A stretch of 39,610 nucleotides of DNA from the NCBI GenBank assembly GCA_007127015.1, contig SLAE01000021.1:1-39610 (forward strand), in the 5' to 3' direction. Every line of letters starts with the position of its first letter. Positions within the stretch are counted from its first letter, which is position 1. The notes below the pieces were generated by a model, which made no database searches, had not been told where the DNA came from, and was given only the letters and a program-made list of their open reading frames with translations. The DNA is from Desulfonatronospira sp. (lineage in GTDB: Bacteria > Desulfobacterota > Desulfovibrionia > Desulfovibrionales > Desulfonatronovibrionaceae). A program made the position numbers and the translations under genes. Positions 1-39,610 of the stretch are shown here, one piece after another.

Positions 1-121
1 CAATTAAGTATGAATCGGTTTTATGAAAATGCGGCATGGCACAAATATGCCTTATTATGGTCAAGATTCATGCTGTAAAATTTATGAATAATTTCGAATT
101 GAGTTTAAAGGAGGATTTTTT

Positions 122-2041
122 ATGGACAACAAAGGAGCTCTTGACTCTTTATTGCAGGAGGAAAGAATATTTCGTCCTCTGCCCCAGATGGTTATTGATG
201 CCAATATCAACCCTCAAGAATATTCATCAGTAATGAAGAAGTGTGAGGAAGACTATCTGGATTACTGGGAAGAGGCGGCCAAGGAGCTGGACTGGTTCAA
301 GAAATGGGATAAGGTGCTTGATGAATCCCAGGCGCCTTTCTACAAATGGTTCACCGGGGCCAAGTGCAACATTGCCTATAATGCCCTTGACCGGCATATT
401 GAAACGGCCAACAAGAACAAGCTGGCCCTGATATGGGAGGGAGAACCAGGCGACACCAAAAAATTCACCTATTACGAGCTGTACAGAGCTGTCAACAAAT
501 TCGCTAATGCTCTACGTTCCCTGGGGATCAAAAAAGGGGACAGAGTAGTTCTTTACATGCCTCCTCTTCCGGAAACCATGATTTCTCTTTTAGCCGTAGC
601 CAAAATTGGAGCAGTACACAGCATGGTTTTTGCCGGTTTTTCAGCCAAAGCGTTAAGAGAGCGCATCGAGGACGCGGAAGCCAAGCTGGTAATTACCGCA
701 GACGGATTCTACCGGAACGGACGTCCTGTAAATGTAAAGAATGTGGTGGACAAGGCCCTTGTTGGCGGGTGCGAAAGCGTTGATACAGTTGTAGTAGTGC
801 ACAGAACCAATGTGGAAGTGGAAATGACCGAAATGCGGGACATCTGGTACGAAGATCTGATTCGCCAGGAGAGCCCTATCTCAGAGACAGAGGTCATGGA
901 TTCCGAGGACATGCTCTTCCTGCTCTTCAGCTCTGGAACAACAGGCAAACCCAAAGGAATCGTCCATACCCACGGAGGGTACATGGTCGGTGTTCACCGA
1001 ACATTGAACTGGATCTTTGACATCAAGCCTACGGATATCTTCTGGTGCACTGCTGATGTAGGCTGGATCACGGGTCACAGCTATGTAGTTTACGGCCCCT
1101 TGATGGCTGGAACTACCACAGTAATGTTCGAGGGACATCCACTTTATCCTCAGGCGGATCGTTTATGGCATATGATTGCCCGCTATGGAGTGACCATTTT
1201 CTACACAGCACCTACGTTGATCAGGATGCTGATGCGTTACGGTGCTCAGTATCCGAAGCAGCACGATCTTTCGACACTGAGACTTCTGGGCAGCGTAGGC
1301 GAACCAATAAATCCTGAAGCCTGGATGTGGTATTACGCAAATATAGGACGATCAGAATGTCCAATTATCGACACCTGGTGGCAGACCGAAACCGGTTCGG
1401 TGATGATCAGTCCTCTGCCTATTTCTTTGCTCAAGCCGGGATCCTGTACCAAACCTTTGCCCGGGATACAGGCTGATGTGGTCGACAATGAAGGCAATTC
1501 TGTTCCTCCTGGAAAAGGCGGGCAGTTGATTATCAAAAAACCCTGGCCCTCAATGCTTAGAACCCTGTACAAGGACCCGGAGAGATATAAAAAGACTTAT
1601 TGGGAAAAGGTTCCTGGTGCATATCTGGCAGGAGACGTGGCCCGCAAGGACCAGGATGGTTATTTCTGGATCCAGGGACGTTCGGATGATGTAATAAGCA
1701 TTGCCGGACACCGGGTTGGATCAGCTGAAGTTGAAAGCGCGCTTGTTTCCCACAAAGCCGTTTCTGAAGCGGCAGTGATCGGGATTCCTGACAAGATCAA
1801 GGGTGAAGTGGCCAAAGCATTTGTTACTTTAAGCGCGGACTATACTCTGGATGATGCCGATGAATTGATCAAAGCTCTCAAAGCCCATGTAAGAGGCGAG
1901 CTTGGGCCTGTGGCAGTGATCAAGACCATTGAATTCAGGGATAAACTGCCAAAGACCCGCAGCGGCAAAATTATGCGCAGAGTGCTCAAAGCCCAGGAAC
2001 TTGGGGAGGAGGTAGGAGATACCTCGACTCTTGAAGATTAA
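122..2041 (+). CDS. acs: Acetyl-CoA synthetase (AMP-forming acetate--CoA ligase)
   Basis: 639 aa; [11 protein letters not shown]-loop, [28 protein letters not shown] and [11 protein letters not shown] motifs; AAGGAGG RBS upstream. Confidence 0.95.
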
Positions 2042-2173
2042 AAACTGCGTAGTGCTGGTTTTTCAGCTACTGGATGCAAGCTCATGGGCGAGATTCGTTT
2101 GATCTGCGTTTTTCGCCCTCATTTCGTTTGACTGCCTGCCGTCTCGGATCTTCAAAAGGTCAGAGGTAAAAAC

Positions 2174-3415
2174 TTGGAGTTTTTCGATATAATTTTTTAT
2201 TTGTCCATGGCAGCCGGCCTGCTCATGGCATTCAGCCTGGGTGCCAATGATCTGGCCAACGCCATGGCCACGGCAGTGGGTTCGGGAGCGCTGAACGTAC
2301 GCCAGGCGGTTCTGATCGCTGCACCCCTTACATTTGCAGGAGCTGTCTTATTAGGTGCTCATGTTACTGCGACAATCACCAGAGGAGTGGTCAACCCGGA
2401 ACATATAGCCGACCCAAAGCTGATGGTTCTTGGCATGTTTGCGGCACTGCTTGCTGCTTCTCTCTGGGTTCTCCTGGCAAGTCTTGCTTCCCTGCCTGTT
2501 TCCACTACTCATTCCATAATCGGCAGCATTCTTGGTTTCGGACTGGTTGCCGGAGGACCTGATGTTGTAAACTGGCTGATACTTTTAATCGTGGTGCTTT
2601 CCTGGATAATCTCTCCTCTTTTTGCAGGCGTTATTGCATTTTTTATTTTTTCGCATATTAGAAAGTTTATTTTTTATCAAAAATATTACCTGCAGCAGGC
2701 CAGAATATGGGCGCCAAGGTGGATTGGACTGACGGTTCTCATCCTTGGATTTTCATTAGTGTTCAAGACTCCTTTAGGGGATGCTATTGATGTAAATGCA
2801 GCTGCTGCAGTGCTTATGATCGTTGCTCTGGCTTTTATATTCTGGCTGGTATTCAGGTCCTTGATCAATAGATTTACCAGTCATATGGAACAAAATGTGG
2901 AAAATGTCGAAGGCATTTTCCGCAGGCTGCAGATAATGACATCGTCTTACGTTGCTTTTTCACTGGGAGCCAATGACGTGGCCAATGCGGTAGGACCGGT
3001 GGCTGTAATTTTTATCATCGCCAGGCAGCATGCTCTAGTCGAAGAGGCGGATATACCTCTTTTTCTTCTGATTTTCGGGGGACTGGGCATTGCAGCGGGC
3101 ATAGCTCTTTTAGGCTCCCGGGTTATCCGCACCGTAGGAACCAGGATAACGACCTTGACCAATACCAGAGGATTCTCAGTAAATTATGGCGCTGCGACTG
3201 CGGTACTGGTTGCTTCCATGCTGGGCATGCCTGTTTCCACCACTCATGCCTGCGTAGGGGGGGTAACAGGCGTAGGTTTGGCCAGAGGCTTCAGCGCCAT
3301 TGACCTGAGTGTGTTGATACGCATTGTGGGCTATTGGGTGCTGACTGTTCCCATAGCTGCTTTTACCTGCATAATTATTTTTCAGATTCTGCGCTGGATT
3401 TTTATTTATCCATAG
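2174..3415 (+). CDS. Inorganic phosphate transporter, PiT family
   Basis: Duplicated GAND(L/V)AN signatures and two PVSTTH motifs; many hydrophobic segments; TTG start preceded by GAGG. Confidence 0.93.
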   Translation: MEFFDIIFYLSMAAGLLMAFSLGANDLANAMATAVGSGALNVRQAVLIAAPLTFAGAVLLGAHVTATITRGVVNPEHIADPKLMVLGMFAALLAASLWVLLASLASLPVSTTHSIIGSILGFGLVAGGPDVVNWLILLIVVLSWIISPLFAGVIAFFIFSHIRKFIFYQKYYLQQARIWAPRWIGLTVLILGFSLVFKTPLGDAIDVNAAAAVLMIVALAFIFWLVFRSLINRFTSHMEQNVENVEGIFRRLQIMTSSYVAFSLGANDVANAVGPVAVIFIIARQHALVEEADIPLFLLIFGGLGIAAGIALLGSRVIRTVGTRITTLTNTRGFSVNYGAATAVLVASMLGMPVSTTHACVGGVTGVGLARGFSAIDLSVLIRIVGYWVLTVPIAAFTCIIIFQILRWIFIYP

Positions 3416-3444
3416 GACTTCCCGAATTAAGCGCGAGGTAGCAC

Positions 3445-4113
3445 ATGAGACTAAATTTTTTCGGCCTTTTGAGCACAAAGTCCCCCATGGAAGGATTGTA
3501 CGAACACTATGAGAAGATTCATGAATCCCTGGAAATCATCAATGAAGCTCTGGAATGTTATATAGGCGGGGGACATTGTACTGAATTCCAGTCACTGCAG
3601 AACATGGTCAATGATCTTGAGAGCCAGGCGGATAAAATTATCCGCAATATTCGCAACCGGCTGCCTCGGAGCCTGTTCATGAGCGTGGAAAAGACCCAGT
3701 TTCTTAATTACACAAGCATGCAGGACGATATCCTGGATGCTGCTCAAGAGGCTTTGAACTGGCTGGCCATGCGCGATGTAAAAATCCCGGAAGAATTTCA
3801 ACGCGATCTATTGTACCTGCAAGACGATGTAGCCACCACCCTGGAGATGCTTGGGCCTGCGCTTAAGGATACCACTGCCCTGGTGCATATGGAAAACCTG
3901 AATCGTGAGGAGGTGAAGGAAAAGCTGAGAAAAATCCGGGAGAAAAAAGACAAGGTTTTCAGGGACAAAAACGCTCTGGCCAGAATGATCTTCAATTCGG
4001 ATATCGAGTTCAAGGACATTTATCAGCTGATCCATTTTACGGAAAAACTCTATCAGATGGCCTACAGCAGCAGCAAGTGCGCTGAAATTCTGAGGACCAT
4101 GATCGCCAGATAA
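3445..4113 (+). CDS. DUF47 / PhoU-like phosphate transport accessory protein
   Basis: 222 aa helical protein with LESQAD..IR and QDDILD patterns; directly downstream of the PiT gene, the usual pairing. Confidence 0.85.
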   Translation: MRLNFFGLLSTKSPMEGLYEHYEKIHESLEIINEALECYIGGGHCTEFQSLQNMVNDLESQADKIIRNIRNRLPRSLFMSVEKTQFLNYTSMQDDILDAAQEALNWLAMRDVKIPEEFQRDLLYLQDDVATTLEMLGPALKDTTALVHMENLNREEVKEKLRKIREKKDKVFRDKNALARMIFNSDIEFKDIYQLIHFTEKLYQMAYSSSKCAEILRTMIAR

Positions 4114-4230
4114 AAAAATTCCGCCCATTGATTGCTGATCATGCCGGCTTCTTAGAAACATTGTTCTGTCAGGACAGGTCTCTACTAAAACCTGTTATTT
4201 AGGAACAATATAAATTTATGGCTGACTAAT

Positions 4231-5598
4231 ATGTCTGAAACGCCAAGGCTTTTAATCGTGGATGATGAGGCGGGCCACAGGATGATGGTCAGGGCAGTCC
4301 TGCAGGATCTGGGATATGAAATTTTTGAAGCGGCCAATGGTTTACAGTGCATGGAATTTCTAGAGAAGAATCATGCCGATGTTGTTCTGCTGGACATAAA
4401 GATGCCTGGACTAGACGGCATGCAGGTCCTGGAACGAATAAAAAGAGGCCGTAAAGATGTTCAGGTGGTTATGCTGACCGCCTTCGGCAGTGTGGGCTCT
4501 GCTGTCGAAGCCATGAAAAAAGGAGCGTTTGACTATCTGATCAAGCCTGCGGATATCGATGAATTGAAGGCGGTTATTCAGCAGGCTTATGAATACCGGC
4601 GACTGGTTAAATCTGAGCGCCCAATTAAAGGGTTAAGCCCTTTTAAGGATGATGCCGGGATCATCGGTGAAAGCTCAGCCATGGGGCAGCTTCTGGACAT
4701 GGTTGATCAGGTGGGTCGAAGCGAGGCCAACGTGCTTATCCTGGGAGAATCAGGCACGGGCAAAGAGCTTGTCGCTCAGGCCCTGCACAGAGTAAGTCCC
4801 AGGAGAAAAAATCCGCTTATCAGCATCAACAGTTCGGCCTTGCCGGCTGATCTGCTGGAGAGCGAACTGTTCGGCTATCAAAAAGGTGCATTTACAGGGG
4901 CATTTAAAGACAAGCCCGGAAAGTTCCAGCTGGCGGAAAAAGGCACCCTTTTTCTGGATGAAATCGCAGATTTTCCCTTGAAATTACAGCCCAAGCTGCT
5001 CAGGGCGCTGCAGGAAAAAAAGATACAGCCCCTGGGAGACACCAGAGAAATAATAGTGGATGTACGTTTTCTGGCCGCAACCAACAAGGATCTGCTGCAT
5101 GAAGTAAGAGCTGAAAACTTCAGGCAGGATCTCTATTATAGACTGAATGTCGTGGAGATCAGGGTGCCTGCCTTGCGGGAGAGAATGGAGGATCTACCCC
5201 TGCTGGTTAATCATTTCATAAGAGTGCTCGGAAAAAAGAACCGTAAGCAGGTCAAGGGGATCAGCCGCAACTTTCTGGATGCCCTTTATGGTTATTCGTG
5301 GCCGGGAAACATCCGTGAACTTGAAAATGTAATCGAGCGGGCCATAATTTTGTCCAGAAGCGATGTGCTTGACTCCGCAGTTCTTCCGGAAATTATTGTC
5401 ACAGAATCTGGCCGAAAGTCCCAGGCACACTTAATACAGTCTTCACAAGAAGCTTTGGAAGATGCAGAGAAAAAGGTTTTGAAGGAGGCTTTGAACACGC
5501 ATCAGGGGCACAGGGAAAATACAGCCAAAGCTTTGGGAATCAGTAGGCGTACTCTACAGTATAAACTTAAGAAGCATGGTCTGACCAGAAGATCATAA
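4231..5598 (+). CDS. Sigma-54-dependent NtrC/ZraR-type response regulator (REC-AAA+-Fis HTH)
   Basis: IVDDE and LLDIKMP receiver; GESGTGKE Walker A, ESELFG, GAFTGA, LFLDEI, WPGNIREL; C-terminal TAKALGISRRTLQYKL. Confidence 0.95.
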   Translation: MSETPRLLIVDDEAGHRMMVRAVLQDLGYEIFEAANGLQCMEFLEKNHADVVLLDIKMPGLDGMQVLERIKRGRKDVQVVMLTAFGSVGSAVEAMKKGAFDYLIKPADIDELKAVIQQAYEYRRLVKSERPIKGLSPFKDDAGIIGESSAMGQLLDMVDQVGRSEANVLILGESGTGKELVAQALHRVSPRRKNPLISINSSALPADLLESELFGYQKGAFTGAFKDKPGKFQLAEKGTLFLDEIADFPLKLQPKLLRALQEKKIQPLGDTREIIVDVRFLAATNKDLLHEVRAENFRQDLYYRLNVVEIRVPALRERMEDLPLLVNHFIRVLGKKNRKQVKGISRNFLDALYGYSWPGNIRELENVIERAIILSRSDVLDSAVLPEIIVTESGRKSQAHLIQSSQEALEDAEKKVLKEALNTHQGHRENTAKALGISRRTLQYKLKKHGLTRRS

Positions 5599-5617
5599 GC
5601 ATAGTTAAAACCGGCGG

Positions 5618-7516
5618 TTACCAGGAAAAAGATTTTTTAAGCCAGGAGGTCAGTTCTTCAGCAGACTGAGGTTTTCCGATCCAGTATCCCTGGACCATAT
5701 CACAGCCAATATTTTTAAGTAATTCGATACTTGCCTGATTGCCCACTCCTTCAGCGATCACCTGCATATCCAGATTGTGAGCAAGATCAACCATTGATTT
5801 GACCATTCTTTGATTCTTGATGTTGTGTTCCAGATCAAGAACCAGGCCAGGATCTATCTTCAGGGTCTTGACCGGAAGTTCGGTCAGGCAGGGGATTGAC
5901 GAGTTGCCGCCGAAATTATCCAGGCAAACGGGGATTTTCATGTCCTGCATAATGTTCATAAAACTTTGTACCTGATGCGTTGCTCCAGTCAGCATGCTTT
6001 CAGCTATTTCCAGCTCCAAACAAGAATTTTCCAGTCCAAGTTCTTCCAGGATACTCGATACTCTGTCAGGAAATCCAACGTCCAGGATGTCCTGATTTGT
6101 CAGATTAATGCTGCCCGCCAGGTTTATCCCCATCATCCGCCATTCCCTGATCTGAGCCAAAGTCTTTTGCAGGACAGCTGTATTTATCTCCAGGGCCAGA
6201 CCTGCCCGCTCAGCCAGAGGGATGAATTCTTCTGGAGGAATAACTCCCTTGGTGGGATGAAGCCAGCGGATCAGGGCCTCAACATTGCAGATTTTTCCGT
6301 CAGATACATGGATTGCGGGTTGAAAATAAACGTTCAATCTGTCTTCAGCCAATGCTTTCTTAAGATCAGAGATCAGGCTTAACCGGTTCAAACCCGGCGA
6401 ATCGAATCTGCGGTCATACAGAGCATAACCTGTATTCATGCGTCTGGCAGCATACATGGCCATATCCGCTCTGCTAAGCAGCTGCCCCAGATTTTTTCCA
6501 TGATCGGGAAATAAAGATATGCCGATGCTTATTCCCAGAAAAATGCTCTGTTCTTGCATTTTGAAGGGCCTGGACATGATTTCCAGAATTTTCCCGGCTT
6601 TTTCTCGAGCACGTTCTTCTGCATCCGGGCCGCTGAGCACCACGGCAAATTCATCTCCGCCCAAACGTCCCAAGCATTCAGCGCCTTCAATAATATCCTG
6701 CAGACGATAACCTGCTTTGACCAGCAGATCGTCTCCAGCCTGATGTCCGAAATTTTCATTGACTTCTTTGAACTGATCCAGGTCAATAAGGATAAAAGCA
6801 GCCTTTATTTCATAAACAGTGTCCAGACAGGAGCGTATTTCACTTTCCAGTCTTTTGATTATGGTATCGCGATTGGGCAGCCGGGTAAGCCTGTCATAGC
6901 CGGCCTTAACCTCAGATGACCTGGCCTTATTATTGGTTTTCTTAAGCTGAGTGTTTGTTTCCCTGAAGAGCGTGTACAGTTCAAAATTTTCCAGGGTACT
7001 GGCGGTGCCGGATAAAATGAGACTCAGAAGAGCCCAGGACACATCCGGAATTGTAGAGATATCTCCTTTTAAAAGTCCGATGAACATGCCCCGGATGCGG
7101 GAGCTGGAGCTAAGAACTTGAAGGACTACACGCATATCCTGATTAGACGAAGCCAGAAGCAAGGCTTTCTTCTCCATTATCGCGGATGAGAAGAAACCCA
7201 GATCGATAAGAAGTTCGGATTCCAGACGCAAAACGCGTTCCTGTTTTTCTGGTGTAAGATAAGCCGGATAAAAATCATTATCCTGTTCATCCACCAGAAA
7301 CATGCCCATGGCATGAAAGTCGATAATCCTGGAAATGCCTGAGCAGGTTTTTTCCAGAATAAGTGAACTGGTCTGCAGCTTATTCATGCTTGGCTGAATA
7401 TCTATCAAAGCTGCAGCCACTTTCAGGCCTTCCAGGGCAAAGCTGTTCACTTCCTCCTGGTGCTTCAGCCTGTGCTGAAGCTCAATCATGTATTCCGAGT
7501 TTTTTTTGTCGAACAT
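5618..7516 (-). CDS. GGDEF-EAL c-di-GMP enzyme with N-terminal GAF-like region; EAL partly degenerate
   Basis: DRLTRLPNR, DLDQFKEVN, RLGGDEF; VEALIRW, AEGV, QGYWIGKP; loop 6 reads DNFGGNSS. Confidence 0.9.
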   Translation of the reverse strand: MFDKKNSEYMIELQHRLKHQEEVNSFALEGLKVAAALIDIQPSMNKLQTSSLILEKTCSGISRIIDFHAMGMFLVDEQDNDFYPAYLTPEKQERVLRLESELLIDLGFFSSAIMEKKALLLASSNQDMRVVLQVLSSSSRIRGMFIGLLKGDISTIPDVSWALLSLILSGTASTLENFELYTLFRETNTQLKKTNNKARSSEVKAGYDRLTRLPNRDTIIKRLESEIRSCLDTVYEIKAAFILIDLDQFKEVNENFGHQAGDDLLVKAGYRLQDIIEGAECLGRLGGDEFAVVLSGPDAEERAREKAGKILEIMSRPFKMQEQSIFLGISIGISLFPDHGKNLGQLLSRADMAMYAARRMNTGYALYDRRFDSPGLNRLSLISDLKKALAEDRLNVYFQPAIHVSDGKICNVEALIRWLHPTKGVIPPEEFIPLAERAGLALEINTAVLQKTLAQIREWRMMGINLAGSINLTNQDILDVGFPDRVSSILEELGLENSCLELEIAESMLTGATHQVQSFMNIMQDMKIPVCLDNFGGNSSIPCLTELPVKTLKIDPGLVLDLEHNIKNQRMVKSMVDLAHNLDMQVIAEGVGNQASIELLKNIGCDMVQGYWIGKPQSAEELTSWLKKSFSW

Positions 7517-7519
7517 AAG

Positions 7520-8779
7520 CTAAATCACAGCATTTTCTTTAATTTCACTTAAAAAAGTTTTTGAAAAGTTATCCACCCGGGACTGCATTATTTTTGCTGT
7601 CTGGTATAAAATGTAAGGATCAAGCTTCAGTCTGGACCATGAATCAAGATCCGGTTCCGGAATAAAAAAATTTCCGCTGCAGCCTATTTCGCAGCCTATG
7701 CTTAAAGTATCAGCCATATTCACCAGAGTTGCTTCCAGTCGATAATCTGACCGGTATGGATGATGATGATGTCTGATAGTCTGCACTACCTTGTCTGGAT
7801 GTAGCCATTTTCCGGCCAGCGTAGCTCCTAGCTCAGCATGATCCTGATGAAAGAACAACTTTTCCGCATGATGCAGTTTAGAGCCTTCTTTTACAGAAGC
7901 ATACATAGATTCCAGAATTTTAATAGGAAAATGCGTCAGCATGAGCAGTCTGCCTATATCGTGAAGCAGTCCGCAGACGAATATGTTTTCCGGATCAGAC
8001 AGACCGCAGTGCTGAGCCAGAATTTTGGCTCCTGCGGCACAGGCCAGGCTGTGTTTCCAGAATTCCGGCATATCAATTATTTCCGGGGGGATATTTTTGA
8101 ACCGGGAAAAAACAGTCACAGCCTCGGCCAGCATGCTGAGCTGCCTCGTTCCCATAACCCTCACCGCCCTGCTGATGGTATCAATCCGGAATGATGAGCC
8201 AAAAGCAGGACTGTTGACCAGTTTAAGGAGCATGGCGCTCAGCCCGGGATCACTGCTGATCAACTCTGTGAGATGTCTGGAGGATGCCTTCAGATCTTTG
8301 GAAGCGACTGAGAATTGACCAAAGACTTGAGGAACACAAGGAAGCCTTACTTCATCGGAAATTATGCTGGAAGGATCCAGTGGATAGGCAGAACTTTTTT
8401 CCGGGGGCGCAGAAGAATCCAGAACTTTAAGGCGATCAGAAAAAGAAATATTCGTAGAATAATTTCTGCAGTGACGCTGGGCAAATATATTTACCAGCTT
8501 AAGGCTCGTATCGCTGCGGGGATCATGGTCCGGGAAGCGCTGCAAGACCATGGAAACAGCTTTTCCCCATTCTTTGGAAGAGAAATGCTGATCAATATTT
8601 ACTGCATTAAAATCCGGACCACAAACTTCTAATTCACTTATTCCCCAAATCTTTAGAATGCGCAGGTGTTTTTCTGATAAGTGCAGCCCTTTGCTTAGAA
8701 GAAAACGCCCGTTGCAGTCGTGTACGTCCTGAGCAAGGATCATTCCGGGTTTTATGTTTTCTAGAAATATTTTGCCCAT
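7520..8779 (-). CDS. HDOD domain protein
   Basis: DPGLSAMLLKLVNS, FWKHSLACA, GLLHDIG, HAELGATLAGKW; N-terminal KPGMILAQDV segment seen in HD-type signalling proteins. Confidence 0.9.
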   Translation of the reverse strand: MGKIFLENIKPGMILAQDVHDCNGRFLLSKGLHLSEKHLRILKIWGISELEVCGPDFNAVNIDQHFSSKEWGKAVSMVLQRFPDHDPRSDTSLKLVNIFAQRHCRNYSTNISFSDRLKVLDSSAPPEKSSAYPLDPSSIISDEVRLPCVPQVFGQFSVASKDLKASSRHLTELISSDPGLSAMLLKLVNSPAFGSSFRIDTISRAVRVMGTRQLSMLAEAVTVFSRFKNIPPEIIDMPEFWKHSLACAAGAKILAQHCGLSDPENIFVCGLLHDIGRLLMLTHFPIKILESMYASVKEGSKLHHAEKLFFHQDHAELGATLAGKWLHPDKVVQTIRHHHHPYRSDYRLEATLVNMADTLSIGCEIGCSGNFFIPEPDLDSWSRLKLDPYILYQTAKIMQSRVDNFSKTFLSEIKENAVI

Positions 8780-8914
8780 GTGCGGTGAAGTGCTGCGGAT
8801 GAGGTTAACAGATTTTTAGCAGTATAGGCTTACTAGACCTTAAAGAACATAGATGCACTGAGTCAAGAAAATTTAAATTAAAAAAAACTTTTGCCGCTCT
8901 GAGACCAAACAAGA

Positions 8915-10405
8915 TCATTGAAAATAACGATCAATAAAATAACATGCTCCCTGAGGCAGAAAATCCGGTATATCATAGTATCTTTGTTTAATATCTGTCA
9001 GAATCTCTTCCCGGTAGTTCAAAAAATTAAAATTTCTTCCAATGCCTACTGCAAATTCAGCTCCTTTAACCCTGATAAAGTGAGTTTCAACACTGGAAAA
9101 AAAGGGTTCGAGCATTCCAGTATCCAGAGCAGGTCTGCGGGACAAGAACAAAATGTCCATACCGTCCAGTTGACTGAAGTCGGTCAGGCGGTCGTCTTCG
9201 CGGCCGTATTTGGATCCTGTCCCCAGTACACCCCAGTAGTGCCTGGAATAAAAAGACAGCACCGCAGACCTGGAGTAACTGGAAGTAGTGTAATGATCAG
9301 CATCCAAACCGTTTACAGCTTCAGCCACTTCAGCGGGTCTGAGGTAAAATACTGCGTCCTGGTGCAGGCTTGGACTGTCTCTGATGACATCCAGGGGCAA
9401 TGCAAGCAGGATGAGAGCAATGAGTGCGTGCACCAGTGCATAGCCGAGCATGAATTTCCGGACAAAAACCAGTGAGTTCCCGGGAATATGAGCATAAACC
9501 AGATACAGGAAAGGGATGAAGCCCAGCACCCAGTGCAGGCCAATTGAATAAAACCATGAAACCACAAAAAAAACACACAGGGGGACCAGAGCTGCCAGGA
9601 AGAAAAGATCAAAGCCCTTTGTCCTGATAATGGAGGTGATGTTTTTCCAATTTCTGAAGAATTGTACAGCCAGAACCGGAGATATGATCCAGACGAGCAC
9701 AGCCAGGAGCAAAAGAGGCTGAACAAGGCTTATCTGTGGATCCTGGGTCCGGTTGATGAAGTTGAACATTATATTCACCCAGCAATGGGTGTAATTCCAG
9801 TAAAGATTGAGCAGAATAAGCGGCATGCAGCCCAAAAGAACAAGTGCCAGCCGGTCAAGCCTGTTAAGTCCGAAGCGCAAGAAATGGATCAGATAGGCAA
9901 GAAGTAAAAGGGCAGCGAAATATTTGGACAAAAAGGCCAGACCCAAAAGGATGCCTGATAGCAGATACAAGCCCGAGCTGTCTCTTTGTTCAGCCCGGTA
10001 AAGGATCAGGACTGATAAGAACATGGCCACGATAAGCGGAGTATCCGTGCTGACCATGACACCTAGAAGATAAACCGGAGTAAGCAGAAAAATTGTGGAA
10101 ACCAGAAGGGCTCTGGTTCTGTCCTGATCGCTTAAGGTATAGTAAATACCCCAGACCAGAACATATCCACCAAGGATGGAAGGCAGGCGTACGAATACTT
10201 CGCTTTCATGGATTTTCAGGCTCAGGTGGATGAGCCAGCCAACCAGCGGAGGATGATCATAATATCCAAGAGCCGGATTTTGGGCCCAGAGTACGAAGTA
10301 GGCCTCATCTCCTGTCAAAGGAAGAGCATGTGCCAGATAAAGCTTTACCGGCAGAGATAAGGCCAGGGCAAAATAGAAATAATATCTGGCTTGAGTGTAA
10401 TTCAT
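8915..10405 (-). CDS. GT-C fold membrane glycosyltransferase (ArnT/PMT-like), putative arabinofuranosyltransferase
   Basis: GDEAYF and GYYDHPPL in first loop, TDTPL, LSKY; about 11-12 hydrophobic segments plus soluble C-terminal domain; sugar specificity inferred only from neighbours. Confidence 0.8.
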   Translation of the reverse strand: MNYTQARYYFYFALALSLPVKLYLAHALPLTGDEAYFVLWAQNPALGYYDHPPLVGWLIHLSLKIHESEVFVRLPSILGGYVLVWGIYYTLSDQDRTRALLVSTIFLLTPVYLLGVMVSTDTPLIVAMFLSVLILYRAEQRDSSGLYLLSGILLGLAFLSKYFAALLLLAYLIHFLRFGLNRLDRLALVLLGCMPLILLNLYWNYTHCWVNIMFNFINRTQDPQISLVQPLLLLAVLVWIISPVLAVQFFRNWKNITSIIRTKGFDLFFLAALVPLCVFFVVSWFYSIGLHWVLGFIPFLYLVYAHIPGNSLVFVRKFMLGYALVHALIALILLALPLDVIRDSPSLHQDAVFYLRPAEVAEAVNGLDADHYTTSSYSRSAVLSFYSRHYWGVLGTGSKYGREDDRLTDFSQLDGMDILFLSRRPALDTGMLEPFFSSVETHFIRVKGAEFAVGIGRNFNFLNYREEILTDIKQRYYDIPDFLPQGACYFIDRYFQ

Positions 10406-10411
10406 CAGCTG

Positions 10412-11146
10412 TCAAATGGACATACGTTTAAATATCCGCTCCGGAATATGTTTGATAAAGGCCATGATCCAGCGCCACATCCATCTGGTATACACAATAT
10501 CCCTGTTCCTGAGTATTGCCTTATATATATTCCCGGCCGCTTCCTCTGGGGTTGCACTCAGTCTGGAAGGTAAATCAAGGTCTCTGGTCATCTTGGTTCT
10601 GACAAAACCAGGTTTGACTGTGATCACCCGAACCCCTGAACTGAACAGTCTGTTCCTGAGTCCGCTTAAAAAGGCGCTCATTCCGGCCTTGGCGCTGCCA
10701 TACACGTAGTTTGAGGCGCGACCCCTGTCACCTGCAACCGAGCTGATCCCGACAATAAAACCTTCACCTGCTTTTTCCATGCGGTTGGCGGCCAGGGACA
10801 AGATGCTTACGCAACCTGTAAAATTGGTATTTATTATGCGCTGCCATTCCTGAGGATCCCGCCTTGCCCGGTTTTCATCCCCTAGAAGACCGAAAGCGAC
10901 CACCACTCCGTAAGGCTGCGGGTTTAGATGCTCGTAAAAACCGGCATGAGAATCAAAATCGAGGGCATCAAAATAAAAAACCTCAGCCTGTATTTCAAAG
11001 CGGATCTCAAGGTCCTTCGCGTCTTTGGACAGTTCATCGACATTTCGGCCGGCCAGGAACAAATCGTATCCTCCTCCGGCCAGTTCAGCGCAAAGAGCCC
11101 TGGCCATATCCGACCCGGCTCCAAGAATCAGTATGTTTTTGCGCAT
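10412..11146 (-). CDS. SDR oxidoreductase, DprE2-like 2-keto-pentofuranose reductase
   Basis: LGAGSDMA Rossmann variant, SSVAGDRGRASNYVYGSAKAG (YxxxK), VKPGFVRT; overlaps the dprE1-like gene. Confidence 0.85.
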   Translation of the reverse strand: MRKNILILGAGSDMARALCAELAGGGYDLFLAGRNVDELSKDAKDLEIRFEIQAEVFYFDALDFDSHAGFYEHLNPQPYGVVVAFGLLGDENRARRDPQEWQRIINTNFTGCVSILSLAANRMEKAGEGFIVGISSVAGDRGRASNYVYGSAKAGMSAFLSGLRNRLFSSGVRVITVKPGFVRTKMTRDLDLPSRLSATPEEAAGNIYKAILRNRDIVYTRWMWRWIMAFIKHIPERIFKRMSI

Positions 11147-12453
11147 AAACCAAGCCTTTCTGATTGCAGCGAAGCCATTTTATTCTCCGGATCGTGCTTA
11201 TACTTCAGCTCAAGAAATCTGCCGCTTTCCGGGTAACCCTTAAGAAAATCATGTTTGCTCATTCGGGCATCTTTGGCCAGATATATTCTACCGCCCAGAT
11301 TGTGAACCAGACGGTCCAGCGCGCTGAGCATAGCTGAGAGACCGGGCTTTATGGGAAAGTCAAGAGCAAGAGTATAGCCCTGGAATGGAAATGAAAGCGG
11401 TCCTGCCTGAGGTCCCAGGAGTTTCAGCACAGCCAGATAGGGGAGAAGGCGGGATGCCTGCACGTGGGCTTGAATTTTTTCCAGTCCAGGTCTGGACTGT
11501 TCTTTTGGCAGGACAAACTGGTACTGCAAAAAACCCTTACGCCCATAAAAGCGGTTCCAGTTGTGCACTTTGTCCAGAGGATAAAAAAAGTCATCAAGGT
11601 CAGGGAAAGAGCACCCAGTTCCTGATTTTCCGCGCAGATGATATAAATGGTTAAAAGCCCTGACGCCTTGTTTATTCATGATCCATCCAGGCATAAAAAA
11701 GGGAATATTGATTCCGGATTTTTTTTGCCTGCTCAATTCTTTGCAGGTTACTTCCCCGGACAGGCAATGCTCCCCGAGCATGAAGAGACCGCGGCCGAAA
11801 TTTCTGCCCCGGCCAAGAAAGTCTATCCACGCCACCGAATAAGTGCTTTGCCTGTGAACCTCAAAGAGTTCCATTAAATGTTCAAGATTTTCAGCCGGAA
11901 TGGTTATTTGACGGATATGTGCGCTCTGGATGGGCATAAGCCTGATTCTGGCGCTTAAAATAAGTCCCAGCAGGCCCATTCCTCCGCAAACAGCATGGAA
12001 AAGCTCCGCATTTTTTTCCCTGGAACAGTCAACTATCTCTCCCCCCGGAGTCAGCAGGAGCAGGGAAAGTACATGGCGGCCGAATGTTCCGTGAAGGTGA
12101 TGGTTCTTGCCATGTACGTCGCTGGCAATGGCTCCGCCCAGAGTGACATATCTGGTTCCAGGAGTAACAGGCAAAAAAAGTCCGCGGGGAATGATTAACT
12201 TTAAAATCTGGTCCAGGCTTATGCCTGCCTCACACTCCAGTATTCCCTGTTTCTGATCCAGGGCGATAAATCTTTTGAAACAAGGTGTGGAAATAATATT
12301 TTTCTCAAGCGAACAGTCACCATAGGAGCGGCCCAGACCTCTTGGGATGCACCGGGAAAGACTATCCAGAAGCTTGCAGGCTTCGTTTTCTGTTCTAAAT
12401 TCCCAGAGTCTGGCATTAATGCGGGGATAGTTGTTCCAATTGGCAACGAGCAA
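11128..12453 (-). CDS. FAD-dependent oxidoreductase, DprE1-like polyprenylphosphoryl-ribose 2'-oxidase
   Basis: RGLGRSYGD, PVTPGT..VTLGGAIASDVHGKNHH, LQYQF, GYTLALDFP, GGRIYLAKD, SERLGL; TTG start, no in-frame ATG before the upstream stop. Confidence 0.88.
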   Translation of the reverse strand: MLVANWNNYPRINARLWEFRTENEACKLLDSLSRCIPRGLGRSYGDCSLEKNIISTPCFKRFIALDQKQGILECEAGISLDQILKLIIPRGLFLPVTPGTRYVTLGGAIASDVHGKNHHLHGTFGRHVLSLLLLTPGGEIVDCSREKNAELFHAVCGGMGLLGLILSARIRLMPIQSAHIRQITIPAENLEHLMELFEVHRQSTYSVAWIDFLGRGRNFGRGLFMLGEHCLSGEVTCKELSRQKKSGINIPFFMPGWIMNKQGVRAFNHLYHLRGKSGTGCSFPDLDDFFYPLDKVHNWNRFYGRKGFLQYQFVLPKEQSRPGLEKIQAHVQASRLLPYLAVLKLLGPQAGPLSFPFQGYTLALDFPIKPGLSAMLSALDRLVHNLGGRIYLAKDARMSKHDFLKGYPESGRFLELKYKHDPENKMASLQSERLGLCAKTY

Positions 12454-12641
12454 TTTAAATGAATCTCCATGTAGCAGGTGAATCGAGATTTTAAATAAGA
12501 AATATAACTGTATTAAAGAGCATGTTTTTCAAGTTCAAATTTCTTCTATTACAGATTTTGAATTCAGTACCAGGCTGGTAATAATCATTAGTTTTTATGG
12601 ATCTCTACTGATTCTGCTGCAGGAGCTTTCCAGCTTAACTT

Positions 12642-13034
12642 TCACCTCCTGAACACCCATTTCTTATCAAGGCGGTATTTCAAGGTATAGCCGACGATCA
12701 ATCCAAGAGCTCCGCCAACGTATTTTGCCTGTTCAAAATTAAAAAAAAGATCAAACCCGATTTCCGTACCCCAGAAAATCATGGTGGTCATTACCCCCAT
12801 GCACGAATAGACAGTAAATTTACGGGTGTCTTCGTATATGTTCCTGGACACATAGCTGAAAATGTATTTCTTGTCCAAGATGTACTTGATCACCAGCCCG
12901 GTAAAAGTCCCCAGAATCAATGCCATGTAAAGCTCAAAAGGGCCCTTATACAGACTGAAACTGAAAAACTGTGTTCCCAGGTTGACGCATATGGCGATCA
13001 GGGCAAACAGGGCATATAAAAATGGCAGCTTCAT
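12642..13034 (-). CDS. GtrA-family small membrane protein (lipid-linked sugar translocation/accessory)
   Basis: 130 aa, about 4 TM segments, duplicated KY(I/R)LDKK(Y/W)(I/V)F motif; ATGA overlap with the ubiA-family gene. Confidence 0.85.
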   Translation of the reverse strand: MKLPFLYALFALIAICVNLGTQFFSFSLYKGPFELYMALILGTFTGLVIKYILDKKYIFSYVSRNIYEDTRKFTVYSCMGVMTTMIFWGTEIGFDLFFNFEQAKYVGGALGLIVGYTLKYRLDKKWVFRR

Positions 13035-13912
13035 GTTCTGGTCAGGACAAGAAAAAATAGAAGCCAGCAGGTAACAGTTACCTGTAAAAACCTGTCCTTG
13101 AGGATTTCCTGCGTGGGATTGCCCCCACGCTGATCAACAAATACGATCTGAAGGTAGCGCATGATACCCAGAAGAACGAATACCGCGCTCAGGTACAAGT
13201 ATCCGGAACCAAATCTCTGCTGCACTTCAGGGGAGATGGTGTATAAAATATAGCAGACAAGCGTAACCGCGGCCATAATGATCATGGACACGTTCACGAA
13301 ATCAAGAGTATAACCGTCAATACATTTGCGGACATCTCTGCCTTCTCCGGCCAGGAGCACATCGTCCCGCCGCTTGGCCAGGGCCAGAAAGAGAGCCAGA
13401 AGAAAGGTCATGAGCACGATCCACATTGAGGCTTCAACAGTGGCGGCCAGAGCGCCCGCGAATATTCTCAGGACAAAGCCGATGCCGATTATGAAAATAT
13501 CAAGAACTGCCACATGTTTCAGTTTCAAAGTATAAATTGTGTTCAATATTGAATAAATGACCAGGATGAAAAAAATTCTTAAGTCCAGCGCAAGTCCAAG
13601 ACCAAGACCCGAAACAAGAAGTACACTCATATAGACATAGGCTTGTTTCGGAGTGATAAGCCCCTGAGCCAGAGGCCGGTATTTTTTTTCCGGATGTTTT
13701 TTGTCCTCGTTGACGTCGTTGATGTCATTAAAGATATAGACGCTGCTGGCTACCAGGCAAAAAGAAATAAAGGCCAGAGTTACCTGAAACAGCAGTTCAG
13801 GTTCAAAAAACCTGAAGGAGAAAAACAAAGGTGCGAAAACAAAGAGGTTTTTTATGTACTGATGCGGGCGTAACAGCCTTATATGTGCCTTGCTGAGCAT
13901 GTAGTCATCCAC
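13031..13912 (-). CDS. UbiA-family polyprenyl-phosphate phosphoribosyltransferase (Rv3806c/NoeC-like)
   Basis: RPHQYIKNLFVF, SSVYIFNDINDVNEDKKHPEKKYRPLA, LKH..VLDI, LALAKRR; start may be ATG at 13900 rather than GTG at 13912. Confidence 0.9.
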   Translation of the reverse strand: MDDYMLSKAHIRLLRPHQYIKNLFVFAPLFFSFRFFEPELLFQVTLAFISFCLVASSVYIFNDINDVNEDKKHPEKKYRPLAQGLITPKQAYVYMSVLLVSGLGLGLALDLRIFFILVIYSILNTIYTLKLKHVAVLDIFIIGIGFVLRIFAGALAATVEASMWIVLMTFLLALFLALAKRRDDVLLAGEGRDVRKCIDGYTLDFVNVSMIIMAAVTLVCYILYTISPEVQQRFGSGYLYLSAVFVLLGIMRYLQIVFVDQRGGNPTQEILKDRFLQVTVTCWLLFFLVLTRT

Positions 13913-13974
13913 ATTATTTTAAGAAGATAGGTTAAATGTCTACAGGTTCTTTTGCAGCAAGACAGTCAAGATGT

Positions 13975-14676
13975 CTAGTCTTTACACAGGCTTTGGGCGG
14001 GTATGGTCTGTAACTTCTGGTCCCAGTAGATTTCAAGAACTTGTGGGACTATTTTTGTTCCCGGCCAAGGGTTAACTGATTGATCGGTATGCAGCAGATA
14101 AAGGCAGATAAAAGCCAGAACTTCAGCGTCAGTTTCAAATTCAATAGCTTTCTGGATTTGCGGATAAGCTCCTTTTGCGGTAGCAGGATCGGCTTGAGCC
14201 AGCCGGGCCGTACCCCAGAATGCCCCCCGCCGCAGGGGCAGATATTCCAGGAAATTGTCGCTGCCTCCTTCTCTTGAAGCCAGATAAGAAAAAAGAATGC
14301 GGCTGTATTCCAGAGCCAGCCCGGGATGACGGGCCATGATTTCACCCATGCATTCAGGTGAGCCCCATCCGATTCCACCGGATTCGTCGTTAAGAGTCCA
14401 CATGAACCGGCGCATGACTATCCGGGCCTGCTCCATATCCTCTAAAGCCAGGGCGCTGACCGTAAAGCCTGCTACTGTGACTGCATGCCACCTGACCCGT
14501 TTGTTAGGATTTAAAAGGGCGCTGTAAAGTGCTCCCAGAAGCTTGTGCGGCGGGTGTTTCAGCAGTTGGTGCAAAACCGGATTAAGATCATCGCGGTCAA
14601 GCAGAACCTGGACCTCTTCCTTCAGGGCCATTAACCCGGAAGAGTGAGCAGTAGATGGATCAGACATGCTGTTCAA
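13975..14676 (-). CDS. HEAT-repeat-like conserved protein (DVU0298-like family)
   Basis: MRRFMWTLNDESGGIGWGSPECMGEI motif recalled from this family; 18 nt downstream of roo. Confidence 0.7.
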   Translation of the reverse strand: MNSMSDPSTAHSSGLMALKEEVQVLLDRDDLNPVLHQLLKHPPHKLLGALYSALLNPNKRVRWHAVTVAGFTVSALALEDMEQARIVMRRFMWTLNDESGGIGWGSPECMGEIMARHPGLALEYSRILFSYLASREGGSDNFLEYLPLRRGAFWGTARLAQADPATAKGAYPQIQKAIEFETDAEVLAFICLYLLHTDQSVNPWPGTKIVPQVLEIYWDQKLQTIPAQSLCKD

Positions 14677-14694
14677 AAAATCGCTCCCAAAAAT

Positions 14695-15897
14695 TTATGA
14701 TGCTACCTTGGCCTTAATGGCCTGAGCCAGTGCACGGCCCAGCTCCTTGCAGACGGCCAGCTGTTCATGTCCTGGCACATATTGAAGGCGAAGCGGTTTT
14801 TGCGGAAGATCAAAGCCGGCATCTTCAAGGATCCTGGACATGGCAGAGGGTGCTTCTCCACTCCAGCCGTAGGAACCTAGGGCGGCTCCAATTCTGTTTT
14901 TGGGCTTCAGACCTTTCATGTACGTCAAGAAATCAGCCATAAGTGGCATCATGCTGTTATTGTGGGTAGGCGATCCGCAGACCAAAGCCGCCGCGTCCGA
15001 AAATTCGCCCATGACATCACTGTGATGGTGGGATTTTAATGACATGACCCGAACCTCTATGCCTTCGCTTATCAGCGCGTCTGCAACAGCCCTGATCATC
15101 TTCTCCGTGCTGCTCCACATGGTGTCATAAACCAGGACAGCTTTAGGTCTTAGTTTTTGTGAAGCAAACTCTTTATAAGCGGCAAGAATTTTATCCGGAT
15201 GAGAACGCCAGATCATTCCGTGATCCGGAGCGATCATATCTAATTCCAGCCCTGCTTCCTGGACGCGGTCCAGAAGTTTTAATACCAGAGGAGAATAGGG
15301 CAGTATGATGTTGGTGAAATAATGTCTGGCTTCCCTGATCAGGGAGTCCAGATCGTGTTGATCGTCAAATATATTGCTGTTGGCAATGTTTTGGCCGAAC
15401 GCATCGCTGGAAATGAGCAGTTTGTCGTTCGGAATATATGAAAACATGCTGTCCGGCCAATGCAGCATTCTTGTTTCAATAAAATTAACCGTTCTTTTTC
15501 CGAGAGATATTTCCCGGCCATCTTTGACAGCTTCCAGGGGCCAATCGGAAGGATGAAAATGAGCTTTAAGCGATTTTTCACCCATGACCGAACAAAATAA
15601 TTTTTCCGGATTTGCTTTATCCATAATGAAGGGCAAAGCCCCGGAATGATCCATTTCCAAATGGTTGGCTACGATATAATCAATATCGCCAATATCAATC
15701 AGACTCTGAATCTGATGAAAAAGTTCCCATTTGAATTTTTCCGGAACTGTATCAAAGAGGGTAACCTTATTGTCCAGAACAAGGTAAGCGTTATAGGTTG
15801 TGCCCTGATGAGCCAGCGCGTACCCGTGAAAGTTCTTCAGGTTCCAGTCTATCACGCCCACCCAGTATATATCTTTTTTGATTTCGATTGCCGGCAT
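14695..15897 (-). CDS. roo: Flavodiiron protein (FprA type), rubredoxin:oxygen oxidoreductase
   Basis: GTTYNAY, NHLEMDH, HWPDSM, SDAFGQ, PDHG diiron ligands; flavodoxin domain DTMWSST, GSPT, GSYGWSGE; follows rubredoxin. Confidence 0.93.
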   Translation of the reverse strand: MPAIEIKKDIYWVGVIDWNLKNFHGYALAHQGTTYNAYLVLDNKVTLFDTVPEKFKWELFHQIQSLIDIGDIDYIVANHLEMDHSGALPFIMDKANPEKLFCSVMGEKSLKAHFHPSDWPLEAVKDGREISLGKRTVNFIETRMLHWPDSMFSYIPNDKLLISSDAFGQNIANSNIFDDQHDLDSLIREARHYFTNIILPYSPLVLKLLDRVQEAGLELDMIAPDHGMIWRSHPDKILAAYKEFASQKLRPKAVLVYDTMWSSTEKMIRAVADALISEGIEVRVMSLKSHHHSDVMGEFSDAAALVCGSPTHNNSMMPLMADFLTYMKGLKPKNRIGAALGSYGWSGEAPSAMSRILEDAGFDLPQKPLRLQYVPGHEQLAVCKELGRALAQAIKAKVAS

Positions 15898-15948
15898 GCG
15901 TTTCTCCTAAAAAGAGGATAGAATGGTGAATGAATTAAGGGTTTTTTC

Positions 15949-15980
15949 TGCACCCGCATCCGGATTAAGACGCAGGTGCA
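15949..15980 (-). other. Intercistronic stem-loop between rubredoxin and roo
   Basis: Minus strand TGCACCTGCGTC-TTAATCCG-GATGCGGGTGCA: 12-bp stem with two G-U pairs, no U-tract. Confidence 0.6.
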
Positions 15981-16033
15981 TTCTTAAACATCAATAGTTG
16001 CGGCTGTTGTCCTGAAACAGAAGTAAGCAAGCC

Positions 16034-16195
16034 TTATCCTTCAGGGGTGAAATCTTCCTTACCTGCACCGCAAACAGGGCAGACCCAATCCTCAGGGACA
16101 TCCTCGAATTTTGTTCCTGCAGACACTCCATTTTCCGGATCACCCTCAGCCGGATCGTACATATACCCGCAAACTGTACATATCCATTTGTTCAT
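16034..16195 (-). CDS. rub: Rubredoxin (53 aa; not in ORF track)
   Basis: Manual translation [53 protein letters not shown]; CxxC...CPxC; AAGGAG RBS. Confidence 0.96.
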
Positions 16196-16289
16196 AAACA
16201 GCTCCTTTGTGTACTCTTAAAGTATGTAAAAATGCCACTAAATCCTTCAAGTATCAGAAATTTGTTCCCACGCAACAGGAATGCCTTTT

Positions 16290-16475
16290 TCAAGACTCAG
16301 AAAGAACCCGGAAACTTTTGCGGCTCGCGCCGCAAACAGGACATCTCCATTCCTCCGGCAAGTCTTCAAAAAGTGTGCCTTTGGGAATTTTGCCCTTGCG
16401 GTCTCCCCTGTCCGGGTCATAAATGTAACCGCAATTGACCATTTGACATTGCCACATCTGTTCGGGGCTGGACAT
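16290..16475 (-). CDS. rdl: Rubredoxin-like protein (Cx4C type, 61 aa)
   Basis: [14 protein letters not shown]...WRCPVCG; start moved from 16517 to ATG 16475 because of GGAG RBS. Confidence 0.88.
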
Positions 16476-16616
16476 ATGATCTCCAGTGCTCAACAGAGCC
16501 TGATTGTGGAAAAACAATCTGGTTATAGTTTTTTAATTGAAGAATTGGGCAGCCTTATTCACCTCATTATCTTATATTTCAAAAGCTCAATTATCGGGCA
16601 GCAGCCTTTATCTCTT

Positions 16617-17192
16617 CTACCAGTTTTCGCACAGAATTTCGAAGTGAGCTCGGGGATGCACGCATGATGGACATATCTCAAGCGCTTCTGCAGCCTTGTG
16701 GGTATAACCGCAATTCTGACACTTCCAGACTACTTCCTGCGTTTTTTTAAAAACTGAGCCTTTTTCAATATTTGCTATAAAGGCCCGGTATCTTTTTTCA
16801 TGAAGCTGTTCGGAAACGGCAATAGATTCCATGGCTTCGGCTACCTCATTAAACCCCTCTTCTCTGGCTACTCTTGCAAACTCCGGATACATTGTCTGAT
16901 GTTCGTAGTTTTCTCCAGCTGCTGCTTCGTTAAGATTTTCCAGTGTAGTGCCGATTTTGCCGGCGGGAAATGAGAACTGTATTTCGGCATCACCACCTTC
17001 GAGAAACTTGAAGAGCCTTTTGGCGTGCTCTTTCTCGTGGCTTGCTGTTTCTTCGAATATATTGGCTATTTGCACAAAACCATCTTTTTTGGCTTGTTTG
17101 GCAAAAAAAGTGTAGCGATTGCGGGCCTGAGATTCTCCAGCAAAGGCGGTTAAAATATTTTTTTCTGTCCGGGTGCCTTTAATGGATTTCAT
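16617..17192 (-). CDS. rbr: Rubrerythrin
   Basis: AFAGESQARNRY, EKEH, GENYE, EQLH diiron motifs; C-terminal CQNC...CPSC rubredoxin-like site. Confidence 0.96.
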   Translation of the reverse strand: MKSIKGTRTEKNILTAFAGESQARNRYTFFAKQAKKDGFVQIANIFEETASHEKEHAKRLFKFLEGGDAEIQFSFPAGKIGTTLENLNEAAAGENYEHQTMYPEFARVAREEGFNEVAEAMESIAVSEQLHEKRYRAFIANIEKGSVFKKTQEVVWKCQNCGYTHKAAEALEICPSCVHPRAHFEILCENW

Positions 17193-17318
17193 TTAGACTG
17201 ACCTCCTGAATTAGCAGTTGAATATATCATAAATATTAACAAAATGATGATTGTAAAGAATGATGTTGAAGATTTATAATGATCAAAAATTTATCAAGTG
17301 GAGTATTTTGGGGGCTGG

Positions 17319-17699
17319 TCATTTGTCCGAAGCACACCCGGGGCAGATACCCAGTAATTCCAGACGTAATCCGGTAATTTTGAAATCTGTCTTAATGCTG
17401 GTCAAATCGTCAAGATCCAGATTTAATTCATCATGCACATCGCGTACACACCCGCAATCAGTGCACATTATATGCAGGTGAGGATCAATATTGCCGTCAA
17501 ATCGCTTCTGTTCTCCACAGGTTTCGATTTTTCTTATCATTCCCTGCCTGGAGAGGATGTCCAGATTACGGTAAACCGTACCCAGGCTGATATTGGGCAT
17601 TTGACTGCGGACCTCATCGTAGACCTCAACCGCCGTGGGGTGACTGGTGGTCTTTTTCAGTCTGTCTAAGATGATTTTTCTTTGTTTGGTTAATCTCAT
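17319..17699 (-). CDS. perR: Fur-family regulator, PerR
   Basis: RLTKQR, HPTA, ISLGTVYRNL, HLHIMCTDC, CPGC; first gene of the rbr-rdl cluster as in Desulfovibrio. Confidence 0.85.
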   Translation of the reverse strand: MRLTKQRKIILDRLKKTTSHPTAVEVYDEVRSQMPNISLGTVYRNLDILSRQGMIRKIETCGEQKRFDGNIDPHLHIMCTDCGCVRDVHDELNLDLDDLTSIKTDFKITGLRLELLGICPGCASDK

Positions 17700-17712
17700 G
17701 ATTTACCTCTTA

Positions 17713-17750
17713 TTATAGGAACAAGTATTGTTACTGAAGTTACTTGTCAA
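17713..17750 (-). promoter_or_regulatory. Putative perR promoter -35 with overlapping inverted repeat (candidate operator)
   Basis: TTGACA at 17750-17745 (minus); ACAAGTA(17721-27)-N13-TACTTGT(17741-47); no clean -10 at 17 nt. Confidence 0.45.
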
Positions 17751-18014
17751 GGAAATGATATAAACTTTTTTATAAATTTCATCCATGTAGCCTTAAAAAT
17801 CCCAGCCGCCCCGACCAGGCAGAGCGCTATAAAACCCTTCTTAATTATGTCAGGCTGAGGTTGTTCCAGACCAAGAAGCACTAAACCATTTTTTTTAAGT
17901 CTTAGAGAGAGTCAGAAAAAAAAGGATTTAAAAAAGCGTTACAATCATCATGCGGTTTGGAAGACGTGCGGGCTGGATACTGTTCATGCCGGAAATTTTA
18001 AGAAAAGAATTTTT

Positions 18015-18045
18015 AGGCCCTGGAAAAAATAATTACCCAGGGCCT
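18015..18045 (-). terminator. Stem-loop downstream of comEA, possible weak terminator
   Basis: AGGCCCTGG-N13-CCAGGGCCT; U-tract displaced by several A residues. Confidence 0.45.
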
Positions 18046-18070
18046 TCTCCAACAGGCAGACAATAATATT

Positions 18071-18343
18071 TTATTCCACGCTTATGCTGTCTCGGATGTT
18101 ATCAAAGGTGGCCTGGCCTATACCTCGCACCTGGATGATATCCTCAGGAGTTTCAAAAGGAAACCTCTCCCGATGTTCAATAATACGTTCAGCAAGAGAA
18201 GGACCTATGCCCTGGAGAGTGGACAACTCTTCCACGCTGGCTGTATTGATGTTCACAGTATCCTGGGCAGAAACCGATACAGGGGCAAGAAACAGGACCA
18301 GCATCATGACTAAAACAACTACTGATGAATACAAGCGGATCAT
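18071..18343 (-). CDS. comEA: ComEA-family helix-hairpin-helix DNA-binding protein with signal peptide
   Basis: Signal peptide ending VSA; VNINTASVEELSTLQGIGPSLAERII and VRGIG motifs; AAGGAG RBS. Confidence 0.9.
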   Translation of the reverse strand: MIRLYSSVVVLVMMLVLFLAPVSVSAQDTVNINTASVEELSTLQGIGPSLAERIIEHRERFPFETPEDIIQVRGIGQATFDNIRDSISVE

Positions 18344-18478
18344 TATTAGTCTCCTTTGTTAATAATTTTTTTACTGTGGGAGGTGTGCCTGCCGGTTGAA
18401 AAATGTTAACAAATCAGACTTTTGGTTTTCCAAGTTCCGGTCATTGACCGTCATCAGAAAAAAACATTTAAGTCTGTT

Positions 18479-18487
18479 ATTATAGCA
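18479..18487 (-). promoter_or_regulatory. Extended -10 promoter candidate for comEA
   Basis: TG-C-TATAAT on minus strand about 135 nt upstream of start; the region is AT-rich so a chance match is possible. Confidence 0.45.
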
Positions 18488-18726
18488 TAATTTAAACCAT
18501 TAATATTGTTTATTTTTGTTATTTAAATATCATATTTAAAATTATTGTGCAAGTGATACTTAAGGATTTGAGCTATTTTTTTGTCAGGCATATATATGTT
18601 TAGTTGGAGCTAAATGAGAAGAGGCACAGAAGATTCGGGATAATTGAGTATAAGAAAAAATTGTTTGAAGAAAAAAATGTTATAAAAAATTATGGTTAGA
18701 GAGAAGCTTAATTTTGAATTCTTGGA

Positions 18727-18770
18727 AGAAAAAATGAAAAAGCCCTGTCTTCATTGAAGAACAGGGCTTT
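18727..18770 (-). terminator. Rho-independent terminator
   Basis: AAAGCCCTGT...ACAGGGCTTT stem followed on minus strand by a long T-rich run. Confidence 0.75.
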
Positions 18771-18822
18771 ATGAAAGAAAAGCCTTTTAAAAAACTTACG
18801 TTGATTCTTTACATAATTTTTA

Positions 18823-19317
18823 TTATTCTTGCTCAATGCTCTCCTGAACTTCCCGCATGAGTTCCCTGGCCTGCATTAGTTTTTCCTGCTGTTCAGGGGA
18901 GACCTGGGTGCCTACATATTCTGTTTTTTGGGACATTTCCTCGAGCATGCCGCCAAGAACTATGTTTCGAACCATGGCAGGCAGGTTTTCAAGTTCTGCG
19001 ACCCGGTTGTCCAGTGCTTGCAAATCTTCGGTCATGCCCTCAAGGTCTGCGGCTAATTCTTCTATACCATTATCAAGCTTTTGTTCAATCTCTTCAACCA
19101 AAGCAATGGCCTCATCAACCTGACCCACCTGTTCCTGAATTTGATTGACCTGTGAATTGACCGTATAATAAAAAATGATCAACAAAAATATGGCCAAAAC
19201 TGAAATTACCAAGGCCACCTTGCCCATATCCTGTCTGACATTGCTTACATCATCAGCTGAAAAGCTGGGATTGCTGCTTTGCTCTTCACCGACGGGCTTG
19301 ATTTTTTCCTGGGACAT
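18823..19317 (-). CDS. Hypothetical single-TM protein with acidic coiled coil
   Basis: 164 aa; TM VALVISVLAIFLLIIFYY followed by E/Q/D-rich heptads; AGGAGG RBS; own terminator. Confidence 0.8.
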   Translation of the reverse strand: MSQEKIKPVGEEQSSNPSFSADDVSNVRQDMGKVALVISVLAIFLLIIFYYTVNSQVNQIQEQVGQVDEAIALVEEIEQKLDNGIEELAADLEGMTEDLQALDNRVAELENLPAMVRNIVLGGMLEEMSQKTEYVGTQVSPEQQEKLMQARELMREVQESIEQE

Positions 19318-19782
19318 TACCTGAAAACCTCCTGTTTAAGAATTTTTGGTCATTTTAAAGGGATTGACAACCGTTAATTCATTGCCTGCCCAAGATTCAA
19401 GGCATGTCTGTCATCGACAGCTCTGCCAGATCCGGCGGCTTACCGCCTTTCGTTCTGGTCATTACCTGAAACAAAGATGTATAGCAAGTTTAAACTTTTC
19501 ATGATCAGCATCTGGAGGACATATAAACAATTAAGAAATTAATAATATTGATAATGAATGAATCTACAGGGGTTTAATCAAGTTCCCAGAAACTGTAGAC
19601 GATAAATTTCATCGCCTCATGAGTACAGGCAATAATCAGTTTATAAATGAACGTTCGGCCTGCATGGACTTTTTAGATGATTTTCATCCTTGATTTTTTG
19701 CTTTTGATCAATAATAACGTTTCTGCGCAAAGGTGAGCCTTGGGACATTTCCACAAATTTTTTGCCAGTTTAAGGGGAGGTT

Positions 19783-21093
19783 ATGGCTGTTAAATTTAAA
19801 AGAGGTTTTTGGATACTTCTTATTTTGGTTCTGGCTGGGGGGCTTGGGTTTGTATATTTTAATTTTGTTGATAAACAAAAGCCGGTTATAGAAATTTATC
19901 CAGAAACAGCCTTCACCAATGGAGCAGAACCCTTTGAACTCAGGATCCATGACCCTGGACTTGGACTTAGAAGAGTGGAAATTTCTGTGGTTCAGGGTCA
20001 GGAAGTTTTAAAGACTGTTCGTGAAAATTTCGACCCGGGCGTTCATGACTGGAAGACAAGACTCAATCTGCCGGACCTGAGCCAGGGAGAATTTGAACTG
20101 AGGGTTCTGGCAGTGGACCGGTCCATTCTCAACTGGGGCCGGGGCAATGTCTCCCATCTCTCCAGGCAGATGACCTTCGATAATGTACCTCCTTCCATTT
20201 CTCTGGCCACCCACGTGCACAACTTGAATCAGGGCGGGGCTGGACTGGTAATATACACAGTGTCAAAGGAAGTAGAAAAAACCGGAGTCCGACTGGGAGG
20301 TTACTTCTTTCCTGCCTACCAAAAAACTGATGGAAGGTATTACTGTCTGTTTTCTTTTGCCTATGACATCGCACCCGGAGATGAGACTCCGCGCATTCTG
20401 GCAAGAGACATGGCCGGCAATGAACAGACTTCCGGATTCAATCATCATGTAAATTCGCGTTCCTTCAGGCAGGCGGACCTGAATATCAGCGACGGTTTTC
20501 TGCATTCACAAATGCCTCAGTTTGAAAACAATTTTTCCGGGGTAAGCGACCCTTTTGAACTGTTTTTGAAGGTCAACCGGGACTTGAGAAAGCAAAACCG
20601 GGCCAGCATAATGGAAATATCTTCCAGAACTTCTTCAGCATTTACCCTGGAAGGAACAATGAAGCGCAAGCCTTCTGCCTTCATGGCCGGCTACGCTGAT
20701 CACAGAAGCTATTATTACCAGGGAGAAGAAGTAGACCAGCAGGTGCATCTGGGAGTTGACCTGGCCTCCACAGCCCAAGCTCCTGTTCCCGCAGCTGAAA
20801 GAGGCAAAGTGGTATTCAGCGGGGATTTGGGAATTTACGGACAGACGGTTATACTTGATCATGGACTGGGTCTGCAGACACTGTATGCCCATCTGAGCAG
20901 TATCGAAGTAAGCAAGGGACAGGATGTAGAGCGCGGACAGCAGCTCGGCCGTACAGGAACAACCGGTCTTGCTGTTGGGGACCACCTGCATTTCGAGGTT
21001 CTTGTTTCAGGTATTTCGGTTAATCCGGCGGAGTGGTGGGATGGAAACTGGCTGGAAAACAACATTTTCAGCAAGCTGAGATCAATGAATTAA
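19783..21093 (+). CDS. M23-family zinc metallopeptidase (peptidoglycan endopeptidase), N-terminally anchored
   Basis: HLGVD (HxxxD), YG..VILDHG, LYAHLS, G.TG..GDHLHF (HxH); GGGGAGG RBS. Confidence 0.93.
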   Translation: MAVKFKRGFWILLILVLAGGLGFVYFNFVDKQKPVIEIYPETAFTNGAEPFELRIHDPGLGLRRVEISVVQGQEVLKTVRENFDPGVHDWKTRLNLPDLSQGEFELRVLAVDRSILNWGRGNVSHLSRQMTFDNVPPSISLATHVHNLNQGGAGLVIYTVSKEVEKTGVRLGGYFFPAYQKTDGRYYCLFSFAYDIAPGDETPRILARDMAGNEQTSGFNHHVNSRSFRQADLNISDGFLHSQMPQFENNFSGVSDPFELFLKVNRDLRKQNRASIMEISSRTSSAFTLEGTMKRKPSAFMAGYADHRSYYYQGEEVDQQVHLGVDLASTAQAPVPAAERGKVVFSGDLGIYGQTVILDHGLGLQTLYAHLSSIEVSKGQDVERGQQLGRTGTTGLAVGDHLHFEVLVSGISVNPAEWWDGNWLENNIFSKLRSMN

Positions 21094-21118
21094 ATCTGGA
21101 CAAGGTTGTTTAAGACTT

Positions 21119-21160
21119 AAAAGCAGGCGCTGAGACTCCCGGAAGGATCGGCGCCTGCTT
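21119..21160. terminator. Probable bidirectional terminator between convergent genes
   Basis: AAGCAGGCGCTGA...TCGGCGCCTGCTT 13-bp stem with one G-U; T-run on minus side. Confidence 0.7.
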
Positions 21161-21238
21161 CAGGTCAAGTATCGCTTGTTAACCATTAATAAAGATATAA
21201 AAAAACAACCGGGTATCTGGAAAAATTACTAAATAATT

Positions 21239-24154
21239 TTAAAGCAGGCGAAATCTGTTTTCCAGTTCAAACTGCTCCCGGTATTGTTCAATATGCTCTT
21301 TGGAGCCCAGGATGCATATCACGCCCTTATCCTCTTTGAAAGCAATGCTCAAAGCTCGGCCGAAGGCCTGAAAATCTTCAAGACCCGTATTCATGATTTC
21401 ATCTCTGATTTTCTGGCGGTATTCGTCTGAAATGTTAGTTAATAGTCTGATCATTGAAGAAAAACCCTTGGCATCGGGCAGTTGGTAACTGTCCATTTCG
21501 CCGATGGCTCCGATGACCGCTTTTTCCACTTCTTCCAGATCCTGGTCCGGGCTTGAAAGGTATTCACCTGAACCGGCAAAAACATCCAAGGTATCCGCGA
21601 TATTAGGATCCCTGTAAGAAGCAAAGGCCATCACATTGCAGAAATGATCATAGCTGCCGAATGCACCGTAAGCCCCGCCCTGAACTCTTATCTTGTCCCA
21701 GAGCCACCCAGCCCTCAACAGCCTGGTAGCCGCCAGAGAAGCTCCGTGAAATGAGTACCGTCCCGCTTCAAGGTTGACCGCGCAACCAACATAGTTGACT
21801 CTGGCAGGGATATACATGGCCTCATTGCCCGGAACGCAGCACCACTTCCAGGTTATTCTGGAAGTTTCAGGCTCAGGGAAAATGCCCGCCAGATCTTTTA
21901 AACCATCCAGACTCTTTTTTATCAGTTCCTCTTCCGCGGTAACGTTTAGTATTGCCGCATCTTTGTTCATGAGCAGGTATTTGATGTCTTCCAGATCTTT
22001 TTGAACCAGGTCCCAATCATCCTCCACCCGTTGCAGGAGGTGTCTCAAAAACAGCAGATAGCTGACACCGGACATGTGCTCCTGAACCCAGTCGGCTTCT
22101 GAATATCTGGCTTTCAGCCGCATGGCCACAAATCGGTGTCCAGCCGGAATAAGAGCCTGCTCCATGCCGGCCTTTTCCTCCAGGACCAGCTGCCTGAAAC
22201 GTTCCCTGTTTTTCAGGTTCACCTGAGTAAGGATGTCTTTTAATATACCAAGCATATCTGGTATCTTGTCCGGAAGTGATTTGCAACGCAGAAACAGCCT
22301 GCTCGAGCTGCCTGTTTCTCCCAAAATGGAATGGGTAAAGGTTACAGGAGCAATGCCCCCTGTATGGCGTCTTATTCTGGTTGACAGTCGGACATAGTCT
22401 TCACTGTCGGTGCCCATTTCCACAAGTGCACGTCCAAACAATGGAATATAACCCAGATATTTCTGTGGCAGAAAATGCAGATCCAGGCCGAGGTCCAGAT
22501 AAAAAATTCCTGCTGTAGGCTGAGGATGGACCATCAGGCTCAGTCCCCTAATTTCCTGCTCCTGTCTTTGAATGATCCGGATTTTTGGCTCCAGATCCTG
22601 TCTGCTTAATCTGGGGATTTTGGCAAGCTCCTTTGCATCATCAGGTTCTTCCTGCCACCGCAGAAGCTTTTGCGTTTCATTGATCAGATCCTGATAATTT
22701 TTCCGGTCTAACTTTTTCTTGATCTCCTCAAGCCGGCGTTTCTCCATTTCCTGAATTTTCAGGTCCAACCGCGGATCCGGCTTCAGGACAACTACTGTCC
22801 TGTGGCTGTTGTCCAGAAAATGCTTCTGGATAAGGTCTTCAAATACATTTGATCCCTGTTTGATCTCAAAGTCCAGCTCCTTCAATGTTTCGGAAAATTC
22901 AAGGAGGATAAACGGGCTTTTATCATACAGCCAGGTGCTCAGAGCCCGGAACATGACCGCCAGTCCGCGTGGAAATGATCCGGTGTTATTCTCCCGCAAT
23001 GCAAATTCCACGCTGCTTAAGGCAGCTTTGACTATCTCAGGATCTATTCCATTACGGGCCAGATCCTGTAAAGTTTCGTGGATAAGCTTTTCCACCCTGT
23101 CCAGGTTTTCTGAAGCAACACCTCTCATGCCTGTAGAATAGTACATCTGCAGAATGTCCGTCTCCAGGCCCGCTCCAGCCAGATCTTCACCCAGCCCTGA
23201 TTCGATAAGTCTTTGACGCAAGGGAGAGCCGGGCATTCCTGTAAGTATGAAATCCAGAATGCGAAGCCTTAGATTCAAACGGGCATCACATGTTTCCGGC
23301 AGCAGCCAGTTGATGGTCAGATAATGTCTGGCGTTACTTTCAGGGTCAGCGCTGTAGCCATGCTCATGTTTCTGCCCCAGCTTTTGTCTTGGTTGAGGTC
23401 TGACCACGGACTCAACATTCAGTGGCTCAAAAAGATCCAGATATTCTTTCAGCTTTTCCAGTCTTTCTTGTTCCGGATCATCTCCGTAAAAAAAGATCCA
23501 GGCATTGGAAGGATGATAATAGCGGCGATGAAATTGAATAAAATCCTCATAGGTAAGATCTGGAATTGCTTCCGGGTTCCCCCCGGAGTCCAGGCCGTAT
23601 ACAGCCTCAGGAAATATGGACTGCTGAGAATAATCTCCCAGAAGGCTGTCCGGAGAAGAGTAGGCCCCTTTCATTTCATTGTAGACCACACCTTTGAACT
23701 GAAGCGGAGCATCCGGTCCTTTAAGCTCCAGATGCCATCCTTCCTGGGCGAATACCTCCCTGGAAAGATTAGGAAAAAAAACGGCATCCAGGTATACGTC
23801 CATGAGGTTGTATAGGTCCTGCCGGTTTTGACTGGCCACGGGATAGCAGGTTTTGTCCGGAAAGGTCATAGCGTTCAAAAAGGTCTGCAGCGAACTCTTC
23901 AAAAGTTCCACAAAAGGCTCCTTGACCTTGTACTTGCGCGAACCACACAGGACTGAATGTTCCAGAATATGAGCAACACCGGAGCTATCGCTTGGCGGCG
24001 TACGGAAGCTTAGCCCGAAAACCTTGTTTTCATCTTCATTTGTGAGGGAAAGTATCCTGGCTCCGGTCCTGTCGTGCGTAAAAAGCCTGGCCAGGGAATT
24101 GATTTCCTTGATATTTTTTTCTTCGATCAGAGTGTATCCAGTTGTCAGCTGCAC
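21239..24154 (-). CDS. M16C (insulinase family) presequence-protease-like peptidase
   Basis: HILEH inverted zinc motif, FLNAMTFPDKTCYP, GVVYNEMKG, RVQGGAYG, SYRDPN; 971 aa. Confidence 0.93.
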   Translation of the reverse strand: MQLTTGYTLIEEKNIKEINSLARLFTHDRTGARILSLTNEDENKVFGLSFRTPPSDSSGVAHILEHSVLCGSRKYKVKEPFVELLKSSLQTFLNAMTFPDKTCYPVASQNRQDLYNLMDVYLDAVFFPNLSREVFAQEGWHLELKGPDAPLQFKGVVYNEMKGAYSSPDSLLGDYSQQSIFPEAVYGLDSGGNPEAIPDLTYEDFIQFHRRYYHPSNAWIFFYGDDPEQERLEKLKEYLDLFEPLNVESVVRPQPRQKLGQKHEHGYSADPESNARHYLTINWLLPETCDARLNLRLRILDFILTGMPGSPLRQRLIESGLGEDLAGAGLETDILQMYYSTGMRGVASENLDRVEKLIHETLQDLARNGIDPEIVKAALSSVEFALRENNTGSFPRGLAVMFRALSTWLYDKSPFILLEFSETLKELDFEIKQGSNVFEDLIQKHFLDNSHRTVVVLKPDPRLDLKIQEMEKRRLEEIKKKLDRKNYQDLINETQKLLRWQEEPDDAKELAKIPRLSRQDLEPKIRIIQRQEQEIRGLSLMVHPQPTAGIFYLDLGLDLHFLPQKYLGYIPLFGRALVEMGTDSEDYVRLSTRIRRHTGGIAPVTFTHSILGETGSSSRLFLRCKSLPDKIPDMLGILKDILTQVNLKNRERFRQLVLEEKAGMEQALIPAGHRFVAMRLKARYSEADWVQEHMSGVSYLLFLRHLLQRVEDDWDLVQKDLEDIKYLLMNKDAAILNVTAEEELIKKSLDGLKDLAGIFPEPETSRITWKWCCVPGNEAMYIPARVNYVGCAVNLEAGRYSFHGASLAATRLLRAGWLWDKIRVQGGAYGAFGSYDHFCNVMAFASYRDPNIADTLDVFAGSGEYLSSPDQDLEEVEKAVIGAIGEMDSYQLPDAKGFSSMIRLLTNISDEYRQKIRDEIMNTGLEDFQAFGRALSIAFKEDKGVICILGSKEHIEQYREQFELENRFRLL

Positions 24155-24403
24155 AGTTTTCCTCCAATAGCGCTTAAATTATCTTTATCATCTTAATACT
24201 TCTGCATAATAATATTCAGGCATAAACTCAAGCTTTGCCGGAGGTGATTTTTTAGTATATACTTTTTATTTTTCTGCATTCAGTCCTGCCCTGATGTCTC
24301 CCAAGAGGACTGCCTGTACTTGACTTAATCTATAGAATAAGACATTTTTTATATTTATTTTTTAAATACCATGTTTTAGGATAGCTCATAACAAAGGATT
24401 GTC

Positions 24404-27217
24404 ATGACCAACTATAAAGATACCTTGAACCTGCCTCAGACCGGGTTTTCCATGCGGGCCAACCTTACAGCTAATGAGCCTTTAACACTAAAATTCTGGC
24501 AAAAAAAAGATGCCTACAGGCAGATGGTCCAGGCCAGCAACAATTGTCCACGCTACGTTCTGCATGACGGGCCCCCTTATGCCAATGGGCATATCCACAT
24601 GGGAACAGCCATGAACAAGGTGCTCAAGGACATCATCGTCAAATCCAGAAACTTTCAAGGCTACCTTGCCGAATACGTCCCGGGCTGGGATTGTCACGGA
24701 CTGCCCATTGAACACAAAGTTGCCCAGCAGCTAAGAGCCAAGAACAAGCAGGTGCCTCCTTTGACGCTTCGCCGGCTCTGCCGGGAATATGCTGAAAAAT
24801 ATCTGGATATCCAGCGCAATGAATTTAAGCGCCTGGGCGTTTTTGGAACATGGGATCACCCCTATCTGACAATGCACCCGGCCTATGAAGCAGCAATCGC
24901 CCGTGAGCTGGGCCGGTTCATGGAGAAGGGCCAGGTGGTACGGGGCAAAAAGCCCATCTACTGGTGTATGGATTGTCAGACCGCGCTTGCTGAAGCTGAG
25001 GTTGAATATGCTCTGCATACTTCACCTTCTATTTACGTATCCTTTCCCCTTGATGACTCAAGACTTCAAAATGTATTTCCCGAAGCCCAGCCGAACAGGA
25101 CCTTCGCTCTCATCTGGACCACCACACCCTGGACACTGCCCGGCAACCAGGCTGTAGCTCTTCATCCGGACTTTGAATATTCTCTGGTTGAAGCGGATGG
25201 CAATTTTTATCTGCTGGCCAGTGATCTGGTGGAAAAAAACGCTTCTGATTTCGGGTGGAGTAAGGTTGTTGAGACGGGCAGAGCCAGGGGACGGGACCTT
25301 GAGGGCCTGAAAGCCCGGCACCCCTTCCTGGAGCGAAGCTCCCCATTAGTGCTGGCTGAATACGTAACCCTGGAAAGCGGAACAGGACTGGTGCACACAG
25401 CTCCGGGACATGGCCGTGAGGATTATGAGACTGGACTTAAATACGGACTGAAAGTGCTGTCACCTCTGAACGACAAGGGATGTTTTGACGCTTCCGTGTC
25501 CTTTCTGGCCGGAAAGAATGTCTTTGAGGCCAATTCACTGGTCATCTCCAGGCTCAAAGAGCTTGATCTTCTGCCTGGAGCAAAAAAGCAAAGCCATTCA
25601 TATCCCCATTGCTGGCGCTGCAAGCAGCCGGTGATTTTCAGGGCCACCACCCAGTGGTTCATTGTCATGGATCAAAATGATCTTCGACGAAAGTCTCTGG
25701 AAGCTATCTTACATAATGTACAGTGGATACCTTCCTGGGGACGCGAACGTATCTATTCCATGATCGAGCAGCGTCCGGACTGGTGTATTTCCAGGCAGAG
25801 AAACTGGGGAGTGCCGATAATCGCCCTTCTTTGTTCAGGATGCGACTATGCCTACACTGAGCCTGACTGGATCTATTCCATAGTGCAGCGCTTTGAGACT
25901 CATGATCGAGGATGCGACTACTGGTTTGAGGCTGATATCCAGGAACTTGCTCCACAAGGGCTCATCTGTCCCCAATGCGGCTCAAAAAACTGGAGAAAAG
26001 AAACCGACATATTGGATGTATGGTTCGATTCCGGGACCAGTTTTGCCGCTGTTCTGGAAAAGCGCCAGGAATGCACTTTTCCTGCTGATATATATCTGGA
26101 AGGAACCGACCAGCACAGGGGATGGTTTCACAGTTCTCTGCTGGCAGCCGTGGGCACCAGAGCAACACCCCCATATAAAACAGTGCTGACCCATGGTTAC
26201 GTAGTGGATGGAGAAGGGCGCAAGATGTCCAAATCCCTGGGCAACGTAGTTGCTCCTCAGGAGATCATCGACAAGTACGGTGCGGAAATCCTGCGCATAT
26301 GGGTGGCTGCAGTGGATTATCAGGAAGATGTGCGCATTTCTGAAGAGATCCTGACCAGACTGGTTGATGCCTATCGCAGGATAAGAAACACCTGCCGCTT
26401 CATTTTGGGCAATCTGTTTGATTTCGATCCCGAAGAGGATATGGTGGTTTCTCAGGATATGAATTCCCTGGATCGTTACGCGCTGCACCTGGTTCTGGAG
26501 AAAGACAGGCTCATGGGCAAGGCTTTTGATCGTTTTGAATTCCACAAGGTCTATCACAGCCTGCACAATCTGTGCGTTCTTGAGCTTTCTTCTTTTTATC
26601 TGGATATCATTAAAGACCGACTGTACGTGTCAGCTCCTGCCAGCCCAGAGCGCAGATCAGCCCAGAGCGCTCTTTTCCAGATTCTGCAGGTGCTGATGAA
26701 AAATATGGCCCCGATTCTTAGCTTCACTGCAGAGGAGCTTTACCGGAATCTGCCTGAAGGGCTGAAAGGCGAGTCGGAGACCGTGTTTGGCTGGCGTCCC
26801 CAACTATTCGATATAAAAATTGACACTCAGGAAAAAGAACTCTGGGAGCTGGTCAAGGATGTGCGCCAGGAAGTCACCAAGGCTATAGAGCCATTGCGCA
26901 AATCCAAGGAACTTGGTCATTCTCTGGATGCCTGGGTGATACTGTACCTGGACGAGGATAAGCTGTCAGCACTGCAAAGTGTTGAAGAACAATTAAGAGA
27001 TGTTTTCATTGTATCACGGGTGAATCTCAAACCTTTGAATCAGGCGGCGGAAAACGCCTTAAAAAGCAGTGAGGTGGAGGGCCTGACCATAGATGTGCTC
27101 AGGGCGCCAGGAGAAAAATGTCCCCGTTGCTGGGTTTACAGCCAGGAACTAGATGCGTCTTCTGCGGCAAACGGGGTTTGTCCAAGATGTGCCGGGGTTT
27201 TGTCTTTTATTGAATAA
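24404..27217 (+). CDS. ileS: Isoleucine--tRNA ligase (type 1)
   Basis: [52 protein letters not shown]-terminal CPRC...CPRC. Confidence 0.98.
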
Positions 27218-27251
27218 CACGCTTATAACGTTTATCAGGTAAGGAAAAGAA

Positions 27252-27746
27252 ATGGGTTACAAATATAAACTCGTCTTGTTTCTGGGTGTGACAATACTCA
27301 TTTTGGATCAGATAACCAAACTCTGGATTGAAAGCAATTTTGTGCTGGGCGAAACAAGAACCGTAATTCCCGGTCTGTTCAACCTGGTCTTTGTGCTTAA
27401 CAAAGGTGCTGCCTTTGGTTTTCTGGCTGATCTGGAGGGTAATCTCAGAACCTATTTTTTTATCGGTGCCACCGCGCTGGCGGTAGTGTTGATCATTTAT
27501 CTGCTTAGAACCGTACACCGGAGGGATTATTACCTGTTCTCCGCATTGGGGCTTATACTGGGCGGTGCTCTGGGGAACATGATCGACCGCATCAGGCTGG
27601 GGATGGTCATCGATTTTCTTGATTTTCATCTTGGCAGTCATCACTGGCCTGCTTTCAATATTGCTGATGTAGCCATATCCATTGGAGCGATACTGCTTAT
27701 AGTGTCTTTTTATAAGAAAAAGCGTTATGCAACCGATTCTGACTGA
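27252..27746 (+). CDS. lspA: Lipoprotein signal peptidase II
   Basis: DQITK, NKGAAFG, GALGNMIDR, VIDFL, FNIAD; both catalytic Asp present; follows ileS. Confidence 0.97.
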   Translation: MGYKYKLVLFLGVTILILDQITKLWIESNFVLGETRTVIPGLFNLVFVLNKGAAFGFLADLEGNLRTYFFIGATALAVVLIIYLLRTVHRRDYYLFSALGLILGGALGNMIDRIRLGMVIDFLDFHLGSHHWPAFNIADVAISIGAILLIVSFYKKKRYATDSD

Positions 27747-28476
27747 AATCGGCGGGATCAGCATCTATGCATTCGGGTTTTTCATGGCCGCTTCCTACCT
27801 GCTGGGTATGGCCTGGACTATACGCGAGGCAGGTCGAAAAGATCTGGACAGCAGTCTGGTCCTTGAGTTTGGTTTTTATGTACTTCTGGGAGGGCTGATA
27901 GGAGCAAGACTTTTTTTCTTGCTTTTGAATCCGGAAAGCATACCCGGCGGTCTTCAAGGCCTTATCAGATTTTGGGACGGCGGGCTCGTGTTTATCGGCG
28001 GAGCGCTTTCAGGTGTTTTGATTCTAATATTTTTCTTGAAAATAAAAAAGCAGGACATCCTGGTCTGGCTGGATTCCGCAGCTCCGGGGATTGCTCTTGG
28101 CCTTGTCCTTGGATGGGCGGGCTGTTTTGTTGCAGGCTGCGCCTTTGGAAGCCCAACCAACGTTCCCTGGGCGGTTACCTTCACACATCCGGATTCCATG
28201 GCTCCCCTTTATGTTCAGGTGCATCCCACCCAGATTTACTATTCTCTGGCTGCTCTGACAGTTTTCATATTGCTTACGGCCATTAAGAACATGCTGACTG
28301 CAAAAGGAAGTCTTGCAGGTCTTTTTATTATCCTGTATGCTTTTTTTAATTTTGGAATTGATTTTTTCCGGGCTGATCATCAGGCATTGCTGGGTTATTT
28401 AAGTTTTTCCCAGCTGGTTTTTGTGATGCTTGCGCCTGCAGGCCTGGCTCTCATGCTTGGAAGATCAAAGAGTTAA
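27727..28476 (+). CDS. lgt: Prolipoprotein diacylglyceryl transferase homolog (catalytic residues appear degenerate)
   Basis: GGLIGARL, WDGGLVFIGG, GCFVAGCAFG.PT..PW, HPTQIY, FFR; follows lspA. Confidence 0.8.
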   Translation: MQPILTEIGGISIYAFGFFMAASYLLGMAWTIREAGRKDLDSSLVLEFGFYVLLGGLIGARLFFLLLNPESIPGGLQGLIRFWDGGLVFIGGALSGVLILIFFLKIKKQDILVWLDSAAPGIALGLVLGWAGCFVAGCAFGSPTNVPWAVTFTHPDSMAPLYVQVHPTQIYYSLAALTVFILLTAIKNMLTAKGSLAGLFIILYAFFNFGIDFFRADHQALLGYLSFSQLVFVMLAPAGLALMLGRSKS

Positions 28477-28496
28477 AATGATTTTTAAGGATTTTT

Positions 28497-28724
28497 ATGT
28501 TTAAAATACCCGTAATCGAAGTAATCAGTACCAGCCCCTGGGCGCTTCTTTTGCTTGTTCTTCCCATCCTGCCTAATTTATGGGCAATCTTGCATATTTT
28601 TCGCTGCGACTTCAACACGGCCCAGGAAAAAATGGTCTGGATCGCTCTGGCGGTTTTCGTTCCCCTGCTGGGAGGAATTGCTTATCTTGTCCTGGGTCGC
28701 AGGAGAGGGGTCAAGGTGTCATGA
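28497..28724 (+). CDS. Small membrane protein, PLDc N-terminal (phospholipase D nuclease N-terminal) domain
   Basis: 75 aa; LWAILHI...EKMVWI..VFVPLLGGIAYLVLGR pattern. Confidence 0.8.
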   Translation: MFKIPVIEVISTSPWALLLLVLPILPNLWAILHIFRCDFNTAQEKMVWIALAVFVPLLGGIAYLVLGRRRGVKVS

Positions 28725-29596
28725 AGGTAAAGATAATTCTGCTCTTCTGCGCGTCATTGGCGCTAAGTGCCTGTGTGACCAGTCAGGCGGACTTGGACCG
28801 GGTGAACACGAGGCTTGCTACTCTTGAGCGTCAGCAGCAGCATGAAAGACAAACCCAGGAACAGCAGTTAGCTGAGTACAGAGAGCACCTAGAGCTCAAC
28901 CTTAGTGCCCTGGAGGAAAAAATCGACAAGACCGGCGGGCCTGTTCAAGCCACCCAGGCCAACCTGTGGGCTGAACTGGAATCAATCAGGGTTCAGGTGG
29001 CCACTTTAAGCGGGAATATGGGTGCTCTGGAGAGAAATGTTGCCCGGCTGGAAGGCGATGACCAGGATCTGCCCTCTGAACTGGACAGAATGGAACGCAA
29101 AATCCGCGAACTCGATCGCCTGCTGCAGGCTCTTGCCAGCAGAATGGGTGTCGATCTCGAAAAGGAATCTGAAGAGTTGCGCAGGGCGGAAGCTGCTGAC
29201 GAAGCAGGAGAAGATGCCGGCACTGCACGGGTTTTATACCAGCGTGCACTGGATTCTTTTTTCGATAGAGAATATGAAACAGCTCAACTGCTCTGGGAAG
29301 AGTTCGCTGAGAATTTCCCGAATCATGATCTCATTGCCAATGCTTATTTCTGGCAGGGAGAAAGTTTTTACCAGCTGCAGGATTATGCGCAGGCAGTTCT
29401 GGCTTACCAGGAAGTGATCACCAGCTTTCCAGAAAGCAACAAACTGACCGCCAGCATGCTCAAGCAGGGCATGTCCTTTATTCATATGGACAGGACCGCG
29501 GCAGGAAAACTGGTTTTAAGCGAACTTATCGAAGACTATCCGGACAGTCCCGAGACCAAAAGAGCCCAGGCATTCATGTCCGAACACGAACTATAA
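28721..29596 (+). CDS. cpoB: Tol-Pal associated CpoB/YbgF-like TPR lipoprotein
   Basis: Start moved to ATG 28721 (ATGA overlap) giving MKVKIILLFCASLALSAC lipobox; coiled coil, then YQRAL, NAYFWQGE, MLKQG, YPDS TPR motifs. Confidence 0.85.
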   Translation: MKVKIILLFCASLALSACVTSQADLDRVNTRLATLERQQQHERQTQEQQLAEYREHLELNLSALEEKIDKTGGPVQATQANLWAELESIRVQVATLSGNMGALERNVARLEGDDQDLPSELDRMERKIRELDRLLQALASRMGVDLEKESEELRRAEAADEAGEDAGTARVLYQRALDSFFDREYETAQLLWEEFAENFPNHDLIANAYFWQGESFYQLQDYAQAVLAYQEVITSFPESNKLTASMLKQGMSFIHMDRTAAGKLVLSELIEDYPDSPETKRAQAFMSEHEL

Positions 29597-29618
29597 ATTT
29601 TCAGGATAATAAATCGTC

Positions 29619-30053
29619 ATGCACACGGCAGAAGAATATTCCCGGATAATTTCACTGCATTTTTCCCCGGATGTAGTCCGCAAACCCATGATGTACAATC
29701 TGGCCAAGAAATTCGACCTGACCTTTAATATCCTCAAGGCCAGAATAAGCCCAAGGGAAGAGGGACATATGATCCTTGAGCTTTCCGGCAGCAATGCTGC
29801 CTTTAAGAAAGGCATATCCTATCTGCAGAAACACGGCATCAGCATCCAGGATGTCGCGCAGTCCATTACCAGAAATGAGAGTGCGTGTACCCATTGCGGG
29901 TTGTGCACGGCACTTTGTTTCAACAGGGCCCTGCATCTTGACCTGAAAAGCAGAAAGGTGGTTTTCAATGATGCCAAATGCACTGCCTGCAGCAACTGCG
30001 CCAGAATATGTCCTGTAGGGGCTATGCATGTTGAGGCTAATGAAGAATTCTAG
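29619..30053 (+). CDS. NIL domain-2x[4Fe-4S] ferredoxin fusion
   Basis: FNILKA NIL motif; CTHCGLCTALC and CTACSNCARICP. Confidence 0.88.
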   Translation: MHTAEEYSRIISLHFSPDVVRKPMMYNLAKKFDLTFNILKARISPREEGHMILELSGSNAAFKKGISYLQKHGISIQDVAQSITRNESACTHCGLCTALCFNRALHLDLKSRKVVFNDAKCTACSNCARICPVGAMHVEANEEF

Positions 30054-30497
30054 CTAAACCGCGAAGGTTTCATGCCTAAACAACATTTTCGTATTAGAGA
30101 TGTATGGTCCGATGTGCAGAGGCAAAGGTTAAGCATGTTTTTTGCATTGTGTTTAAAAAAGTCTCAAAAGGGTAAATAGTTAAAAATTTGACCTGCATTT
30201 GACTTGATTTGTTTCTCCATTGTCTTATTAGGTTCAATACAAGTTGGCAAAGCATATCAGTTTGAATGGATCGGTTAGCTGTGAGCTTTTTGCTTGACGT
30301 AGCGTCCATATAAGAAGATAAATGCGTTCGTGAAAGCCAGAGCTGAATTCTGCACTTTAACAGCAAAACGGGCTTTTTTGGTAACCTTAAATACGAAACT
30401 TGCCATATTGCAGCCTGTGAGCATAATCAAGTGACCGGTTTAATGTGTTTTACCAGCTGTAATGATTAACCTTATTTAAGCTTTTAAGGAGGCACGT

Positions 30498-31595
30498 ATG
30501 ATGTTGAAATCACTTTGTCGCACGAGTTTATTGTTTATTTGTGCCTTGGTGCTTTTTGGGGTGCAAAATGCCGTTGGTCAGGAAACCAGAACGGTTATTG
30601 AGCCCAGGGCTGACAATTTTATCTTTTATGTGGACAATTCCGGATCCATGATGCTCGATTACCAGGCCAAGGATGAAGATAAGATGGCAGTTGCCAAAGA
30701 TCTTCTGCTGGCTCTTAATGAGGACCTTCCTGAACTGGATGCAGACTTCGGGGTGTTCACCTATGGACCTTTCGGAGTGTATCGCCCTGTGTCCCCTTAT
30801 GAGCGTGCAGACATGGCCAGGGCGTTCCGGTCAATTCCTGATGAATTCGGAATTTTTGGCAGACGCACTCCAATGGGCGGCGATCTTGTCAGGGCGGATA
30901 ATGAGTATATCTCCGGACTGCAGGGTGATATTGCCGTTATAGCGGTCACTGACGGAGAATCAAACATCGGACCCAGGCCCGGCGAAGTCATGCGGGATAT
31001 GTATGCGCACTACGGAGACCGCATTTGTTTTCATTTCATAAGTCTGGCTCAGACCGAAAGAGAAGTCGGGCTGGTTGAAGATCTTTCCGGGATCAATCCT
31101 TGTTCGGTAACAATTCAGGCAGAAGATCTGCAGAAGGATTTTGCCCGGGCTGATTTTATCCGCGAAGTTTTTTACACTGAAAGGCAGGTTGCAGTGACTC
31201 CTCCGGTTGAACCGGAACCAATGCCTGTTCCAAGAGTGGAGCCTGAGCCGGAACCTGAAGAAGTAATAATTTTCTCCAATGTTCAGTTTGAGTTTGATCG
31301 TGCTGAGATACTGCCCGAATATGCTGAAATGCTCAGTGAGGCAGCCCGGCAGATCACGGAGCGCGAAGATCCCACTGTTATTGTTGAAGGACATACGTGC
31401 AACATCGGTCCGGCGGATTACAACATGGGTCTTTCTGAAAGAAGAGCCCAGGCTGTGGCGGACTTTCTTGTCGAACAAAATGTTGATCCCGAAGTAATTG
31501 AGACCGAGGCTTACGGTTTGACTCAGCCCCGGTTTGATAATGATACCAGGGAAGGACGCGCCTTGAACAGACGCGTGGAACTGCGACTGGAATAA
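30498..31595 (+). CDS. Periplasmic vWA + OmpA-like peptidoglycan-binding protein
   Basis: Signal peptide; DNSGS...TPM...TDGE MIDAS; Pro/Glu linker; FEFD, EGHTC, NMGLSERRA, NRRVE; AAGGAGG RBS. Confidence 0.92.
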   Translation: MMLKSLCRTSLLFICALVLFGVQNAVGQETRTVIEPRADNFIFYVDNSGSMMLDYQAKDEDKMAVAKDLLLALNEDLPELDADFGVFTYGPFGVYRPVSPYERADMARAFRSIPDEFGIFGRRTPMGGDLVRADNEYISGLQGDIAVIAVTDGESNIGPRPGEVMRDMYAHYGDRICFHFISLAQTEREVGLVEDLSGINPCSVTIQAEDLQKDFARADFIREVFYTERQVAVTPPVEPEPMPVPRVEPEPEPEEVIIFSNVQFEFDRAEILPEYAEMLSEAARQITEREDPTVIVEGHTCNIGPADYNMGLSERRAQAVADFLVEQNVDPEVIETEAYGLTQPRFDNDTREGRALNRRVELRLE

Positions 31596-31605
31596 CTGAA
31601 GAACC

Positions 31606-31641
31606 GGCCCGGCAGACTCAGCTTGCCGGGCCTTATTTATT
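31606..31641 (+). terminator. Rho-independent terminator/attenuator after the OmpA-family gene
   Basis: GGCCCGGCA-N9-TGCCGGGCC followed by TTATTTATT. Confidence 0.7.
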
Positions 31642-32073
31642 ATGCGCAAAATATTTTTGGGCACATTTTTATTGATGTGCATGCATTTCTGGTACGTAGG
31701 ACCTGCCGCAGCTGAAGAAATCCATATTCTAGACACGGATCATTACCTGCACGGTCATTTCAGCGATTTTGCCCGACAGCGCATTGATCTGCTCAACAAC
31801 AATTATTCAGGAAGACCGGATAAGCTGCTCCTTGAGCAAAGGGGTGAAGCTTATGTAAGCAGCTATCGCCTGGCGGATCCTGCCTCTCTTGAAGTACTGG
31901 TCAGAAAGACCGGCTGTAAAACATCACCGTTTATCGGGGTCATGCGCTTTACCAAAAGGACGTTTGAAAGCAACGGAGGGTGCCCGGACAGCGCGCCTCA
32001 GGGTCCCTTCCAAGTGGTCCGCAAGCAACATGTGACCGAGATATTCAGGTATGATCAAAATCAATGGCGGTAG
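31642..32073 (+). CDS. Hypothetical exported protein
   Basis: 143 aa; signal peptide ending AAA; fills the gap before gpsA; no clear RBS. Confidence 0.7.
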   Translation: MRKIFLGTFLLMCMHFWYVGPAAAEEIHILDTDHYLHGHFSDFARQRIDLLNNNYSGRPDKLLLEQRGEAYVSSYRLADPASLEVLVRKTGCKTSPFIGVMRFTKRTFESNGGCPDSAPQGPFQVVRKQHVTEIFRYDQNQWR

Positions 32074-32088
32074 TCTGCAGGGGAATAA

Positions 32089-33084
32089 ATGACCAAACTT
32101 GCAGTCCTGGGGGGAGGAAGCTGGGGAACCTCGCTGGCCGACATGCTGGCAGGCAAAGGCTACGATGTTGCCCTGTGGATCAGAGAACCCGAACTGGTCC
32201 GGGAAATTCGCATCAAGGGTGAAAACACCTGGTTTTTGCCGGAGGTCAAACTCAACTCCGGGCTTCAGGTCAGTGACGACCCACAGGAGGTCATGCGGGA
32301 TGCAGATTACTTTCTTGTGGCCATACCCTCTCAGTTTATGCGTCAGGGGCTTGGTCAAGTAAAAGGTCTGTTTCCGGAAAGGCCTGTTGTTGTCTGTGCA
32401 AGCAAAGGCATAGAGCTGAGCACATTAAAGCCCATGTCCAAAGTGATCGAAGAGATCCTTGAAGACAAAGATCCCTGCTACGCCTCTCTTTCTGGTCCTT
32501 CATTTGCCCGCGAAGTCAGTCAGGGGCTGCCGACAGCAGTAAGTCTTGGATGTGCAGATATCGAACTGGGCCGAAAACTTCAGGACCTGATTTCCACGGA
32601 TTATTTCAGAGTCTACGCCAACAGTGACTACAAAGGAGTTGAGCTGGGGGGGGCGCTGAAAAATATCATAGCCATAGCTACCGGTATTTCCGATGGCCTT
32701 TCATTCGGTCATAATGCCAGAGCAGCCTTGATCACCAGAGGACTGGCAGAGATAGCCCGCCTGGGAGTAGTACTTGGGGGGGAAGAAAGAACCTTCATGG
32801 GCCTTTCAGGGATGGGGGATCTGGTGCTTACCTGCACTGGTGATCTAAGCCGGAATCGTCAGGTGGGACTTAAGCTGGGTCAGGGTCAGACCCTGGATCA
32901 GATTTTGTCAGAATCAAGAAGCGTGGCTGAAGGAGTGAAAACCACAGAGTCTGTGCGGCATCTTTCTCTCAAAATCGGAGTGGATATGCCCATTACCGAA
33001 CAGGTATTTCAAGTTTTGTTTAAGGGTAAGGATCCCGGGCATGGAGTAAAATCTTTAATGACCAGGGGTCTGAAGATGGAGTAA
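32089..33084 (+). CDS. gpsA: NAD(P)H-dependent glycerol-3-phosphate dehydrogenase
   Basis: GGGSWGT, SKGIE, SGPSFA, GGALKNIIA, GDLVLTCTGDLSRN, AEGV. Confidence 0.97.
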   Translation: MTKLAVLGGGSWGTSLADMLAGKGYDVALWIREPELVREIRIKGENTWFLPEVKLNSGLQVSDDPQEVMRDADYFLVAIPSQFMRQGLGQVKGLFPERPVVVCASKGIELSTLKPMSKVIEEILEDKDPCYASLSGPSFAREVSQGLPTAVSLGCADIELGRKLQDLISTDYFRVYANSDYKGVELGGALKNIIAIATGISDGLSFGHNARAALITRGLAEIARLGVVLGGEERTFMGLSGMGDLVLTCTGDLSRNRQVGLKLGQGQTLDQILSESRSVAEGVKTTESVRHLSLKIGVDMPITEQVFQVLFKGKDPGHGVKSLMTRGLKME

Positions 33085-34910
33085 TGTACGCAGTATTTTT
33101 TGCTTTAAAAAAACCTTTGTTTGAATTTTTATATAAATTTGCCGCGCTGCCAAAACTTGCCCTGATTACATGTCTGCTCTTGGTTCTTTTCGCATGCAAG
33201 GGGGAAATACCTCCTTTAGAGCGCAAAGATCACCCCCTGCCGCAGGATGCCGAAGTTTCCGAAGCCGAGCCGGGTATTTACGGAGGATTTCTGGTCACTG
33301 CGGAATCCCAGCAGCCCAGAACTTTCAACCCTCTGGTGGCTGAAGATGCTTATTCCAGCCAGGCTATCGGACGCTTCTTAAACGGTCTGACCACCTATCA
33401 TCCCATTAAAGAGGAGGTGGTTCCGGAACTGGCCCGTTCCTGGGAAATATCTTCAGATCGCAAGAGCATTACCCTGCATCTTCGCCGGGGTGTTCTCTGG
33501 AGTGATGGAGAGCCCTTTACTGCCGCTGATGTAATCTTTACCTTCAAGGCTCTCTTCGATGAACGCTATCCCAACAGATATCAGGGACAATATATTATTG
33601 CCGGAGAACCCATAGGTTTTGAAAAGGTTGACCGGCACACAGTAAGATTCACCACAGCAAGAGCCTACTCCCCCTTTTTGTACGTCATAGGCTTCATCGG
33701 AATTCTGCCCAGGCATAAACTGATTGATGCTTACGAACAGGGCACGCTGCTGCAGGAATGGAGTGTGCGTACGGCCATGCATGAACCAGGCGAACTCGTA
33801 GGCACCGGACCGTTCAGAGTCCATTCCTTTAGGCCGGGTCAAAGGATCATATATGAACCCAATCCTCATTACTGGAGAGTGGACAGCAAGGGACAGAGAC
33901 TGCCCTATGTGGATTACCTGATCACCAGATTTGTTCAGGACCGCAACACCTCTACGGTTCTTTTCGCTTCCGGCCAGATAGATGCTGCAGACATTGCTCC
34001 CGGAGATGTTGTCGGAGTAAGCAGGAATGCACCGCTGCACGGTTTCACCGTACATCACCGCGGGCCTGCCACAGGCATCAGGTACTTGTGGTTCAATCAA
34101 AAACCAGGGGTAAATGAGGACGGCCGGCCATATGTTGAGCCCCACAAACTGGAATGGTTCACCAATAAATATTTCAGGCAGGCCATACTGCACGGCTTCA
34201 ACCGCGAAGGGCTGATTCAAAGCGTATATTTCGGCAGGGCCGAGCTTTTGCACTCGATTATCAGCCCGGCCAATCAGCGCTGGCATAATCCGGAAGTTCC
34301 CAAATTTCCGTATGATCCGGGCAGAGCGATTGAGCTGCTTGAGGGACAGGGATTTGAATTCAGGGAAGGCGGCCAGCTTTATGATAAGCATGGCAATCCG
34401 GTAATTTTTGATGTATATGCTTCTGAAGGTGACGACATCACTCCCCAGATCATGTCCACTTTCAGGGAAAACATGCGGGATCTGGGAATCCGGGTCAGGG
34501 TCAGATATCTGGATTTCGGCACACTGGTGGCCCGCATCAGCAGGCATTTTGAGTATGAGGCCGCCATGATGGGATTTACAGGAGGGGCGGACCCGTCAGG
34601 AGGAAGAGCCATTTATTTAAGCTCAGGGCGTCTTCATCTGTGGAATCCGGAGCAGGAAGAACCTCAGACTGAATGGGAGGCAAAGGTGGATGAGCTTGTC
34701 TATGCCTCGGAAGAGACCTTTGATCTGGAAGAAAGAGTAGATTACGTGCACCGCATGCAGGAAATTTTTTCAGAGCAGTTGCCGCTGCTTTATCTGCTCA
34801 CTCCCCATGCCTATGCGGGACTCAAGGACAAGTGGCAAAACGTGCATATTCCAGCCATGGGCTCAGTGATCTGGAATGTCGACGAACTTTATCTTGACCG
34901 GGAACTTTGA
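33084..34910 (+). CDS. Peptide/nickel-type ABC transporter substrate-binding lipoprotein (family 5)
   Basis: LFAC lipobox; PELARSW, LRRGVLWSDGEPFTAADVIFT, GTGPF, NPHYW, FRQAI; exact start uncertain. Confidence 0.92.
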   Translation: MYAVFFALKKPLFEFLYKFAALPKLALITCLLLVLFACKGEIPPLERKDHPLPQDAEVSEAEPGIYGGFLVTAESQQPRTFNPLVAEDAYSSQAIGRFLNGLTTYHPIKEEVVPELARSWEISSDRKSITLHLRRGVLWSDGEPFTAADVIFTFKALFDERYPNRYQGQYIIAGEPIGFEKVDRHTVRFTTARAYSPFLYVIGFIGILPRHKLIDAYEQGTLLQEWSVRTAMHEPGELVGTGPFRVHSFRPGQRIIYEPNPHYWRVDSKGQRLPYVDYLITRFVQDRNTSTVLFASGQIDAADIAPGDVVGVSRNAPLHGFTVHHRGPATGIRYLWFNQKPGVNEDGRPYVEPHKLEWFTNKYFRQAILHGFNREGLIQSVYFGRAELLHSIISPANQRWHNPEVPKFPYDPGRAIELLEGQGFEFREGGQLYDKHGNPVIFDVYASEGDDITPQIMSTFRENMRDLGIRVRVRYLDFGTLVARISRHFEYEAAMMGFTGGADPSGGRAIYLSSGRLHLWNPEQEEPQTEWEAKVDELVYASEETFDLEERVDYVHRMQEIFSEQLPLLYLLTPHAYAGLKDKWQNVHIPAMGSVIWNVDELYLDREL

Positions 34911-35881
34911 TGCTGGCTTTTATAATCAGGCGTATCCTGTCCGCTTTTCCTCTTCTGTTCGGCATATCCGTTCTGGTGTTCATACTCATGGCTGTGGCTC
35001 CGGGAGATTTTCTGGATGTAGCCCGCAGTCAGGAGGATATTCCTGCGGAATACATAGAGCGCATGGAGCAGGAATTCGCTCTCGGAGAGCCCTGGCATAC
35101 CAGATACTTTATCTGGGTTGGCAATGTGGTGCAGGGCAACCTCGGAGAATCCTGGATTTACCGGGTACCGGTTACCGAGCTTTTGTGGCAGCGAATTCCC
35201 GCAACTCTGGTCCTGTCCGCTCTTTCCATACTTTTTGCCCTGTGCCTGGCCATTCCTCTCGGAGTGCTGGCAGCAATATACAAGGATTCCATCTTTGATC
35301 GCATCAGTTCCATGTTCGCCTATGCCGCCCTGTCCATTCCTGAATTCTTTCTGGCCCTGCTGGCGGTGATGTTTGCCGCACAGACCGGACTTTTTCCCAC
35401 CGGGGGGTTAAGTTCTGTTGAACATGAGTTCATGTCTTTCTGGGGACGCCTGGCTGACTACGCCCACCATCTGGTTCTTCCGACCATTGTGCTGGGCATG
35501 GGCAGCGTGGCCAGCTACATGCGTATTATGCGAGCAAATTTTCTTGATTACATCCGCTCTGACTTTGTGACCACAGCCAGGGCCAAGGGTGTTCCAGAAG
35601 GCCGGATAATGTTTCTGCACGTTCTGCGCAACGCAATTAATCCATTGGTGAGCGGCTCCGGCTTCATTCTGGCCACCCTGCTCTCGGGTTCCATTCTGGT
35701 TGAAAACGTGATGAACTACCCGGGGCTTGGTCAGCTGATATTTGAAGCGCTCATGCGTCAGGATGAATTCGTGGTTGTAGCCGCGGTGCTTATGGGCTGT
35801 GTCATGCTCATGCTGGGCAATCTGATTGCAGACCTCCTTCTGGCCTGGTCTGACCCCAGAATCAGGCTTGAGAAGAATTAG
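34907..35881 (+). CDS. Opp/Dpp-type ABC permease (OppB-like)
   Basis: FIIRR, APGD, GNLGES, LVLP, TARAKG EAA loop, HVLRNA, PGLG, DPRI. Confidence 0.93.
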   Translation: MMLAFIIRRILSAFPLLFGISVLVFILMAVAPGDFLDVARSQEDIPAEYIERMEQEFALGEPWHTRYFIWVGNVVQGNLGESWIYRVPVTELLWQRIPATLVLSALSILFALCLAIPLGVLAAIYKDSIFDRISSMFAYAALSIPEFFLALLAVMFAAQTGLFPTGGLSSVEHEFMSFWGRLADYAHHLVLPTIVLGMGSVASYMRIMRANFLDYIRSDFVTTARAKGVPEGRIMFLHVLRNAINPLVSGSGFILATLLSGSILVENVMNYPGLGQLIFEALMRQDEFVVVAAVLMGCVMLMLGNLIADLLLAWSDPRIRLEKN

Positions 35882-35886
35882 AGCCC

Positions 35887-36939
35887 ATGATCAGACATCT
35901 GTTCAAGGAAATTGCACGCCGTCCCCTTGGAGTGGTCTGCCTGACAATTTTAGGGATCTTGTACCTGTGTACGATATTTTCCCAGTTTCTGGCTCCTTAT
36001 CTGCCCACAGATCAGGATCTGAACAACGCCTACCATCCGCCCACCAGAATTTTGATGGTTGAATGGCGTCCACATGTGCAGGTATATGAACAGGTAGATC
36101 CTTCAGCAGCCAGATACGAACCTGTAGAAGGCGCAACCGTTCCTGTGAGCTTTTTTTCCTCCGGAGCGCAGTACCGTCTGTGGGGTATTATTCCTGCTGA
36201 TATTCGACTTTTCCAGGTTGAAGAACCACACAGGATATATCTTTTAGGCAGCGACGGAACCGGAAGAGATGTCTTTTCCCGCCTTCTCTACGGAGCCCAG
36301 GTCTCCCTGAGCATTGGTTTTATCGGGATCTGCATCACCATGACCCTGGGGTTCATTGTAGGAGGAGTAGCCGGATATTTCGGAGGCAGGGTGGACTTTG
36401 CAGCCATGCGCCTGGTGGAATTCATCATAGCCGTGCCTTCGCTTTACCTGCTTATCGCCCTGAGAGGGGCGCTGGCCGAATATTTTGAACCTGAACAGAT
36501 GTACCTGGTCATTGTGATCATCCTCTCCCTTATCGGCTGGGCCGGAGCGGCAAGAATCATAAGAGGCATGGCCCTGTCCCTGCGTCAGCGCCCCTTTGTT
36601 CTGGCTGCCGAAGTCATGGGGCAGAGCAGCTTCAGGATTTTATTCAAACATTTTCTACCCAACCTGGCCAGTTATCTTCTGGTTGCGGCAACTCTCAGCA
36701 TTCCGGCCTATATTCTTGCTGAAGCCGCGCTTAGTTTTCTGGGTCTGGGCATTCAGGAGCCCGGCACTTCCTGGGGGCTGATGCTGCAGCAGGCTCAGGA
36801 ACTCAAGGTGTTCACATTGAATCTGTGGTGGCTGCTCCTTCCGGGAGCAGCGATTTTCATTACGGTGATTACTTTTAATGTTCTGGGGGATGTGCTTCGC
36901 GATATCGTTGATCCCAGGCAGCAGATGGTTAAGCGCTGA
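35887..36939 (+). CDS. Opp/Dpp-type ABC permease (OppC-like)
   Basis: LGSDGTGRDVFSRLLYGAQVSL, ARIIRG, HFLPN, EAALSFLGLG, SWG, GDVLRD..DPR. Confidence 0.93.
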   Translation: MIRHLFKEIARRPLGVVCLTILGILYLCTIFSQFLAPYLPTDQDLNNAYHPPTRILMVEWRPHVQVYEQVDPSAARYEPVEGATVPVSFFSSGAQYRLWGIIPADIRLFQVEEPHRIYLLGSDGTGRDVFSRLLYGAQVSLSIGFIGICITMTLGFIVGGVAGYFGGRVDFAAMRLVEFIIAVPSLYLLIALRGALAEYFEPEQMYLVIVIILSLIGWAGAARIIRGMALSLRQRPFVLAAEVMGQSSFRILFKHFLPNLASYLLVAATLSIPAYILAEAALSFLGLGIQEPGTSWGLMLQQAQELKVFTLNLWWLLLPGAAIFITVITFNVLGDVLRDIVDPRQQMVKR

Positions 36940-37065
36940 TCAAAAAATTCTAAACTTTCAACATTCAAGGTTTAAGTATTTTTTCGGAGTTGATCACATG
37001 CTTTCTTATAACAATTTAAAAAGATTATACATCCAAACCAATGCAAAAGATCAAAGAGTACCATA

Positions 37066-37941
37066 ATGTCCGCCTCTCAAGGAGATAAATTGCTGGAGGT
37101 GCACAATTTGTGCATTGACTTTGAGGCCCACGGGGAAGTGCACAAAGCCGTGCAGGACATTTCATTTTCCATAGATAAGGGTCAGGTTCTTGCCGTGGTA
37201 GGAGAAAGCGGCAGCGGCAAGAGCGTCACCGGACTCTCCCTGACCGGGCTTCTTCCGCCGCCTCCGGTGTGCCGTGTACAGGGGCAGGTGCTCTATCAAA
37301 GCAAAGACCTGCTGCAATGCTCCTCAAAAGAACTGCGAAAATATCGGGGAAGGCATATTGCTTATATCTTTCAGGAACCTGGCACGGCATTAAATCCTGT
37401 ATTCACCATAGGCTATCAGCTGGCTGAAGCTATAAGGCTGCACAGGCCGGAGGTAAAAGACATCCGCAAGGAAATCATCAAGGCTCTGGACATGGTGCAC
37501 ATACATCAGCCAGAAACGCGTTTTCAGGATTATCCTCATCAACTTAGCGGGGGCATGCAGCAAAGGGTGATGATCGCCATGGCGCTGGCCTGCAGACCCA
37601 GACTTCTGATTGCGGACGAGCCGACAACAGCCCTGGATGTTACTATTCAGGCCCAGATCATGGATCTGTTGAAGGAGATCAGGGATAAGCTGGGCATGTC
37701 CATTATTCTCATCACGCACAATTTCGGCATTGTTTCCGGTTTTGCGCACCATGTCGCGGTCATGCTGAGAGGCAGGATCGTTGAGCAGGGTGATGCTCTT
37801 CAAATTATGAAAAACCCCGCACACCCTTACACCAGGGCTCTCATCGGGTGTATCCCCCTGTTGGGCAGAAAGCTGCGCCGTCTGCCTACAATAGAGTCCG
37901 AATATGAGCGCATATCAACTGTTAGTTCTGATAATGCATAA
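37066..37941 (+). CDS. ABC ATPase (OppD/DppD-like)
   Basis: [41 protein letters not shown]. Confidence 0.95.
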
Positions 37942-38806
37942 CAAGCCTGATGCAAATATGAACAGCTCAGTAATGGCCCCGGGAAAAAGCAGGAATTTCA
38001 ATTCCTCTCCTGAAAGAACCAAGCCGTTGCTCGAGGTTAAAAACCTCAAGGTTTATTACCCTGTGCATGGAGGTTTACTAAGACGCATCAGAGGCTACGT
38101 GCGTGCTGTTGATGATGTCTCTTTTAATGTCCCTCCCGGCAGCACGGTGGGCCTTGTGGGAGAAAGCGGCAGCGGCAAAACCACCATTGGACGCTGCCTG
38201 GTCAGACTGATCCGGCCCACAGCCGGAAGTATCCGCTATCTGGGGAATGAAACCGGTTCGCTGAGCAAAAAGAATTTCTTCCCCTACCGTAAAAAGATTC
38301 AGATGATTTTCCAGGATCCATTCAACTCGCTTAACCCGCGTATGAGTGTGGAACAGATACTGGGAGAACCCTTGAGCATTCATTTTCCTCAGATGAACAT
38401 CGAGCACAGACGGGACAGGGCAGCCGAACTGCTCAGCCAGGTGGGACTTAAACCTGATCATCTCAGGCGCTACCCACACCAGTTCAGCGGAGGGCAGAGG
38501 CAGCGCATAGGCATTGCCCGGGCGCTCGCTGTAGAGCCTGAATTCATAATTTGCGACGAGCCGGTCAGCGCCCTGGATGTCTCAGTCCAGGCGACCATAA
38601 TCAATCTGCTTCAGGATCTGCAGGAGGAGCTTGGGCTGACCTATCTGTTCATCGCCCATGATCTGGCCATAGTCGAACACATCAGCAATTACGTGCTGGT
38701 AATGAACAGGGGAAAAATTGTGGAACAGGCCAGTGCAGAAGACATCTATCGCAGCCCAAAGCATACCTATACCAAAAAACTGCTTGAGGCAGTCCCCAGG
38801 CTTTAA
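37934..38806 (+). CDS. ABC ATPase (OppF/DppF-like)
   Basis: [37 protein letters not shown]; start uncertain (37904, 37934 or later). Confidence 0.93.
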
Positions 38807-39074
38807 ATTAAAAAGTTTTTGAAGAAGACAGGTTAGCCTCAAAGACACAATCAGCCGGAGATTAATCAGGTTCTATTCATCCTCTTTACCTTTGAAGACT
38901 CAATTTTATGCGGAAGTCTGTTTAATACTCCATGAGATTATTTAAGAAGTCCTGTTTCATCTTTGCATCTATGACCGGTTTATAGTAAAGAAAAAAAATG
39001 CACGCTTCTTTCACTCATTGCAGCCTGCATTTTATCTTTTTAAACAGGCTCATGTGCCTGTAGTGAAATTTCAA

Positions 39075-39104
39075 TTGACCAGCTGTTTTAGTGACAGCTA
39101 TCAA
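39075..39104 (+). promoter_or_regulatory. Putative recN promoter with a palindrome in the spacer
   Basis: TTGACC(39075-80)-N18-TATCAA; AGCTGT-N7-ACAGCT at 39081-39099. Confidence 0.4.
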
Positions 39105-39115
39105 GGCAAAAGAAT

Positions 39116-39610
39116 ATGCTCGAGTTATTGCGGATAAAAAATCTGGCTTTGATCCAAGATATGGAGCTGGAGTTTCATTCCGGGCTTAATGTGCTGACCG
39201 GGGAATCAGGAGCAGGCAAAACATTTATTATGAAGGCCCTGGATTTTCTTCTGGGTGAAAAGATGTCCACGACCATGATCCGCCCGGGGCATGACAAGGC
39301 CGTGGTGGAGGGAATCTTCGTTCTGGATGAAAAGGAATATGTACTTAAAAGGGAGCTGGCTTACGTTTCCGGGAGAAGCCGCTTTTACCTCAACGACTCA
39401 TTAAGTTCTCTTGATACCATCCAATCTTTAAGAGAAAGACTTTTAATCCACACCAGCCAGCACGGCCAGCAAAAATTGTTGAAGCCCGGACAGCATATCC
39501 GGATTGTGGATGCTTTTCTTGAAGATTTTTCACTGCTTACGGCAAAAGACGAGGTTTTGAACAGTCTGCAGAAGTTGCTGGATCGAAAGGTGGAAATTCA
39601 AAAAAAACTG
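39116..39610 (+). CDS. recN: DNA repair protein RecN, 5' part (runs off window; not in ORF track)
   Basis: Manual translation MLELLRIKNLALIQDMELEFHSGLNVLTGESGAGKTFIMKALDFLLG...SRFYLND...HTSQHGQQKLL. Confidence 0.92.
   Translation, partial: MLELLRIKNLALIQDMELEFHSGLNVLTGESGAGKTFIMKALDFLLGEKMSTTMIRPGHDKAVVEGIFVLDEKEYVLKRELAYVSGRSRFYLNDSLSSLDTIQSLRERLLIHTSQHGQQKLLKPGQHIRIVDAFLEDFSLLTAKDEVLNSLQKLLDRKVEIQKKL

What the first reader, a model, noticed from the sequence alone, without database searches (positions are those of the whole stretch)
8915..13912. Mycobacterial-style lipid-linked arabinofuranose pathway (ubiA-gtrA-dprE1-dprE2) with a dedicated GT-C transferase in an anaerobic Gram-negative
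Seen: five co-oriented genes; ubiA/gtrA and dprE1/dprE2 overlap, and only 6 nt separate dprE2 from the GT-C gene. Known: Rv3806c (UbiA), DprE1, DprE2 and the GtrA protein Rv3789 convert PRPP into decaprenyl-P-D-arabinofuranose in mycobacteria; related genes arabinosylate type IV pilin in some Pseudomonas aeruginosa strains and Nod factors in Azorhizobium. Inference: this organism makes undecaprenyl-P-Araf, presents it in the periplasm and adds Araf to an envelope component. I know of no characterised case in sulfate reducers, though similar clusters probably occur uncharacterised in other Gram-negatives. The electron acceptor that re-oxidises the DprE1 flavin anaerobically (menaquinone?) is also open.
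Basis: partly seen in the sequence, partly recalled or inferred. Interest (0 to 1): 0.8.

Follow-up and report, generated by a model that had tools for sequence, protein, structure and literature searches.

The report
Lipid-carried arabinose envelope glycosylation cluster
A soda-lake sulfate-reducing bacterium carries five neighbouring genes predicted to build the sugar arabinofuranose on a membrane lipid and likely attach it to its lipopolysaccharide; this kind of pathway is already known from Pseudomonas and Citrobacter, and only the transferase family and its target are uncharacterised.

Summary
The five genes are real, intact and under purifying selection. ubiA, dprE1 and dprE2 have the mycobacterial enzymes as clear best matches, not lactone oxidases. 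The first four genes repeat, in content and order, Pseudomonas aeruginosa PsPA7_6246-6249. Donor synthase + flippase + GT-C with optional epimerases was published as a widespread class in 2024. So the pathway type is known, and it is not rare in sulfate reducers: dprE1 orthologues occur in 21 of 251 genomes of the order and 19 of 301 of the phylum. The scan noted similar modules on other DNA. What is open is the GT-C. It folds most like ArnT and belongs to an uncharacterised subfamily. That subfamily is tied to the phosphoribosyltransferase more than to DprE1/E2: 27 of 43 carriers in one betaproteobacterial sample lack dprE1, and 24 of those 27 keep the synthase. In several lineages it sits among lpt/lpx genes. 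Best reading: undecaprenyl-P-Araf is made (about 0.8) and transferred to lipid A or inner core (about 0.45 overall). No 5'-phosphatase gene was found. Menaquinone is a documented DprE1 acceptor and mqnC is present, so anaerobiosis is no puzzle.

The parts
13031..13912 (-). UbiA-family polyprenyl-phosphate phosphoribosyltransferase (PPPRS; Rv3806c / PsPA7_6246 type), no fused HAD domain
   Evidence: NCBIfam NF008977 253 bits, over its cut-off of 234; PDB 8j8j E 1.9e-40, next family 1e-6; N62, D63, D66, D70 and R181 present, matching the motifs tested in PMC11127046
12642..13034 (-). GtrA-family small membrane protein; predicted flippase or scaffold
   Evidence: Pfam PF04138; NCBIfam NF037976 161 bits, cut-off 50
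12454..12641 (-). 188-nt AT-rich spacer, variable in length among relatives; may hold an internal promoter (untested)
   Evidence: the promoter scan found 13 sites against 10.2 +/- 3.4 by chance, so it gives no support
11128..12453 (-). DprE1-like FAD-dependent 2'-oxidase; Ala at the Cys387 position
   Evidence: NF053785 380 bits, E 2e-113, below the curated cut-off of 500; PDB DprE1 E 1e-77 over residues 35-436; Y44, G99, H114, K116, Q310, Q312, K344, D365, Y391, K394 align with Y60, G117, H132, K134, Q334, Q336, K367, D389, Y415, K418
10412..11146 (-). DprE2-like short-chain reductase
   Evidence: NF005489 (PRK07102) 327 bits, cut-off 267; NF053786 DprE2 205 bits, below its cut-off of 250; DprE2 is the only PDB hit at E<=1e-20 (1.1e-34); S136 and Y149-x3-K153 present
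8915..10405 (-). GT-C glycosyltransferase (PMT_2, ArnT-like fold) of an uncharacterised subfamily linked to PPPRS genes
   Evidence: Pfam PF13231; model pLDDT 95; best fold match ArnT 5f15, Z 27.4, rmsd 3.6, 413 aligned; D33, E34, D50, H51, D121, K161, H291 invariant in 120 homologues

Best explanation
The cluster is predicted to make undecaprenyl-phospho-D-arabinofuranose from PRPP and likely uses its ArnT-like GT-C enzyme to add single arabinofuranose units to lipopolysaccharide (lipid A or inner core) on the periplasmic side of the inner membrane. Steps, all inferred from homology and gene context, none shown: (1) PPPRS transfers ribose-5-P from PRPP to undecaprenyl-P; (2) an unidentified phosphatase encoded elsewhere removes the 5'-phosphate; (3) DprE1 oxidises and DprE2 reduces C2, giving Und-P-Araf, with menaquinone the likely flavin re-oxidant; (4) GtrA flips the donor or scaffolds the enzymes; (5) the GT-C transfers Araf. 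Layered odds: donor is Und-P-Araf about 0.85; this GT-C uses it about 0.77 overall; acceptor is lipid A or inner core about 0.45 overall; lipid A phosphate specifically about 0.3.
For: Donor: best family and structure-sequence hits with wide margins and conserved active-site residues. Same four genes in the same order as PsPA7_6246-6249, which were needed for pilin arabinosylation in E. coli and worked without the phosphatase gene in the constructs described. PMC11127046 found DprE1/E2 homologues with Araf-containing glycans. Coupling: the GT-C is the only PMT_2 hit in G000, G002, G004 and G006; 52 of 80 loci of its family have dprE1 and 44 have PPPRS within 8 kb; in 15 of 20 loci from dprE1-less genomes PPPRS lies 21-452 nt away. 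Acceptor: best fold match is the lipid A transferase ArnT, including the periplasmic domain. A 36%-identical full-length homologue lies 34-36 nt from lpxL in an lptF/G-lpxK-lpxL-GTC-pagL-waaA-GT9 run in L095 and L098. lptF/G genes lie within 8 kb in 10 of 100 loci from five separate tree branches, in tandem in three of them. GT9 genes lie within 8 kb in 8 of 80. The genome has lpxK and mqnC.
Against: No LPS gene lies beside the cluster in this window or genus. An ArnT-like fold does not fix the acceptor: ArnT was also the closest template for the pilin transferase TfpW and for the O-antigen transferase ORF12, and Pmt4 scores Z 25.8 over 325 residues. 90 of 100 loci have no lptF/G nearby, and L095/L098 are one branch. 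15 of 43 GT-C-positive, dprE1-negative genomes showed no PPPRS, so some family members may use other donors. DprE1 and DprE2 score below NCBIfam's curated cut-offs, and F290, L346, T361, A363 differ from Y314, F369, N385, C387. No phosphatase candidate: the linked HAD type was found in 0 of 5 genomes of the genus and PAP2 in 1 of 5.
Confidence: 0.45

Rival explanations
1. Same Und-P-Araf donor, but the GT-C adds Araf side chains to O-antigen or exopolysaccharide after polymerisation, as Citrobacter ORF12 does with Ribf or Xylf.
For: This is the proven prototype for Gram-negatives. ArnT was its closest structural precedent too.
Against: No O-antigen or EPS gene near the cluster here. The family keeps about 40% identity over full length across phyla whose O-antigens should differ. 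The model shows no separate carbohydrate-binding domain (496 aa, against about 650 aa for ORF12).
Confidence: 0.2
2. The GT-C is a protein arabinosyltransferase (pilin, lipoprotein or S-layer), like TfpW.
For: The donor cassette equals the P. aeruginosa pilin-glycosylation one. Pmt-type protein mannosyltransferases are the next fold matches (Z 23-26).
Against: TfpW is 646 aa with a TPR domain and is encoded beside pilA. This protein is 496 aa with no TPR hit, and no pilin appeared among the recurring neighbours annotated.
Confidence: 0.12
3. The lipid-linked product is not D-Araf: the oxidase/reductase pair has drifted, or ribose is transferred unchanged, or the 5'-phosphate is kept.
For: Sub-cut-off scores and four substitutions around the DprE1 pocket. 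No 5'-phosphatase gene found. GT-C enzymes of this class can accept more than one pentose, and most carriers in one sample lack dprE1.
Against: Ten pocket residues are conserved. Both epimerase genes are intact and under purifying selection. No Gram-negative genome passed the cut-off in any survey, so the cut-off seems set for actinobacteria.
Confidence: 0.13
4. The GT-C is a bystander that uses another undecaprenyl-P sugar, and the Araf donor serves a transferase elsewhere.
For: Other Desulfovibrionales pair the same donor genes with different membrane proteins. Some GT-C carriers show no PPPRS.
Against: Tight and repeated linkage to PPPRS and dprE1/E2 in distant lineages; no second PMT_2 protein in four of five genomes of the genus.
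Confidence: 0.1

Closest known systems
Pseudomonas aeruginosa Pa5196/PA7 D-Araf pathway, PsPA7_6245-6251 with TfpW (bioRxiv 10.1101/2020.04.19.049825, passages read)
   Same: PPPRS, GtrA-like, DprE1, DprE2 in the same order (6246-6249); Gram-negative host; a GT-C does the transfer.
   Different: There the transferase TfpW (646 aa, TPR domain) is unlinked and modifies pilin, and a phosphatase gene (6245) is in the cluster. Here a 496-aa ArnT-like GT-C is adjacent and no phosphatase gene is.
Three-component pentofuranose side-chain systems, Citrobacter youngae O1/O2 ORF12-15, GT136 (PMC11127046; main text parts 1-6 of 8 and supplement parts 3-4 of 10 read)
   Same: PPPRS + small flippase + GT-C, with auxiliary epimerases setting the pentose; DprE1/E2 predicted for Araf.
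   Different: The prototype has a HAD-fused PPPRS, an EmrE/ArnE-like flippase, a GT136 transferase with a CBM, lies in an O-antigen locus and adds Ribf or Xylf. Here: unfused PPPRS, GtrA, a PMT_2-type GT-C, no glycan locus nearby.
Mycobacterial decaprenyl-P-arabinose pathway (Rv3806c, Rv3807c, DprE1, DprE2, Rv3789; Emb/Aft transferases)
   Same: Donor chemistry and homologous enzymes.
   Different: No Rv3807c-like PAP2 in the cluster. The transferase is structurally further from AftA/AftB/AftD/Emb (Z 13-16) than from ArnT (Z 27). Carrier presumably C55. Cys387 is Ala.
ArnT (GT83) lipid A aminoarabinose transferase, Cupriavidus metallidurans 5ezm/5f15
   Same: Best fold match over both domains; pentose-type donor on undecaprenyl-P.
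   Different: 14-16% identity; no sequence-level PDB hit; the donor here would be neutral D-Araf from PRPP, not L-Ara4N from UDP-glucuronate.

Membership tests
Three-component pentofuranose glycosylation system (Kelly 2024) | Polyprenyl-phosphate phosphoribosyltransferase with NDxxDxxxD and R/E motifs | tested here: met
   the E369 position is Asp here
Three-component pentofuranose glycosylation system (Kelly 2024) | Small flippase gene (MATE-like or SMR/GtrA) in the locus | tested here: met
   GtrA
Three-component pentofuranose glycosylation system (Kelly 2024) | GT-C-fold transferase in the locus | tested here: met
Three-component pentofuranose glycosylation system (Kelly 2024) | 5'-phosphatase (fused HAD or separate enzyme) | tested here: inconclusive
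   None in the cluster; linked HAD type 0 of 5, PAP2 1 of 5; other HADs, BacA and PgpA occur in the genus; G000 is 67% complete
Three-component pentofuranose glycosylation system (Kelly 2024) | A pentofuranose is found on a cell-surface glycan and depends on the genes | not testable with these tools
   needs chemistry and mutants
DprE1 (NCBIfam NF053785 equivalog) | Score above the curated cut-off of 500 | tested here: not met
   380 bits; none of the Gram-negative genomes surveyed passed, only the Corynebacterium control
DprE1 (NCBIfam NF053785 equivalog) | Best match over full length and conserved active-site residues | tested here: met
   roles of individual residues other than Cys387 are recalled
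DprE2 (NCBIfam NF053786 equivalog) | Score above the curated cut-off of 250 | tested here: not met
   205 bits; passes the related PRK07102 model instead
DprE2 (NCBIfam NF053786 equivalog) | SDR catalytic S and YxxxK, best structural-sequence match DprE2, adjacent to dprE1 | tested here: met
   only the FAD domain matches, 56-63 bits against cut-offs of 292-397
GT136 (Citrobacter ORF12) | Sequence similarity to ORF12 and a C-terminal CBM | tested here: inconclusive
   No ORF12 sequence could be fetched. By eye the garbled printed alignment shows motifs unlike this family's invariant columns, and the model has no separate beta-sandwich domain
ArnT / GT83 lipid A transferases | ArnT-type fold with TM domain and periplasmic domain, acidic residues after TM1 | tested here: met
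ArnT / GT83 lipid A transferases | Lipid A is the acceptor | not testable with these tools
   gene context only
TfpW pilin arabinosyltransferase | About 646 aa, C-terminal TPR domain, beside pilA | tested here: not met

The most novel reading that the evidence does not exclude
This GT-C founds an undescribed, widespread family of ArnT-like pentofuranosyltransferases that cap lipid A phosphates with a neutral PRPP-derived sugar: arabinofuranose where dprE1/E2 are present, ribofuranose where only the synthase is. It would be a new lipid A modification route in environmental sulfur-, iron- and sulfate-metabolising bacteria, and could supply the missing genes for the D-arabinofuranosyl lipid A of Rhodocyclus tenuis (a structure I recall and could not confirm here).
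Probability: 0.3. Interest if true: 0.62.

Novelty: new member of a known kind. Interest (0 to 1): 0.33.

Why it matters
It would matter more if the acceptor is lipid A or inner core. That would define a new charge-masking LPS modification built from PRPP, give a function to a family of over a thousand unannotated proteins, and predict the sugar (Araf or Ribf) from gene content. The compact five-gene set is also a handy non-pathogen source of arabinofuranosylation enzymes, and it offers a test of quinone-dependent DprE1 turnover without oxygen.

Tried and rejected
Lactone-oxidase or generic SDR identity: rejected. Sequence searches of the PDB with the GT-C or its profile: nothing significant. 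GT-C in plasmids: no match. Protein atlas: the window protein is not held; homologue P0006 returned only PMT_2 clusters. Recent transfer of the GT-C from a named donor: not shown; the six genus proteins form one long branch with weak placement, Thioalkalivibrio proteins were not in the tree and no clade test was run. In a FastTree of 80 DprE1 rows the window falls in a 19-row group made only of the order's genomes and Desulfobacterales; the sample is biased and unrooted. Link to Rhodocyclus tenuis: five paper searches and one id look-up did not find the lipid A structure, and no protein named R. tenuis was among the best 120 of 3019 hits; untested. Two more papers asked for by recalled id were not held. 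Expression: contigs of one RNA run cover all 30 bins of 5000-17800, flanks included, so DNA carry-over is not excluded and neither transcription nor co-transcription is shown; the apparent 7973-16277 joint rests on about 20 matching letters each side and was set aside. Promoter and terminator scans were at chance level. Pilin family PF00114 in 0 of 5 genomes is uninformative, as it rang in only 1 of 14 controls. No complex prediction was run: the DprE1-DprE2 pair has solved structures.
Full report
Observation. A 188-nt spacer of 31% GC splits gtrA from dprE1. GC content of the genes (43-50%) is close to the genome's 49%. Each gene is single-copy in the 67%-complete assembly. The closest named proteins and loci are from Desulfonatronospira, so I take the host to be of that soda-lake sulfate-reducing genus; the flanking genes fit. 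The five-gene order is complete in 5 of 7 other genomes of the genus, truncated by a contig end in G001 and not found in G003 (97% complete). All five genes differ from G005 mostly at third codon positions.

Identity of the donor genes. UbiA passes the NCBIfam decaprenyl-phosphate phosphoribosyltransferase model and hits Rv3806c at E 2e-40, with the next prenyltransferase at 1e-6; the NDxxDxxxD loop and the Arg tested in Citrobacter ORF15 are present. The flavoprotein matches DprE1 over its length (E 2e-113 by model, 1e-77 by PDB sequence), other oxidases only in the FAD domain. Ten pocket residues are conserved; Y314, F369, N385 and C387 are replaced (read from the alignment with positions). 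Cys387 is the residue that covalent nitro inhibitors attack (PMC11841060, passages). The SDR's only strong PDB hit is DprE2. Both fall below NCBIfam's DprE1/DprE2 cut-offs, but so did every Gram-negative hit in three surveys.

What is known. PMC11127046 (main text parts 1-6 of 8, supplement parts 3-4 of 10) defines PPPRS + flippase + GT-C systems, shows that an added epimerase sets the pentose, shows that the GT-C accepts two pentoses, and calls the strategy widespread, with DprE1/E2 homologues in Araf cases. 'Desulfo' does not occur in its supplement. The TfpW preprint (passages; its supplements were not seen) gives PsPA7_6246-6249 as PPPRS, GtrA-like, DprE1, DprE2, the order seen here; these four were required in E. 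coli, a phosphatase mutant still glycosylated pilin, and DprE1 was cytoplasmic. Two papers state that DprE1's flavin is re-oxidised by O2 or menaquinone (passages); a third review had no such passage. G000 has mqnC over cut-off. A search for Desulfovibrio + arabinofuranose + undecaprenyl found 0 papers, and searches listed no title on a sulfate reducer; the library lacks most subscription journals. The Azorhizobium Nod-factor case is recalled only.

Distribution. dprE1 orthologues (E<=1e-40) occur in 21 of 251 genomes of the order, in 6 of 8 families, in 19 of 301 of the phylum, in 36 of 401 genomes of a betaproteobacterial order (the group is inferred from names) and on 63 plasmids. Within the window's order, full-length matches to the GT-C profile were found only in 6 of 251 genomes, all of this genus; other members pair the donor genes with other membrane proteins, often with a HAD phosphatase. 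The cassette is thus modular.

The transferase. The model is confident (pLDDT 95) and closest to ArnT (Z 27.4, rmsd 3.6, 413 aligned), then Pmt4 (Z 25.8, 325 aligned); mycobacterial arabinosyltransferases score Z 13-16. 1107 relatives were found among 7998 scored candidates, and 3019 from a betaproteobacterial query. Of 80 loci fetched (three are genus duplicates; many are cut by contig ends), 52 have dprE1, 46 dprE2, 44 PPPRS, 37 a HAD and 35 an LPG_synthase_TM gene within 8 kb; 12 of the other 28 genomes have dprE1 elsewhere. That set is biased towards sequences near the window's. In the even sample of 401 genomes, 43 carry the family (E<1e-100; five weaker hits left out), only 16 of them have dprE1, against 20 of the other 358 (kin are not independent). 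Of the 27 without dprE1, 24 have PPPRS, and in 15 of 20 fetched regions it is the next or nearly next gene. The family therefore looks like pentofuranosyltransferases tied to PPPRS, with Araf where dprE1/E2 are added. Against this, 12 of the 16 dprE1-less genomes from the first set showed no PPPRS.

The acceptor. Nothing in the window names it. Across the family, lptF/G lies within 8 kb in 10 of 100 loci on five branches: directly upstream in L266/L268/L274, downstream of dprE2 in L089/L093, in the lipid A run of L095/L098, and more loosely in L081/L112 and L111. In L095/L098 a 36%-identical full-length homologue lies between lpxK-lpxL and pagL-waaA-GT9; those genomes have PPPRS elsewhere but no dprE1. 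Six further loci have a GT9 gene 1-3 kb upstream. This, with the ArnT fold and lpxK in the genome, makes lipid A or inner core the most likely acceptor. It is not strong: ArnT was also the nearest template for TfpW and ORF12, which act on protein and O-antigen. I recall that Rhodocyclus tenuis lipid A carries D-arabinofuranose on a phosphate; I could not confirm it or test that species, though the family occurs in Rhodocyclaceae.

The gap in the pathway. No 5'-phosphatase is in the cluster. The HAD type linked elsewhere was found in 0 of 5 genomes of the genus and PAP2 in 1 of 5; other HADs, BacA (3 of 5) and PgpA (4 of 5) exist. A housekeeping enzyme probably fills in, as in the Pseudomonas reconstitution.

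Verdict. Real, correctly annotated, and a new member of a known kind. Earlier notes of this scan describe like modules on other DNA; none matched this sequence. Interest 0.33; the lipid A pentofuranosylation reading has probability about 0.3 and would deserve about 0.6.

Noticed in passing
window 13975-17699: A DVU0298-family gene and a flavodiiron protein gene lie co-oriented just upstream of ubiA in all five complete clusters of the genus; rubrerythrin and Fur/PerR genes follow in the window. The cluster may share control with oxidative-stress genes.
   Followed up: partly
window 5618-8779: HDOD and GGDEF-EAL genes follow the GT-C on the same strand here and in G004, G005, G006, but not in G002 or G007.
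   Followed up: partly
L255-L274: In dprE1-less genomes the GT-C gene is directly next to PPPRS in 15 of 20 loci, with no HAD phosphatase of the linked type within 8 kb in any; a two-gene ribofuranosylation module is predicted. Several have a second PMT_2 protein directly upstream.
   Followed up: partly
L036-L110 (Gallionellaceae, Sulfuricellaceae and others): The usual order is GT-C, dprE1, dprE2, HAD, PPPRS, LPG_synthase_TM protein; the last seems to stand in for GtrA as flippase (35 of 80 loci). Extra membrane proteins without Pfam hits are often inserted.
   Followed up: partly
L026, L028, L032, L176-L180: Other genomes of the order pair the same donor genes with different multi-pass membrane proteins; the two scanned had no Pfam family. 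Candidate further GT-C families.
   Followed up: no
L279 / L121 (G005:C45): G005 has a second PMT_2 gene next to a PAP2 phosphatase gene, not found in the other four genomes of the genus searched.
   Followed up: no
phage collection hit H31 (MT837543.1, 4880-5755): A 6.6-kb unannotated record filed as a phage carries a PPPRS 47% identical to the window's; it may be a bacterial fragment.
   Followed up: no
L182 (G043): A dprE1 homologue lies with another flavoprotein and an extended SDR; no DprE2-sized ORF was listed beside it.
   Followed up: no
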